Shown piece after piece: positions 1 through 51,868 of a DNA stretch of 51,868 nucleotides. Position 1 is the stretch's first letter, and every line of letters begins with the position of its first letter. Under the pieces are notes generated by a model. The model was not told the DNA's origin and searched no databases. It saw only the letters and a list, made by a program, of their open reading frames with translations. The DNA is from Pseudomonadota bacterium. Its GTDB lineage: Bacteria > Bdellovibrionota > FAC87 > UBA2466. The stretch lies in the NCBI GenBank assembly GCA_043767805.1, contig JAYUGC010000167.1, positions 1 to 51,868 of the forward strand, written 5' to 3'. The translations under genes and the position numbers were made by a program.

Positions 1-1
1 C

Positions 2-67
2 GTGAAGCTGGACCCGAAGTTGTTCGAGTATCAGCCAAAGAAAACGGACGTCGTCCGGCACATGTGA
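2..67 (+). CDS. C-terminal fragment, probably outer-membrane lipoprotein carrier LolA (truncated by window edge)
   Basis: Frame reads VKLDPKLFEYQPKKTDVVRHM*, resembling the LolA-family C-terminus; lies directly upstream of yajQ-rimO. Confidence 0.5.
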   Translation: MKLDPKLFEYQPKKTDVVRHM

Positions 68-77
68 GGGACTACCG

Positions 78-566
78 ATGCCTTCTTTCGATATCGTGAT
101 TAAATTGGACCTCCAAGAGGTCGACAACGCCATCAACCAAGCTCAAAAAGAGCTCGGCCAGCGTTACGACTTCAAAGGCTCGAAGAGCAAGATCGACTGG
201 GATAAAAAGAATGAAATCGTCATCGTTGGAGATGACGAGTACAAGCTCAACGCGGTCATCGAAATTCTTCAGGGAAAGTTCATCAAGCGGAACCTCTCCA
301 TCAAGAACCTCGAAATGGGCGAACAAGAGTCCGCCTTCGAAGGCACCGTGAGAAAAAAGATCAAGCTTCGTTCCGGCATTCCGTCCGACAAAGCGAAGGC
401 CATTACCAAAGTCATCAAGGACGCCGGCCTCAAAGTGCAGTCCTCGATGCAAGACGAGCAAGTGCGCGTCACCGGCAAGAAGCGGGACGACCTGCAAGAA
501 GCCATCGGCGTGATTCGCGAAAAAGATTTGGGCCTAGATTTTCAGTTCATCAATTTCCGGGATTAA
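78..566 (+). CDS. yajQ: YajQ family nucleotide/c-di-GMP-binding protein
   Basis: MPSFDIV start, RYDFKG, QVRVTGKKRDDLQ, QFINFRD end. Confidence 0.97.
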   Translation: MPSFDIVIKLDLQEVDNAINQAQKELGQRYDFKGSKSKIDWDKKNEIVIVGDDEYKLNAVIEILQGKFIKRNLSIKNLEMGEQESAFEGTVRKKIKLRSGIPSDKAKAITKVIKDAGLKVQSSMQDEQVRVTGKKRDDLQEAIGVIREKDLGLDFQFINFRD

Positions 567-575
567 GTTTTAAGT

Positions 576-1931
576 ATGGAAACCGTATTACCCACTCTCA
601 ACCTCGTAGAGAAGACCATCTTCTTTCAGAGCTTGGGCTGCCCGAAAAACCTGGTCGATACCGAGGTCATGCTGGGCATCAGCGCTGGGGACGGGTTCAA
701 AATCGTACCGAAGCCTCAAGACGCCGAAGTCATCGTCGTCAACACCTGCAGCTTCGTGAACGACTCCAAGCGGGAATCCATCGACGCCATTTTAAGAGCG
801 GCGGAGTACAAGACCGATGGCAAGTGCCAGCGTCTCATCGTTACGGGCTGCCTGCCGCAGCGGTACAAAGCCGATCTCAAAGTTTCGTTCCCCGAAGTAG
901 ACGCCTTCGTCGGCACCGGCCAGTACGGCAACCTTCTCGATTTCATCGGCGGCAAGAAAGAAGAAGATTTCGGCTTCAAGCACCCGAAGTATCTCCACAA
1001 CGAGCATAGCCCGCGCATCAACTCGCAGCCGTTCTACAAAGCTTATTTGAAGATCTCCGAAGGCTGCATCAAGGCTTGCGCCTTTTGCATCATTCCGAAA
1101 ATCCGGGGAACTCTCAGAAGCCGTACGATTCCGTCATTGGTCGAAGAAGCGAAAAAGCTCGTCGAGGGAGGCGCAGTCGAACTCAATCTCATCGCTCAAG
1201 ATTTGACCGACTACGGCCGCGATCTCCGTAACGGCACGACCGTTCCGGACCTACTTCGCGCGCTCGCGAAAATCGACGGGCTCGAATGGATCCGTTTGCT
1301 TTACGTCTATCCGGACGAGCTCTCGGACGAAATGCTCGACCTCATCGCGAACGAGAAGAAAATTTGTAAGTATCTGGACATGCCGATTCAGCACATCAAC
1401 GATCGCATGCTCCAGCTGATGAACCGGCACGTCACCGGCGACGTCATCCGGGAGCGCATCGCGCGCATCCGCGAGAAGATTCCGAACGTTTCTCTCCGTA
1501 GCACGATCATCGTCGGTTACCCGGGTGAGACGGACGCCGAGTTCCAAGAGCTCAAAGCGTTCGTGCAAGAAGCCGCCTTCGATCACTTGGGAGTCTTTGC
1601 CTACTCGCACGAAGAGAACACCGCTTCCTACAATCTGCCCGAGCAGCTTCCCGAAGAGCTCAAGGCGGCGCGCCGGGACGAGATTATGGCGGTGCAACAA
1701 AAGATTTCCGCCAAGAATCTGAAAAAACGCGTTGGCCAAACTGTTCCGGTTCTCGTCGAAGAGATCTCGGAGGAGTCCGAGTTCCTTTGGCAAGGCCGCC
1801 ACAACGGCCAAGCGCCTGGCATCGACGGCACCGTTCTAATCCGCGGCGGCAAAGTCATCCGCGGCATGATTGTCGACGTGAAGCTCGAAAAAGCGATGGA
1901 ATACGACTTCATCGGTATCGCGCCTTCCTAA
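576..1931 (+). CDS. rimO: Ribosomal protein S12 methylthiotransferase (radical SAM)
   Basis: SLGCPKNLVD, NTCSF, CxxxCxxC (CIKACAFC), AQDLTDYG, C-terminal TRAM-like region. Confidence 0.96.
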   Translation: METVLPTLNLVEKTIFFQSLGCPKNLVDTEVMLGISAGDGFKIVPKPQDAEVIVVNTCSFVNDSKRESIDAILRAAEYKTDGKCQRLIVTGCLPQRYKADLKVSFPEVDAFVGTGQYGNLLDFIGGKKEEDFGFKHPKYLHNEHSPRINSQPFYKAYLKISEGCIKACAFCIIPKIRGTLRSRTIPSLVEEAKKLVEGGAVELNLIAQDLTDYGRDLRNGTTVPDLLRALAKIDGLEWIRLLYVYPDELSDEMLDLIANEKKICKYLDMPIQHINDRMLQLMNRHVTGDVIRERIARIREKIPNVSLRSTIIVGYPGETDAEFQELKAFVQEAAFDHLGVFAYSHEENTASYNLPEQLPEELKAARRDEIMAVQQKISAKNLKKRVGQTVPVLVEEISEESEFLWQGRHNGQAPGIDGTVLIRGGKVIRGMIVDVKLEKAMEYDFIGIAPS

Positions 1932-1965
1932 CGTCTTGGCTCCCTGATAGCATTAGCGGGCTGAC

Positions 1966-2889
1966 ATGAAAGCCCGGCTCATCCTTTTCGCCTTTTGTCT
2001 TTCGTTCGCAAGCTCGCTTGCCCGCGCCGATTACGGCTGGATCCCTGAGTACAAAAAGCTCGTCACCCGGTTCGGCCTGGACGTTTTTAAATCGGAATCG
2101 AATTATGACACGACGGGCGCCATCGTGGCGCTCCCTTCGAACGGCCAGCTAAGCGACACCATCCTCAGTTTGAGCGCGGAATATGGGCTCGCCGAGAGCT
2201 GGTCGCTCGGCATGGATTTGCCATTTTATATTTCTTCTTTGGATTCGCCGACGTCGCGTCTTTTGGCGGGTACGGGGCTCGGCGACATCACGACTCACCT
2301 CAAGTGGGCGGTCAAACCAGTCACGCCGATCGTGACGCTCGAGCTCCTCTTGAAATTTCCGTCGGGCTCGAGCGGAGTCGGCACAGGCAACCTTGCTCTC
2401 GGCGAAGGCAATTTCGACATGGGGCTTTTCCTGCACTCCGGTCATCGCAGCGGGCACTTCATGTTCTCATTCTCCCCGGGCTTTCTCGCGCGCTTCGGCG
2501 GGTACTCCATGGCGGCCGCCGGCGAATTTGCGTTTCAGTTCATGTTTCCTCGCGGTTATTTGCGGGCGTTCGGACTCGGCATCTATTCCTTTCAAGACGT
2601 TCCCGGCTTTGACTCTTCCATTTCCTCCCACGACGCCTCGGGGTCGGGCGGATCTTACGCGCGCTTGAACGCGAGCCCCGTGGGCTTTGCCATCGGCGGC
2701 AAGATTGGCTTGAACATCACCAAGGCCGTTGCTTTGGAGTTCTCAGGGACGAAAGCCATCTTGGGAAGCAAGTACGCCAACTACTTCAAGGCGGGCGGCG
2801 ATATCGTCGTCGAGTTCGACTTCTTCGAGATGCCCAAATCGATGAAGGCAAAAGAAGTGCCTTTCGATTTCGAGTACGAAAAGTATTAG
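1966..2889 (+). CDS. Exported protein, probable outer-membrane beta-barrel/transporter family
   Basis: Signal peptide (LARA|D), GLGDI and LKFPSG..LGEG motifs, alternating amphipathic beta-strands. Confidence 0.65.
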   Translation: MKARLILFAFCLSFASSLARADYGWIPEYKKLVTRFGLDVFKSESNYDTTGAIVALPSNGQLSDTILSLSAEYGLAESWSLGMDLPFYISSLDSPTSRLLAGTGLGDITTHLKWAVKPVTPIVTLELLLKFPSGSSGVGTGNLALGEGNFDMGLFLHSGHRSGHFMFSFSPGFLARFGGYSMAAAGEFAFQFMFPRGYLRAFGLGIYSFQDVPGFDSSISSHDASGSGGSYARLNASPVGFAIGGKIGLNITKAVALEFSGTKAILGSKYANYFKAGGDIVVEFDFFEMPKSMKAKEVPFDFEYEKY

Positions 2890-4785
2890 CTATTGGATGG
2901 TGCGGGGGTGGCGGGTGCTGCCTTCGGACTCGCCGTCGCGCTGTTTGAAGATTTTCTTGAAGTAGTCGCCGTTCAAAACGCTCTCGATGGCGGCGCCCGC
3001 TCTCGCGGCGACGGTGTCGCGCTTATTGCTCTTAGAGCCGTCTTCCTTTTCCGGGCCGCCTTGATTTTCGCCGTCCGCGGGTAAATCTCCCGTGACCTGA
3101 GATGGGAGGGCCGAGGCTCCGCCCGCACTGAGAAGCTGTCCGCCCACTTGAGTGCCCCCCTCCGTGCCGTAAGATCCGGCTTGAACGGAGGCTGGTCGTC
3201 GGGTTCCGTCTTCAAACACGATGGTCGAGCCCGTGTCGCGGCTATCGTCTTCGGCACGGGGACGGGCTCCCGAACGAGATCCGCCGCCATCTCCTTCAGA
3301 GCCACCGGGACTGTCCGTTACTAAAAGCCGATTGCGGACGGTGCTTCCGTCCTCGAGCTCACGACGGCCCGATTCAATCGGCGCGGGCGGGCCAAAACCA
3401 CCCGAAGTGCCGGCACTCTTAGCTTCCTGTTTATGGCCGCCGCCGTTACCGAGCATCGCCGTCGCGCCGATATCCGGATTAGAAGCGGCGGGCGCCCGCG
3501 AGCCGCCGGCGGTTCTCGCCGCCGAAGCCGCAAGTCCTGAAGGATCTCCCGCGCCGGCCCCAGCACCCCCGCCACCGCTTTTTCCCGCGACGGCACCGCC
3601 CGGCGGAGCTGGATTTGGTTTATTAAAAAGCGGCTTGCCACCCCCGAGGTCATAAAATTTTCCCGTTTTGGGAGGCAGGGCGTAGTACTCGCGGTCTTCT
3701 AGATATTTCCAGCGGCCGTCGTTATCGAAAGCGGACTCACGCATTTTTTCGCAACCGACGTCGCTCCAGCCGGGTTGAGGATTGGAACCGGCCGAGGCGT
3801 AACCTTCAAAATCTTCACCCGTGCCGTTACCCGCACCCGTTCCCGGAGGAAGGCCAAGCTCGGTTTGTCCGAGAGCGGCGGCGACGTCCGCGGAAGATCC
3901 TCCGGCGACACCAAAAGCCATGCCGTCGGCCTTGCCCGCCCAACGTCCGGTATTTCTCATGCGAGATTCCAAAGAATCGCCGACATCCCATCCCATTTCG
4001 CCGCAAGCGGGAATGTCTTTGGGATTGGCCCCGGGAGCATTGCACAACGAAAGGCGAGTGCTCGGATTTCCCGTGACGAGAATGACGCTTCCCCGGTTCA
4101 CGCCAAAGCGGCCGAAACCGTCGGTGGCGTTACATTTTGATTTGGCGTTTTGTTTCAGGGTTCCGACGCCGCCATTCGCGCCCGAGACGAAAACCGGATA
4201 GGTGATGAGGTTCACGTTGCATTTAGCGGCCATGTCCGTAAGGTCTTTCGTAATCTGATTGGGATCTCCGCCCGTACCATCGAAGAAAAGACAAAGCGGG
4301 TACCATTTGTCGAAAGCGACGGGTTTCGCGCGCTGACCGGAATTTTTCGTGGGGGGCCCCTGGTGCCGAGCGCCGCCTTCCCCTAGACGATCGTATTGTC
4401 CGGCCTCGACGGATTTTTTCTTCGGTTGTTTATCGTCGAAGACGACTTTGGTTTCGACGGCACCCGCTGCCGCCTGGGCCGCGCCTTTAGAGACAGAGAC
4501 CGGAACGGGAGATTGCGGCTTGAGAGTCGTAATCGCCGAGAGGGCGCTCGCGGCGCCGCTTGCCGTGGTGGCCGCGGGTATCGGGTCCGGTTCTGGAAAT
4601 TGGCTGGGGGCTTCCTCTTCGGAAGCTTTCCCGGGAGGCTGTCCGGCCCAATTGGAAACTTTGTTGCGGACGGATTGAAAGAGGCGATCGAGCGTGAGCG
4701 GCGCATTCGCAGGGGTCGGCACCGGCGGGGGCGTTTCCGCCTGCGCGAGTGCCGCGAACATTAAAATGATTACCCCCAAACGCAT
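2890..4785 (-). CDS. Secreted Gly/Ser/Pro-rich protein with Cys-containing core; apparently catalytically dead paralog of 4788-6893
   Basis: Signal peptide MRLGVIILMFAALAQA; core motifs AFDKWYPLCLF, AAKCNVNL and GWSDVGCE shared with the neighbouring gene. Confidence 0.85.
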   Translation of the reverse strand: MRLGVIILMFAALAQAETPPPVPTPANAPLTLDRLFQSVRNKVSNWAGQPPGKASEEEAPSQFPEPDPIPAATTASGAASALSAITTLKPQSPVPVSVSKGAAQAAAGAVETKVVFDDKQPKKKSVEAGQYDRLGEGGARHQGPPTKNSGQRAKPVAFDKWYPLCLFFDGTGGDPNQITKDLTDMAAKCNVNLITYPVFVSGANGGVGTLKQNAKSKCNATDGFGRFGVNRGSVILVTGNPSTRLSLCNAPGANPKDIPACGEMGWDVGDSLESRMRNTGRWAGKADGMAFGVAGGSSADVAAALGQTELGLPPGTGAGNGTGEDFEGYASAGSNPQPGWSDVGCEKMRESAFDNDGRWKYLEDREYYALPPKTGKFYDLGGGKPLFNKPNPAPPGGAVAGKSGGGGAGAGAGDPSGLAASAARTAGGSRAPAASNPDIGATAMLGNGGGHKQEAKSAGTSGGFGPPAPIESGRRELEDGSTVRNRLLVTDSPGGSEGDGGGSRSGARPRAEDDSRDTGSTIVFEDGTRRPASVQAGSYGTEGGTQVGGQLLSAGGASALPSQVTGDLPADGENQGGPEKEDGSKSNKRDTVAARAGAAIESVLNGDYFKKIFKQRDGESEGSTRHPRTIQ

Positions 4786-4787
4786 TC

Positions 4788-6893
4788 CTACCTCACGATG
4801 GCGCGCTTATCCGCGCTCGTGCGGCGACTGCCGCCTTCTTGCACCACGGCCGGCCGACGCTCGCGGGCTGCTTCGGCCCGTTGGCGATCTTGGTCCGCTT
4901 GTCCCAATTCATTGAAAAAGTTTCCGTCGAGCTGGCTCGCGGTCGGGGCGCCCGCGGGAATGACTTTCATCGCGCTGCCTTCAGCGGCAATGCTTGTCCC
5001 GGAGCCGTCTCCTTCGCCCGATCCTCCGCCGTAATTCGTGTAACCACCGCTGCCCTTTTTGGCGCCGTCGTCGAATCCGACCGAGGTGCGACCGCTGCCG
5101 ACGGACGCAGGGCTGCGGCCACCGCCGTTAGACGCGTTTGCAAATTCGCTCACGCGGCCTGAGGTGCCGTAGTCCGTATATTTGCCGGCTCCTTTTTTCG
5201 CGCCGTCATCGAAAGTCACGCGCGCGGAAGAAACTCCGCTCGTCGAGGGGCCAGGAGCGTTTTTTACGAAGACATCGGAACCCGGCGGCTGCTCACCGCC
5301 TTTGGAATCAGACGGCGGTTCCGCGGCTTCTTTCAAATTTTGCACGAGCTCACCGACAACACTTCCGGGTTGTTGTCCCTTGTGGCGACCCGTTGGGCCC
5401 ACGACTTCTTTTTCCGGCGTGCCGGTGGGAGTCGTGGGCGGCTTGCCGTCGTCGCCAAGCTTCGGACGCGCTTTGGAAACCGTGTCGTCGAAGGCGACTC
5501 GGCCCGGAGTGCCTCCCGGCTCTTGCGGCGTGATGGGGCCGGCCATGGGAGGTCCGTTTCTTGGGCCCCTGACCGTTTTACCGCTATATAAATTCCACTG
5601 CTTCGAGGCGTCTTTTACCTCGGTGTAATAGGTGGTTCGGTTCGGATCCCACTTCCAGCGGCCCGAGTTTTTAAAACCGTTTCTGTGAAGCGCTTCGCAG
5701 CCCTCGTCAGACCAGCCTCCGCTCTCCTCACCGCCTTGAACGGTTTTGTTCAATCCAATACCGTTACCGTCGGAAGCGCCATTCGGATGCCCGAATTGAC
5801 TATGACCAATGGCTTCGTGGCCCACAACTCCCGCATTACACGAACCCTTGTCTTCGATGGAGGGTGCCACGCCGCTCGTTGTGGCGCCGCCCTCCAAGGA
5901 TCCGTCTCCTTTTATTTCCTCTATACGCGCTTTAGCCTCGGCTGCTGCCTTGACGTCTTCGGGCGTCGCATTGGGTTGAGATGGGCGATCAACCAGGGCC
6001 TGAAGCCCCGCCATAAACTTTCTAACTACTTCCTTTTCGGCGTCGTTACTCTGAACCTGGGCACAGCCTCCCGTTCCCGTGGTGTGCTCACCGTCCGGCC
6101 CGCACTCCTTGCCCTTCGGAGGGTTGGGTCCCTTCACACATTTTTGCTTGCACATTTTGTCCGCCATCTGGCTATCGTTCACGCAGATTGACGTGGAGGC
6201 TCGGTTCGCGTTATCGAGGCCCGCAAGATTACAAGCCGCTCTTTGTTGGTTGTTCGTCGTTTCGGGATCTCCCTTCGCATAACCGTTGGGACTCACGGTG
6301 ATCGGGAAAACAACCAGGTTCACTTTGCATCTGGCCGCGTCGTCCACCATGCCCTTGATCGCGGCATTGGCACCGCCTTCGGATTCAGCTTGCGGGTCGA
6401 TGAAAAGGCACATGGGGTACCACATGTCGAAGGCTTGCGAAGATCCATTGGTGCTGATCACGCTGCCGGGCGAATTATCTAACCCAGCCGTAGGATCATC
6501 CATATTGAACTCGTCCGTCTTTTTCTGATTTCCGCCCCCGCTGTCCGAACCATTTCCAGAGCTGGCACCGCCAGAGGAAGCCGTCGAATTGGCCCCGTTA
6601 GAATTTGAACTGCCTCCGCGATTCCCGCCCGTGCCGCCATTTCCATTACCAGCGCCAGAACCGAAAGCAGTTCCGCTTCCGTTGGCGTTTCCCTGTCCTT
6701 TTGGGCTGCTCATTTTGATGTCGGGATTGACCCAAGCTTTGGTGCGGACCCAGTCGAAAAGTTTGAGGCGAGCGTCGTTGAGCTCTTGCACGATTCCCGG
6801 CTTTGGCTCGGGATCGGCCGCGCGCAGATCGACGCAAAGGATGAGAGCAGTGGCTAGGCCTAGGGTAAAAATGTGGTGTCGCTTAGGTCGCAA
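4788..6893 (-). CDS. Secreted Gly-rich protein with putative zinc-metalloprotease (metzincin-like) core
   Basis: Signal-peptide-like N-terminus; HEAIGHSQFGH at 5787-5819. Start moved to TTG 6893 (GGGGA upstream) because TTG 6923 lies inside the sigma54-type promoter. Confidence 0.8.
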   Translation of the reverse strand: MRPKRHHIFTLGLATALILCVDLRAADPEPKPGIVQELNDARLKLFDWVRTKAWVNPDIKMSSPKGQGNANGSGTAFGSGAGNGNGGTGGNRGGSSNSNGANSTASSGGASSGNGSDSGGGNQKKTDEFNMDDPTAGLDNSPGSVISTNGSSQAFDMWYPMCLFIDPQAESEGGANAAIKGMVDDAARCKVNLVVFPITVSPNGYAKGDPETTNNQQRAACNLAGLDNANRASTSICVNDSQMADKMCKQKCVKGPNPPKGKECGPDGEHTTGTGGCAQVQSNDAEKEVVRKFMAGLQALVDRPSQPNATPEDVKAAAEAKARIEEIKGDGSLEGGATTSGVAPSIEDKGSCNAGVVGHEAIGHSQFGHPNGASDGNGIGLNKTVQGGEESGGWSDEGCEALHRNGFKNSGRWKWDPNRTTYYTEVKDASKQWNLYSGKTVRGPRNGPPMAGPITPQEPGGTPGRVAFDDTVSKARPKLGDDGKPPTTPTGTPEKEVVGPTGRHKGQQPGSVVGELVQNLKEAAEPPSDSKGGEQPPGSDVFVKNAPGPSTSGVSSARVTFDDGAKKGAGKYTDYGTSGRVSEFANASNGGGRSPASVGSGRTSVGFDDGAKKGSGGYTNYGGGSGEGDGSGTSIAAEGSAMKVIPAGAPTASQLDGNFFNELGQADQDRQRAEAARERRPAVVQEGGSRRTSADKRAIVR

Positions 6894-6918
6894 GGCTATC
6901 CCCCGTCCCCGTTTAGTT

Positions 6919-6934
6919 TGCAAGGGGGGTGCCG
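6919..6934 (-). promoter_or_regulatory. Sigma54 (-24/-12) promoter for the secreted paralog pair
   Basis: Minus strand CGGCACCCCCCTTGCA: GG-N10-GC, close to the TGGCAC-N5-TTGCW consensus. Confidence 0.7.
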
Positions 6935-6990
6935 AACTTAACCATTGAAACTACAGGGGTTTTTGTGGGCTTGGCTGATAATTTAGGCAG

Positions 6991-7003
6991 CAGTTGTATA
7001 CAC
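6991..7003 (-). promoter_or_regulatory. Putative transcription-factor site GTGTATACAACTG (variant copy)
   Basis: One-base-shorter version of the motif at 8568 and 16186; about 85-95 bp upstream of the predicted sigma54 start. Confidence 0.45.
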
Positions 7004-7031
7004 TTCAGTCGGTTTCAGAATACACACCCGT

Positions 7032-8150
7032 TTAGGCGCGGCCGTAGCGGCGGAAAATGACGTAGGCGATTCCCGCGAAAAAGAAGTTGGGCGCCCAGAT
7101 GCCGAACCAAGGCGGCACCTTGCCGGAGAAGGCGAGGGCGTTCGCCGCGAGGAAAGAAAGCCAATAAATCACGCCCACCATGAGACAAAAAAGCACGGAC
7201 GTACTTCGCACGCCTCGCTGGCTCGTGATTCCCATCGCAAAACCAAGCGCCGCAAACACAACGCAAGCAAAAGAGAGGGAGAAACGGCGGTGAAACTCGA
7301 CGAGAAGCTGCCGATGCATCGGAGGATCGGGCTCCGTCTCGACGAGACGCTGCTTCAGCTGAGTGTAATTGTACGAGGGCGGGCTATAAGCTCTCCATCC
7401 GTCGCCGGCCGCCGCCATTTCGAGGTTGATGTCGTACACTTTGAAATCGATCTTCTGCAAAATCGCCTGCTCGCTTCGTTGATCGACGTGAATCGTGCCG
7501 TTGGTCAGCCGAAGCGTAAGCGCCCCTTCCTCGGGAATCATCCGTAAAATACCGGCGGCGGCGGTAATCGCCATGGGATGACTGCCTTCCCGCTCGTCGA
7601 ATATGAAGACCCGGCTCATCTCGTTTCGAGCGGGGACGATTTGCTCGGCAAAAAGCGTGAGCCCGAAAAATCCTTCAACGAAAACCCCCGGCTTTAATGC
7701 CGACATCACCCGCTCGTTGCCCAGTTTGGTGATGAGAAGCTCGAACGAACGATTTCCCTTCGGCACGGTGTAGAGCGCCGTGTAGAGGCAGAAGAAGCTC
7801 ACTAATACGGAAAAGGCCGCGAGCGGCATGAAAATCTGTCCCAGTCCGATGCCGCTCGTCTGTAACGCCAGAATCTCGCCCTCGGAGTTGGCGCGCGAAA
7901 TTCCCATGATGACGGAAAAAAGAAAAGCCACGGGCACCGCGATGGGCAAAAAAGAAAGCATCAGAAAAACAGAGAGCCGGCCCACGTCGGCGAGAGAGAC
8001 CTGATGCACCACCACGAAATCGCTCAAGCGAATGGCTTGAAACATGAGCATGATGAAAAGGAAGATGGTCGTGCCCGAAATAAATCCCATTCCCACTTCG
8101 CGGAATAGGTACTTACTGAGCTGAAACGTGAATGGGCGGTAGCGGGACAT
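7032..8150 (-). CDS. lptF: LptF/LptG family LPS export permease
   Basis: KYLFRE..F, SRANSEGEILALQTSG, EFHRRFSLSFAC, WAPN; start set at ATG 8150 (the longer ORF overlaps the next gene). Confidence 0.85.
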   Translation of the reverse strand: MSRYRPFTFQLSKYLFREVGMGFISGTTIFLFIMLMFQAIRLSDFVVVHQVSLADVGRLSVFLMLSFLPIAVPVAFLFSVIMGISRANSEGEILALQTSGIGLGQIFMPLAAFSVLVSFFCLYTALYTVPKGNRSFELLITKLGNERVMSALKPGVFVEGFFGLTLFAEQIVPARNEMSRVFIFDEREGSHPMAITAAAGILRMIPEEGALTLRLTNGTIHVDQRSEQAILQKIDFKVYDINLEMAAAGDGWRAYSPPSYNYTQLKQRLVETEPDPPMHRQLLVEFHRRFSLSFACVVFAALGFAMGITSQRGVRSTSVLFCLMVGVIYWLSFLAANALAFSGKVPPWFGIWAPNFFFAGIAYVIFRRYGRA

Positions 8151-8220
8151 CCGCCGCATTATAACCGGGTAGAGGTTGATTTCGACAATCAACCGTCGAG
8201 AGAGAGAGAGAATCAACCCG

Positions 8221-8454
8221 TTAATCCTTTTTGGGCTCGGGTAGATCGACGATATCAACTTCTTCGTCCGAGTAGATAACGCGCACCGCGCTCGTTTGGG
8301 GTGCTTCGGGAAACGCAATGAAGGGGGAACCAGCCAGAACCGCGGACGGCTTGGCTACTTCCGGGGAAGCCGCCTCCTTTTTTTCGCCGCGAGCGACGGA
8401 GGCCACGAAAGCTAGAAAGAAAACGAATAAGAGGCGCGCGATGCTTTTCGACAT
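8221..8454 (-). CDS. Small secreted hypothetical protein (77 aa)
   Basis: GAGGA RBS, signal peptide ending VARG, own sigma54-type promoter. Confidence 0.7.
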   Translation of the reverse strand: MSKSIARLLFVFFLAFVASVARGEKKEAASPEVAKPSAVLAGSPFIAFPEAPQTSAVRVIYSDEEVDIVDLPEPKKD

Positions 8455-8521
8455 GAGGTCCTCGTGTTCCGGTTGGTGTAGCTAAGATGGGATAACTTAA
8501 TGAGATGCGTAGCCCTAAAAC

Positions 8522-8538
8522 TGCAACCAAAATGCCAA
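8522..8538 (-). promoter_or_regulatory. Sigma54 (-24/-12) promoter for the 77-aa gene
   Basis: Minus strand TTGGCATTTTGGTTGCA, GG-N10-GC. Confidence 0.75.
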
Positions 8539-8567
8539 GAGGCCAGGCTGGGAAACCCACCCCACCT

Positions 8568-8582
8568 TGTATACCAACTGTG
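8568..8582 (+). promoter_or_regulatory. Putative transcription-factor site TGTATACCAACTGTG
   Basis: Identical 15-mer at 16186-16200; both copies are intergenic. Confidence 0.5.
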
Positions 8583-8719
8583 CACCTGGGACCCCTAAAC
8601 CAACTTAAATAATTGAATTTTAAGTGTTTTTATAAGAATCGGCCCCACTTTTACGTTTTAGGCAGCGCTCAACCCTTGGGCGGCTTGCCGCCCCTTCCGC
8701 GCGGGGCTACAGATGGGGA

Positions 8720-9997
8720 GTGGAAGAAACACTTTTCAGCGCCAGCGCAGCCCTTGACGAGTCGCCCCTCGCCCAGCAGATGCGGCCCGTCGAGCTCTCC
8801 GACGTCATCGGCCAGAAACATTTTCTAAACGAGCGCTTCGAAAAACTGATCCGCTCCGATCGCTGGGCCGGCCTCATCTTCTGGGGCCCGCCGGGAACGG
8901 GAAAAACGACGCTCGCTTCCGTCATCGCGCGTCTCACCAAGCGCCCCTTCGACATGCTTTCCGCGGTGACGAGCGGCGTGAAAGACATCAAGGAGGTTTT
9001 GGAGAGATCCAAAGGCGAGGTTCGCGTCGGCAGGCCAGCGCGCATTCTCTTCATCGACGAAGTGCACCGTCTCAATAAAGCCCAGCAAGACGTGCTTCTG
9101 CCTTTTCTCGAAGAAGGCTCCATCCGCTTCATCGGGGCGACCACCGAAAACCCGAGCTTCGAGATCAATAACGCCATTGCGTCCCGAAGCGTGATCTTTC
9201 GCTTTAACTCCCTAACCCCCGAGGAGCTTCGCGAAGTGCTCGACAAGGCGGCCTTAAAACTTGGCCGCGCCATCGAGCCGATCGTTTTGGAAAGAATCGC
9301 GAACGCGTCTTTGGGAGACGCTCGACGAGCGCTCACGCTCCTCGAGCACATCAATCTCTCGAGCCATCCTCCCGCACCTCTCACCGAAAAAGATTTCGAA
9401 GATCTCACTCACGCGCAGTCGCTCTATTACGACAAGAAGAGTGAGTCGCATTACGACACCATCTCCGCATTCATCAAGAGCGTACGGGCGAGCCGCCCCG
9501 ACGCCGCCGTCTATTATTTGGCTCGCATGATCGAAGGCGGAGAAGACCCGCTCTTAATCGCGCGACGGCTCATGATTCTCGCCGCGGAAGACATCGGTAA
9601 CGCCAATCCCATGGGACTCGTGCACGCGACGTCCGCTTTTCAAGCCGTTCACGCCATGGGAATGCCGGAAGCCCGCATCGTGCTATCGCAAGCAACGATT
9701 TACCTGGCGTGCAGTGAAAAGAGTAACCGCTCTTATGTCGCCATCGAGGACGCGCTCGCCGAAGTCAGAAAGAGCGGTAACCTCGACGTGCCCATGGCGA
9801 TCCGCAACGCCGCAACTAAAATGATGAAGGAATGGGGTTACGGAAAAGGTTACGACTACCCTCACAAGCATGAGGACGGCCGCACTTCCGTCGAGTACTT
9901 ACCCGAGAAGCTAAAAGGAAAACGTTTCTACGAGCCGAGCCAACACGGCACGGAAGCTCGCTTCGCCGAGTTCCTAAAACGCCACCGCGACGAATAG
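8720..9997 (+). CDS. rarA: Replication-associated recombination protein A (AAA+ ATPase)
   Basis: MRP, WGPPGTGKTT, FIDEVHR, GATTENP, HYDTISAFIKS, AEDIGNA. Confidence 0.95.
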   Translation: MEETLFSASAALDESPLAQQMRPVELSDVIGQKHFLNERFEKLIRSDRWAGLIFWGPPGTGKTTLASVIARLTKRPFDMLSAVTSGVKDIKEVLERSKGEVRVGRPARILFIDEVHRLNKAQQDVLLPFLEEGSIRFIGATTENPSFEINNAIASRSVIFRFNSLTPEELREVLDKAALKLGRAIEPIVLERIANASLGDARRALTLLEHINLSSHPPAPLTEKDFEDLTHAQSLYYDKKSESHYDTISAFIKSVRASRPDAAVYYLARMIEGGEDPLLIARRLMILAAEDIGNANPMGLVHATSAFQAVHAMGMPEARIVLSQATIYLACSEKSNRSYVAIEDALAEVRKSGNLDVPMAIRNAATKMMKEWGYGKGYDYPHKHEDGRTSVEYLPEKLKGKRFYEPSQHGTEARFAEFLKRHRDE

Positions 9998-9998
9998 C

Positions 9999-10418
9999 CT
10001 ACTTAACGATCGTGCACTTGAAGCCGCGGCCTTCGGGATTGGGCCGGATGATCGCATGGCTGCAACGAACTTCCGAAACGCGGAGGTCGGTGCCGAAGCC
10101 GTGGCGCTTTGCCAAGACGCCGGCCTTATGAAGGGCGGTGAAGATATCGAAAGCTAGATTGCCGACCGGATGAATCTGGTGGCCCCTGGCGTTCTGATCG
10201 AAGCCGTCGCACTGAGCCCAGATGAAGCCTTTCGGCGCCTGCTCGCACTGGAGGGATTTCACGTAAACATTGTTCGCGCCGACCAGGACGCGAGCGGAAA
10301 CGCCCGCGCTGACCAGGGCCTGGTACAAGTCCCGGGCCTTGGTGTTGGTGACGAAGATGGAATCGTCAGCAAAACTCATCGTGCCGAACATCAAGAGAGC
10401 CAAAGTGAGCTGTTTCAT
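9999..10418 (-). CDS. Small secreted hypothetical protein with internal two-fold repeat
   Basis: Signal peptide (SFA|DD), GGGGGA RBS, upstream TTGACG-N18-TAGATC, two similar 2-Cys halves. Confidence 0.8.
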   Translation of the reverse strand: MKQLTLALLMFGTMSFADDSIFVTNTKARDLYQALVSAGVSARVLVGANNVYVKSLQCEQAPKGFIWAQCDGFDQNARGHQIHPVGNLAFDIFTALHKAGVLAKRHGFGTDLRVSEVRCSHAIIRPNPEGRGFKCTIVK

Positions 10419-10475
10419 AAATCCCCCTATGAGAAGATGGGATCTACGCTCGCTCGGTGGAACCCGTCAAGACGG

Positions 10476-11084
10476 TTACATGAAGAGACGGAAGCCGACT
10501 GTCCCGTATAGGTTCACGAGCGGGTTCGGCTTGTCGATATCGACCGCATAGCCGAAAGCCTCGACCTCGAATGCGAAGGAGGTGCCCACGTTGACGCGGA
10601 ATCCCAAACCTAAGTTGCCGGAGATACCCGTCTGTTTGGGCTCGAGGCTATAGGTCGAATCCGTCACGCCGGCTAAGGTGAAATAGTAGCTGCGGGTGGT
10701 GGTCAGATACCCGGCTCCGACGAAAATGAAGGGCTGAAAGGCGCTCTTCTTTCCCAAGATGTCGATGTCCAAGCCAACACTGTAGATGGTGGTTTGGGTC
10801 TTGATGTCGTTTAGCGTACCGACGGCGGTGGCGCCGACGATTTCGAGCTTGTTCTGGAGGCTGCTGACATTGGTGAAGCGGGCCTCGAGGCGAACCCGGG
10901 GAATGAGAGTGAACGCCAAGCCGGTGGAGGCCGAGACGCTAATGGTATTCGTGTCAGCGGAGATATTGTTTTTGGAGACGGAACCCTTCGCAAAGATTTC
11001 GAGGACAGCTTCAGCCGGCCGGGCCCCAAAGAGAGCAAACCCCAAGGCGATCCCAGCCAGACGAATAGAAAGGTTCTTGGGCAT
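10476..11084 (-). CDS. Outer-membrane beta-barrel protein (OmpW/OmpA-like 8-strand type)
   Basis: Signal peptide (AEA|V), FQPFIFVGAGY, C-terminal GTVGFRLFM; start at ATG 11084 with GGGAG RBS. Confidence 0.8.
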   Translation of the reverse strand: MPKNLSIRLAGIALGFALFGARPAEAVLEIFAKGSVSKNNISADTNTISVSASTGLAFTLIPRVRLEARFTNVSSLQNKLEIVGATAVGTLNDIKTQTTIYSVGLDIDILGKKSAFQPFIFVGAGYLTTTRSYYFTLAGVTDSTYSLEPKQTGISGNLGLGFRVNVGTSFAFEVEAFGYAVDIDKPNPLVNLYGTVGFRLFM

Positions 11085-11250
11085 TCGGAGTCTCCCGGGA
11101 GTTTGACTAGGGTTTGTGGGACTTTGGGCGAAAAGGCAGGTGAAAAGCTTGAATTTCAGTATCTCACCGGCTCGGAGGGGGATCAATCTCCCTTTGGCAA
11201 TCGGAAGAGCCGCGTAGTATAAGATTAGCCCTACGGAGAGGCGATTTTCT

Positions 11251-11550
11251 ATGTCGATGCGCTATATCGTCCGACGGCAAAAGCCCGAGGATCTTTCGGA
11301 AATCAAAAGCCAAATCCCCGACCTCGAGCAAAAGCTCGGGAAGGCGGACAAGGAAATGCGCCGCTTCATTCAGTTCCCCATAAGCTCTGCGCGTTATTTG
11401 AGCTATCAGTTTTTTACCCGGACGGCGGGTACGGCTTCGACGTGGGTTTGCCCCTCGGTGGAGCTCGTGGCGGAAGACGAGAAGGGCTTGTTCGCCCTGA
11501 CCGATATGCTCCAGGTGCCCGTTCCCGAGCACCTGAAGCACCTTCGATAA
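11251..11550 (+). CDS. Hypothetical protein (99 aa)
   Basis: GGAGAGG RBS, fills the gap between opposite-strand genes, plausible composition. Confidence 0.7.
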   Translation: MSMRYIVRRQKPEDLSEIKSQIPDLEQKLGKADKEMRRFIQFPISSARYLSYQFFTRTAGTASTWVCPSVELVAEDEKGLFALTDMLQVPVPEHLKHLR

Positions 11551-11553
11551 GAT

Positions 11554-12093
11554 CTATTTCGCCGTTACTTTGACCATCTTGTCGCCGACTTTGATCTTCT
11601 TCACGGCGTCCATGCCCTTCGTCACCTGACCGAACACCGTGTACTGGTTGTCCAGGTGCGGGTGGATGCCGAGGGAAATGTAAAATTGGCTGTCCGCGGA
11701 GTTGGGATCCATGGTGCGAGCCATGGCGAGGGTGCCTTCCACATGCTTGTGGGAGTTGAACTCGGCCGGAAGCTTTTGGCCCGAGCCGCCCGTTCCGTCG
11801 CCCTTGGGATCGCCGCCTTGAACGACGAAACCCGGCACTACGCGGTGAAATTTCAAGCCGTCGTAATAGCCCTTGCCAACTAATTCGAGAATGCGAGCGA
11901 CGGTCTTGGGAGCATCGTTAGCAAAGAGCTCTGCTTCCACGGTTCCGTACGTCGTTTCGATGATCAACATTTTTGCTCCCCCAGCTTTCTCGGCGCCTGC
12001 TTTCTTGGCGGCCTTCGTTTTTGCAAAGGATACGGGCGCAACCAAGAGCGCCAACAGGATCCAAATGGTTTTCAGAGTTTGATTGCGATTCAT
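11554..12093 (-). CDS. Cyclophilin-type peptidyl-prolyl isomerase, exported
   Basis: APKT, YYDGLKFHRVVPGFVVQGGDP, AMAR, SQFYI, YTVFGQV; signal peptide. Confidence 0.95.
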   Translation of the reverse strand: MNRNQTLKTIWILLALLVAPVSFAKTKAAKKAGAEKAGGAKMLIIETTYGTVEAELFANDAPKTVARILELVGKGYYDGLKFHRVVPGFVVQGGDPKGDGTGGSGQKLPAEFNSHKHVEGTLAMARTMDPNSADSQFYISLGIHPHLDNQYTVFGQVTKGMDAVKKIKVGDKMVKVTAK

Positions 12094-12114
12094 AAAATTC
12101 TCCCTGATTGGGGT

Positions 12115-12143
12115 ACGTTAGGTGTCCTCGCCGACAAAGGCAA
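12115..12143 (-). promoter_or_regulatory. Sigma70-type promoter for the cyclophilin gene
   Basis: TTGCCT-N17-TAACGT followed by GGGAG RBS. Confidence 0.5.
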
Positions 12144-12197
12144 CAGCCGGAAGAGGGAAAGGGAACGGCCGGTCACTGGACCCGGGACTTCCCCGTC

Positions 12198-13352
12198 TTA
12201 TCCCAACGCTTTGTGGAAATCGGCGATTAGGTCGGCGGTGTCCTCTAGTCCCACCGAAACACGGACCAAGCTGTCTTTTAGGCCGAGCTTGGCACGCGCC
12301 TCGGCTCCCATGCCGGAATGAGACGTGGTCGAGGGACGGGTTACCAGACTTTCCACGCCACCGAGGCTGGGCGCCAAAGCCACGAAGCGGAGCGCGGCCA
12401 AGCCGGCATCGAGCGCTTTCAGGTCGCCGGAATATTCGAAAGACAGCATGCCGCCGAAACCGCGAAACCACTCTTTGGCGCGCGCGTGGTGCGGATGCGA
12501 CGTAAGACCGGGATAAATGACCCGGGCCACTTTCGGATGTTTTTCCAGCGCCATCGCAAGCCTCAAGGCCGAAGCGTTCTGCGCCCTCACCCGCACGCCC
12601 AAGGTCTTCATGCCGCGGTTGAGCAGAAAACAAGAATTGGCGTCGAGAGAGCCGCCCATATGATTAAGATAAGAGCGGACGGCGTTTACCTGCGAGCGTT
12701 TCCCCGCCACCGCGCCGGCGATCACGTCGGTGTGCCCGTTCAGGTACTTCGTCGCGCTGTGGAGCACGAGATCAAAGCCCATCGACGCGGGCCTGAAATT
12801 CACGGGCGACGGAAACGTGTTGTCGATGAGCGAAACGATTTTCTTGGTGCGAGCAAACGCGACCACCGCCGGCAAATCCGGAATTTCGAGAAGCGGATTG
12901 GAAACGCTCTCCACGTAGACGGCTTTGGTCTTTGGCGTGAAATACTTTTCGAGGTCGCCCACTTTTTGCGTCGGCACAAACGTGACGGTGCGGCCGAGCT
13001 TCGGGAAAAAATCCGTGAGAAAATGGTGGGTGCCGCCGTAGAGATCCGCTTGAGCCAGCAGATGCTCTCCAGGGCCGACCATCGCGAGCAGTGCAGTAGA
13101 AATCGCGGCCATGCCCGACGCCGTGACTAGACCGGCTTCCGTGCCCTCGAGCGCCGCGATCTTTGTGCCCACCAAATCGTGGTTCGGCGTATTGCTGAGA
13201 CGAGTGTAGCGGACCTCATCGTAGCTCGCCTCTCCCGCATACACATAAGTCGTGGAAGGAAAAATAGGAGGGACGACGGAACCGGAAATTCTCGGGTGGG
13301 GCTCGCCGGCGTGGATGGCTTGGGTGTCTAAGCCTTCGCTTGATTCCTTCAA
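12198..13352 (-). CDS. PLP-dependent Cys/Met metabolism enzyme (cystathionine gamma-synthase/lyase family)
   Basis: YTRLSN, ASGMAA, DNTF, HSATKYLNGHTD, SLGGVESL, RVSVGLE. Confidence 0.93.
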   Translation of the reverse strand: MKESSEGLDTQAIHAGEPHPRISGSVVPPIFPSTTYVYAGEASYDEVRYTRLSNTPNHDLVGTKIAALEGTEAGLVTASGMAAISTALLAMVGPGEHLLAQADLYGGTHHFLTDFFPKLGRTVTFVPTQKVGDLEKYFTPKTKAVYVESVSNPLLEIPDLPAVVAFARTKKIVSLIDNTFPSPVNFRPASMGFDLVLHSATKYLNGHTDVIAGAVAGKRSQVNAVRSYLNHMGGSLDANSCFLLNRGMKTLGVRVRAQNASALRLAMALEKHPKVARVIYPGLTSHPHHARAKEWFRGFGGMLSFEYSGDLKALDAGLAALRFVALAPSLGGVESLVTRPSTTSHSGMGAEARAKLGLKDSLVRVSVGLEDTADLIADFHKALG

Positions 13353-14353
13353 GTAAACCTCTTCGTCGAATAGGGCTCGAGCGAGATTTGCGCGCCTCGG
13401 CCGGCCAAAGCATCAGCCAGTTTCTCCAGAACCGCAAAGAGAAAGTTGGCGCCCCTACCTGAGAATCCACCCACGACGAAAACGCCCGGCTCCTCGGGCA
13501 AAGGGCCAATCAGCGGAAGGCCGTCGCAAGTCAGCGTCGCGATTTGCCGTTTCGGATCGCCCGCGCCTGGCGCGATCCAACCCATTTCGGAAAAGAAGGC
13601 TTGCGTATTTTTCCGGGTCACCTCGTCCGGCTCGTCGTGAAAGCCCACGCCGCGATCGGAATACAGGCTACGGAAACTTCCAATCCTTAGGTTCTTCCCT
13701 TCGCGCACGGCGAAGTCCGCCCCTTGATTAAAGAGAAAGAGACTTCCCTCAGGCACCTTTCCGGCCGGGTACAAAAACGAGCTAAGCGTACAGGCGATCC
13801 ACTTGTCGCCGAGAAACGGGAAAAGCTTCGGACTAAAATTATCTCCGAGCAGACAAACCATCTTCGCACGCTCGCCACCCACTTCGAAATCGAACGGACC
13901 GACTTTTCGAATGCGCCAATCCCAGTTTTCTTTGACGGCGCTCAGTCCCGCCTGCGCCGAAAGATAAGGCTCTAGCACGCTCCGCCGCAAGACTAACCCC
14001 GGCTCTTTGCGGCCGACCCCTCCCTCTCTGGCCCAAATCGTCCCGGCTTCCGACCAAAGCGCGCCCGACGACAGCCCCAGCTCCTGCGCGAGCGCAAAAT
14101 TGCGACGAGACAAAGACCAGAGATTTTCAATCTGAGTCTCGCCAAAAATTTTCTCGGTGGTCTCTCGCCACTCGCCGTTACCCTCGTAGACGAACAGCCC
14201 GTCGGCCCCGTTTTGTTCTTGGGTGGGCAGGACTTTCGCTTTCATTCCGCGCGCCTTTGCTTTGGAAGCGGCCCAAAACGCGGCCCACGCCGGCCCGATG
14301 AAGATGACGTCGGAAATGGCTGAGCTCGAATTTTTCTCGCGGTAACTGCCCAT
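13349..14353 (-). CDS. DAO-family FAD-dependent oxidoreductase-like protein, divergent
   Basis: C-terminal TCDGLPLIGPLP..GGFSGRG is typical; the N-terminal dinucleotide motif is degenerate (IGPAWAA). Confidence 0.7.
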   Translation of the reverse strand: MGSYREKNSSSAISDVIFIGPAWAAFWAASKAKARGMKAKVLPTQEQNGADGLFVYEGNGEWRETTEKIFGETQIENLWSLSRRNFALAQELGLSSGALWSEAGTIWAREGGVGRKEPGLVLRRSVLEPYLSAQAGLSAVKENWDWRIRKVGPFDFEVGGERAKMVCLLGDNFSPKLFPFLGDKWIACTLSSFLYPAGKVPEGSLFLFNQGADFAVREGKNLRIGSFRSLYSDRGVGFHDEPDEVTRKNTQAFFSEMGWIAPGAGDPKRQIATLTCDGLPLIGPLPEEPGVFVVGGFSGRGANFLFAVLEKLADALAGRGAQISLEPYSTKRFT

Positions 14354-14379
14354 ACCCCACTATACAGCGGAGGCGTCGG

Positions 14380-14730
14380 CTACTCCTCAAAAGAATCGGG
14401 GATTTTGACGACGAGTCTGGAAGGCTCTTCCGTAAGCTCGAGCGCGATGAGCTTCGCGCCCACGCAGGGGCCGGCAATGCACACGCCCGTCTCGAGCTCA
14501 TAGAGAGCGCCGTGCATGTGACACTGCAAATGTGTCTTCTCGTGATTGAAAAAGCGCTCGTCATTCAGATCGAGCGTGATCGGAAGATGCTGACACAAAT
14601 TCTGATACGCGTAGTACTTGCCGCCCTTGCGAACGAGGATGCCCTGGAAAACACGGCCCTTCACCTTCGTTTGGAAGCCTTTGGCGGAGTTCTCTGGAAT
14701 TTTCTTGGTGACGACTACCAGAACAGCCAT
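14380..14730 (-). CDS. Rieske [2Fe-2S] ferredoxin
   Basis: CQH...CHMHGA ligand motifs, GxCxxGPC. Confidence 0.92.
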   Translation of the reverse strand: MAVLVVVTKKIPENSAKGFQTKVKGRVFQGILVRKGGKYYAYQNLCQHLPITLDLNDERFFNHEKTHLQCHMHGALYELETGVCIAGPCVGAKLIALELTEEPSRLVVKIPDSFEE

Positions 14731-14740
14731 GGCCGTTATC

Positions 14741-15106
14741 TTAGTGGTGAATCTTCACTCTGCCACGGAAGCCTTCGTCATAGCCGTGGAAGTAGCAAAG
14801 ATCGGATTCGGGAAAGTGCCAGCAGTAGTAGCCTTCGCCGCTATCGAAATCCACGAGCCACATGCCCTTCGCCTGACAGCCGAGCTTTTGGACTTTTTTC
14901 TGCCAGTGGAGAAAAAACTGCTGAATCTCTTTTTCGATCTCGCGTTTTTTCGGGCGATCGCCCACGTAGGCGAGCTGCATGCTCAGGCGCTTCACTTCGG
15001 TCTGGGCGTGATTGGTGATACGGCGGACAATAGGAAGCAAATCCTTCGCCTCTTCGAGGGAAAAGAACCTCTTCTGGTTTATCTCGATTATCGACCCCAT
15101 ACCCAT
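14741..15106 (-). CDS. DUF2203-like protein
   Basis: FSLEEAxxLLP...LVDF...YYCW..E..YFH....GFRGR. Confidence 0.8.
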   Translation of the reverse strand: MGMGSIIEINQKRFFSLEEAKDLLPIVRRITNHAQTEVKRLSMQLAYVGDRPKKREIEKEIQQFFLHWQKKVQKLGCQAKGMWLVDFDSGEGYYCWHFPESDLCYFHGYDEGFRGRVKIHH

Positions 15107-15155
15107 GAACAGGCTCTACTATAGCCGCCGAGAGGGGGTCCGACAAGCTACGGAG

Positions 15156-15821
15156 TTACTCGAAATCGATATAGACCACTGTGACATTGTCGGAGTAGTC
15201 CGCCTTGGCGGCTTCCGTCGTCATGGCCTCGAGGAGTGTTTCGGGTAGGGTGCCGTGCTGCTGGATGAGCTCGATGATGCGGTTCTCGGAAAGTTGTTTG
15301 TAGAGGCCGTCGCTGCAGAGGATGATCTTTTCCCCCGCAATGACCGGAATAGTCTCTTCCTGGATAGTAATAGGGGCTACATCCGGCGAAATACCTAAGT
15401 AGGAAGAAAGTACGGGCGCCTGGATGCTCTCGTCGAAAAGCTCATGGTCTTCGGTGAGCTGTCGCAGGTGATTTTCCGCATAGAGATAGCAGCGCGAGTC
15501 CCCGACGTGACAAAGCTCGACGAAACCCTCGTGCACCCGCACCGACGTGAGGGTCGTTCCCATCAACGCCTCGCCGATGGTGGTCATGGCTTCGTTTAAA
15601 ACCGCTTCCTGCCCTCGAAGGACGGCCTTTTTCAACTGTCCCGGCCCCTCGGCCAGAGTCTTTAAGGAAGTGACTGCGATTTGGCTCGCCACCTCTCCCT
15701 TCATCCCTCCGCCGACACCGTCCGCGACGGCAAAAACCGAACGCTCGGGATAGATCAGGAAGGAATCCTGATTCATCTCTCTGCCGCCGATGACGCTTCT
15801 GCCGTAAACCTTAAATTTCAT
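15156..15821 (-). CDS. PP2C-family Ser/Thr protein phosphatase
   Basis: NQD, VADGVGG, MGTT, HVGDSRCY, LCSDGL, DNVT. Confidence 0.93.
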   Translation of the reverse strand: MKFKVYGRSVIGGREMNQDSFLIYPERSVFAVADGVGGGMKGEVASQIAVTSLKTLAEGPGQLKKAVLRGQEAVLNEAMTTIGEALMGTTLTSVRVHEGFVELCHVGDSRCYLYAENHLRQLTEDHELFDESIQAPVLSSYLGISPDVAPITIQEETIPVIAGEKIILCSDGLYKQLSENRIIELIQQHGTLPETLLEAMTTEAAKADYSDNVTVVYIDFE

Positions 15822-15829
15822 TGCGAGAG

Positions 15830-16093
15830 TTATTCTAGTTCAATTTCGAGTCGCTGAAAGCAACGAATTTGGCAGGACCGGCGCGACCACCACTGATCGC
15901 CCTCTTTTATTTTTACGCGGCAGCTTCCACAAACCCCGAGACCTTGGCAGTTGAGCGTCTTGAAAGTCCCGCGATAAGGGGATACCCCGCTCTCTAAAAG
16001 CAGCTCGCGAAGACTTTGCCCTAGCTTGGCGCGAAGCGAACGAACCTCGCCCCCAACCTTCACTAGAACCTCAATTTGCTGGTTTTCCGACAC
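15830..16093 (-). CDS. Small [2Fe-2S] ferredoxin
   Basis: NCQGLGVCGSCRV...RSCQ; GTG start. Confidence 0.85.
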   Translation of the reverse strand: MSENQQIEVLVKVGGEVRSLRAKLGQSLRELLLESGVSPYRGTFKTLNCQGLGVCGSCRVKIKEGDQWWSRRSCQIRCFQRLEIELE

Positions 16094-16185
16094 TTCGGTA
16101 ACTCACGTACCACGCCCCGGCCCCACTCTCCACAATTAAGGATAAACACTTAATATTAATAATAAATCATCAATTGTGTGGGGGG

Positions 16186-16200
16186 TGTATACCAACTGTG
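16186..16200 (+). promoter_or_regulatory. Putative transcription-factor site TGTATACCAACTGTG abutting a -35 box
   Basis: Identical to 8568-8582; ends 2 bp before TTGCCC. Confidence 0.5.
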
Positions 16201-16202
16201 TA

Positions 16203-16231
16203 TTGCCCATCACAACACGTCGCGTTAGACT
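16203..16231 (+). promoter_or_regulatory. Sigma70-type promoter
   Basis: TTGCCC-N17-TAGACT with AT-rich upstream region. Confidence 0.6.
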
Positions 16232-16237
16232 AAACTT

Positions 16238-16465
16238 AGATTCGCTGGTCCGGCGAAGCTAAAGCCAAAAACTAAAAAGTGGAAAGATGACTTATAGGGA
16301 AGGCGAAAGCTTTCTTAAAACTCATAGGACCAGTCAAAGAGCTGCTACGCACGGGGGCGATGGAAAATTGTTACGGACTAACCCCCGAAACCGGAATCCT
16401 TAGTTGGGAATACCCCTCTCCCAGCTTGTTAAATTTCCGATTTTCCATCGCCCCTTCTCTTTTTC
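16238..16465 (+). ncRNA. Candidate structured non-coding RNA or regulatory leader of unknown family
   Basis: Promoter upstream; stems 16245-51/16327-33, GAAA-tetraloop hairpin ~16297-16316, 17-bp stem 16354-70/16438-54, inner hairpin 16402-09/16419-26, pyrimidine tail. Confidence 0.5.
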
Positions 16466-16503
16466 CTTCCGGATCTTTCTCTCTCGGGTAAATTCCCCCG
16501 GTC

Positions 16504-17184
16504 ATGAATCAACCCCTCGAAATCTGGCTTTCTCTCGACCTCTCCGCGCCGGTGGGCTCCTACGCCCTCCACGAGCGCCGTGAGGACACCCTGCGGCTCC
16601 TTTCCGAGGTGGTGACGGACGGCGGTCCCAATCACACGGAGACTGCGGTGGAGCGGATCACGGAGCTTCTGAAAGAGGCCGGCTTATCTCTCGGGCGCGT
16701 CGATCGCTTTCTGACTCCGCTCGGCCCCGGCTCGTTCACCGGACTGCGCTTGGCGATTTCCACGGTGAAGGCCTTCGCCTTCGCGCTGCAAAAGCCCATC
16801 ACGACTCTCGGCGCTTCCGAAGCGCGTTGGCTCGCGCATGGCTCGAAGACGACGGGCGCGGCCCTCACCCATTCGACGTCCGAAAAATTCGTGGTGTCTC
16901 GCTTCGACGCCCAAAGGCATCCCGGATTTGAAACGGTGGAACGCTTCGACACCATTCCCGCCGAAGTGCCGCTGGTGTTACTCGGAGACGGCAGAATTCC
17001 GCTCGAGAAATTACCCGAAGCCTGGCGCAAGAAAGTGGAAACGTTTCCGCTCCGCGCGCGCCATCTAGCCGAATCGGCGAACCGCGCTTCGACTCGCCGG
17101 GATTACACGAACGCGGGCGAGTGGATCGCCCTTTCGCCCGAGTACCTGGGCACTTCGATCAAGCCTATTTCCGGCGGCGCGTGA
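16504..17184 (+). CDS. tsaB: tRNA threonylcarbamoyladenosine biosynthesis protein TsaB
   Basis: HTE, GPGSFTGLR motif, C-terminal LSPEY. Confidence 0.88.
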   Translation: MNQPLEIWLSLDLSAPVGSYALHERREDTLRLLSEVVTDGGPNHTETAVERITELLKEAGLSLGRVDRFLTPLGPGSFTGLRLAISTVKAFAFALQKPITTLGASEARWLAHGSKTTGAALTHSTSEKFVVSRFDAQRHPGFETVERFDTIPAEVPLVLLGDGRIPLEKLPEAWRKKVETFPLRARHLAESANRASTRRDYTNAGEWIALSPEYLGTSIKPISGGA

Positions 17185-18763
17185 ACCACACGGCGAAGCC
17201 CGACATGAACATCAAGAGCGGCGCGATGACAACCGACGCCAAGTTGATGATGCGGAAGCGCGATTCCGTGATGTCGAACGTGCTGGTATCCGAGGCTTTC
17301 GGGCGGATGGCGATAAGATCGGCATCGTGCGAAAGCCAGCTGACCATGTTCTCGAATAAGTCCGAGTTCACGCCTTTGGTACGAAACGAGTTCGAGGCGA
17401 AATCCACGTCGCCGACGACTACGACGCGATAATCCCGTTCTTCCTTCTTATCGGCCTCGGCGTCCGCGCCTTCTTTTTTCGGCTCGGCCGGGGCTCCCGC
17501 GATTTTTCCCGAAACGGCAACCGCCATGGAGAACGGCCCCTTCGTATCGTGATTCGGATCGAGCTTAACTTTATCTCCCTGAAGGGGGACTTCGAAACTG
17601 CGATCGCTCGAGGAGAAAAGCGTGTTCACGGTCGCGCCTTCCGGCGCGGGCGTGGCTTTTCCGATCGGCGTTGCCACCGCGAAAATGCTGAGCTGCTTAA
17701 TTTCTTGCGTGATCTCGTGGGTGCCGTCGTAGTTCGTCACGATGGGAGTCAACGGGTTACCGCCCGCGAGGCGCTGCAGAGGATTGGTCTCCACGATCGC
17801 CTGCTTCACGTGCCAATCGGCGCCGAACTTCATGAGAAGCGGCTTTAAGGTCGCCGTCGAATCGGGTTCCATCAGAAAGAGCGCTTTACCGCCCTTGGCA
17901 ATGAACGTATCGAGGGCCTTCAGCTCATGCTCCAGGAAATCACTCTTCGGGCCGGCGATGATGAGGATCTCGGCATCCGCGGGGACCGCTTCACTTTGCG
18001 CGAGGAGCAGGTCCTTCACGTCGTAGCGGCTACCTTCCAAGGATTCCTTGGCCTGGGAAAATCCCTTGGGGCCGGTTTCGGAAGGGAGGAGCTCTCCGTG
18101 CCCACTCGTGAAATAGATTTTCTTTTTATCGCCCTTCGCCACCTGAATGAGGGCGTTGGTGATTTTTTGCTCTAGCTTGGGATCATCAGGTCCCTGGAGA
18201 TTGTCGATTTTCGTGTGACGGGCCGCGGTCTCGACGATGATCGTGCCGGCGCGCTTGATGTCATACTTTTGCACGAGAAGCGGATCCTGATCGACGTCGA
18301 TGTACTCGGGCGTGAGCTTCTTCGAGAAGTAGGTGTACTTCTCGAAAATCTTCTCGAACTCGGGGCGCTGCATGGGCGAGATGAAGGCTTTCAGCGAAAC
18401 ATCCTGCTGCAGGCCCTTCACGACCTTGATGGACTGCTCGGAAAGCGTGTGCAGCTTGTTCTTCGTGAAGTCCCGCTTCACGTCGTACTTGCTCGTAATG
18501 AGGTTCAGCACCACCGCGATGGCCAGGAACAAGACCACCATCAGGAGCGAGTTCAATCCGTAGAGCGTCGTCTTTTTGCCCAGGGTCTTTCCAAGGGCCG
18601 TCTTAGAAAGCCAAACTCCGGCAATCGCCGTCACTACCGCGAGGCCTCCGGTTATCTGCCAGAGCAGCGGAATCTGGGGCGCCAGGTAGGCGGCAACGGC
18701 ACTGAAAAAAGCCAGGACGACGGTAGAGACCAAAAGGTACGTGACCGTAGAAGGTTTGTTCAT
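17165..18763 (-). CDS. GldG-like ABC transporter auxiliary membrane protein
   Basis: N-terminal TMs, DFTKNKLHTLSEQS, KIYFTSGHGE, VVVGDVDF, NxDLFxNxVxWL, C-terminal TM followed by RRRK; start ATG 18763. Confidence 0.85.
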   Translation of the reverse strand: MNKPSTVTYLLVSTVVLAFFSAVAAYLAPQIPLLWQITGGLAVVTAIAGVWLSKTALGKTLGKKTTLYGLNSLLMVVLFLAIAVVLNLITSKYDVKRDFTKNKLHTLSEQSIKVVKGLQQDVSLKAFISPMQRPEFEKIFEKYTYFSKKLTPEYIDVDQDPLLVQKYDIKRAGTIIVETAARHTKIDNLQGPDDPKLEQKITNALIQVAKGDKKKIYFTSGHGELLPSETGPKGFSQAKESLEGSRYDVKDLLLAQSEAVPADAEILIIAGPKSDFLEHELKALDTFIAKGGKALFLMEPDSTATLKPLLMKFGADWHVKQAIVETNPLQRLAGGNPLTPIVTNYDGTHEITQEIKQLSIFAVATPIGKATPAPEGATVNTLFSSSDRSFEVPLQGDKVKLDPNHDTKGPFSMAVAVSGKIAGAPAEPKKEGADAEADKKEERDYRVVVVGDVDFASNSFRTKGVNSDLFENMVSWLSHDADLIAIRPKASDTSTFDITESRFRIINLASVVIAPLLMFMSGFAVWFTRRRK

Positions 18764-18767
18764 TGGG

Positions 18768-19541
18768 TTATCTCCAACGGTTGCTTTCCACCACACGGTG
18801 GGTGAGGAACAAAATGAAACTGGTAAACGTGATGAAGTACATCAGGTCTTTAACGTGAATGAGCCCTTCCGCGAAGGTCGAGAAATGACCGAGCGGCGAG
18901 AGATAGACCAGAAGCGGTCCGAGCTCGACGGGGCCCCAACTCGCCGTCAACCCCTGTCCCAAGCTCTGCAAGAGCCAGAGAAGGAGCAAGACGATGAACG
19001 TCCATACGGCGGCAATCGCCTGGCTGCTCGTCATAGCGGAAATGAGGCCGCCGATCGAGATGTAACAAGCGAGAGAGAGGATCAAGCCGAGATAAGTCGT
19101 ACCGATGATGGCGAGATCCGGCGTGCCCCAGAGGATCATGAAGAGCACGTACAGGAAAGACGCCGCCACCATGCCGAGCATGAGCACGAAAGCCGCGGTG
19201 AACTTGCCGAGCACCAGTTCGAAGCCGCGGATCGGCGCGGTGAAGAGAAGCTCGAGCGTGCTTTGCCGGCGCTCTTCCGCGTACAGCTTCATGGTGAGAA
19301 ACGGCGTCACGAAACAAAGGATGAACGCCATGTTCTGGTAAAGGTACTGAGCGACCTTATCGAGGGTCACCGACTGGTTCATGCCGAACCGCTGCTGCAT
19401 GGTGTACGTCTGATAGATGGCGACGAACTTCGCGAAGATGATGCCCATGATCGCGAGGAAAATTCCCAGGACGATATAAGCCATCGGCGAGTAAAAATAG
19501 CACCGAAGCTCTTTCTTGATGATTGCTTTCGTTCCCCTCAT
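18768..19541 (-). CDS. GldF-like ABC-2 permease
   Basis: KKELRxYFxSPxAY, TMKLYAEERRQSTLELLFTAP, VLGKF. Confidence 0.9.
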   Translation of the reverse strand: MRGTKAIIKKELRCYFYSPMAYIVLGIFLAIMGIIFAKFVAIYQTYTMQQRFGMNQSVTLDKVAQYLYQNMAFILCFVTPFLTMKLYAEERRQSTLELLFTAPIRGFELVLGKFTAAFVLMLGMVAASFLYVLFMILWGTPDLAIIGTTYLGLILSLACYISIGGLISAMTSSQAIAAVWTFIVLLLLWLLQSLGQGLTASWGPVELGPLLVYLSPLGHFSTFAEGLIHVKDLMYFITFTSFILFLTHRVVESNRWR

Positions 19542-20476
19542 ACCGCGCTCCTTTTACCCACACCGATGAGACCGAGATAATACTCTTCGAGGGCCAGCTG
19601 CACCGGCGCCATGCGAAGGAGTCCCGCGTTCTTAGAAATGACCGCTTTCGACATTTCGGAGAGAAGCGCGTCGCCCCCATCCGATTCCACGATGAGGCGG
19701 TTCGTTCCATTCTCGATGCGGCTAACTTTGTGTACGCCGCTCAAGCCTTGCAGGCTAGTCACGAGATCATCGGTCAGCTTCTGAACGACGATTTCCGTTT
19801 TCATCGTGCCGCCGTAGGTGGCCTTCTCCGCGAGGGACTCCTGAGCGACGATCTTGCCCTGGTCGATGATGAGAATGCGGTCGCAGGTGGCGGCCACTTC
19901 GGAAAGAATGTGCGTGCTGTAGATGACCGTCTTGTCGCCGCGGAAGGACTGAATGAGGCTGCGGGCCTCGGTCACCTGGCGCGGATCGAGACCGACCGTA
20001 GGCTCGTCGAGAATGAGGACTTCGGGATCGGCCAAGATCGCCTGGGCGAGGCCCACGCGCTGACGATACCCTTTCGACAAATTTCCGATGAGCCGATTAC
20101 GAACGGCGCCGAGCTGGCAGCGGTCGACGGCGGAGTCGATCTTTTTGCGCTTGTCCGCTTTCGGGATGCCTCGAAGATCGGCGACGAAATCCAAATACTC
20201 CGAAACGAGCAGCTCCGTGTAGACGGGCGGCGTTTCCGGCAAATAGCCGATACGCTTTTTTACCTCGAGCGGGTTATCGAAAACATCGAACCCCGCGATG
20301 CTCACCGAGCCGGAGGTTGGCGCCATGAACCCCGTGAGGATTTTCATGGTGGTGGTTTTCCCCGCGCCGTTCTGGCCGAGGAACCCAAGAATTTCACCTT
20401 TTTTTACCGAGAAGGAGACGTTGTCGACGGCTTGTCGTTCGCCGTAGGACTTGGTCAAATTACGCACTTCGATCAT
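19538..20476 (-). CDS. GldA-like ABC transporter ATP-binding protein
   Basis: GQNGAGKTT, LSKGYRQRVGLAQA, ILDEPTVGLDP, STH. Confidence 0.93.
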   Translation of the reverse strand: MIEVRNLTKSYGERQAVDNVSFSVKKGEILGFLGQNGAGKTTTMKILTGFMAPTSGSVSIAGFDVFDNPLEVKKRIGYLPETPPVYTELLVSEYLDFVADLRGIPKADKRKKIDSAVDRCQLGAVRNRLIGNLSKGYRQRVGLAQAILADPEVLILDEPTVGLDPRQVTEARSLIQSFRGDKTVIYSTHILSEVAATCDRILIIDQGKIVAQESLAEKATYGGTMKTEIVVQKLTDDLVTSLQGLSGVHKVSRIENGTNRLIVESDGGDALLSEMSKAVISKNAGLLRMAPVQLALEEYYLGLIGVGKRSAV

Positions 20477-20640
20477 CGTGCTCTCCAGGAAGAGTTAACT
20501 GTTTAGGACGTATCTAGTTATCTCTTTGTGATGACATAGCTAAATCGGTACATATTTTGATTCCCGATTTAATGTTGTCAAGAATAGTGGCCCTGATTAC
20601 ACTCCGTGTCCATCGTTAAATCCGGTCTGGAAGGGCTCCC

Positions 20641-21288
20641 ATGAAGATCTTTATCGACTCCGCCGACATTAAAGAAATCAAGGAAGCGGGAGCGCTCGGA
20701 GTCCTGGACGGGGTAACGACCAACCCTAGCCTGGTTGCCAAAACCGGCCGGCCCTTCGAAGAGGTCGCCCGGGAAATCTGCCAGTTCGTCAAAGGCCCCG
20801 TCAGCCTCGAAGTCGTCAGCCTCAACTGGCAGGAAATGGTCAACGAAGGCAAAGCGCTTCGCGAGAAGTACGGCCAAAACGTCGTCGTGAAAATTCCCAT
20901 GACGGCCGATGGCTTGAAGGCTACCAAGGCCCTGACTTCCGAAGGCATTCCGGTCAACGTCACTCTGATTTTCCAGCCGCTCCAGGCGATGCTGGCTGCG
21001 AAAGCGGGCGCGACTTACGTGAGCCCCTTCGTGGGCCGTCACGACGACATCACCCAGGATGGCATGGCGGTCGTCGCCGACATCATCGAGATTTTCCGCA
21101 ATTACGGCTTCAAAACGCAAACGCTGGTAGCGAGTGCGCGTCATCCGATTCACGTTCTCGAGGCGGCGCGCCTCGGCGCCGAAGTCGCGACGCTTCCGCT
21201 CTCGGTGGTGCAGCAGTTCATGAAGCATCCGCTCACCGACAGCGGTCTCGCGAAGTTCCTCGACGATTGGAAGAAAGTTAAGGCGTGA
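20641..21288 (+). CDS. tal: Transaldolase / fructose-6-phosphate aldolase family
   Basis: [32 protein letters not shown], HPLTDxGL. Confidence 0.93.
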
Positions 21289-21947
21289 GTCCGCCGGCGG
21301 GAGTGGCGGTCTTCGCCAAATATCCCGAGCCCGGAAAAGTGAAGACCCGTCTCGCCAAATCCGTTGGACCCGAGGCGGCTGCCGCCATTTACGAACGGCT
21401 TCTCGGTCATTTCATCGAGCACACCCTCGTCAAACTGCCGGCGTCCGACTTTGCGGTCACCTGGTTCTGCGAGCCTTCTGCTCCTCTCGAAAAATACGCG
21501 GCCCTATTTTCCTTCACCGGCTTTGCCGTCGAATCTCAAGTGGGTGCCGATCTCGGCGAACGCTTGAAGCACGCCCTGGAACACTTACGGAAATCTCAAG
21601 AGCGCGTGATGGTCGTGGGCACGGATTGCATCGATCTCTCGCCGGATATTGTTCAAAAAGCCGCACTTTCTCTCGAAACGACGGATCTAACTGTCGGACC
21701 TACCGGAGATGGCGGTTATTATCTGCTGGGCCTCAAACAAGTTTCCGAAGCGCTTTTTGACGGCATTCCCTGGTCCACGAGCCAAGTTCTGCCCCTCACG
21801 CTAGCCACGGCGGACTCGCTCAAATGGAAAACTCATCTCCTGCCGCCTCTGCGAGATATCGACGACGCGAAGGATTGGGAAGCGATTGGCTGGCGGTGCG
21901 ACGAGGAAAACGAAGCGATTAGAAACTTACGCCGGAAAAAAACGTAA
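21285..21947 (+). CDS. DUF2064/TIGR04282-type glycosyltransferase-like protein
   Basis: [14 protein letters not shown], QxGxDLGERL, GTDC, [12 protein letters not shown]. Confidence 0.88.
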
Positions 21948-22905
21948 CCGGATTGACCGGCACGCCGTTCTTACGGACTTCGTAGTGAAGATGGGGACCG
22001 GTGGAGTGGCCCGTGGAGCCGACTTCCGAAATCTTTTCGCCGCGTCGAACTTTCTGCCCTGTGGTGACGAAAAGCTTCGCATTGTGGCCGAAGAGAGTGC
22101 GAATGCCGTAGCCATGATCGATGACGACGACTTTACCGTAGCCCGCGCGGTAGCCGGCGTAAAGCACCGAGCCCATGGCGGGAGAACGCACCGGGGCGCC
22201 CGAATCGGCCGCGAGATCGACACCTGCATGCAAGCGATAGGAACCGTCGTAGGGATTTCTGCGATAGCCGAATGTCGATGATAACCAGCCGTTGACCGGA
22301 AGGAGCGACGGCGTTGCCGCGATGAACGCGCTTTGCGCGAGCAAGTAAATCTGAAGCTTGGTCAGATGGTATTCCGCGGTCACGCTCGCGTGCTTGAGCC
22401 CGTCCACCCGATCGATGAGGGAAATCGCATCTTGCGGAATCGCCGTATTGGACGCGCCGGGCTCCAGAGGATCGAGAAAGCGGGAGCTCTTCGGAGGCTT
22501 TGCCGCCGGTGAGCGTTGCACGTCGGAACCGGGCGCTTCCCAAGGCATCGAGCCGCCGTTTTCCTTGTCGCCCTGCCCGGTGAGTAGCTGCAGCTTCTTC
22601 GCGTAGTTGCGAACGCGCTCGATGGTGGATTCCATGGAGTCCACTTTGTTGCGAATGAGCTGAATGTCCCGGCGGAGCTTGAAGTTCTCGCCTTTCAGCG
22701 CCTTGTTCTCGGCCATCCCGCGGAGCACGTGCACGTAATCCATGCCGATGATGACGAGAAAAATCAGGCAAAGAGAAACGAGAATGGCACTGAGCTTGAC
22801 CAGAAAAAACGGAACGGCGACGCGGTACACCCGACGCGTGCGCTCAGGCACGACCATCAAGGTCACGAAGCGATCGCGCCACCATCTTTTTGGCTTAGTG
22901 ATCAA
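21919..22905 (-). CDS. M23 family peptidoglycan endopeptidase with N-terminal TM and coiled coil
   Basis: HAGVD, GYG, TLFGH, STGPHLHYEV. Confidence 0.92.
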   Translation of the reverse strand: MITKPKRWWRDRFVTLMVVPERTRRVYRVAVPFFLVKLSAILVSLCLIFLVIIGMDYVHVLRGMAENKALKGENFKLRRDIQLIRNKVDSMESTIERVRNYAKKLQLLTGQGDKENGGSMPWEAPGSDVQRSPAAKPPKSSRFLDPLEPGASNTAIPQDAISLIDRVDGLKHASVTAEYHLTKLQIYLLAQSAFIAATPSLLPVNGWLSSTFGYRRNPYDGSYRLHAGVDLAADSGAPVRSPAMGSVLYAGYRAGYGKVVVIDHGYGIRTLFGHNAKLFVTTGQKVRRGEKISEVGSTGHSTGPHLHYEVRKNGVPVNPVTFFSGVSF

Positions 22906-22972
22906 ACCATCCTCTATAAGTAAGGTTTCGTAGTAACCGACACTCGCGGAAAAACCAACTCTTAAAGACCGA

Positions 22973-23692
22973 TCAAAGGGATTCGACTTCTACCAGCAAT
23001 GCCGTGATGTTATCGTCGCCGCCCCGCGAATTGGCGAGATCCACCAGATTACGCAGACCGTTCTCAGGGCCCGAGCGTTTGAGCTCTTCGGCGATTTCAT
23101 TCATCTCGATCAAACCGGAAAGACCGTCGGTACAGAGCACGAAATATTCTCCCGCCTGGATTTTACGGCGGTAAATATCGACGGAAACGTGGTCTTCGTA
23201 ACCCACCGAGCGAGTGATGACGTTACGAAACTGATAATTGTTCGCCTGGCCCGCGGCGATGCGGCCCGCCCGGATTTCTTCGTTGAGCAGGGAATGATCT
23301 TCGGTGACTTGCCAGATCTCGTCGCCGCGCACGAGGTACACCCGGCTGTCTCCGACTTGGCCGATGTAGGCGACGCCTTCGTGAAAAAGAAGAGCGGCGA
23401 CCGTCGTACCCATGCCGGCGAGCTCCGCGTTGCCCACGGACTCTTTGTAAATTTCTTTGCTCGATAAGTTGATGCCGCGATCGAGAATGTCCCGGGGCGC
23501 AGCCTTGCGATTTTCCAAGGCGAACTTCTGCATCACGTTCACCGCGAGCTGGCTGGCGACTTCGCCGCCCCGGTGACCGCCCATGCCGTCGGCGACGACG
23601 TAAAGCGCCAAGGGATCGTCCTTCAGGAAGGAGTCCTGGTTAATCTTCCGCTTACGTCCAATGTCGGTAACCGCGTAGGAATTGAGCTTCAC
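22973..23692 (-). CDS. PP2C-family (Stp1-like) Ser/Thr phosphatase
   Basis: TDIGRKR..NQD, VADGMGGH, MGTT, VGDSRVY, LCTDGL, GGDDNIT. Confidence 0.95.
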   Translation of the reverse strand: MKLNSYAVTDIGRKRKINQDSFLKDDPLALYVVADGMGGHRGGEVASQLAVNVMQKFALENRKAAPRDILDRGINLSSKEIYKESVGNAELAGMGTTVAALLFHEGVAYIGQVGDSRVYLVRGDEIWQVTEDHSLLNEEIRAGRIAAGQANNYQFRNVITRSVGYEDHVSVDIYRRKIQAGEYFVLCTDGLSGLIEMNEIAEELKRSGPENGLRNLVDLANSRGGDDNITALLVEVESL

Positions 23693-24993
23693 ACCTCTCC
23701 TAACGGCACTTTCTCGAATAGAATCGAGGGAGAACCATGATTGCCAAACAGCGTTAAATCGCTTCCCACGCCGACCGCTTTGCGCAGTAGCTCAAAGGCG
23801 TCGAATTGCAGGGAGATACCTCGCTTCAGGGGGCCGGCTTTGCCCTTCTCGATGAGCTGACCACAGGCTCGAAGTACGAACTGCGTGGACCCTTCCCCGA
23901 GCGACTCGAGAGACTCAACGCGACGCAACCAAACCCCTTCCTTCGCTTCTTGAAGCAGGGCTTCGGTCCCCGTCGCGGAAGGCTTGAAGTAACAGGTCGA
24001 AACCTGGACCGATGGCCAGATGGCCCCGGGCGCCTTCAACCAGTTGCCGGTGCTAAGGCGATTTTCGCGTGTTGCTTCGTAAGTGTCGAAAAGCAGATTC
24101 CTGAGCGCCCCTCTTTCGACGAGAGTCGTCTCCCGCGTGAGCGTGCCTTCACAATCAAACGCGGTGGAGTACGGAGACTCGGGGTGATTGCCGACATCGA
24201 CGAGCGTCAGCACCGGCGAAAACACATGCTTGGGATCGTGGCCGTGCAGCGGAGATTTACGGTGCCGGAGCCGGTCCGAGAAAAACCACGGCATGATCTT
24301 GGCGAGCAGTGCGCTCGCTACCGCCGGAGAGAAAACCACCGACGATTTACCTTTGAGCTTTGCCTCCTCCGCGGCCGCAAATTGGGCGGAATCCTGGGCA
24401 AGACTGTTTAAAACCGCGGCCATTCCCTCGGCTCCGTGGCGATTCGCGCGCTCTTCTCTGAGGAGCACCACACCGGTCGGCGTGGGAGCCGCGGTGGAAA
24501 ACTGCGCCGCGAAAACCGAGCGTGAGTCTTTCAACGTAAATCGCTCGGCTTTACGCCGGACGTGCATATCGAATTGCCGCGCTTCGTACTTCTCTTCGAC
24601 GAAAGCGACTTCGGAAACCGGATTTGTCCAAAGCGATCGCTCAGGGAGCGTGGGTAACGTGGCGTGGGGAGGCGCGTCGGCCTTTTTCCAAATGGGGAAC
24701 CGAAACCAGGGATCTCCCGTCGAGCAGCGAGCGGCGTGAAAGGCGCTTTCCACCAGGCGATTTAAAGACGCTTCGTCGACCGCGGTCACCACGGCGGTAC
24801 CCGGCGCCTTTCGGTGGAGAACGCGGAGACTCAGCCAAAAACCCTCGTCCGAGGTCTCGGCCACGAGCTGACCATTTTGATGCCGGCTCGAAGCGGAATG
24901 GTGGCTTTCGACCGCAATCTCGAAATCGTCGGCAAAAATCAGTTTCGGATGGTGCCGAACCTTCTCCGAAACTTCCTCGAGTAAAATGGGCAC
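23689..24993 (-). CDS. PmbA/TldE family protein (divergent)
   Basis: VVFSP, FDCEG, LVERGxLxxLLxD, STGN, SPSILF; no HExxGH motif. Confidence 0.75.
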   Translation of the reverse strand: MPILLEEVSEKVRHHPKLIFADDFEIAVESHHSASSRHQNGQLVAETSDEGFWLSLRVLHRKAPGTAVVTAVDEASLNRLVESAFHAARCSTGDPWFRFPIWKKADAPPHATLPTLPERSLWTNPVSEVAFVEEKYEARQFDMHVRRKAERFTLKDSRSVFAAQFSTAAPTPTGVVLLREERANRHGAEGMAAVLNSLAQDSAQFAAAEEAKLKGKSSVVFSPAVASALLAKIMPWFFSDRLRHRKSPLHGHDPKHVFSPVLTLVDVGNHPESPYSTAFDCEGTLTRETTLVERGALRNLLFDTYEATRENRLSTGNWLKAPGAIWPSVQVSTCYFKPSATGTEALLQEAKEGVWLRRVESLESLGEGSTQFVLRACGQLIEKGKAGPLKRGISLQFDAFELLRKAVGVGSDLTLFGNHGSPSILFEKVPLGEV

Positions 24994-25005
24994 TGGAGCT
25001 CCCTC

Positions 25006-25839
25006 TTAGGCCATGTTGAGTTTCGAGCGAAGGGCTTCCGACCATTTCTTTCGGGTGGAACCCACTAGACGCAGTACGGTGCCGGACTCCGCGGCGACGA
25101 TGCGATCGCCCCCCTGGATGTCGAAGCTGATCTGACCGTCACAAACCAGAAAACCAGAGTCGGAATCGGCGGCGAGATCGATCTCGACCGGATGATTCGC
25201 GGGCACGACGATGGAGCGCGCGGAGAGCGCGTGGGAACAAATCGGAACGAGCAAAATCGCCTTGAGCTCGGGATGAATGATGGGTCCGCCCGCCGACAAA
25301 CCGTAAGCCGTGGAGCCCGTTGGGGTCGAAACGATGTAACCATCGGCGCCGACCTCACTGAGCAGCTCGCCCCCCGTGCTCACATCGAATTTAAGCATGG
25401 TGGTCCGCGCTTCTTTGGTCACCACGGCGTCGTTAAAAACGACGGCGGACTCGACCTTCTTTCCCTTTCGCAAAAGGGAAATGTCGAGAAGCATGCGGCG
25501 GTGCTCGATGGCTTTTCCGGAAAGCGCCTCTTCGACGGCCGAAATCATCTCATCGGGCGCGGTCTCCGTGATGAAACCGAGGCTGCCCAAGTTCACGCCC
25601 AGGATCGGAAAGCCGTCTTTCTTCTCTAATTGGCGGACCAGGCGAAGAAAGGTGCCGTCACCCCCGATGACCACGCCCAGAATCACACCGGTCACTTCCG
25701 TGGCGGCAATGGGTCCGTCGGTGTCGGTGCAGTCCAAAACCTCGTACGAGTGCCCTTTCAGCCAAGCGGACAGTTCTTTGCCCGCGCGGACGGCTTTTTC
25801 GCTCCGCTGAAGGACGAACAGCAGCACCTTACGACTCAT
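25006..25839 (-). CDS. nadK: NAD(+) kinase
   Basis: GGDGTFL, GVNLGSLGF, ND, DGYIVSTPTGSTAYGLSAGGP. Confidence 0.95.
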   Translation of the reverse strand: MSRKVLLFVLQRSEKAVRAGKELSAWLKGHSYEVLDCTDTDGPIAATEVTGVILGVVIGGDGTFLRLVRQLEKKDGFPILGVNLGSLGFITETAPDEMISAVEEALSGKAIEHRRMLLDISLLRKGKKVESAVVFNDAVVTKEARTTMLKFDVSTGGELLSEVGADGYIVSTPTGSTAYGLSAGGPIIHPELKAILLVPICSHALSARSIVVPANHPVEIDLAADSDSGFLVCDGQISFDIQGGDRIVAAESGTVLRLVGSTRKKWSEALRSKLNMA

Positions 25840-26004
25840 GACGGCTATCCTAACACTCCCCGGGGGCGCGGGAAATGGGCCCAGCCGAGAGAGGGCCCAT
25901 CCAGGGTTTTATTGCGGCGCGGTGACTTGACGTTTTTTGAACCCAAGTTAGCCTTGAAGGACTCTATTGCTCCCTTCCCAGCCTTCGGCATGGAATAAAA
26001 GATT

Positions 26005-27234
26005 ATGAACTCTATCGTCAAAATTACTCTGCCCCTCTTGGTCGCCCTCACCTTCCTCTTCCCGGCTCAGGAAGCTTCCGCCCGGCGCCGCCGCGGGGGC
26101 AAGCGCGTCAAGCAGACGCCGGTGACCCACCCCATGATTTTGTGGTCGCGAACGGTGTCGGAAAGTAAGGACCTCGAGCAAAGACGGGTCGCGGCTTATA
26201 AGCTGAGCCAGTATTCCCAGCGCATTTTTCCGTCGGGCGTTGTCACGACCCTCATTGCCTGCGTGAAGGACAGTGACGTCCAAATCAAGGTGTTTTGCAC
26301 GAAAGCCATGGGTAACGCCGGCACCTCCGCGCATTCGGACTCGATCCGCGCGGCGCTACTCGACCGCTTTCATAACGATGCCATGCTCAGAAACACCGTG
26401 GTGCGCGCTTTCGTTGCGCGCAAAGATAGCGGCCCTGAAGTTCAGGAAGAGTTTTTGAATGCCCTGAAAAATGCGGACAAAGAAGAAGATCGTCTGGCCC
26501 TACTTGGTTACTTCGAGCAGTTCGGCATTCCGTCCGACAAGCTGGTCGACGATCTAGCCAAAACATTCGCGAAAAACGAAGATTCCAAAACTCGGCGAGC
26601 CATCGTCCGGGTACTTTCGGAGAAAGGCCGCGGCCAAGCGCAATTGGTCGAATTACTCGCGAGCTGCGCAGCCAGCAAAGACACGCCCCTCATTCTCATG
26701 TGCCTGTCCGCTCTGCAAAGCCAGGCCAAGAACGACAAGCGCTCTTGGGAAGCCGCGGAAAAATCGATCGTCAGCGACGATCCCGACGTGCTCATGGCCT
26801 CTCTCGATTTGATGAACGTTCTGCCCGAGACGACTAACACGAAAATATCGAGCCGTCTCTTGGACATCATCAGCAATACCGACGATCCGGAGATTCAGGA
26901 AAAAGCAATTTTATCGCTCGGCGCGACCGGCGATCGCAGCGAAGTGATCGTGAAGACCTTGATGAAAATTTTGGAAGAGGCAAGTTACGACGAATCTATC
27001 CAGATTGCGGCGGGACTATCGCTCGGCCAACAGGCGACGGCGTTTCCGGAAAAGCCGAAAGAATTTCTCGGTACTTGTAGAAAGAGCGGCCGCACTCAGG
27101 CGCTCCGCACGGCTTGCGGTCTGGCGTCCGACGACTTGGAAGCTCGTCAGAAGAAGGACGAGAAGAGCACAGTGAAAAACGAGCCGCCTCCGGGCACGCC
27201 TCAAGCAACGGCTGAGAAGACGACTAGCCCTTAG
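26005..27234 (+). CDS. HEAT-repeat protein with N-terminal signal peptide
   Basis: Repeated D..V/I....LG helical units; hydrophobic leader ending ASA. Confidence 0.75.
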   Translation: MNSIVKITLPLLVALTFLFPAQEASARRRRGGKRVKQTPVTHPMILWSRTVSESKDLEQRRVAAYKLSQYSQRIFPSGVVTTLIACVKDSDVQIKVFCTKAMGNAGTSAHSDSIRAALLDRFHNDAMLRNTVVRAFVARKDSGPEVQEEFLNALKNADKEEDRLALLGYFEQFGIPSDKLVDDLAKTFAKNEDSKTRRAIVRVLSEKGRGQAQLVELLASCAASKDTPLILMCLSALQSQAKNDKRSWEAAEKSIVSDDPDVLMASLDLMNVLPETTNTKISSRLLDIISNTDDPEIQEKAILSLGATGDRSEVIVKTLMKILEEASYDESIQIAAGLSLGQQATAFPEKPKEFLGTCRKSGRTQALRTACGLASDDLEARQKKDEKSTVKNEPPPGTPQATAEKTTSP

Positions 27235-27245
27235 CTATTTTGTTT

Positions 27246-27414
27246 GTCATTCCGCGGCCCCAAGCCGTCGGAACCTTCGCAGCACGGAAAAGCTTCAATG
27301 GAGATGGGCGTTCGACGATGAACAGCTTCAAGCCATTCCCATTCCTAAGACTATCGCGCGTCTTGAGAAATTCTACGCTGGTAAGGTTCCGACGGCTTGG
27401 GGCCGCGGAATGAC
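27246..27414. repeat. 169-bp element with perfect 32-bp terminal inverted repeats (REPIN/MITE-like)
   Basis: GTCATTCCGCGGCCCCAAGCCGTCGGAACCTT (27246-27277) and its exact reverse complement (27383-27414), located between convergent genes. Confidence 0.85.
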
Positions 27415-27419
27415 GGATC

Positions 27420-28676
27420 TTACAAATACGGCTCGAGGACTTTGGGAATCGAGAACGTGCCGTCCGCCTTTTGGTAATTTTCCATGATGGCGATGAGCGT
27501 GCGGCCCACCGCGAGGCCTGAGCCGTTTAGCGTGTGCACGAACTGCACCTTACCGGTCGCGGAATCACGGTAGCGGATGTTCGCCCGGCGGGCCTGATAG
27601 TCGAAGAAATTGCTGCAACTCGAAATCTCCATGAATCCATTTTCAAAGGGAGACCAGACTTCGATGTCGTAGGTTTTGCCGGAGTTGAAGCCGGTATCGC
27701 CCCCACACAGCGCCATCACCCGGTAAGGCAATCCCAAGAGCTGCAAAATCTTCTCGGCGTTGCCCGTGAGCTTTTCGTGCTCGGCGATCGAGTTTTCGGG
27801 CTTCGTGAACTTCACTAGCTCGACTTTATTGAACTGATGCTGGCGCTTCAGTCCCTTCGTGTCCTTGCCGTAGCTTCCCGCTTCCGACCGAAAGCACGGC
27901 GTGTAAGCTGCGTAAGCGATGGGTAGCTTCTTCTCGTCCAAAATTTCTTCCCGATGGTAATTCGTCACCGGAACTTCCGCGGTCGGAATCAGGAAAAAAT
28001 CGAATTTCTCGACGTGAAACACGTCTTCCGCGAACTTCGGTAATTGCCCGGTGCCGGTCAAAGAGGCCCGATTGACGATAAAGGGCGGTACCATTTCCTC
28101 GTAGCCCGCTTCCCCGTGGGTATCGAGCATGAACTGAATGAGAGCGCGCTCCAAACGAGCCCCAAGGCCCTTCACGAAGCAAAACCGCGCCCCGGTGACC
28201 TCGCCGGCCTTCTTGAAATCCAAAATCCCCAGAGCCTCGCCCATGTCGTAGTGGCTTTTGGCGGGGAACGGAAATTCCGTGGGCGTTCCCCAGCTACGCA
28301 CGCACTGGTTCTGAGCCGCTTCCTTGCCTTCCGGAACGCTGTCGTGAAGCACGTTCGGGATTTCGAGGAGCAGGCCGTGAATCTTTTCCTGAATGGGACC
28401 GACGTTCGCGTCCAAGGTCTTGATGGTGTCGGCAACCTGCTTCATCTCTTCCATGATGGCGGTCGTATCGCCGCCCGCCTTCTTGGCTTTACCGATTTCC
28501 AGGCTCGCGGCGTTTCGCTTTGCCTTCAGTACTTCGACGGTCTGAAGGGCGGTACGTCTCTCGACGTCGAGGGCGATAATCTGCTGAAGGACCGGAACCA
28601 GCTTATCGGCGTTTCTTTTTTTGAGAGATTTTTCGACTTCCGCGGTCTGGCCGGTAACGAATTTTAGGTCCAACAT
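27420..28676 (-). CDS. serS: Serine--tRNA ligase
   Basis: [52 protein letters not shown]. Confidence 0.98.
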
Positions 28677-28679
28677 GCT

Positions 28680-31600
28680 CTACTGCTCGATTCTCATTTT
28701 GTTGATCAGGCCTTTGATCGTCGCCGCATCCGCGGCCGCAGGTGACCGAGAGAGGTACTTCTCGAAAGCCTTAACGCCTTCTTTGTCGCGCTGTAGCGAA
28801 TAATACACATAGCCCAATTCCCGTTGCAACTCCGGGTCGTTTTCGTCGATTTCGACGGCAAGGGAAATCGCCGCTTCCGCGCTTTCCGGCTTATTGAGGG
28901 CCCGATAGCTGCGGGAAAGGAGCAAATAGCCCCGAATCTTGTCGTAAACGAACTCGGGAGCCTTCGCGATGGAGGGAAGATTGGAGATTTTTTTGAGCTC
29001 GTCGATAGCCTTCTGGAACATCTCGTACTTCATGTAGAGCTGGGCGAGCTCGATGGTGAATTTCACGTTCTCGGGGTTGTTTTTAACTTCCTTTTCCATG
29101 GCCTCGAGCGCGAGGTCTTTACGGCGGGTCTCTTCGTACACTTTCGATAGCTCCCGATGGGCTCCCGGATAGTTGGGCGTTACGCTGATTAAGTACTTCA
29201 GCACTTTTTCGGCCGCGTCGTAGTCCTTCATCTGAACCAGAAGGTAGGACGCCTGATAAAAACCATCGCTGTTACGGCGATCGAGCAGGGAGGCAAAACG
29301 ATACTCGGCGGTCGCTTTCGGCAGGTCGCCCACGGCCTCGAGGGAACGGGCCAGCGCCATGCGCAGCTTTCCCGACTTGTTATTGAGATCGAGACCCTGG
29401 TGGTAAAACTGAATGGCGCGCCGGTGCTCTTTGTTGGATGCATACACTTCGCCTAGCGCCCAGTAGAGATTCGCGTTCTTGGGATCTTGCTCCAAGAGAT
29501 TGCGTACGAACTTGATGGCAAAATTCTTTTCGAAGTTGGCGACCTTCAGTTTCAGCCACTCGACGAGGGCGTCGTAGTTTTCGGGATTTAAGTTATAGGC
29601 TCCCTCGAAAAAACGGATGGCGTCGGTGCCGGGATCCTTGGTTTTTTCTTTCTTGAACATGAGTCGCAAGAGGCCCGCGTAGTAGAGCGTCTCGGAGTCC
29701 TTGGGATTGATCTTCGCGGCCCGCAAGAAATACGAAAGCGATTCGTTATAGTCCTTACGTTTGTAATAGTGTTTGCCCATCGCGACGTAGACGTCGAAAT
29801 CCTCGCCGGAAATCTTTTCCGCGGCTTGGAGGAGGGTCAGCGCCCGATCGAGGTTGTACTGCTCAGTTTCGAGCAGTGCCAGTTTGGTAAGGCCCTTAAC
29901 CTCGCTGCTGTCCCGATCGACGGCACGCTGAAAGACGTTCATCACGCGCTTGTAGTCGGCGTAGGAATCGGAAACTTTTTCCATCGATTCGCCGTAGCGG
30001 ATGATGGCTTTCGCGTCTTTTGGCTGCAGGAGATAAGCCGCCTGAAAAAAACGAACCGATTCGTTGGGCTTTCCCTGGCGAAGAAACTCGTCTCCCTGAT
30101 CGCGGAAATAGTTGGGGTCGTACTCTTCTTCCTGCGCCATGGCCTCGAGCTTAGTGGAAGCCGTATCACCGCCCGAGATTTTTCCTCCGATGGCGTCATC
30201 GACTTTCGGGTCGTAAAAATAGGCGAGTAGGAATCGTTTCTTCGCCGTATCTTTGTCCCCGTTATTTTCAAGCAGAAGTCCCAGGTGATAGTAGGCGCGC
30301 GCGGCGACGCTACGGTTGGCAAAACGGGCGAGCCGGCCCGCCGTCTCGTACAAGTTCTTGGCCTCGTCGAGATTGTTCTGCTGAAAGGCAATGTCCCCCA
30401 AAAGGAGGTAGCTCGGCGGATGAAAGGGATTGAGCTTGATGGCTTCCATCGCCGAAGCCCGCGCTAAAGGGAGCTCTCCCAAATCAACGGCGACGCGAGC
30501 TAAGAAGTAATGGCCACGCAGCTCCTGGGGCGCGACCCGCACCGCCTCGGAAAGAAAGCGTTTTGCTTCTCCGAGCTCGCCTCTTTGAAAGTAAACCTCG
30601 CCCATGACCAGAGCATTCACGGGGCTCGTGGGATCCGCCTCCATGGCGCTGGTTAGAAAGTCCCGGGCAGCGTCGAGCTTAGCTTCGTGAAGAGCGACCA
30701 AACCCTCCACGCGGTAGAAATCGCTCAAGTGCGGATCGGAAGCGCGGCCTTGGCGCACGGCCGCCGCGATGTCGGCAGGAAATGACTCACTTTGAAGCTC
30801 GGTACCGAGGAGCCGGGCCATGGCCTCCGCCATCTTGCCGAGCACCTTGGCATTTCCCCCATCCAGACTCTGAGCTTCTTTGTACGCTTCGAGTGCGCCC
30901 GCATAGTGCGGGGGCGTGTCCGCGAGCCGAAGGAGATTGCCCTCTTCGAGAAGGGCGGTGACCTGCTCTTCTTTTGAGAGCGAGTTTTGAAGAAACTGGC
31001 GCACCCCTCCGGATTTTTCGAGTTTCTCAGGCGCTTCGGGTGTCGAACTACCGAGCTTAAAGAGAAGAACCAGAAGAAGGACGGCGACCGCGCCGTAAAC
31101 CAGGGGCGGACGGCCCTTGCCGCGTTTTTTCTCAGGGATGATTTCCGGCGTGGGCATCGCCGGCTCGGGCGGTAACTCTTCGAGATGGGCGGTTGGCTCC
31201 GCCTCGACGCCTTCCCGATCAAAGCCGGCCTTTACGTCTGCTTCGAGCTTGATGAGATCCGTCGCGCCGACCGGCTCGGGCCTTTCGTATTGCGGCTCGT
31301 CCGCGCTCGCTTGACCGTTAGCGTCGGCAAAGAGCTCGTCGATGACCGACTGATGCACGGTCGCGCCGAACTCTTTATGATCTTGGGAAAGCTGCCGCGT
31401 TCTCTGCGGATCGTCTTTTCGGCTCTTTGAATGCGTGGCTTCCTTTTTGCGCGCGGAACGCGATTTTAGATCGGAAGCGACGCTCGAATTGGGATCGGGA
31501 GGATTGGCCGGCTGTTCCATTTCACTGCCGAGCAGACGACGTATGAACGCGTCATAAAACTGGGGGTGAGTCGACATCCTCACCCAGCGGTCGTGGGGAT

Positions 31601-31730
31601 CCGCCGCAACCTCTTCGTCTCCCGTATAGCGTCCCTGCAGGATGCGCTTAACGAGATCGCGCGCCGTGTAAGTCCCAAGGACTTCCCTACGCTTATTACG
31701 GACCTGAAATGTCAAACCCTTGGAATTCAT
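28680..31730 (-). CDS. Large TPR-repeat membrane protein with GYF_2-like N-terminal domain
   Basis: N-terminal GTYT..L...I..G.Y.G.E...W..M..HP.F, disordered linker, one TM, many TPR units. Confidence 0.85.
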   Translation of the reverse strand: MNSKGLTFQVRNKRREVLGTYTARDLVKRILQGRYTGDEEVAADPHDRWVRMSTHPQFYDAFIRRLLGSEMEQPANPPDPNSSVASDLKSRSARKKEATHSKSRKDDPQRTRQLSQDHKEFGATVHQSVIDELFADANGQASADEPQYERPEPVGATDLIKLEADVKAGFDREGVEAEPTAHLEELPPEPAMPTPEIIPEKKRGKGRPPLVYGAVAVLLLVLLFKLGSSTPEAPEKLEKSGGVRQFLQNSLSKEEQVTALLEEGNLLRLADTPPHYAGALEAYKEAQSLDGGNAKVLGKMAEAMARLLGTELQSESFPADIAAAVRQGRASDPHLSDFYRVEGLVALHEAKLDAARDFLTSAMEADPTSPVNALVMGEVYFQRGELGEAKRFLSEAVRVAPQELRGHYFLARVAVDLGELPLARASAMEAIKLNPFHPPSYLLLGDIAFQQNNLDEAKNLYETAGRLARFANRSVAARAYYHLGLLLENNGDKDTAKKRFLLAYFYDPKVDDAIGGKISGGDTASTKLEAMAQEEEYDPNYFRDQGDEFLRQGKPNESVRFFQAAYLLQPKDAKAIIRYGESMEKVSDSYADYKRVMNVFQRAVDRDSSEVKGLTKLALLETEQYNLDRALTLLQAAEKISGEDFDVYVAMGKHYYKRKDYNESLSYFLRAAKINPKDSETLYYAGLLRLMFKKEKTKDPGTDAIRFFEGAYNLNPENYDALVEWLKLKVANFEKNFAIKFVRNLLEQDPKNANLYWALGEVYASNKEHRRAIQFYHQGLDLNNKSGKLRMALARSLEAVGDLPKATAEYRFASLLDRRNSDGFYQASYLLVQMKDYDAAEKVLKYLISVTPNYPGAHRELSKVYEETRRKDLALEAMEKEVKNNPENVKFTIELAQLYMKYEMFQKAIDELKKISNLPSIAKAPEFVYDKIRGYLLLSRSYRALNKPESAEAAISLAVEIDENDPELQRELGYVYYSLQRDKEGVKAFEKYLSRSPAAADAATIKGLINKMRIEQ

Positions 31731-31866
31731 CGGTTTTTCTATTAAGCGGGCGCGGGGGGGTCTTTGAGGGGGGTGCTCCTTATATTGTATCTGGAGCGCC
31801 GCCCGCGAGCCAGCCCGACCGCCAAAAGGAGAACGAATTCGAGCGCCTATCGGATATGATGACTTA

Positions 31867-32331
31867 ATGAATTTCTCATTGGGTCACTGGGGGTGGGGGG
31901 TCGGCAGTTACTTCCTTTTTCACGCCATCCACGCGCTGACCTGGAATCTGCGCCGCCCGAAGCGAGATTTCCTCTGGCTCTTCGCTCTTTTTTTTCTCCC
32001 GGTGCCGGTGCTTTTCTTCAAAGCCGGAATCGGCGCGGCCTTGATTCATTTTTGGCTGAGCGCTCAGTACGTGGCGATCTATCCAGCCTTTCAAGCGTCC
32101 TCGCCCACGTTGCATTTGCTCGCCGCCTTGGCCGCGGAAAAATCCGGACTCGATGAGCCCTCCCTGCTCAGGGCGGCGGCAGAGGTAGATCGCGAAGAAG
32201 AGCGGATAGGATCGCTCCGGCAGGGCGGCTTCGTTCACACCAGTGGAGACTTGAGCTTTCTGGGGCGCAGTCTCGCTCGTTGCTTTCTCGGTTACCGTTC
32301 TTGGCTCGGCCTTTCGGAGGGACGGGGATGA
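31867..32331 (+). CDS. Small membrane protein, hypothetical
   Basis: About three TM segments and a soluble C-terminus; ATGA overlap with the next gene. Confidence 0.7.
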   Translation: MNFSLGHWGWGVGSYFLFHAIHALTWNLRRPKRDFLWLFALFFLPVPVLFFKAGIGAALIHFWLSAQYVAIYPAFQASSPTLHLLAALAAEKSGLDEPSLLRAAAEVDREEERIGSLRQGGFVHTSGDLSFLGRSLARCFLGYRSWLGLSEGRG

Positions 32332-32888
32332 CCATGTTTAGCGCCCTCGCCTTGGGATTCGGAGCTCCGTTGGGTTTTGCGCTCATTCACGGCGCGCTCA
32401 TTCGCCTTCCTTTCACGCGCGGGTTTCCGTCGCAAAAAACCGCGGCGGTGAGCTGTAGCTTCGGTGTCGTCTTGGAAACGGCCGCTTGGCTTTCCTTTTT
32501 GGGAACCGAAAGCGGAAACCTCTGGTTCGCCGGAATCGTTTCCGTCGCCACCGCTCACGTTTACTTTCATTTTTTCAATATGAGCGAGACCGCTCGCCGC
32601 ATTCGTCACTTGGTCGCCAGGTACCGAGGCGTGGAGCCCAAAGCCGAGAGCGGATCCGCGCGCAAAGCGATCCTGCGGCTCAACCGATTGGAAGCTCTAG
32701 GTGAGATCGAGCGTTCGGGACTCAGGTTTAAGAGCCGGCACGGCACGCTGACCTGGGCCGCCCGGGCGATGGTGCTCTACGAAGGCTGGCTCTTTCCCGA
32801 AAGACTTAACTACCACCGAGGATCGCTTCCAAAAACGGGCGCGCCTGAAAAGGGATCAAGTCCTCCGCCGCTTCCCCAACCCCGATAA
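32328..32888 (+). CDS. Small membrane protein, hypothetical (architecture like the upstream gene)
   Basis: GGAGG RBS before ATG 32328; TMs followed by FHFFNMSETARRIR..RLNRL. Confidence 0.7.
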   Translation: MTMFSALALGFGAPLGFALIHGALIRLPFTRGFPSQKTAAVSCSFGVVLETAAWLSFLGTESGNLWFAGIVSVATAHVYFHFFNMSETARRIRHLVARYRGVEPKAESGSARKAILRLNRLEALGEIERSGLRFKSRHGTLTWAARAMVLYEGWLFPERLNYHRGSLPKTGAPEKGSSPPPLPQPR

Positions 32889-33945
32889 AACGAATGGGGA
32901 GCTTCAGCTCCGCCGCGACGCTGAGAATGGCGCCGCCCTTGGCGGTGCCGTCGAGCTTCGTGACCACGACGCCCGTAAGATCCAAGGTCTTTTGAAATTC
33001 TTTCGCCTGAGCGATAGAGTTCTGGCCGGCGGTGCCGTCCAAGACGAGCCAGATTTCGTGAGGCGCTTCGGGCATCACCTTTTTAATGACCCGGTGAATT
33101 TTTTTGAGCTCTTCCATGAGGGGAGCCTTGGTGTGCAGGCGCCCCGCCGTATCGAGGAGCACCACATCCACGCCGCGAGAAACTCCAGCTTGCACAGCAT
33201 CAAACGCCACCGCGCCCGGATCCGCGCCTTCCCGTCCCGTTACGAACTGCGCGCCGGTGCGGTCCGACCAAACTTTCAGCTGACCGATGGCCGCCGCGCG
33301 AAAGGTATCACCCGCGCCGAGCAAAACGGTTTTGCCTTCATTCGTAAATCGCTGCGCGAGCTTACCGATGGTGGTGGTTTTCCCCGCGCCGTTTACTCCC
33401 ACGACGCTAATCACGTACGGCTTCGGTAGAACACCCGTGGGAGAACCGTGGTTCATCCCAGCCATGAGAGACTCGCCCTCTTCTCTCAGCATCTTTCTCA
33501 AGTCCTGACTCGAGTCCGTCTTCAACCGGAGCTTAATCGCCTCTAAAAGCTTGCCGACGGTTTGAATCCCGACGTCGCCCGCGAGAAGCGCTTCTTCGAG
33601 CTGCTCCCACTCGGAATCGAGAATGGTCTCTCCCGAGGATTTTCCGAAGAGCTTACCGATTTTCCCGAGAATCCCGCCGCGAGTGCGCGTCAGCCGGTCG
33701 GCAAGAATGGAGCCCGACGAGACCGGGACCGGCTTCACCTTTACAGGCGGAGGCGGCGGAGCGAGCTCAATGTCAGGAACATAAGTCTTTGGCGTTTCGA
33801 GAGTGGCCGGGGCTTTCGAGACAGGCTCGTCGGAAACGGCGGGTGGAGCTTTCGGTTTACGGCCCTTTAGCCACACCATAGCGGCAACGAGCAAAACCAA
33901 AGCGACACCGAGAACGGGAAGCACGGCTGACCAATCCAAATTCAT
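32806..33945 (-). CDS. ftsY: Signal recognition particle receptor with N-terminal TM anchor
   Basis: GVNGAGKTTT, DTFRAAA, DTAGRLH, TKLDGTAKGG. Confidence 0.97.
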   Translation of the reverse strand: MNLDWSAVLPVLGVALVLLVAAMVWLKGRKPKAPPAVSDEPVSKAPATLETPKTYVPDIELAPPPPPVKVKPVPVSSGSILADRLTRTRGGILGKIGKLFGKSSGETILDSEWEQLEEALLAGDVGIQTVGKLLEAIKLRLKTDSSQDLRKMLREEGESLMAGMNHGSPTGVLPKPYVISVVGVNGAGKTTTIGKLAQRFTNEGKTVLLGAGDTFRAAAIGQLKVWSDRTGAQFVTGREGADPGAVAFDAVQAGVSRGVDVVLLDTAGRLHTKAPLMEELKKIHRVIKKVMPEAPHEIWLVLDGTAGQNSIAQAKEFQKTLDLTGVVVTKLDGTAKGGAILSVAAELKLPIRFIGVGEAAEDLIPFQARPFLEAILGGS

Positions 33946-33975
33946 AGCGGGGCCGGTTTTACCCCACGGACTGGC

Positions 33976-35400
33976 TTAGAGGGAACTGATTTCCGGCTCG
34001 GGCTCGGAGGGAGGAGCGGGAGCTTCCGGAGCGGCGACGATGACCGGTTCCAAGTTCTCTAAATAGCGATAAATCGTGCGAGGATGCACGCCCAGGAGAG
34101 TCGCCGTGAGCTTCTTGTCGCCCTTTGTCCAGCGCAGCGTCTCGTCCATTACCATCTGCTCGACTTGGCGCAGAGGCGTGCCGATGGGAACCACCAGACT
34201 CATCCGACGCTCCGTCTTGCCGACCTCCGGAGGTAGATCTTCGATTTGAATGACGCCGTGGCGGTTGAGCACCACCACGCGCTCCATGAGATTCTGTAGC
34301 TCACGCACATTGCCGGGCCAGCCGTAATGCACGAGGCACTCGAGCGCATCGTTCGAAATGAGCGGCACGGGACGGCCGTTCTTGCGCGCCGACTCCTCGA
34401 TGAATTTCTTGGCGAGCATCGGCACGTCGTCTTTTCTTTCGCGCAGCGGGGGCACGTTGAAGTGAATGACGTTCAAGCGGTAATAAAGATCCTCGCGCAT
34501 CTGGCCGGTTTGGATGGCGCTCTTTAAATCCGTGTTCGTCGCGCTAATGACCCGCGTGTCCACCTTCAAGGTCTCGTTACTGCCCAGGCGCTCAAACTCG
34601 CCTTCTTGCAGAAAGCGCAGAAGCTTCGCCTGAAAGGTCAGAGGCGCGATGCCAATTTCATCGAGGAACAAGGTTCCCTGATGAGCGATCTCGACGCGGC
34701 CCTTTTTACGGCGATTGGCTCCGGTAAAAGCGCCGGGCTCATAACCGAAAAGCTCCGCTTCGAGGAGGTTTTCGGGAATGGCGGTGCAGTTGATCTTTAC
34801 GAACACGCCGCTCGCGACATCGCTATTGCGATGAATGTACTCGGCGAGCACGCCCTTGCCGGTTCCGCTCTCGCCTTCGATGAGCACGTTCGCGCGGCTT
34901 CGAGCCGATTGCTGGGCGATATCGGTGAGCCGGCGCATGGACTCGGAGCGGCCGAGCATCTCATGGCTCGAGTCACCCAAGGTGGAGCGCAGCTCTTCTT
35001 TCAAACAAAGGTTTTCGTGGACGAGCTGGCGTTTTTCGAGGGCCTTGTGGACGGTACGAAGCACCTGGATGCGCTGGAGGGGCTTCGTAATGAAATCGTA
35101 AGCGCCTTTCTTCATCGCTTCCACCGCGAGTTGCACGGTGCCATAAGCGGTCATTAAGATGACTTCGACGGAAGGATCCAACGCCTTCGCGGCTTCGAGT
35201 AGGCTCAGGCCATCCATGGAATCCATGCGCAAATCGGTGAGCATGACATCCAAGGAACCTTGCCGGATGCGAGAGAGCGCTTCGTGGGGATTTTGACAGA
35301 GCTCGACGGTTGCCCCATCGCTTTTTAGGATCCGCTCCAAGGACTCTAGATTGGGAAGCTCATCATCGACGACTAAGATGCGGTAGGCGTTCATCAACAT
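33976..35400 (-). CDS. Sigma54-dependent response regulator (NtrC-family bEBP)
   Basis: Receiver domain, GESGTGK, intact GAFTGA, FLDEIG, WPGNVRELQN, Fis-type HTH. Confidence 0.95.
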   Translation of the reverse strand: MLMNAYRILVVDDELPNLESLERILKSDGATVELCQNPHEALSRIRQGSLDVMLTDLRMDSMDGLSLLEAAKALDPSVEVILMTAYGTVQLAVEAMKKGAYDFITKPLQRIQVLRTVHKALEKRQLVHENLCLKEELRSTLGDSSHEMLGRSESMRRLTDIAQQSARSRANVLIEGESGTGKGVLAEYIHRNSDVASGVFVKINCTAIPENLLEAELFGYEPGAFTGANRRKKGRVEIAHQGTLFLDEIGIAPLTFQAKLLRFLQEGEFERLGSNETLKVDTRVISATNTDLKSAIQTGQMREDLYYRLNVIHFNVPPLRERKDDVPMLAKKFIEESARKNGRPVPLISNDALECLVHYGWPGNVRELQNLMERVVVLNRHGVIQIEDLPPEVGKTERRMSLVVPIGTPLRQVEQMVMDETLRWTKGDKKLTATLLGVHPRTIYRYLENLEPVIVAAPEAPAPPSEPEPEISSL

Positions 35401-36866
35401 TCTCCGACGCGGATTTCCCGGTCGACAGGGAACTTAAAGGTGAAGGTGGTACCCTCGCCGATCTCGCTATTGCACTCGACGGTGCCTTGCGCTTCTTCGA
35501 CGATACTTTTGGTCAGCATCAGGCCGAGGCCCGTGCCGTTTGGTTTGGTGGTGAAAAACGGATTGAAAGTGCGCCGGCGGGTGGCTTCGTTCATGCCGTA
35601 TCCCGAATCGGTCACTTCCACGCGAAGGACGTTATCTTGAATCACGCTTTTCACGCGCAAATGGCCGCCGTTCGGCATGGCTTCGCGCGCGTTGCGGAAA
35701 ATATTGAGAAGCGCTTGCTTCAAGCGGCTGCGGTCGGAGCGCACGAAGATTTCCTGGTCGACGAGCTGCATGTCGACGTTAATGTTGCGCTGCTTGTGCT
35801 CTTCCTTCGAGAAATCCAGGATCTCGTTAATGAGCTCATTGATGCCGGTTCTCTGTTCTCCCGTGGTCGGCATGCGCGCACGCACGAGGTAGCTTTCCGT
35901 AATGAGATGCAGCCGCTCGATTTCCTTGGAAATGCTGGCAAGCGTTCGCTTCACTTCGGAATGATTACTTTGGAGCTCGTGTTCCAACCAGTCGATATTG
36001 AGACTGATGGCGTTCAAGGGGTTTCGGATCTCGTGCACGATCTCCGCGGAGAGCTGTCCCACCGCCGCCAGACGCTCGGACTGCAAAAGCTCATCCTGCT
36101 GTTTCAAAATCTTATTGTCTCGCTCGGCCAGCGCCGAAAGCATGCGGTTATATTCCCGCGCGAGCAAAGAAACCTCATCCTTATCCGAGGACTTAACCTT
36201 CAAGCTCTGGTTGAAATCGCCGTCGGCGATCTTGCGAATGCTCGAGATGAGAGTCGGCAGCGGCGCGAGCACGCGGTGCGAGAGCCAGCCTGCAAAGCCG
36301 CCAAACACCACGGCGAGCACGATACCAACGAGACTCGTCACCAGGTTGTCCTTGTTTTCGGCCTGAGCGGCGAGCGTGATGCGCTGGCATTCGTCGTCGA
36401 CTCGGCTGGAAACACGTTTCAGCGTCGTACGTAGCTCGCTGAACGTTTCTTCGAGCTTTGTTTTGTCGGTTACGACCACGAAGCCATCGAAGGAACTGCG
36501 CGCCTTGGTCATCAGCTGGCGGAGCTCTTCCACCATCGGAGAGCCTTCGTGCTTGAGAAGAAGCTGATCGGCCGCTTCGAACTTCTTGTGAATGAGGTAA
36601 GGGTATAGATCGCGGACCGTGCGAGAGAAGGTGCTCGACTGTGAGGTAGCCTCCGCTTGAGCCAAGTAGCGGCGCACGTCCTCGGCGAGCCCTTGCGAGT
36701 TACCTTGGAGCTGCACCACGATGCGAGAGAGAGGTAGGAAGAGCTCGTTCACTAGCTCTAGACGCGTGTTCGCACGGCTTGCTCTGAGAAAGTTGTTCAC
36801 GCTGGCTCCGCCGAAGAAAACCAGCAGAGCCATGAAACAACCGATGACTTGTGCGCGAATGCTCAT
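35394..36866 (-). CDS. HAMP-domain sensor histidine kinase
   Basis: Two TMs, HAMP, HEIRNPL, N/G1/F/G2 boxes (DSGYG, PFFTTK, GTGLGL). Confidence 0.95.
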   Translation of the reverse strand: MSIRAQVIGCFMALLVFFGGASVNNFLRASRANTRLELVNELFLPLSRIVVQLQGNSQGLAEDVRRYLAQAEATSQSSTFSRTVRDLYPYLIHKKFEAADQLLLKHEGSPMVEELRQLMTKARSSFDGFVVVTDKTKLEETFSELRTTLKRVSSRVDDECQRITLAAQAENKDNLVTSLVGIVLAVVFGGFAGWLSHRVLAPLPTLISSIRKIADGDFNQSLKVKSSDKDEVSLLAREYNRMLSALAERDNKILKQQDELLQSERLAAVGQLSAEIVHEIRNPLNAISLNIDWLEHELQSNHSEVKRTLASISKEIERLHLITESYLVRARMPTTGEQRTGINELINEILDFSKEEHKQRNINVDMQLVDQEIFVRSDRSRLKQALLNIFRNAREAMPNGGHLRVKSVIQDNVLRVEVTDSGYGMNEATRRRTFNPFFTTKPNGTGLGLMLTKSIVEEAQGTVECNSEIGEGTTFTFKFPVDREIRVGEC

Positions 36867-36960
36867 GGGTGGGCGACGAACGAGGCTTTGGCCCCGAACT
36901 TTAAGAGTCCGTAGAAAGTCGAAGTTTTCTTGGGGAGCGTGGGTCTAAGAGGTCAGGGGA

Positions 36961-37767
36961 CTAGAAACTAGCGCGAACGGTGGCGCCGTAGGAGGCTGCG
37001 CCGCCGGTTTTCAAGACGTAAGTCGCCAGGGCCGAGATGTCGAGGTAACGACCAAGAATGACACCCAAACGGCCACCGACCTGGTGATCGCCCGCCGTTT
37101 TCAAATACGTGTAGGAGCCGCCGAGATAGGCGTACTGAGAGCCGTAAGTGCCCGCGAAGTACGGCGACATGTCGGCGGTGTTACTGAGATCGTTGAACAA
37201 GACGCCGCCCTCGATGCTCTGATTCGAGCGGAACGAGTAACCGACACCGATGTTGCCACTCTTGGTATTCGTGCCGGACGTGGCGCCGAGAGTCGTGCCG
37301 AAACCAACGCCGAGACTGGGGCCCATGCGCTGAGGTCCGTTCAGGTTCACGGTCGCCCCAAGAGCTCCATCGTTCGTACGCAGGGTTTCCAAAGAGCGGG
37401 AATAGCTCGCGCCTACCGTCAGCTTGTCTTTCATGAAGCTCATGCCGACGCCAGCTCCGACCGAGCTCGTCGCGTTACTTCCGAGATCCGTACCGGAGCG
37501 AGAGTAGAAGGCGCCGAGCCCGAGCTGGCCGTTACCGTAGACGAACGAGGGAGTGAGGGCCTGGTTTGAAGAACCGTTCACTTTCGTATAACCCGTTTCG
37601 AAAGCCATTCCGTAACTGAGCGGAAACTGTCCCGGGTTAGCGAAGCTATTGTTGTCGGGGAAGAGAAACCCGAGTCCACCGCGGATGATTTTCGTGCTCT
37701 TGTCGGCGTGAGCCGGGAGCGAAAGAGCCGCTGCAAGAACTAGAAAGAGAAACGATGTATTTTTCAT
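36961..37767 (-). CDS. Probable outer-membrane beta-barrel protein
   Basis: Signal peptide (AHA|D), Gly/Ser/Thr-rich beta-strands, terminal YGATVRASF. Confidence 0.75.
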   Translation of the reverse strand: MKNTSFLFLVLAAALSLPAHADKSTKIIRGGLGFLFPDNNSFANPGQFPLSYGMAFETGYTKVNGSSNQALTPSFVYGNGQLGLGAFYSRSGTDLGSNATSSVGAGVGMSFMKDKLTVGASYSRSLETLRTNDGALGATVNLNGPQRMGPSLGVGFGTTLGATSGTNTKSGNIGVGYSFRSNQSIEGGVLFNDLSNTADMSPYFAGTYGSQYAYLGGSYTYLKTAGDHQVGGRLGVILGRYLDISALATYVLKTGGAASYGATVRASF

Positions 37768-37863
37768 ATTGGGCTCCCGAGAGATAGGAAAAGCCGGGCG
37801 AGTTTGAACCTACCAATATAGCTTATGACATTTTGTCGAAAAGATCGAGCCGAGCCCCGCCAT

Positions 37864-38355
37864 TTACTGGCAAAGGCGCGTCAGCTCCGGCCCCAAAGCC
37901 GCATAATCCTGAGTCCCCATCCAACGCCCTTTGCGCTTACCTTTATCGTATAGAGCGTTATACGGAAGCCGGTTGGGCCAGGGTTTTTCGATCGCCTCTA
38001 GGTAGGGCTTATCCTCACCGTCTGGCTTTAGGTAGGTGGGAAACGGCGGCTTCAACTGCTTCATCCATTTTTTCGAGAAGTTATCCTGAACGTAAGGAGC
38101 GCTGATGTCTAAAATGATAGGGGTTACCTTAGGATGGGCGGCCGCGAACTTCAAAAACTTCGGAAGCTCCTCGATACAGGGAACGCACCAGGTCGCCCAG
38201 ACATGGAACAGAGCGCAAGATTTCTGCTTCGCCTGACTAATCTCGGCGATAGATAAGGTGACAGGCTTCGAGTCCGCGGCTTTCGCCGGGCCCGGCAGTA
38301 ACGCCAAAGCCAGCAGGAAACTAGCGCTCCGCCACCCGTTTCGACTGAGGCGCAT
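37864..38355 (-). CDS. TlpA/thioredoxin-like exported disulfide oxidoreductase
   Basis: WATWCVPCIEELP; start ATG 38355 with GGAGG RBS. Confidence 0.85.
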   Translation of the reverse strand: MRLSRNGWRSASFLLALALLPGPAKAADSKPVTLSIAEISQAKQKSCALFHVWATWCVPCIEELPKFLKFAAAHPKVTPIILDISAPYVQDNFSKKWMKQLKPPFPTYLKPDGEDKPYLEAIEKPWPNRLPYNALYDKGKRKGRWMGTQDYAALGPELTRLCQ

Positions 38356-39580
38356 CCTGACCTCCGAGAAAAATGACGTCATTCAAGAAGCGAGCCTTGG
38401 AGCCGCCGCCGCGGTAGTGAGAAGCGACGTACTCCAAATTGCGCCGTTCATATTCGATGAGATTATTTTCGGAGAGAGCCATCGTCGCGCGGATCGCGGC
38501 GATGACGTCTTCGGGCTTACCGTGCTCGGCTTGAAAACCGTAAGGGCATTCCACGAGCAGGTCGCCCACGTGGCTCTTTTTCGGGCCGATGAAAATATAA
38601 GGACGGCCGGTCGCGAGCACGCCGTAAATTTTGGAAACGTGGACGAGCCCGTTGACCTTATCGCCCATGACGACCGAGTGCATGTCGGCGAAGGTGAGCG
38701 TCTGGTGCAGCCGCTCTCTCGGCTGATGGCCCACCTGGAGGACGTTTTTCAGCTCGTGAAACTCGCGAAATTGCGTCACGTCGCCGACCCGCATGCCGGA
38801 GCCGATAAAGACAAAAGCTATTTTCTCCTCGTCTCTGAGCAGGCGCGCGGCTTCGAGCAACGTATCCATGGGATGCACGATGCTGTGATTGCCCGAGAAG
38901 AGAACGACGAATTTTCCGTTGAGCCCCAGCTCTTCACGGAACGGATTATTGCGAGGAGCTCCGCGGAAACTTTCCGTATCGAAATCGTGCACCGGCCAGG
39001 GCGGCACGACGTGAATGCGGCTCTTGATGGCGCCATGAGCCTCGACCCGGGCTTGCATCCAACGATCGAGTACGACGATATCCTCGCTGTGCTTGAGTGA
39101 AAAACGCAGACAAGCGGTGAGAAACCGGCCTGCCAATCCGCGGCGGTTCATATAGCCCACGGCAAAGGCAATGTCCGGGTTGATGTCCATCAACCACTGC
39201 ACGGAACGGCACCGCCAGAGGAGAGAAAGAATCGTTCCCACCAGGCCAATGAGCGGCGGGCTAGTGAAAGATACGACGATATCGTGACGAGGCAGACGAA
39301 AGAGCCGCCAGATCAGGGCCAGCTCGAATGTAACCGCATCGACGAAACGATGCAGGAAACTGCGCTTGCCGAAACCCGTCGAGCCAACCCGGTATACTTC
39401 GATGCCACGGTACGTTTCCCGCGCCTTGTGAATCTCTTGCCGCTTCTCGTAGCCGCGGCGGCCGGCAACGACCGAAACTTCGCAACCGTTTTGGACGAGA
39501 TACTCCGCTAAATCCGTCAGCTGCTGGGCTGTCGCGACCGGATCGGGAAAGAAGGTTTGATTGAGGAGGAGGACCTTCAT
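38321..39580 (-). CDS. Glycosyltransferase family 4 (WbuB-like)
   Basis: LNQTFFPD, TSPP, SGNH, SKIYGVLATGRP. Confidence 0.9.
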   Translation of the reverse strand: MKVLLLNQTFFPDPVATAQQLTDLAEYLVQNGCEVSVVAGRRGYEKRQEIHKARETYRGIEVYRVGSTGFGKRSFLHRFVDAVTFELALIWRLFRLPRHDIVVSFTSPPLIGLVGTILSLLWRCRSVQWLMDINPDIAFAVGYMNRRGLAGRFLTACLRFSLKHSEDIVVLDRWMQARVEAHGAIKSRIHVVPPWPVHDFDTESFRGAPRNNPFREELGLNGKFVVLFSGNHSIVHPMDTLLEAARLLRDEEKIAFVFIGSGMRVGDVTQFREFHELKNVLQVGHQPRERLHQTLTFADMHSVVMGDKVNGLVHVSKIYGVLATGRPYIFIGPKKSHVGDLLVECPYGFQAEHGKPEDVIAAIRATMALSENNLIEYERRNLEYVASHYRGGGSKARFLNDVIFLGGQDAPQSKRVAER

Positions 39581-39685
39581 GGGCGACGTTTATTATGGCA
39601 TTGGCGGAGCCTTTTCGTAAGGTGAGGCCGCTAGCGATCCGTCACGATCCTGAGGTATAGTGCGTCATCTTTCCGGAGGACGACC

Positions 39686-40237
39686 ATGAAACCCGCCCCT
39701 TTTCTTTCCCTCATGCTGCTGGCTCTAGTGACGTTTCAAGCTTCCGCGGCCCGCCCTCCGCTTCCTAATGTTTCCCTGGTAAATCAAGAGGGTAAGCCCT
39801 TTCAATTTCACGACTTGAAAGGCAAATACCTGCTGGTTTCGTTCGTTTATTCCCGCTGCCCCATGGCTAAGATGTGCCCCCTCACCATGCGCCTCGTTAA
39901 CCGCACGCTGAAAGTCTGGAAGAAAGCATTGCCTGCTAAGCCCGTCATGGCGGTGGCCATCACCCTCGATCCGAAGAACGACACGCCCGCGATCTTGAAA
40001 GCCTACGGCAAAACCCACGGCGTGGACTTCGCCCAAGTTCTCCTCGCGACAGGAAATGAAAAAGCCCTCGAGGATTTCGCCTCCGAAGTGAACGTAATCG
40101 GGATTCCCGAAGCCAATGGAAGCATCGGCCACAATATGAAAACGGTTTTGGTCGGCCCCGATCTTATCCCCGTAAAAGACTTTAAAGACAACGAATGGAA
40201 GCCTGAAGACGTGGTGACCGCCGCCAAGGCGCATTAG
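39686..40237 (+). CDS. SCO family copper chaperone
   Basis: LVNQEG, FVYSRCPMAKMCP, ITLDPxxDTP, conserved His (GHN); GGAGG RBS. Confidence 0.88.
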   Translation: MKPAPFLSLMLLALVTFQASAARPPLPNVSLVNQEGKPFQFHDLKGKYLLVSFVYSRCPMAKMCPLTMRLVNRTLKVWKKALPAKPVMAVAITLDPKNDTPAILKAYGKTHGVDFAQVLLATGNEKALEDFASEVNVIGIPEANGSIGHNMKTVLVGPDLIPVKDFKDNEWKPEDVVTAAKAH

Positions 40238-40334
40238 GCTTCAAACCCCCTGAAATCATTGAGTAGTAAGCCTTAAGCCCTGGCTAGCCGTGCCTCGGGT
40301 AAACCTGGCTCCGCCGTCGTCCGATACGTTCCAT

Positions 40335-41570
40335 ATGAGCGCACGACTGAACGAAGGCACACAAACATCCCTAATCCGGTTCAAACATCTGCCGCGGCTG
40401 GATGGATTTCGAGGACTCGCGATCCTTGGCATCATGGTTCAGCACCTCATGGTTCTCGACCCAAAGACGCCGGCGGAAATTTTGGCGCGCGATGTTGCCA
40501 TCAGTAGCTGGATCTCAGTCGACATCTTTTTCATTTTGTCGGGCTTTCTGATCACCACGCTGCTTCTCCAAGCCAAACAGACTCCGCACTACTTTCGCAA
40601 CTTCTACGCTCGGCGCGCCCTTAGAATCGTCCCGCTCTACTATCTGCTGCTCGTCGGCTGCTTTTTCATTCTGCCGCTTTTTTCTCACGAGAAAATACAA
40701 GCGACCGGTTTTGTTCTCGATCACAAAGCTTGGTACTGGGGATTCCTGTCCAATATTTTCATCGCCCTCAGAGGGGCTTGGAGTCATCCCGTTTTAGATG
40801 TCTCATGGACGCTTGCGATCGAAGAACAGTTTTATTTGATTTGGCCGATTCCGGTACTTCTGCTCGGCACCAAGAACCTGAAACGCCTGTGTGTCGGCGG
40901 ATTCGGTCTCGTCTTTCTCACGCGCTTTCTCCTGCTCTCTCAGGACGCAAACCCCTGGTCCATCTTTGTCGCCACGCCCACTCGGATGGACAGTCTGTTT
41001 GGCGGATCGTTTCTCGCGGTCTTTCTGGCCACCACTCCCATCACCGAGACCATCAAGCGACGCGTGCGCCTAGCGCTGCCCGCCGTCTTTTTGGTGATGG
41101 TCGGAATGATGATAAACGGCGGCTGGTTCCAGATCGATCCCACGATGCAGAAATATGGCTATACCGTGGTGTCGGCTTTCGTTTTCTTCCTACTGGCTCA
41201 CGTCATTCTCTCGGAACCGGACACGCTGCTGAACCGTTTCTTCTCGTCGAAGTTCATGCGCTTTTTCGGCAAGTACAGCTACGGCATTTATCTGACTCAC
41301 CTGCCGCTTCGCTCGATCGTGCGCGACTACGTTTTCAAGCCGGAGACCTTCGCGTCGTTCGGCCATGTCCTCATTGGACAGGCGCTATTTTACGTAGTCG
41401 CCGCGATCCCGGGGATTCTAGCGGGGTTTCTGTCTTATCATCTCTTTGAGAAGCACTTCCTGAAGCTCAAAGATCGCTTTGCTTCGGAGCCGGTTGCCGA
41501 TCAAAAAATTCCGGACAACGTCGTCTCGCTTCCGACCGAGCGCCTCAAGCGTACCGTAGGCCGCCGATAA
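40335..41570 (+). CDS. Acyltransferase-3 family O-acyltransferase
   Basis: LDGFRGLA, VDIFFILSGFLIT, RRALRI, WTLAIEEQFY, GKYSYGIYLxH. Confidence 0.92.
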   Translation: MSARLNEGTQTSLIRFKHLPRLDGFRGLAILGIMVQHLMVLDPKTPAEILARDVAISSWISVDIFFILSGFLITTLLLQAKQTPHYFRNFYARRALRIVPLYYLLLVGCFFILPLFSHEKIQATGFVLDHKAWYWGFLSNIFIALRGAWSHPVLDVSWTLAIEEQFYLIWPIPVLLLGTKNLKRLCVGGFGLVFLTRFLLLSQDANPWSIFVATPTRMDSLFGGSFLAVFLATTPITETIKRRVRLALPAVFLVMVGMMINGGWFQIDPTMQKYGYTVVSAFVFFLLAHVILSEPDTLLNRFFSSKFMRFFGKYSYGIYLTHLPLRSIVRDYVFKPETFASFGHVLIGQALFYVVAAIPGILAGFLSYHLFEKHFLKLKDRFASEPVADQKIPDNVVSLPTERLKRTVGRR

Positions 41571-41572
41571 CC

Positions 41573-43105
41573 TCAGATTTTCGACGACAGCGGACAAGCG
41601 ACCTTCGGAAAATTCTTAGGATCGTAAGGCGCGGCATGAGGCGGCGTATGACAACCCTTGCAAGAATTTTCACTCACCTTCTTCAAGGTCGTGACCCCCT
41701 CCCCCGGATGCCCGTTCCGGTTTCCGTGACAATGCTCGCATTGAACGCCGAGGTAATTCTGCGCGAGGTTTTCTTTCTCTTCTAATCGCTTCAAAGAGCG
41801 CCAATACGCCTGATGGAGCTTCGCATGTCGCCCGGGTTGTTTTCTCGAGTCGAGAGCGCCCCGGCCCGCGTCGGCTTGAAACACTCCCTTTAGAAAAGTC
41901 TCGACGAAAGCTCCCCTGGTCTTCGCGCCTTCCGGATCGAAGACCAGGGGCTTGGCGATTTTCGAAAAGCCCCCAGGCTCTTGAAAACCGAGGGAGTGGC
42001 AAACGATGCACTCAGGATCCAAATGTTGGTTCTTCGCGTAGAGCACCAAGATGGCGGAAGCGTGTTTGGTTTGCGCCCAAAAATCATATTGTTTGGCGTG
42101 GCAGTTTTTACAATAGGCGGAATGGGCGACGAACGGTTTACCGTCGGCAACCGGTGCCGAATGTTCGGATTGCTTCAGGGCCAAAAGGCGGGTCGCTTCC
42201 TTGTTGTCCTTGATCGCTTTTAAAACCTCCGCATCGGAAGGCGTGTCGGTATCGAGGTTGGTCACTTGGTGATCAAGGCATTCCCGCCCCGGAAGTTTCA
42301 ACCGAATGCGGCCGATCTGCTGCCCTTGATTGAGCGTTTGCACGATGGCGGCGCCCCCGACATGCACCGGCTCGGCGAGCGCATCGAGCGAATGAGCGCC
42401 AACCACCAAATCAACACCTTCGACGCCCGCGCTTTTGCGATCGTCTTCTAAACCTTGGTGGGACACGACGACGACCGCGTCGACTCCCTTGTCTCTAAAA
42501 TCAGAAAGAGCGGCTTTGAGCGCGTCCCCCGGATCGGTGACGTGAATGCCTCCTACACGCTCGAGAGCTTTCTTCCCGACAATGCCCACCAGCCCGATTT
42601 TTAAGCCGGAACGCTCGAGCACTCGGCTCGCCGCAAAAGGATGTTTACCGTCCAGAGTTTCAAGGTTCGCGGCTAGAAAGGTGGCGCCGCTCGCTTTTTC
42701 CAGCTCGAGCAGAAAGGGCAGTCCCCCCACGAAGTCTCGCTCTCCGGGGGTGAGCGCATCGAGGGAAAGCCGCTTGAAGACGTCGGCCATGACTTTGGCT
42801 TTGAGTTTTTCCCGTTCGACTCTCGATGGGTCCATCTCGGGGAGGGAAAAAAAGCTATCCCCCGCTTCCACGAAGATTTTGGCGTCGGCCTCAGGCTTTT
42901 CGTTCTTGAAGTAGGTCGCTAACCGATCCAGGCCGCCCAGCTGGTGGACCTGGCAACCGCAGGGCTCGACCTCGCCTTCTCTTTGTCCGGAGAAATAGAC
43001 GCGGAGGGTGCCCGGAGCCGAGATTTTTGGCCGGGACGCGGAAAAACCCCAGGCGACGGAAACCAGGGTCGAAAGGACGAAAAGGGCGCGAAGCATAAGC
43101 CTCAT
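41573..43105 (-). CDS. UshA/metallophosphoesterase-like domain fused to tetraheme cytochrome c (c554-like)
   Basis: Signal peptide, EPCGC..GG, EAGD, and four CxxCH motifs (CKNCH, CIVCH, CEHCH, CKGCH); start 43105 or 43096. Confidence 0.85.
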   Translation of the reverse strand: MRLMLRALFVLSTLVSVAWGFSASRPKISAPGTLRVYFSGQREGEVEPCGCQVHQLGGLDRLATYFKNEKPEADAKIFVEAGDSFFSLPEMDPSRVEREKLKAKVMADVFKRLSLDALTPGERDFVGGLPFLLELEKASGATFLAANLETLDGKHPFAASRVLERSGLKIGLVGIVGKKALERVGGIHVTDPGDALKAALSDFRDKGVDAVVVVSHQGLEDDRKSAGVEGVDLVVGAHSLDALAEPVHVGGAAIVQTLNQGQQIGRIRLKLPGRECLDHQVTNLDTDTPSDAEVLKAIKDNKEATRLLALKQSEHSAPVADGKPFVAHSAYCKNCHAKQYDFWAQTKHASAILVLYAKNQHLDPECIVCHSLGFQEPGGFSKIAKPLVFDPEGAKTRGAFVETFLKGVFQADAGRGALDSRKQPGRHAKLHQAYWRSLKRLEEKENLAQNYLGVQCEHCHGNRNGHPGEGVTTLKKVSENSCKGCHTPPHAAPYDPKNFPKVACPLSSKI

Positions 43106-43203
43106 TTTCCATTCCAACCAAGGGCTTGCGCAAGAGAGGATGCAGCGCTTCCGAATAGCCGACCTTCCTTGCGACCCCATGGTTCTTCCATTAGCATGAC
43201 AGA

Positions 43204-44010
43204 ATGCTTTTTCGCCTTGGATTGGCCTGCCTTCTTGCCGCTCAGACCGTTTGGGCCGCCCAGCCTGTCGCAGCGCGTATCAATGGCAAGCCCGTGCTCG
43301 AAGCAGAGGTCCGCGGGTGGATCGAGCGCGACCGGGAAAAAGGCCATTCGACTACCCGCGCCGAGGCTCTCGATCGCGTCATCTTGTACCGCCTTTCCTT
43401 AGACGAGGCCCACCGCCGCAAGCTTGAAAAGAAACCCGAAGTCCGGGAAGCCGCGGATCGCGCCCTCTACAAAAGTTTTTTGGACGATCTGAAGGCCAAG
43501 GCGGGAGACACCTTCGCCCCTTCTCGCGAGGAGCTACAGGAGCTCTACGCGGAATCCCCTCTGGTGCGCGTGCGGCATCTGGTACTTTTGACGGACTCTT
43601 CCGAAGCGACCAAGCGAGCTCAAGGGAAGCTCAAGGACATTCAGCAGGCGCTTGCGAGCGGGGATGAGTTCAAGGCCTTGGTGCTCAAGCACTCGGAAGA
43701 CGCGAGCGTGACTTTGAATGGCGGCGACCTGGATTTCCGCGGCCGGGATTCCCTGGAAGATCCTTTCTATTCGATCGCCATGGCCTTGAAGCCGGGCGAA
43801 GTTTCGGGCCCCATGCACCATGCGGGCGGCATTCATCTGATTCAGCTTCTGGATAGAAAGCCTTTCGAAGCCGCCTTCGCGCCCTATCTCGCCTATCTGG
43901 AAGATCGTTTCCGCGAAGAAAAGGAACGGGCATTTTTGGAAAAAGCCCTGTCCTCGCTGAAGAAGAAGGCGAAAATCGAAATAACTCCGGCCACGACGGC
44001 AACCCCATGA
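43204..44010 (+). CDS. Parvulin (PpiC-type) peptidyl-prolyl isomerase
   Basis: VRVRHLV, HSED, GGDLDF, GEVSGP, GIHLIQL. Confidence 0.88.
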   Translation: MLFRLGLACLLAAQTVWAAQPVAARINGKPVLEAEVRGWIERDREKGHSTTRAEALDRVILYRLSLDEAHRRKLEKKPEVREAADRALYKSFLDDLKAKAGDTFAPSREELQELYAESPLVRVRHLVLLTDSSEATKRAQGKLKDIQQALASGDEFKALVLKHSEDASVTLNGGDLDFRGRDSLEDPFYSIAMALKPGEVSGPMHHAGGIHLIQLLDRKPFEAAFAPYLAYLEDRFREEKERAFLEKALSSLKKKAKIEITPATTATP

Positions 44011-44966
44011 GAGAGGAACGTATGGCGGTCAGTAAACTTCTATTTTGCGTCCTGCTCGCGACTTCACTCGTCGGCTGCTCCAAGCGGGCCACCGATCCCA
44101 AGGAACAAATCGTCGCGCGCGTGAACGGAGAATCGGTCTATCTTTACGACTTTGCCATCGTCTATAAGAAGCTCCGCTCGGAGCTGGATGAGATTTCCCA
44201 ACGCAATCCGAAGGTCGTCGAGGACTTGAAGACGCGGGCCTTGAACGAAGTCATCATCATGACCATGCTCCGCCAAGAAGCGGAGAAGAAGCAGGTTCAA
44301 GCCGCGAAGGAAGAAGTGGAAGGCCGCCTGGCCAACTGGAAAGAGGGTTATCCGCCCGGCGGCTTCGAAGAGATGCTTCGCAAGCAGAACACCACCGAAG
44401 CTTTGCTCAAGAAACGCATCGAAGATCAGCTCCTCATCGAGAAGCTCACGGAAGCGATGTTCGGCGCCGAGACCATGGTCTCGGACGAAGAGATGAATCA
44501 GTATTACAACGGCCATCAGAACGAATTCTTCCGGCCGCCCCGGGTACACGCCTTTCAGATCGTGGTGCCGACGGTAGAAGAAGCGAAAAAGATCTCTCAG
44601 GAGGTCTTGTCGGGAAACATCACGTTCGAGTCCGCCGCCCGCAAGTACTCGCTGAGCCCTGATGCCGCGACCGGCGGCGATCTCGGCTTTTTCTCCCGCA
44701 ACGAGAAAATCGCCGCGTTCAACGAAGCGTTTGCCCTCAAAGTGGGTGAAATTTCGAAACCCATCAAAAGCCGTTACGGCACCCACCTGTTGAAAGTGGT
44801 GGAAAAACAGCCTGCCCGGAAACTGAAGTTCCAAGATGCCAAGAACGAAGTCCTCCAGGCCATCAAGAAGCAGAAGGAGATCGCCGTCTATAAGGAGTGG
44901 GTCGCGAAGATGCTCAAAGACGGCGAGATTTACCGGAATGAGACTATTTACGTCACTCTCAACTAG
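44007..44966 (+). CDS. Parvulin/SurA-N domain lipoprotein
   Basis: Lipobox LVGC, VARVNG, GGDLGFF, GEISKPI, YGTHL; start may be 44022. Confidence 0.88.
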   Translation: MREERMAVSKLLFCVLLATSLVGCSKRATDPKEQIVARVNGESVYLYDFAIVYKKLRSELDEISQRNPKVVEDLKTRALNEVIIMTMLRQEAEKKQVQAAKEEVEGRLANWKEGYPPGGFEEMLRKQNTTEALLKKRIEDQLLIEKLTEAMFGAETMVSDEEMNQYYNGHQNEFFRPPRVHAFQIVVPTVEEAKKISQEVLSGNITFESAARKYSLSPDAATGGDLGFFSRNEKIAAFNEAFALKVGEISKPIKSRYGTHLLKVVEKQPARKLKFQDAKNEVLQAIKKQKEIAVYKEWVAKMLKDGEIYRNETIYVTLN

Positions 44967-45957
44967 TTTTCTATTGCTAGCCCTGTGCCTACCCGGCGCC
45001 GCGTTTGCCAAAATCATAGATCGCACGCTGGTGACGGTGAATGACGAGGTCATTCTCGATTCCGACATCGATCGGTTCATCGCCCAGGCGAGATCAAAAA
45101 GCTTCCAGGAGCTTTTCGGCGGGATCAAAGAGGAACAGCTTAAAGATCGCAACGCCGTCCTGCAGATTCTCATCGACGAGAAAATCATCAATCAGCAGGT
45201 CAAGAAGCTCGACCTTCAAGCCGCCGACCAGGAAGTGGAAGGCCAGATCAAGGCCATCGAGAAGAGAAACAATATCTCCCGGGCTCAGCTCTCCCAGCGG
45301 CTGGCTTCCCTGGGAACCACCATGGACTCCTACAAGGACGGCATCCGGCGCCAAATCGAGCGCCGTAACCTCATCGACCGCGAGATCCGCCCGTCTCTCG
45401 AAGTGACTGAGGATCAGATCAAAAACTATTACGCTCGCATGGGCGGCGCGAAAGAGGCCGAAGTCCAGTACCACATCGCCCACATCTTCATCGACGCGAA
45501 AAAGCCCGGAACGAAGCCGAAAGCCCGCGCTGATGAGATCTATAAAGACGTCTCCAAGAAGCCCGAGGAGTTCGCGGCGTTCGTGAAGGATCTCTCCGAC
45601 GATACTTCGTCTCTCGACTCGGGAGGGGACTTGGGCTTTTTCTCCCCCTCCTCTCTCGTCACGGAGTTTCGCAAGATCGTTCCGAAGACCGCGGTGGGAC
45701 AGGTCACGCCGCCCATCAAGACCGCCGCCGGTTATCACATCGTGAAAGTGATCGAAAAGCGCGCTGGCGACTTCGCCAACCTGCCCCCCGAGAGGAAAGC
45801 GGAGATCAGCAATATGATGGCGGGCGCCGAGATGGAACGGAAAATGGCCCTGTGGCTCGAGCGTAAGAAGCGCGACTCCCACATCCGCCAATTCACGACC
45901 GGCGACGCCAAGGTAGAGCTCAAGAAGACGGAAGAAAAGAAAACGGAAGCCAACTAA
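44938..45957 (+). CDS. surA: SurA-like periplasmic chaperone/PPIase
   Basis: IIDRTLVTVNDEVIL.SDI, YHIAHI, GGDLGFF, GYHIVKV; start ATG 44938 gives a signal peptide. Confidence 0.82.
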   Translation: MRLFTSLSTSFLLLALCLPGAAFAKIIDRTLVTVNDEVILDSDIDRFIAQARSKSFQELFGGIKEEQLKDRNAVLQILIDEKIINQQVKKLDLQAADQEVEGQIKAIEKRNNISRAQLSQRLASLGTTMDSYKDGIRRQIERRNLIDREIRPSLEVTEDQIKNYYARMGGAKEAEVQYHIAHIFIDAKKPGTKPKARADEIYKDVSKKPEEFAAFVKDLSDDTSSLDSGGDLGFFSPSSLVTEFRKIVPKTAVGQVTPPIKTAAGYHIVKVIEKRAGDFANLPPERKAEISNMMAGAEMERKMALWLERKKRDSHIRQFTTGDAKVELKKTEEKKTEAN

Positions 45958-45969
45958 GGAACTTACCCC

Positions 45970-47328
45970 ATGAAGGTTAACGAAAAAATTTTCAGAGAGT
46001 ACGATATCCGCGGCGTGGCCGACACCGACCTTACCGATTCGGTCGTATTCCCCTTGGGTCAGGCCATCGCCACTCTCATGCGGGAGCGAGGATGCAAGCG
46101 CGTTACTCTCGGGCGCGATTGCCGGCTAAGTTCCCCTCGCCTTCACTCGGCCATCACCGAAGCTTTTTTGAGCTGCGGCTTGGAAGTGCAGGACATCGGC
46201 GTGGTTCCGACGCCGCTCCTTTACTTCTCCGTCTTCAATCTCGATGCGGACGGCGGGATGATGATTACCGGTAGCCACAACCCGGGCGGGCACAACGGCT
46301 TTAAAATTTGCATCGGCAAGACCACCATCCACGGCGAAGACATCCAGAAGATTAAGCACATCATGCTGAAGGGCGATTTCGCCTCGGGCAAAGGAAGCCG
46401 CAAGGAATTGAACGTCGTTCCCGCGTACTGGGATTACGTGGTGGGTAACATCGCCCATCCGCTCAACGTGAAAGTCGTCGTCGATAGCGGCAACGGCATG
46501 GGAGGCACGGTCGCGGTCGAGCTCTATAAGCGCCTGGGCTGCGAGGTCATCGACCTCTTCACCGAGCCCGACGGCCGCTTTCCCAACCATCATCCCGATC
46601 CTTCGGAGCCCGAGAACTTGGTCGACATCACCGCCGCCGTGAAAAAATCCGGCGCGCCCTTCGGGATCGCCTTCGACGGCGACGCGGATCGCATCGGCGT
46701 GGTCGACATTTCCGGCCGCGCGATTTACGGCGACGAGCTTCTCGTCATTTACGCCCGCGATATTTTGAAAAAGCATCCGGGCGCGGCCGTCATTTCCGAA
46801 GTGAAAGCTTCGCACCGGCTCTACCAGGATGTCGCCAAGCACGGCGGCAGACCCATCATGTGGAAGACCGGGCACAGCCTCATCAAGGCAAAAATGAAGG
46901 AAGAGAACGCTTTGGTGGCCGGCGAGATGAGCGGCCATATGTTCTTCAACGACCGCTACTTTGGCTACGACGACGCCGTCTACGCCGGAGCCCGCTTGCT
47001 GGAAATCATCTCGAAAGAGAAAACCACGCCGGGAAAAATGCTCGCCGACTTGCCTCCGTCGTTTTCGACCCCAGAACTAAGAGTGGACTGCCCCGACGAA
47101 ATCAAGTTCGACGTCGTGGCCAAAGCCCGGGCGAGTCTCGAGAAGGCCGGTTATAACGTGAACGGCATCGACGGGGCCCGGGTCGAGTTCGGCGATGGAT
47201 GGGGACTAGTCCGCGCGTCCAATACCCAGCCCGTATTGGTATATCGCTTTGAGGCTTCTTCTGAAAAACGACTCTCGGAAATCCGGCATATCATCGAGTC
47301 GACGGTCGCCGGCCTCATCAAGCACTAG
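45970..47328 (+). CDS. Phosphomannomutase/phosphoglucomutase (AlgC-type)
   Basis: FREYDIRG, TGSHNP, FDGDADR, GEMSGH, RASNTQP. Confidence 0.95.
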   Translation: MKVNEKIFREYDIRGVADTDLTDSVVFPLGQAIATLMRERGCKRVTLGRDCRLSSPRLHSAITEAFLSCGLEVQDIGVVPTPLLYFSVFNLDADGGMMITGSHNPGGHNGFKICIGKTTIHGEDIQKIKHIMLKGDFASGKGSRKELNVVPAYWDYVVGNIAHPLNVKVVVDSGNGMGGTVAVELYKRLGCEVIDLFTEPDGRFPNHHPDPSEPENLVDITAAVKKSGAPFGIAFDGDADRIGVVDISGRAIYGDELLVIYARDILKKHPGAAVISEVKASHRLYQDVAKHGGRPIMWKTGHSLIKAKMKEENALVAGEMSGHMFFNDRYFGYDDAVYAGARLLEIISKEKTTPGKMLADLPPSFSTPELRVDCPDEIKFDVVAKARASLEKAGYNVNGIDGARVEFGDGWGLVRASNTQPVLVYRFEASSEKRLSEIRHIIESTVAGLIKH

Positions 47329-47335
47329 GAGTGGT

Positions 47336-50200
47336 TTGGATCGCGAAATCATCATTAAAGGGGCGCGAGAGCATAACCTCAAGAACATCGATATCACCAT
47401 TCCGCGGGACAAGCTCGTCGTCATTACCGGGCTTAGCGGCTCGGGCAAGTCTTCGCTCGCGTTCGATACCATTTATGCCGAAGGCCAGCGCCGGTACCTA
47501 GAGTCGCTCTCGGCTTACGCCCGGCAATTTCTCGATCAAATGCGTAAGCCCGACGTCGACTCCATCGACGGGCTGTCGCCTGCGATTTCCATCGAGCAAA
47601 AGCACATTAGTCGTAACCCGCGATCGACCGTGGGCACCGTCACCGAGATTTACGATTTTCTGCGTCTCCTTTACGCTCGCGCCGGAACGCCGCACTGCTT
47701 TTCGTGTGGCAAGCCCATTCAGACGCAGACCATTCAGCAAATCGTCGATCAGATCCTTTCCGAGAAGGAAGGCACCAAGTTCGCGGTCCTGGCTCCCATC
47801 GTGCGCGGCAAGAAGGGTGAGTACCAAAAGGAGCTCCTCGATTTGCGCGCCAAGGGTTTCGTTCGCGCCCGCATCGACGGCCAAGAGGTCAACCTCAGTG
47901 AGCCCGTTAAGCTCAAGAAAAGCAATAAGCACGACATCTCCATCTACATCGATCGCCTGGTGTTAAAGCCAGGCATCCAGGCGCGCCTCACGGAAGCGGT
48001 CGAGATGGCGGCGCGCCTCGCCGAAGGGCTCGCCGAAGTCGAGTACCAGCCCGATAAGCGGACACGCTTTTTCTCTACTAAGTTCGCCTGCGCCGATTGC
48101 GGCACGAGTTTTCCCGAAGTCGAACCTCGCAGCTTTTCTTTCAATAGCCCCCATGGCGCTTGCCCAGAGTGCTCCGGCCTGGGCATGGAACAGGTCGTGG
48201 ATCCGGATAAAATCATCCCCAATCCCGAGCTTTCGCTTTATGACGGCGCCATCGCGCCCTGGGCGGAGAAGACGGAAGAGTGGAAGACTCGCGTCTACGA
48301 AACGCTCGCCAAAAAATATAAGTTCAATCCCACGGTGCCGTTCAAGGATTTGCCGGCCGCCGTTCGGGATCTCTTACTCCATGGCTCCGGCAAGACGGAG
48401 ATCGACTTCAAAGTAGAAAAAGGCGCGGGCCATACTTTCAAGCAGGCTTTCCAAGGCGTCATTCCTTCGCTGAAGGAAGCCCTCGCCAATGCGGATCCCG
48501 ATGACGATGAAGAAGGCCTTTCGGATTTCGTGGCCTTTCGAAAATGCTCGGTTTGCCAAGGCACTCGGCTTCGCAAGGAAATGACTTTTGTTTTCGTGGG
48601 CGGAAAGAACATCGCCGAAGTCTGCGAAATGGACATTTCGGCCTGTCACAAATTTTTGAAGCGAGTCCCTCTCGATCGCAATCAGACCATCATCGCCGAA
48701 CCGGTGATGAAGGAGATCTTTGCCCGCCTGACGTTTTTGGAGAACGTGGGACTGACTTATCTAACCCTCGCTCGGTCGTCCGCTACTATTTCCGGCGGAG
48801 AGGCGCAACGCATTCGTCTGGCGACTCAAATCGGCTCCAATCTCGTCGGCGTCTTGTACGTGCTGGACGAGCCGAGCATTGGCCTTCATCAGCGAGACAA
48901 TAGTAAGCTTATCGGCACTCTCGAAAAACTGCGGGACCAGGGCAACTCGGTTTTGGTGGTCGAGCACGATCAGGAAACCATCGAGCGCGCCGACTTTGTC
49001 GTCGATATCGGTCCGGGAGCGGGTAAGCACGGCGGACAAATCATTTTCAACGGCACGCCTGGAAAGCTTCGCAGCGCGAAGGGAAGCCTCACGAGCGATT
49101 ACCTAACGGGCAAGCGAACCATTCCCGTGCCGGAAGCCCGCCGCAAGGCCGACGCCTCCCGCATGCTGGAAATCCATGGGGCGACGGAAAACAACCTTAA
49201 GAACATCGACGTCCAGATTCCTCTGGGACTTTTCGTTTGTCTCACGGGGGTTTCCGGATCGGGTAAGAGTTCCCTCATCATCGACTCGCTTCTTCCCGCG
49301 TTAGAGCACAGGCTCTCCAGAACCGCGTTCCACTCTTCGACCATCAAGGACATTGATGGGCTCGACCAGCTGAACAAAGTCATTCACGTGGATCAAAGCC
49401 CCATTGGCCGTACGCCGCGCTCGAACCCGGCGACCTACACGGGTCTTTTCACCGACATCCGTACGCTGTTTGCGGGACTTCCCGAAGCCCGCGTGCGCGG
49501 CTACTCCCTGAGTCGTTTTTCCTTCAACGTTTCAGGCGGGCGCTGCGAAGCCTGCCGCGGGGACGGCACCATCAAGATCAGCATGCACTTTTTGCCGGAC
49601 GTCTTCGTGCCTTGCGAAGTCTGCCGTTGCCGTCGTTACAACCGTGAGACTCTCGAAATTCTGTACCGAGGCAAAAGCATCGCCGACGTTTTGGAGATGA
49701 CCATTGAAGACGCGGCCTCCTTCTTCGAGCGCGTTCCTTCTTTGAGCGGCAAGCTCAAGACCTTGCTCGACGTAGGCTTGGGTTACGTCCATCTCGGCCA
49801 GAGCGCGGTCACGTTGTCAGGCGGAGAAGCCCAGCGCATCAAGCTCGCTCGCGAACTAAGCCGCCGAGCTACCGGCAAAACGCTCTACATTCTCGACGAG
49901 CCGACGACCGGCCTGCACTTCGAGGACGTGAATAAGCTTTTACAAATTCTCCAGGCCCTCGTCTCTCAGGGAAACACGGTGGTCGTCATCGAGCACAATC
50001 TCGATGTGATCAAGCAGGCGGATTATTTAGTCGATCTCGGGCCCGAAGGGGGCGAAGGCGGCGGCCACTTGCTTTATCAAGGTCCGCCCGAGGGATTGGT
50101 ACGAATCTCCGAGTCTCACACGGGTCAGTACTTAGGTCCTTACCTGAAGCCCGCGACCTCTACGAAGTCACGGGCTCCAGGTTTAGAAACCGGAATCTAG
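47336..50200 (+). CDS. uvrA: Excinuclease ABC subunit A
   Basis: GAREHNLKN, two Walker A motifs (GLSGSGKS, GVSGSGKS), zinc fingers, SGGEAQRI twice; TTG start 47336 after AGGAG. Confidence 0.97.
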   Translation: MDREIIIKGAREHNLKNIDITIPRDKLVVITGLSGSGKSSLAFDTIYAEGQRRYLESLSAYARQFLDQMRKPDVDSIDGLSPAISIEQKHISRNPRSTVGTVTEIYDFLRLLYARAGTPHCFSCGKPIQTQTIQQIVDQILSEKEGTKFAVLAPIVRGKKGEYQKELLDLRAKGFVRARIDGQEVNLSEPVKLKKSNKHDISIYIDRLVLKPGIQARLTEAVEMAARLAEGLAEVEYQPDKRTRFFSTKFACADCGTSFPEVEPRSFSFNSPHGACPECSGLGMEQVVDPDKIIPNPELSLYDGAIAPWAEKTEEWKTRVYETLAKKYKFNPTVPFKDLPAAVRDLLLHGSGKTEIDFKVEKGAGHTFKQAFQGVIPSLKEALANADPDDDEEGLSDFVAFRKCSVCQGTRLRKEMTFVFVGGKNIAEVCEMDISACHKFLKRVPLDRNQTIIAEPVMKEIFARLTFLENVGLTYLTLARSSATISGGEAQRIRLATQIGSNLVGVLYVLDEPSIGLHQRDNSKLIGTLEKLRDQGNSVLVVEHDQETIERADFVVDIGPGAGKHGGQIIFNGTPGKLRSAKGSLTSDYLTGKRTIPVPEARRKADASRMLEIHGATENNLKNIDVQIPLGLFVCLTGVSGSGKSSLIIDSLLPALEHRLSRTAFHSSTIKDIDGLDQLNKVIHVDQSPIGRTPRSNPATYTGLFTDIRTLFAGLPEARVRGYSLSRFSFNVSGGRCEACRGDGTIKISMHFLPDVFVPCEVCRCRRYNRETLEILYRGKSIADVLEMTIEDAASFFERVPSLSGKLKTLLDVGLGYVHLGQSAVTLSGGEAQRIKLARELSRRATGKTLYILDEPTTGLHFEDVNKLLQILQALVSQGNTVVVIEHNLDVIKQADYLVDLGPEGGEGGGHLLYQGPPEGLVRISESHTGQYLGPYLKPATSTKSRAPGLETGI

Positions 50201-50239
50201 ATCCGGGCGCCGTTGCGGTACCGCACTTGGATGTGAAGC

Positions 50240-50524
50240 GTGTCATTAGGGCTGGTGGAGAAACTCCAGGGGGCTGGATATTTGGCTCGGGTAAGCTGCA
50301 CGTTCCGAAGACGTCTCTCCTAAACGGAGTAAACCATTCCAACTGGCGGATGCGGGCGGTTTGGGATTCCCAAAATCCGGCGGGTGGTGCACTCTCACAG
50401 CCGCAAGGACCTCGAGGTCCTCAAACAAAAAATCCTCGCGCTGATAGATGAATCGCGCGCCATCGTCGGCCCTTCCCCGTCCGAGGAATTCAGCTGCCTT
50501 TGCCTCGATCTCTTTCCGGTCTAA
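50240..50524 (+). pseudogene. Frameshifted C-terminal remnant of a DUF4423/TIGR02147-like gene
   Basis: Three frame segments join as LGLVEKLQG / GWIFGSGKLHVPKTSLLNGVNHSNWRMRAV / HSRKDLEVLKQKILALIDESRAIVGPSPSEEFSCLCLDLFPV*. Confidence 0.65.
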
Positions 50525-50528
50525 AGAC

Positions 50529-50566
50529 AAAAAAACCCCGGAGAGCTTTCGCCCGCCGGGGTTTTT
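50529..50566. terminator. Bidirectional intrinsic terminator downstream of atpE and of uvrA/pseudogene
   Basis: AAAAAAACCCCGG...CCGGGGTTTTT stem with A/T tracts on both sides. Confidence 0.85.
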
Positions 50567-50590
50567 AATCTAACGAGTTCGAGCTCGCGA

Positions 50591-50923
50591 CTACAGCTTG
50601 CCCATGAGCAAGTACACAATCGCGAACGTGAACAATACGAGGGTTTCCACGAATACGAGCGAGAGGATGAGCTGCGTGCCCATGCCCTTTTGCGCGCCGG
50701 GATTACGAGACACGCCCTGCATGTAGCTAGAGGCGATCCGACCCTGAGCGGTCGAAGCGGCAACCACCGCAAGCGCCATACCGAGGGCAACGGCGACAGG
50801 ACCCGCCCAACCGCCAGCCGAGGTGGCTGCCGTATGGGCCGCTTCTTCGGCAAAAGCCGAGAGCGACGAAGTCATTGCACCAAGTACCGCCATCCAACCG
50901 AAATTCACGCGTTTAGTGTTCAC
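50591..50923 (-). CDS. atpE: ATP synthase F0 subunit c with N-terminal extension
   Basis: RNP loop and conserved Glu (FVETL); GTG start after AGGAGG. Confidence 0.92.
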   Translation of the reverse strand: MNTKRVNFGWMAVLGAMTSSLSAFAEEAAHTAATSAGGWAGPVAVALGMALAVVAASTAQGRIASSYMQGVSRNPGAQKGMGTQLILSLVFVETLVLFTFAIVYLLMGKL

Positions 50924-50942
50924 TTTTCCTCCTGCAAAAAAA

Positions 50943-51656
50943 TTAGTGTTCCTCATGCTCCGTCGCCATCTGAAGGTAAACAGACGTCAACGTGGCAAAA
51001 AGAAAGGCCTGAATCGTACAGACGACGACGCCGAAAAGCAATAACGGAACCGGTACAACCCACGCTACGAGCGACGCGAAGGACCCGGCCAGCAAATGGT
51101 CGATGGTCATGTTCAGGAAAAGACGAAGGCCGAGAGTAAACGGCCGCAAAACGTGAGAGAGGAGCTCGAAGGCGGCGATGGGAATTCCCATCACGCCCAT
51201 GCCCATCAGGAAGTGTTTCCCGTAATTGACGATGCCGTGCTCGCGAATGCCCATGTAGTTGTAATAGAGGAACACGGCGCCACCGAGGCCCAAGGTCGTA
51301 TTGAGGTTCGAGGTGGGCGCGGAGCTATGGGGCAACAGTCCCAAGAGATTGCAAAGGAGCGTAAAAATGAAAAGCGTCGCCACCATGGGGAAGTACTTCA
51401 CGCCGTGGTGGCCGATGGTGTCTTCCACCATTTTGTAGAGGCCTTCCACGAGAACATCGACCACGTTGACCAAGCTGATTTTCGGAGACGGGACCAGGCT
51501 CTCCTCGAGCTTACCCATGATCCGGCGGTTCGCGATGATCGACACCACGAGAATGAACAACGTCACCAAGACGGCGCCGTTAACGTGGATGTAGGCTGGG
51601 TCGTGCGGAAGCAAGGGAAGCTTCAACAACCAAGATGTGGGACCGCCGTGTTCCAA
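50943..51656 (-). CDS. atpB: ATP synthase F0 subunit a
   Basis: NLLGLLP, PTSNLNTT, RPFTLGLRLFxNM, IQAFLFATL; TTG start after AAGGAG. Confidence 0.95.
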   Translation of the reverse strand: MEHGGPTSWLLKLPLLPHDPAYIHVNGAVLVTLFILVVSIIANRRIMGKLEESLVPSPKISLVNVVDVLVEGLYKMVEDTIGHHGVKYFPMVATLFIFTLLCNLLGLLPHSSAPTSNLNTTLGLGGAVFLYYNYMGIREHGIVNYGKHFLMGMGVMGIPIAAFELLSHVLRPFTLGLRLFLNMTIDHLLAGSFASLVAWVVPVPLLLFGVVVCTIQAFLFATLTSVYLQMATEHEEH

Positions 51657-51779
51657 AAAGACTCCTTAAAAGCACTCCTCTCATACCTACAAAGAATTGG
51701 GTTTTCAACCGTAGATTCGGCGGTGCGGCTCACCAATATATTTCTGGATTTCTCGCGGTTTAAGAGAGAAGTTCGTCCG

Positions 51780-51868
51780 ATGAATTTCGTTTCCGAAGAC
51801 ATCGCCCGTTACTGCCTGAGCCACAGCGATCACGCCTCTCCGCTAACGGAGGAGCTGGCCGCTTTCAC
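51780..51868 (+). CDS. N-terminal fragment, probably class I O-methyltransferase (truncated by window edge)
   Basis: MNFVSEDIARYCLSHSDHASPLTEELAAF resembles the N-terminus of caffeoyl-CoA-type O-methyltransferases. Confidence 0.55.
   Translation, partial: MNFVSEDIARYCLSHSDHASPLTEELAAF

Follow-up and report, generated by a model that had tools for sequence, protein, structure and literature searches.

The gene pair and its products

The window, meaning the whole 51,868-nucleotide stretch of DNA that was analysed, carries two tandem genes on its minus strand, here called A and B. Their features are listed below; residue numbers for A follow P0001, the 711-aa form of the protein, and those for B follow P0002.

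4788..6893, minus strand: gene A, predicted exported metzincin-fold protein with an HExxGH motif; 701 aa from TTG at 6893
6819..6893, minus strand: A, signal-peptide-like N-terminus, P0001 residues 11-35; basic n-region, hydrophobic core, ending ...DLRA/ADP; read by eye
6444..6818, minus strand: A, N-terminal low-complexity linker, residues 36-160; 66% G/S/P/A/N/T by composition, no Cys
5547..6470, minus strand: A, core domain, P0001 residues 152-459; predicted metzincin-like fold, 10 Cys
5907..6044, minus strand: A, long helical hairpin insert in the core, core residues 143-188; from the secondary structure of two models and alignment gaps
5781..5819, minus strand: A, putative metal/catalytic motif HEAIGHSQFGHPN, P0001 residues 369-381 (H369, E370, H374, G378, N381)
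4791..5555, minus strand: A, C-terminal low-complexity tail with conserved short motifs
4786..4787, minus strand: junction of 2 nt; the A stop ends at 4788 and the B ATG lies at 4785
2890..4785, minus strand: gene B, 631 aa (P0002); predicted exported paralog of the same predicted fold, without the H/E/H residues
4738..4785, minus strand: B, signal-peptide-like N-terminus MRLGVIILMFAALAQA/ETP, read from sequence
3604..4353, minus strand: B, core domain; predicted metzincin-like fold, 6 Cys at the six family-invariant positions
3844..3882, minus strand: B, degenerate motif AAALGQTELGLPP, B residues 302-314; aligned to HEAIGHSQFGHPN of A by BLASTP and multiple alignments

The co-oriented arrangement with a 2-nt gap agrees with the original prediction for this locus. 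Tight junctions recur across the family: in 11/11 tandem pairs, among them all nine that join a motif-bearing (active) copy to a motif-less (dead) one, the second gene starts at -4 to +4 nt relative to the stop of the first. An in-frame TTG further upstream at 6923, the first TTG, would give a 711-aa version of A (4788..6923, minus strand); the TTG at 6893, which is also the end coordinate given in the original prediction, is the likelier start, and its 701-aa product is 100% identical to database protein P0003.

BLASTP aligned A and B in two blocks (E 2e-13, 33% over 115; E 3e-11, 35% over 93), a similarity that, at the level of sequence, marks the two as paralogs well beyond chance. All of the shared peptide strings on which the original prediction relied were found in the two translations. 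Both N-termini read by eye as Sec signal peptides (MRPKRHHIFTLGLATALILCVDLRA/ADP in A, MRLGVIILMFAALAQA/ETP in B), the flanks consist of 55-66% G/S/P/A/N/T and lack Cys, and the cores contain 10 Cys in A and 6 in B, even numbers that are consistent with disulfides. The hairpin insert in the A core is missing in B and in most relatives. The tail of A contains G-R-H514-K and, close to its C-terminal end, LDGNFF; (V/A)FDDxxxK occurs in it three times, at 478, 571 and 617. In alignment A3, 107/111 filled rows keep the His of the tail.

Predicted fold and family assignment

AlphaFold2 models of the two cores had pLDDT 93.3 and pTM 0.91 for A, and pLDDT 94.1 and pTM 0.92 for B. Searched by VIA against 48,161 representatives, the A core matched 18 chains at Z of at least 8, and by their titles rows 1-29 were all metzincin-type metallopeptidases, except 6o38, whose title is silent. 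These included the archaemetzincin-like 3lmc (Z 9.5, 3.6 A, 144 residues aligned), 2x7m (9.1) and 3zvs (9.0), together with ADAM10 (9.3), ADAM8 (9.3), ADAMTS-1 (9.1), TACE (8.9), ulilysin (8.2) and fragilysin (7.7). When VIA was run on Foldseek's top 1000, 63 chains, almost all of them metzincins, reached Z of at least 8, with acutolysin A at Z 10.2 (3.7 A, 154 of 197 residues), ADAM8 at 9.7 and ADAMTS-5 at 9.5. The B core returned the same match list as A, with archaemetzincin 2x7m at Z 9.5 and ADAM8 at 8.1. Best values of Z 9.5-10.2 are only moderately above background, since a best Z of 7-8 is common for unmatched models. By Foldseek, the best match to the A core was ADAMTS-1, a weak hit (E 8.8e-3), and no PDB match was found at E<=1e-3. 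On the evidence of these models, A and B both have the catalytic-domain fold of the metzincin clan, with its twisted beta-sheet, active-site helix and C-terminal helix, and the metzincin-like fold previously proposed for them holds for both cores.

Neither protein could be matched to a named family, as had been suspected: no Pfam model matched A or B at E<=1, no NCBIfam model matched either, and no PDB relatives were found by sequence. Among 35 family cores, the only Pfam hints, all sub-threshold, were Reprolysin_5 in two (best E 0.023), Reprolysin_3 in two (0.23) and M64 in one. Family members in the public records inspected are called 'hypothetical protein' wherever a name is given.

Conservation of the putative zinc-site motif

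In the AlphaFold2 model, the motif of A lies on a helix (core residues 213-226) that stops just before G378. The hexapeptide HEAIGH is an HExxH with one extra residue; G378 comes four residues after the second His, and Asn381 three residues after that Gly. The extended metzincin motif is HExxHxxGxxH/D, with the third ligand three residues past the Gly. A departs from this pattern, having N381 at the third-ligand place, and Asn is an unusual zinc ligand.

Among the 148 relatives with this region aligned, 75 have HExxGH, 39 have HExxH and 34 have neither. Conservation of the His and Glu residues in orthologs had been set as a test of the original prediction, and H369, E370, G373 and H374 proved invariant in the HExxGH type (75/75 each). 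The H, E and H residues are likewise invariant in the 39 HExxH relatives, and thus in 114/114 motif-bearing relatives. Within the HExxGH type, G378 is kept in 70/75 and N381 in 73/75, the other two having His. The proposed HExxGHxxxGH site with three His ligands is not supported at its last residue: H379, beside the Gly, is His in just 17/75, and the place of the third ligand, judged by Gly spacing, falls to Asn381. A regular-expression search of 154 family ids recovered HExxGHxxxGxxN in 68, HExxGHxxxGxxH in two, HExxHxxGxxN in four and the canonical HExxHxxGxxH in two (P0137 and P0154). A third paralog type, with 20 representatives, reads HESLHSNCCGxxC, with Cys past the motif.

No Met is conserved between N381 and the C-terminal helix among the 75 HExxGH relatives. 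The conserved hydrophobic residue there is Ile389 (74/75) rather than Met, and M412 (46/75) sits in the helix; a classical Met-turn is therefore not evident in the A sequence.

B lacks HExxH and has AAALGQ at the position of HEAIGH in A. The substitutions are H to A, E to A, H to Q and N to P, while G306, G311 and P313 are retained. The loss of the motif residues on a preserved Gly/Pro scaffold thus stands as first described; the count of three lost His does not, as the A type conserves just two His, H369 and H374, along with E370.

Distribution and retention of the motif-less copies

All members found belong to a single order of Bdellovibrionota, in which 35/38 genomes carry the family. At most loci it has the same place on the chromosome, flanked by lptF/G on one side and an outer-membrane-protein-like gene on the other. 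Its uncultured hosts are related to predatory bacteria, to whose life style exported hydrolases are central; the analysis showed no link between A or B and predation.

Copies of the motif-less clade are present in 14/35 family genomes, adjacent to an active copy in nine (4 genera) and unlinked in five, all of genus g12, where they lie apart, surrounded by housekeeping genes. All genomes that carry a dead copy hold an active one too. The expectation that active and inactive homologs would stay adjacent thus held in nine genomes of four genera; it did not hold in the five with unlinked copies, nor in the 20/35 that have motif-bearing copies only. Given these 20 genomes and the five with a dead copy elsewhere, a partner is not obligatory for the family.

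In a 54-row tree, 15/15 motif-less rows fall on one side of a branch with SH-aLRT 99 (99/99 in a 35-row tree), and by this phylogeny B is a member of a single motif-less clade with one old origin. Core amino acid identity was higher for B than for A in all four genome pairs compared (0.72 v 0.58, 0.91 v 0.54, 0.82 v 0.66 and 0.67 v 0.49), two of these comparisons being less clean because orthology in genus g4 is muddled (G014 has two B-type copies). B had dN/dS of 0.03-0.11 in the three pairs with computable dS, where dS is near saturation (1.9-2.2). All 10 adjacent dead copies (9 genomes, 4 genera) keep an intact reading frame and a signal peptide, and the frames of the five unlinked g12 copies are open. 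The downstream copy is, as proposed, a conserved and selected pseudo-enzyme and not a decaying gene.

Proposed function of the pair

A and B represent a new family of metzincin fold in which a pseudo-enzyme has been retained. We favor, with a probability of roughly 0.6, the reading that A is a metzincin-fold metallopeptidase in an unnamed, exported, disulfide-rich family and that B is its retained non-catalytic partner. Both proteins would be exported by Sec, beyond the inner membrane, each with a core of roughly 250-300 residues in an adamalysin/archaemetzincin-like metallopeptidase fold. The zincin catalytic helix would be kept in A in an expanded form, HExxGHxxxGxxN, in which H369 and H374 bind the metal, E370 acts as general base, the helix stops at G378 and Asn381 takes the place of the third His or Asp of metzincins. 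On the retention of this expanded helix, A most likely acts as a metallopeptidase, either secreted or periplasmic. B would have arisen through one ancient duplication with loss of H/E/H, and would be translated from A's message, starting 2 nt past the A stop. It is under stronger purifying selection than A and is most likely a non-catalytic partner that contributes targeting, regulation or scaffolding, perhaps in physical contact with A.

A more specific version of this model is tentative, and we consider it rather doubtful as a whole. Here the new metzincin family, confined to one Bdellovibrionota order, would have a rebuilt zinc site, in which the HExxGH helix is one residue longer and Asn, or a co-varying Glu357 of the preceding strand, stands in for the third His. 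In several genera it would form a secreted heterodimer with the ancient dead paralog, the more conserved subunit, which would give substrate or surface recognition.

Alternatively, A could be a metallopeptidase from which B is independent, with a non-catalytic job of its own, such as surface or prey ligand binding in the manner of dead ADAMs, a decoy function or self-protection, its tandem place being merely ancestral. The unlinked copies in genus g12 suit such a role, as does the higher conservation of B, which fits a function of its own; the 20/35 genomes that lack a dead copy indicate that A-type proteins work alone, and catalytically dead ADAMs with their own roles have been reviewed (PMC11266112). 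Against this, the -4 to +4 nt junctions of 9/9 active/dead pairs point to coupled, equimolar synthesis. That a dead copy always shares its genome with an active one argues the same way, weakly, as the family is present in 35/38 genomes of the order in any case. Overall we judge an independent B to be unlikely.

It is also conceivable, and in our view quite improbable, that the fold is metzincin-derived without being that of a peptidase. The metal at HExx(G)H would then serve another reaction (e.g., that of a cell-wall amidase or glycopeptidase) or structure only, and the labels 'active' and 'dead' would be wrong. A common fold does not show function, the third-ligand residue is neither His nor Asp (Asn381 in 73/75), the Met-turn Met is not conserved, and for an order-restricted family whose place at most loci is fixed, with lptF/G and an outer-membrane-protein-like gene as neighbours, a role in the envelope would be fitting. 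However, the His-Glu pair and the second His never vary in the 114 motif-bearing relatives, two relatives have the full canonical HExxHxxGxxH, and in every zincin known to us the Glu beside the first His is the catalytic base. That B is a duplicate on its way to becoming a pseudogene, its likeness to A functionally meaningless, would account for its loss of every catalytic residue and is extremely improbable, being contradicted by the intact frames and signal peptides of the adjacent copies, low dN/dS and conservation above that of A, six retained invariant Cys, a confidently predicted fold and the single old clade of motif-less copies.

If A is an active enzyme, it defines a peptidase family overlooked by current family libraries: neither Pfam nor NCBIfam models match it, and sequence comparison finds no relative in the PDB. 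The family would widen the metzincin motif in two ways, through the six-residue HExxGH and through Asn at the third-ligand place, and intermediates between the canonical and the expanded motif survive in living relatives, providing a natural series on zinc-site remodelling. A and B would also serve as a clean example, from bacteria, of a pseudo-enzyme paralog that is retained beside its enzyme and more strongly conserved than it. Genera differ in having the enzyme only, an adjacent pair or an unlinked pair, which opens the role of the dead copy to comparative testing.

Comparison with known systems

The adamalysins/reprolysins (MEROPS M12B: snake-venom metalloproteinases, ADAMs and ADAMTS) resemble A in that the best structural matches span the whole catalytic domain, and in being exported and rich in disulfides; in both, the corresponding helix bears HE..H and leads into a Gly turn. 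The M12B family also includes catalytically dead members (PMC11266112) such as ADAM22, itself among the structural matches. Sequence models set the two apart, with Reprolysin_5 the nearest at E 0.023 and found in only 2/35 cores. M12B enzymes have HExxHxxGxxH where A has HExxGHxxxGxxN, and A has no conserved Met-turn Met. A and B have no pro-domain or disintegrin domain; long low-complexity linkers lie on both sides of the core, and A has its helical hairpin insert. Archaemetzincins (MEROPS M54), with a compact metzincin core, are top or near-top structural matches to both proteins (3lmc at 9.5 for A, 2x7m at 9.5 for B). The M54 motif has a Cys-rich second metal site and does not appear to be present in A or B; M54 enzymes are cytosolic, whereas A and B have predicted signal peptides.

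TldD, which has HExxxH and a Cys, functions only together with TldE, a paralog without the ligands (PMC5810440). As described there, this pair is like A and B in combining a catalytic subunit bearing a six-residue HExxxH with a same-fold paralog without ligands, the two genes co-occurring; unlike A and B, which match metzincins, TldD/E are stated there to resemble no other known protein (PMC5810440). The third ligand of TldD is Cys454, whereas core Cys occur here in even numbers, and TldD needs TldE, whereas most genomes with the A/B family lack a dead copy. PmbA_TldD gave no Pfam or NCBIfam match to A or B, and no TldD/E chains are among the structural matches listed for them.

Dipeptidyl peptidases III (MEROPS M49) are large cytosolic exopeptidases of two lobes and have a further motif, EEXR(K)AE(D), that does not occur in the A sequence, and M49 chains are absent from the structural matches listed for A. 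They share with A the same hexapeptide, HEXXGH, and within M49 both HEXXGH and HEXXH are found (PMC5805324, PMC9820243).

Two abutting genes for exported-looking paralogs

A and B are two exported-looking paralogs of metzincin fold, encoded by abutting genes:

4788..6923, minus strand: gene A, open reading frame of 711 aa counted from the first TTG
2890..4785, minus strand: gene B, open reading frame of 631 aa

A 2-nt gap separates the stop of A from the ATG of B. With a start at TTG 6893, which a G-rich stretch precedes, A has 701 aa and is identical to database protein P0003; residues here are numbered on the 711-aa version, with core positions counted within residues 152-459. BLASTP aligns A with B in two blocks, A164-275 with B157-262 (E 2e-13) and A371-459 with B304-395 (E 3e-11), and the peptide strings quoted in the original prediction were all found in the two translations. 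Judged by eye, a signal-peptide-like segment opens both proteins; a lipoprotein signal in A was rejected, as no lipobox could be seen. The low-complexity flanks are 55-66% G/S/P/A/N/T and contain zero Cys, while the A core contains 10 Cys and the B core 6. As had been anticipated, neither protein could be placed in a named family, Pfam and NCBIfam models giving no match even at E<=1. Close spacing is general in the family, with the downstream start lying -4 to +4 nt from the upstream stop in 11/11 tandem pairs. A promoter and terminator scan around A and B gave nothing informative, and the sequencing runs listed for the locus are four DNA runs from one sediment-metagenome study, with no RNA run among them.

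The C-terminal tails carry short conserved motifs (alignment A3), and a further gene meets B from the other side:

4791..5555, within gene A: tail of A
2893..3615, within gene B: tail of B
1966..2889, plus strand: 307-aa gene that converges on B and directly adjoins the B stop

About 55 residues past the core, a His within '[DE]x[RK]-H-[KR][KR]' is kept in 107 of the 111 filled rows and is common to active and dead copies. 'FDDxAxKG' repeats occur three times in A (residues 478, 571 and 617) and, in weaker form, twice in B (116 and 524), and an 'LDxxFF' motif lies close to the basic C-terminus. These motifs look like docking or processing sites within disordered linkers. The 307-aa product has a signal peptide, an aromatic residue at its C-terminus like outer-membrane beta-barrel proteins, and no Pfam match. 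It borders the family slot in nearly all loci of families f1 and f2 that extend far enough in this direction (26-69% identity by tblastn), and where loci were read through it is the closest neighbor of the slot there.

Both cores are predicted to adopt a metzincin fold

The cores of A (308 aa, 114-row alignment; pLDDT 93.3, pTM 0.91) and B (250 aa, 118 rows; pLDDT 94.1, pTM 0.92) were both modeled with high scores. In Foldseek no PDB chain matched the A core at E<=1e-3; the top of the list comprised ADAMTS-1 (E 8.8e-3, probability 0.97) together with snake-venom metalloproteinases, ADAMTS-4/5 and fragilysin. The fold assignment rests instead on VIA-align, which found 18 chains at Z>=8 among 48,161 representative chains. 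Matches of A include archaemetzincin-like 3lmc (Z 9.5; 3.6 Å, 144 aligned), ADAM10 and ADAM8 (9.3 each), AmzA and ADAMTS-1 (9.1 each), ADAMTS-13 (9.0), TACE (8.9), atrolysin (8.8), ulilysin (8.2), fragilysin (7.7), mirolysin (7.4), PAPP-A (6.8), MMPs (5.5) and astacin (5.1). Over Foldseek's top 1000, VIA-align ranked acutolysin A best at Z 10.2 (3.7 Å, 154 of 197 residues), and the 63 chains at Z>=8 were all adamalysin/ADAM/ADAMTS or archaemetzincin. The B core gave a list like that of A with 2x7m on top at Z 9.5; the metzincin-like character first proposed for A is supported for both cores. Because unmatched models often reach a best Z of 7-8, we accept the fold on more than Z alone: the list is homogeneous, the whole catalytic domain is covered, and HE..H is located on the equivalent helix. 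Pfam hints below threshold (Reprolysin_5, Reprolysin_3 and M64) agree.

One structural element sets A apart from B and most relatives, which lack it:

5907..6044, minus strand: long helical hairpin of A (core residues 143-188), about 45 residues between the sheet and the strand before the motif helix

The hairpin is found in genera g1 and g4 and attracts unrelated coiled-coil structural matches at Z ~5.

The putative metal site of A

In the A model, the strand PSIED (core 201-206) leads to a helix (213-226) that bears H369-E370-A-I-G-H374 and stops just before G378. The 148 relatives in which this region aligns divide into 75 with HExxGH, 39 with HExxH and 34 with neither, the last including a few degenerate motifs (e.g. 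HQSMHA); P0122 and P0146 may be misaligned. Throughout the HExxGH relatives H369, E370, G373 and H374 are invariant (75/75 each), and G378 (70/75), P380 (66/75) and N381 (73/75, His in the other two) are nearly so. The third ligand of metzincins lies three residues past the helix-ending Gly, which puts the third-ligand place in A at N381. The three-His site of the original prediction thus keeps H369 and H374, together with E370, and loses its third member: H379 was rejected, being conserved in just 17/75 (otherwise W in 17, K in 13, M in 9, and others). A Cys ligand as in TldD was also rejected, since six Cys are kept with little or no variation whether a copy is active or dead, and the even Cys counts fit disulfides better. 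No conserved Met was found between the motif and the C-terminal helix in the HExxGH relatives, 74/75 of which have Ile389. Glu357, in the 'SIED' strand before the motif helix, co-varies with the six-residue motif (56/75 HExxGH versus 0/39 HExxH relatives), making it an alternative candidate metal ligand. The geometry of the site in A is putative.

Motif census by regular expression over 154 family proteins
Canonical HExxHxxGxxH: 2 (P0137, P0154)
HExxHxxGxxN: 4
HExxHxxxGxxN: 1
HExxGHxxxGxxN: 68
HExxGHxxxGxxH: 2
Other HExxGH: 5
HExxHxNCCGxxC: 20
Other HExxH: 14
None: 38, including fragments without the region

Given this graded motif series, the family looks like a metzincin lineage with a remodeled site.

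Distribution of the family

A word-indexed search with the A core returned only 12 proteins, including the window's own P0003. Run against 1.84 billion cluster representatives, a profile of 35 cores (alignment A2) matched 170 at E<=1e-3, and 120 of these also passed E<=1e-30. It matched 35/38 whole genomes of the window's order and 33 genomes in a phylum-wide sample of 201; all 33 belong to f1 (29/32) and f2 (3/4), with zero matches in the 164 genomes searched from 26 other families. Related loci appear in public records under the titles of uncultured Pseudobdellovibrionaceae or Bdellovibrionota MAGs, and the members looked up are 'hypothetical protein' wherever named. Searched against PDB sequences, the profile gave only a chance match (E 0.46, a shark antibody domain), and weak ESM Atlas leads (score <=0.83; M85, M26 and M10 clusters) were excluded from evidence. 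Locus synteny extends across f1 and f2, with YajQ, RimO and the 307-aa gene on one side and LptF/G and RarA on the other.

The window's genome (G000) encodes a third, unlinked paralog with HESLHSNCCG on contig C2 (locus L040, 4042-5775 of that locus, plus strand). This type, also seen in G001 (locus L018) and G027 (L073) and in 20 representatives of the protein library, has a canonical HExxH followed by a Cys-rich 'HSNCCGxxC'; its core is shorter, and the profile matches it in two separate stretches. It could bear a different or second metal site.

B belongs to an old and conserved lineage of motif-less copies

B has A302, A303, Q307 and P314 aligned by BLASTP to H369, E370, H374 and N381, and it retains G306, G311 and P313, just as first described: ligands replaced, scaffold Gly and Pro kept. 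Adjacency of active and inactive copies recurs in part of the family, the two being neighbors in 9 genomes of 4 genera, unlinked in 5 and without a dead copy in 20, by counts of loci across the order that leave out the profile matches G004:C400, G020:C176, G014:C671, G014:C125 and G008:C186 and place G002 in no class (profile match E 4.5e-17, not recovered by the ORF/HMM scan of L064). The HExxGH gene directly precedes the motif-less gene in G000 and G001 (g1), G004, G014, G020 and G024 (g4), G009 (g9), and G010 and G017 (g10); on a second G014 contig, a motif-less gene follows a truncated family fragment. The unlinked cases are genus g12, where the HExxGH gene occupies the syntenic slot and the motif-less copy, in two annotated loci (L035 and L070), has a metallo-beta-lactamase-fold gene/BrkB on one side and a pyridine-nucleotide disulfide oxidoreductase on the other. 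These g12 copies (L035, L069-L072) sit on very long tree branches (1.0-2.2 changes per column).

Among the 20 genomes with motif-bearing copies only, two from f2 have a tandem of two genes that both retain HExxH. These tandems (L037, L038) occupy the same slot, with HEVQH...GxxN upstream and HEIGH downstream, and both genes group in the HExxH clade, apart from the dead copies. This suggests a separate duplication, or activity retained in both.

Motif-less rows form one group (99/99) in a 35-row tree, where the label 'HEEVDH' on L035 is a regex match elsewhere in the protein, and all 15 fall on one side of a branch (SH-aLRT 99) in a 54-row tree. This fits one old loss of the motif, with the copy retained afterwards. 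The dead core has changed less than the active core in 4/4 genome pairs (amino-acid identity 0.72 v 0.58, 0.91 v 0.54, 0.82 v 0.66 and 0.67 v 0.49), two of which involve g4, where orthology is unsure since G014 has two copies. Dead-core dN/dS is 0.03-0.11 in the three pairs with computable dS, which is near saturation there (1.9-2.2). G014 (77% complete, 710 contigs) has seven profile matches, and the two B-type copies among them group apart from each other, with different relatives (family copies at L022 and L023 and on contigs C558, C671 and C125); this genome may combine two strains, muddling orthology in g4.

Proposed mechanism

One paralog carries an invariant HE..H helix; the second, an old copy, lacks it and has been kept under selection. 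That the locus encodes a metzincin-fold enzyme plus a conserved dead paralog we consider quite likely. We assign a probability of roughly 0.6 to the composite explanation, with A a metallopeptidase and B its non-catalytic partner. In A, metal would be held by H369 and H374 plus N381 or E357, and E370 would serve as the base in peptide cleavage. B, made alongside A, may bind A or the target of A and thereby modulate, aim or stabilize A; a physical A-B complex is a more tentative proposal, to which we give somewhat less than even odds.

Comparison with known systems

A full-text search on Bdellovibrio and metzincins yielded nothing on this family, judging by titles and abstract openings, and a search on HEXXGH/HEXXXH led to M49, TldD, tubulin carboxypeptidases and others, with no listed title naming a metzincin family with this motif. 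We know of no description of the A/B family, MEROPS being outside the scope of this statement. We rate it as a metzincin-fold family whose zinc motif has been rebuilt and which retains a pseudo-enzyme paralog. The literature offers precedents. HEXXGH and HEXXH variants coexist within M49 (PMC5805324, PMC9820243), and dead ADAMs with their own roles, as well as M16 alpha/beta heterodimers, are reviewed in PMC11266112. TldD has HExxxH on a distorted helix with Cys454 as third ligand and needs TldE, a paralog without the ligands, for its activity (PMC5810440). The analogy to TldD/TldE drawn in the original prediction holds in form, an HExxxH enzyme beside a ligand-less paralog, but the fold differs, and most genomes with the A/B family have no dead copy.

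Follow-up and report, generated by a model that had tools for sequence, protein, structure and literature searches.

A previously undescribed small RNA family beside tsaB in one class of Bdellovibrionota

The 410-bp gap between a ferredoxin-like ORF (minus strand) and a tsaB-like gene (plus strand) in the window, which is the whole 51,868-nt stretch of contig JAYUGC010000167.1 analysed here, holds an RNA of a previously undescribed family, a small RNA of a familiar kind. Its conserved core is predicted to fold into a rod that exposes two C-runs. By analogy with known RNAs, we read it as an independent gene for an Hfq-independent, trans-acting small RNA that would use both C-runs, and to this statement as a whole we give a probability of roughly 0.45. 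The initial annotation had proposed a two-domain RNA of about 220 nt with its own promoter, either a novel small RNA or an attenuating leader of tsaB, and this interpretation is partly supported by the present analysis. The features of the locus are as follows.

15830-16093, minus strand: ferredoxin-like ORF (fdx), the divergent upstream neighbour, with weak Fer2 and DHODB_Fe-S_bind matches below the Pfam cut-offs
16184-16207, plus strand: conserved tandem motif TGTATAC-N4-TGTRTA, a possible regulator site, which abuts and overlaps the -35 box
16203-16231, plus strand: promoter of the RNA as read in the sequence, with -35 TTGCCC (16203-16208), a 17-nt spacer and -10 TAGACT (16226-16231)
16238-16346, plus strand: domain 1 and linker, a lineage-specific 5' extension with the closing stem CTGGTCC/GGACCAG at 16245-16251/16327-16333 (RNAfold)
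16353-16370, plus strand: 5' strand of P1, the long closing helix of the conserved core (fold and 36-member alignment)
16375-16378, plus strand: 5' strand of P1b (GGAC), with its partner at 16428-16431 (GTTA); three of the four pairs form in the window (manual count)
16379-16401, plus strand: large 5'-side bulge with a near-invariant C-run (16382-16386) and GAAAC (16387-16391) (invariant alignment columns)
16402-16426, plus strand: P2 hairpin with a 9-nt apical loop (16410-16418) that holds CCCCTC at 16413-16418 (covariation and P(unpaired))
16438-16454, plus strand: 3' strand of P1 (fold and 36-member alignment)
16455-16467, plus strand: U-rich tail, which together with P1 would act as an intrinsic terminator and form the RNA's 3' end (T count)
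16489-16494, plus strand: TAAATT, a -10-like hexamer 9 nt before the tsaB ATG, presumed part of the tsaB promoter (sequence pattern)
16504-17184, plus strand: tsaB-like gene, the downstream neighbour at all loci long enough to include it (PF00814, E 2.5e-12)

Fold and boundaries of the family

The 17-bp stem 16354-16370/16438-16454 encloses AGTTGGGA/TCCCAGCT (16402-16409/16419-16426) and is directly followed by TTCTCTTTTT at 16455-16464. On reading the sequence, the promoter hexamers, both domains, the GAAA-capped hairpin within domain 1 and the U tract were all found where the initial annotation had placed them. The two-domain fold that it had assigned to the plus strand was recovered by RNAfold as well: positions 16235-16470 gave both domains with a minimum free energy of -77.7 kcal/mol, against -59.3 ± 4.6 for shuffled sequences (z = -4.04), and none of 200 shuffles was as good. 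For the minus strand of the same region, z was -1.25 and 20 of 200 shuffles were as good.

Covariation among homologous loci also supports the structure. As counted in an alignment fitted to the covariance model, and hence biased towards the structure, 98.5% of the 612 pair cells of 36 distinct members hold standard pairs and nine cells are non-standard, with changes on both sides at 16 of the 17 modelled pairs. None of 500 shuffles attains any of five covariation measures, and sliding the 3' partners by 1-3 columns, as a control, brings pairing down to 36-56%. Both helices were also obtained in an independent MAFFT/RNAalifold run, in which 11 of 19 pairs showed compensation. In P1, the ten modelled pairs are 97.8-100% paired across the 36 members and nine of them have changed on both sides, while in P2 all seven modelled pairs have done so and 99.2% of cells are paired. 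P1b is fully paired (4/4) in 28 of 36 members, compared with 7.2 expected from shuffles (manual count), and its compensatory variants include TGAC/GTTA and AGAC/GTCT. G-U or U-G pairs occupy 70 of the 612 cells, which bears out the earlier view that G-U-compatible mismatches reflect RNA-level structure on the plus strand; because these cells would turn into mismatches if the other strand were transcribed, the RNA has the same orientation as tsaB.

Folding of the individual sequences gave one shared architecture. P1 (10-17 pairs, mostly G-C) continues through an interrupted extension into P1b (GGAC/GUCC); beyond it, about 22 nt on the 5' side bulge out against 0-3 nt on the 3' strand, and P2 (7-10 pairs) closes a loop of 6-9 nt. 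Three stretches are invariant or nearly so: GGAC, the bulge sequence A-N-CCCCC-GAAAC, and the P2 loop sequence CCCC(U/C)C; across the aligned members, the stems covary while both C-runs stay fixed. The probability of being unpaired has a median of 1.00 for the loop C-run and exceeds 0.7 in all 36 members, and the mean value for the bulge C-run has a median of 0.66 and a minimum of 0.59.

Several further structures and a coding function were considered and rejected. A mini-hairpin (CCG/CGG) that RNAfold places in the bulge is lost in divergent members (by eye). Pairing between the internal C-run and the 5' G-run, as a pseudoknot or an alternative helix, would give an HDV-like topology; it was discarded, as the length of the G-run tracks the 3' C-run instead (by eye). 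With respect to coding, an ORF of at least 40 aa runs through the motif in at most 13 of 33 loci in any frame, and the 43-aa ORF of the window (16360-16491) begins at an ATG that is absent from other genera (by eye). An additional hairpin is inserted in the 5' strand in some lineages (L007, L008, L016, L069, and L134).

When 16200-16470 was compared by BLAST with 40 related genomes, query positions 175-230 (16374-16429) were 75-87% identical across many genera, domain 1 was not aligned anywhere, and a sister species of the same genus (G001) aligned only at query 124-271. Measured from the predicted start to P1, the 5' extension spans about 2-132 nt in the 36 loci. Domain 1 is missing or reduced to a few nt in several genera and is nearly absent in five loci (L012, L066, L067, L096, and L097). 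Domain 1 is a variable, genus-specific 5' extension, and the family consists of domain 2 alone, about 105 nt at 16353-16454. The two-domain unit of about 220 nt thus holds in the genus of the window but not as the unit of the family, whose conserved part is domain 2 only. By eye, domain 1 folds into a closed stem-loop wherever it occurs, in many cases with stable tetraloops.

Scanning 185,579 species genomes for the sequence pattern returned 22 loci. Twenty of these belong to metagenome-assembled genomes labelled as Bdellovibrionota, Bdellovibrionales, Bdellovibrionaceae, Pseudobdellovibrionaceae or "Deltaproteobacteria", or, less precisely, as Proteobacteria, Pseudomonadota or "bacterium"; the other two (Pseudomonas and Rhodobacteraceae) were taken as chance matches, since the flanking stems were missing by eye. 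Two covariance models were built, R1 from 21 distinct cores and R2 from 36 members. Among 151 sampled genomes of the phylum, R1 gave exactly one match each in 24, including 20 of 20 genomes from the family of the window and 3 of 3 from its sister family, and no match in the 127 sampled genomes from 23 other families. The search with R2 around tsaB in 19 genomes of other families, with filters off, gave a best E of 0.24. The order of the window comprises 38 genomes and is identical with its class. With R1 or R2, the RNA was found in 36 of these 38 genomes and in all 28 high-quality ones, the two genomes without a match being 77% and 81% complete. There is one strong match per genome (E 4.8e-6 to 1.3e-24). 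Among nine metagenome loci, seven are members of the family, and no match was obtained on viral contigs. A mobile or repeat element was ruled out, because BLAST against the own genome gave only the self-match above chance. Judged by the record titles encountered, the RNA-bearing lineage appears as metagenome-assembled genomes only.

Transcription and the neighbouring tsaB gene

The pattern TTGNNN-N16-18-TANNNT precedes the core in 36 of 36 loci, with a -10 hexamer that is mostly TATACT or TATAAT, although the site picked by the script is doubtful in four. This sigma70-type pattern agrees with the earlier proposal that the RNA has its own promoter. In the window, the hexamers match the consensus at 4 + 4 of 12 positions (manual count), while the consensus scanner has a threshold of 9; between 15800 and 16800 it reported neither promoter-like nor terminator-like sites. 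The terminator scanner accepts loops of 3-8 nt, and the stem here encloses about 67 nt. Since the scanner called neither element, the promoter and terminator assignments rest on the comparative data.

On the 3' side, at least 5 T per 8-nt window occur within 14 nt past P1 in 33 of 36 members, and at least 6 T in 26. P1 and this tail form the G+C-rich stem followed by a U tract that defines an intrinsic terminator in the same number of members (33/36). From these sequence patterns, we infer that transcription would start near 16238, giving an RNA of about 225 nt in the window, and would end at P1 and the U tract, at about 16455-16467. Among the sequencing runs listed as containing 16100-16560, none was an RNA run, and all eight were DNA (sediment and estuary metagenomes, and one unlabelled).

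The tandem motif TGTATAC-N4-TGTRTA was matched in 31 of 36 loci by a regular expression, and its position weight matrix scores 27.4 bits here, compared with 17.2 bits for the next site in the 4.5-Mb genome. A regulon under this motif was rejected, as the matrix scan of the window's genome yielded this site alone. The motif may conceivably be a Pho-box-like direct repeat.

The downstream gene appears to have a promoter of its own. TTGNNN-N16-18-TANNNN, ending 5-10 nt before the tsaB start, is present in 18 of 35 loci, whereas 0.6 would be expected; 16 of these 18 share a 17-nt spacer, and the commonest gap is 6 nt, which would place the transcription start on the A of the tsaB ATG. In the 35 loci, TA-initial hexamers lie mostly 6 nt upstream of the tsaB start (13 sites) or 9 nt upstream of it (10 sites), more than one site per locus being possible. 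In the window, tsaB lacks a clear TTG -35 and TAAATT is present. No Shine-Dalgarno (SD) sequence precedes tsaB, G being depleted at -13 to -8 in the 35 loci, and the SD core is found at 31% of 1,399 crudely called starts in the window's genome, compared with a background of 7-10%. Judging from these patterns, the tsaB mRNA would start at a separate promoter and carry little or no leader.

The presumed -35 box of tsaB lies in or just past the U tract of the RNA, and in genus g12, where just 26-27 nt separate P1 from the tsaB start, it lies within the 3' strand of P1. This interleaving of terminator and tsaB promoter would by itself keep the RNA gene and tsaB together, which explains how a small RNA can be fixed beside a gene that it need not regulate. 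The wider neighbourhood is conserved too: a block of Rieske/DUF2203-PP2C-fdx, RNA-tsaB and gldG is syntenic across the class, so adjacency to tsaB alone is weak evidence for a functional link. According to tblastn, fdx is missing upstream in 11 of 36 oriented loci, with PP2C and tsaB still present in most, and the tsaB start lies 26-77 nt past P1 in 34 of 35 loci and 692 nt past it in the remaining one (L073). In the metagenome members, tsaB is downstream in five of seven; of the other two, one ends early and one is ambiguous. TsaB proteins of different genera share just 28-43% identity, whereas the C-runs of the adjacent RNA are invariant.

These observations suggest that the RNA is a separate small RNA gene rather than a leader of tsaB, and that tsaB is probably not its cargo. 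A leader role is disfavoured because tsaB has its own promoter pattern and no SD sequence, and because 10-17 G+C-rich pairs make P1 too stable for a switch. Of the two options offered by the initial annotation, the novel small RNA is therefore retained and the attenuating leader is considered unlikely.

Known RNAs and closest analogues

Searches with Rfam 15 (4227 models) found no gathering-score match in the whole window, none at E ≤10 in 16000-16600, and none at the gathering score in 20 homologous loci, in agreement with the earlier impression that the RNA is not a tRNA, tmRNA, SRP RNA or known riboswitch. A divergent version of a common stable RNA was also ruled out, since the genome has its own copies above the respective cut-offs: SRP RNA on contig C90 (59.1 bits), canonical 6S RNA on C125 (99.6 bits), tmRNA on C3 (188.2 bits), and RNase P RNA on C168 (179.2 bits). 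In literature searches on Bdellovibrio small RNAs and transcription starts and on structured RNAs or riboswitch candidates of Bdellovibrionota, no account of the RNA was found.

In these searches, no regulatory RNAs were found described for Bdellovibrionota beyond eight attack-phase RNAs of Bdellovibrio bacteriovorus. These APsRNAs of strain HD100 are 98-655 nt long, were mapped by RNA-seq, and are reported to lack homologues outside B. bacteriovorus (PMC3627812). One RNA of HD100, merRNA, contains a c-di-GMP riboswitch, and Rfam would have caught such an element here. The RNA described here was not found in 23 other sampled families of the phylum.

A close analogue may be RsaE/RoxS, whose C-rich regions, held unpaired, act on SD sequences by pairing with these G-rich sites, and for which deletion of hfq had no major effect (PMC4409812). 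RsaE/RoxS is about 100 nt long, is transcribed from a regulated promoter of its own to a terminator, and is conserved far past the genus, features that the present RNA appears to share. Both have unpaired C-runs and a terminator end; here, two invariant C-runs are exposed, and 33 of 36 members carry the U-rich tail. The present RNA differs in that it has two C-rich regions instead of three or four, arranged in a single rod with paired ends. As RsaE/RoxS belongs to Firmicutes, and the present RNA to one class of Bdellovibrionota with no Rfam match, the two are analogues at most.

Yfr1 provides a second precedent. It is conserved across cyanobacteria and carries an 11-mer that is unpaired and invariant; in 27 of 31 genomes it sits upstream of trxA, yet it is not the leader of that gene, and its authors left base pairing versus protein binding open (PMC2190773). 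The RNA described here resembles the Yfr1 of that account in being lineage-wide, in its ultraconserved unpaired C-rich motif between helices, in its predicted terminator end, and in its fixed housekeeping-gene neighbour. In contrast, Yfr1 as described there is 54-69 nt long and consists of two separate stem-loops with the motif ACUCCUCACAC, whereas the present RNA is a nested rod of about 105 nt with CCCCC-GAAAC and CCCCUC; two stem-loops flanking an unpaired ACUCCUCACAC, which define Yfr1, were not found in it.

Bacterial Y RNA is a stable, rod-shaped, protein-binding RNA. Like 6S RNA and bacterial Y RNA, the present RNA is encoded by a single-copy gene, its ends are joined by a long helix with interruptions, and it contains an internal loop that is large and conserved. 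Unlike 6S RNA, it has a one-sided bulge, and the genome encodes the canonical 6S RNA separately.

The single copy in nearly every genome of the class, the invariant exposed motifs and the covariation together make a ready-made new RNA family. Such a family would improve annotation and would offer an entry point to post-transcriptional control in these bacteria.

Possible modes of action

In the proposed mechanism of trans action, the conserved sigma70-type promoter would start the RNA near 16238, and P1 with the U tract would stop it. The resulting rod, built from P1, an extension ending in GGAC/GUCC, the 5' bulge with CCCCC-GAAAC and the P2 loop with CCCC(U/C)C, would keep both C-runs single-stranded. 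The C-runs may then pair with G-rich, Shine-Dalgarno-like stretches of target mRNAs, and this pairing would lower the translation or stability of the targets. The action is envisaged without Hfq or ProQ, as for the C-rich regions of RsaE/RoxS and the Yfr1 motif. No match to Hfq or ProQ was found in the window's genome, the one genome searched, which is rated 100% complete; CsrA is encoded in it. Trans pairing is favoured because of the RsaE/RoxS precedent, because neither Hfq nor ProQ was found, and because Yfr1 is a precedent for a lineage-wide, unpaired, invariant motif.

Searches for targets covered start-codon windows and whole genomes. Around start codons (16,786 windows of the genome), the bulge and loop showed no enrichment of antisense words over sense, reversed or complement words, a comparison that short or imperfect seeds would escape; bulge 10-mers occurred 21 times as antisense, 16 times as sense, 25 times as reversed and 34 times as complement words. 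Complementary words were not enriched genome-wide either. The 11-mer complementary to the bulge has about 115 copies in the 38 genomes, of which about 32 are the RNA genes themselves, against about 237 copies of the backwards control, and in five genomes the RNA gene is the sole occurrence. The two best individual candidates were discarded for lack of conservation. An ORF on contig C127 is present in one of 38 genomes, and a site on contig C30 falls in the coding end of the upstream gene (by eye) and is lost in G005. Pairing of the C-runs with the fdx 5' UTR was also rejected as inconsistent, G-rich stretches occurring in some loci (by eye). Speaking against trans pairing, the paired ends and more than 10 invariant nt conserved over deep divergence were observed to fit a protein- or ligand-binding RNA equally.

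It is conceivable, though doubtful, that the RNA binds protein and serves as a decoy, sponge or RNP scaffold in the manner of 6S, Y or CsrB RNAs, with the paired ends of the rod lending stability and the bulge and loop docking one conserved protein, for example one that binds C-rich single strands, like Rho or a KH-domain protein. Several of its properties would suit such a role, including ends paired in a long helix, a predicted start just 2-7 nt before P1 in several genera, the near-universal presence of a single strong match per genome within the class, and a bulge and loop that stay invariant though the neighbouring proteins diverge to about 30-40% identity. The mRNA-target tests gave no signal, and the same alternative was raised by the authors of Yfr1 (PMC2190773). 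However, no candidate partner was found. A 6S-type RNA is argued against by the canonical 6S RNA elsewhere in the genome and by the 0-3 nt on the 3' side of the bulge, which is unlike 6S, and the CsrA route by GGA motifs that are not invariant, the first being TGAC or TGGC and the second AGA, GAA or absent in some genera. A CsrB/RsmY-type sponge for CsrA, which would carry many conserved GGA motifs, mostly in hairpin loops, was rejected, as the core has at most two GGA motifs, one of them paired in P1b and both replaced in some genera.

A related, unlikely reading sees the RNA as a class-specific housekeeping RNP component, that is, a fifth stable RNA beside SRP RNA, 6S RNA, tmRNA and RNase P RNA, whose C-rich bulge and loop would dock a conserved machine, for instance Rho or a protein that binds C-rich strands and is associated with the ribosome or RNA decay. 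If true, global control would take a new form in this lineage, whose one searched genome showed no Hfq or ProQ.

The RNA could instead act in cis on tsaB, its promoter and the P1/U-tract terminator setting or insulating transcription through attenuation or promoter interference, or read-through supplying tsaB, which we regard as improbable. The strict adjacency (26-77 nt in 34 of 35 loci and tsaB downstream in 5 of 7 metagenome members, even with fdx lost) and the interleaving of the U tract with the tsaB -35, which in g12 presumably lies inside the 3' strand of P1, would be expected of such an element. Yet the promoter pattern seen before tsaB in 18 of 35 loci, where chance would give 0.6, and the absence of an SD sequence for a long leader point the other way, and block-wide synteny weakens the argument from adjacency. 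Yfr1 is equally fixed beside one neighbour without cis control (PMC2190773), and an insulating terminator needs no invariant bulge and loop.

In comparison with these readings, the trans-acting C-run RNA remains the preferred one, and a riboswitch-type ligand sensor is very hard to support. The aptamer overlaps the terminator stem in the HMP-PP (thiS) riboswitch, and P1 could in the same way double as terminator here, with the bulge and loop as a pocket in which the C-runs might recognise guanine-type ligands; covarying stems with invariant residues in junction and loop are indeed aptamer-like. Against this, no Rfam riboswitch model matched, no alternative pairing was detected by eye, and the switching helix and expression platform for a downstream ORF that generally define a riboswitch were not found. 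The RNA is confined to one class and precedes just one gene there, which apparently has its own promoter. Furthermore, the extension from the start to the "aptamer" varies from 2 to 132 nt, and the 10-17 mostly G-C pairs of P1 would form with or without ligand.

Possible regulatory elements around the predicted sRNA promoter

The intergenic region between the divergent ferredoxin-like gene (fdx) and tsaB carries further conserved elements besides the predicted sRNA gene itself:

16184-16207, tandem TGTATAC-N4-TGTRTA motif, abutting the -35 of the sRNA promoter
about 16125-16140, minus strand, AATATTGAAATTT/AATTGTGGAATTTT-type element, also present in the fdx upstream regions of the related loci L003-L005 and L009-L011

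Of 36 loci, 31 match the tandem motif, and the 4.5-Mb genome has it nowhere else: the site here scores 27.4 bits versus 17.2 bits for the next one. The motif may be the site of a dedicated regulator. Alternatively, the same letters could be read as minus-strand -10-like TATACA boxes, which would serve the divergent fdx. The second element, of the AATATTGAAATTT or AATTGTGGAATTTT type, was recognized by eye and precedes fdx in several genera.

Translation start of tsaB

The tsaB mRNA seems to have little or no leader, judging from window positions 16468-16503 and the equivalent site of 35 related loci, where there is no Shine-Dalgarno (SD) sequence before tsaB. A hexamer beginning with TA lies upstream of the tsaB start codon, and its distance from the codon is mostly 6 or 9 nt (13 and 10 sites, respectively); the complete TTGNNN-N16-18-TANNNN pattern was found in 18 of the 35 loci, versus 0.6 expected; the -35 of this predicted tsaB promoter overlaps the U tract of the sRNA. 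Across the whole genome, 1,399 crudely called gene starts were surveyed, and only 31% of them had an SD core between positions -18 and -4. TA-initial hexamers were present 5-10 nt upstream of ATG in 36% of them versus 22% at 25-30 nt. The scarcity of SD cores together with this hexamer excess hints that leaderless mRNAs are common in this genome.

Lineage-specific variation and the RNA repertoire of the genome

Extra lineage-specific hairpins are inserted within the sRNA core of L007, L008, L016, L069, and L134, on the 5' strand between the closing helix P1 and the inner helix P1b; the one in L016 has a UUCG loop, and GAAA- or UUCG-capped hairpins are also present in the variable 5' domains. 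In L013 and L017 (genus g5), a second terminator hairpin of the canonical short-loop type lies between the P1/U-tract and tsaB.

Neither Hfq nor ProQ was matched in the whole genome, which is rated 100% complete; CsrA is encoded by one gene (C14:66587-66745). The RNase P RNA match (C168:16904-17376) spans 473 nt versus 367 positions in the model, so this RNA probably carries an insertion.
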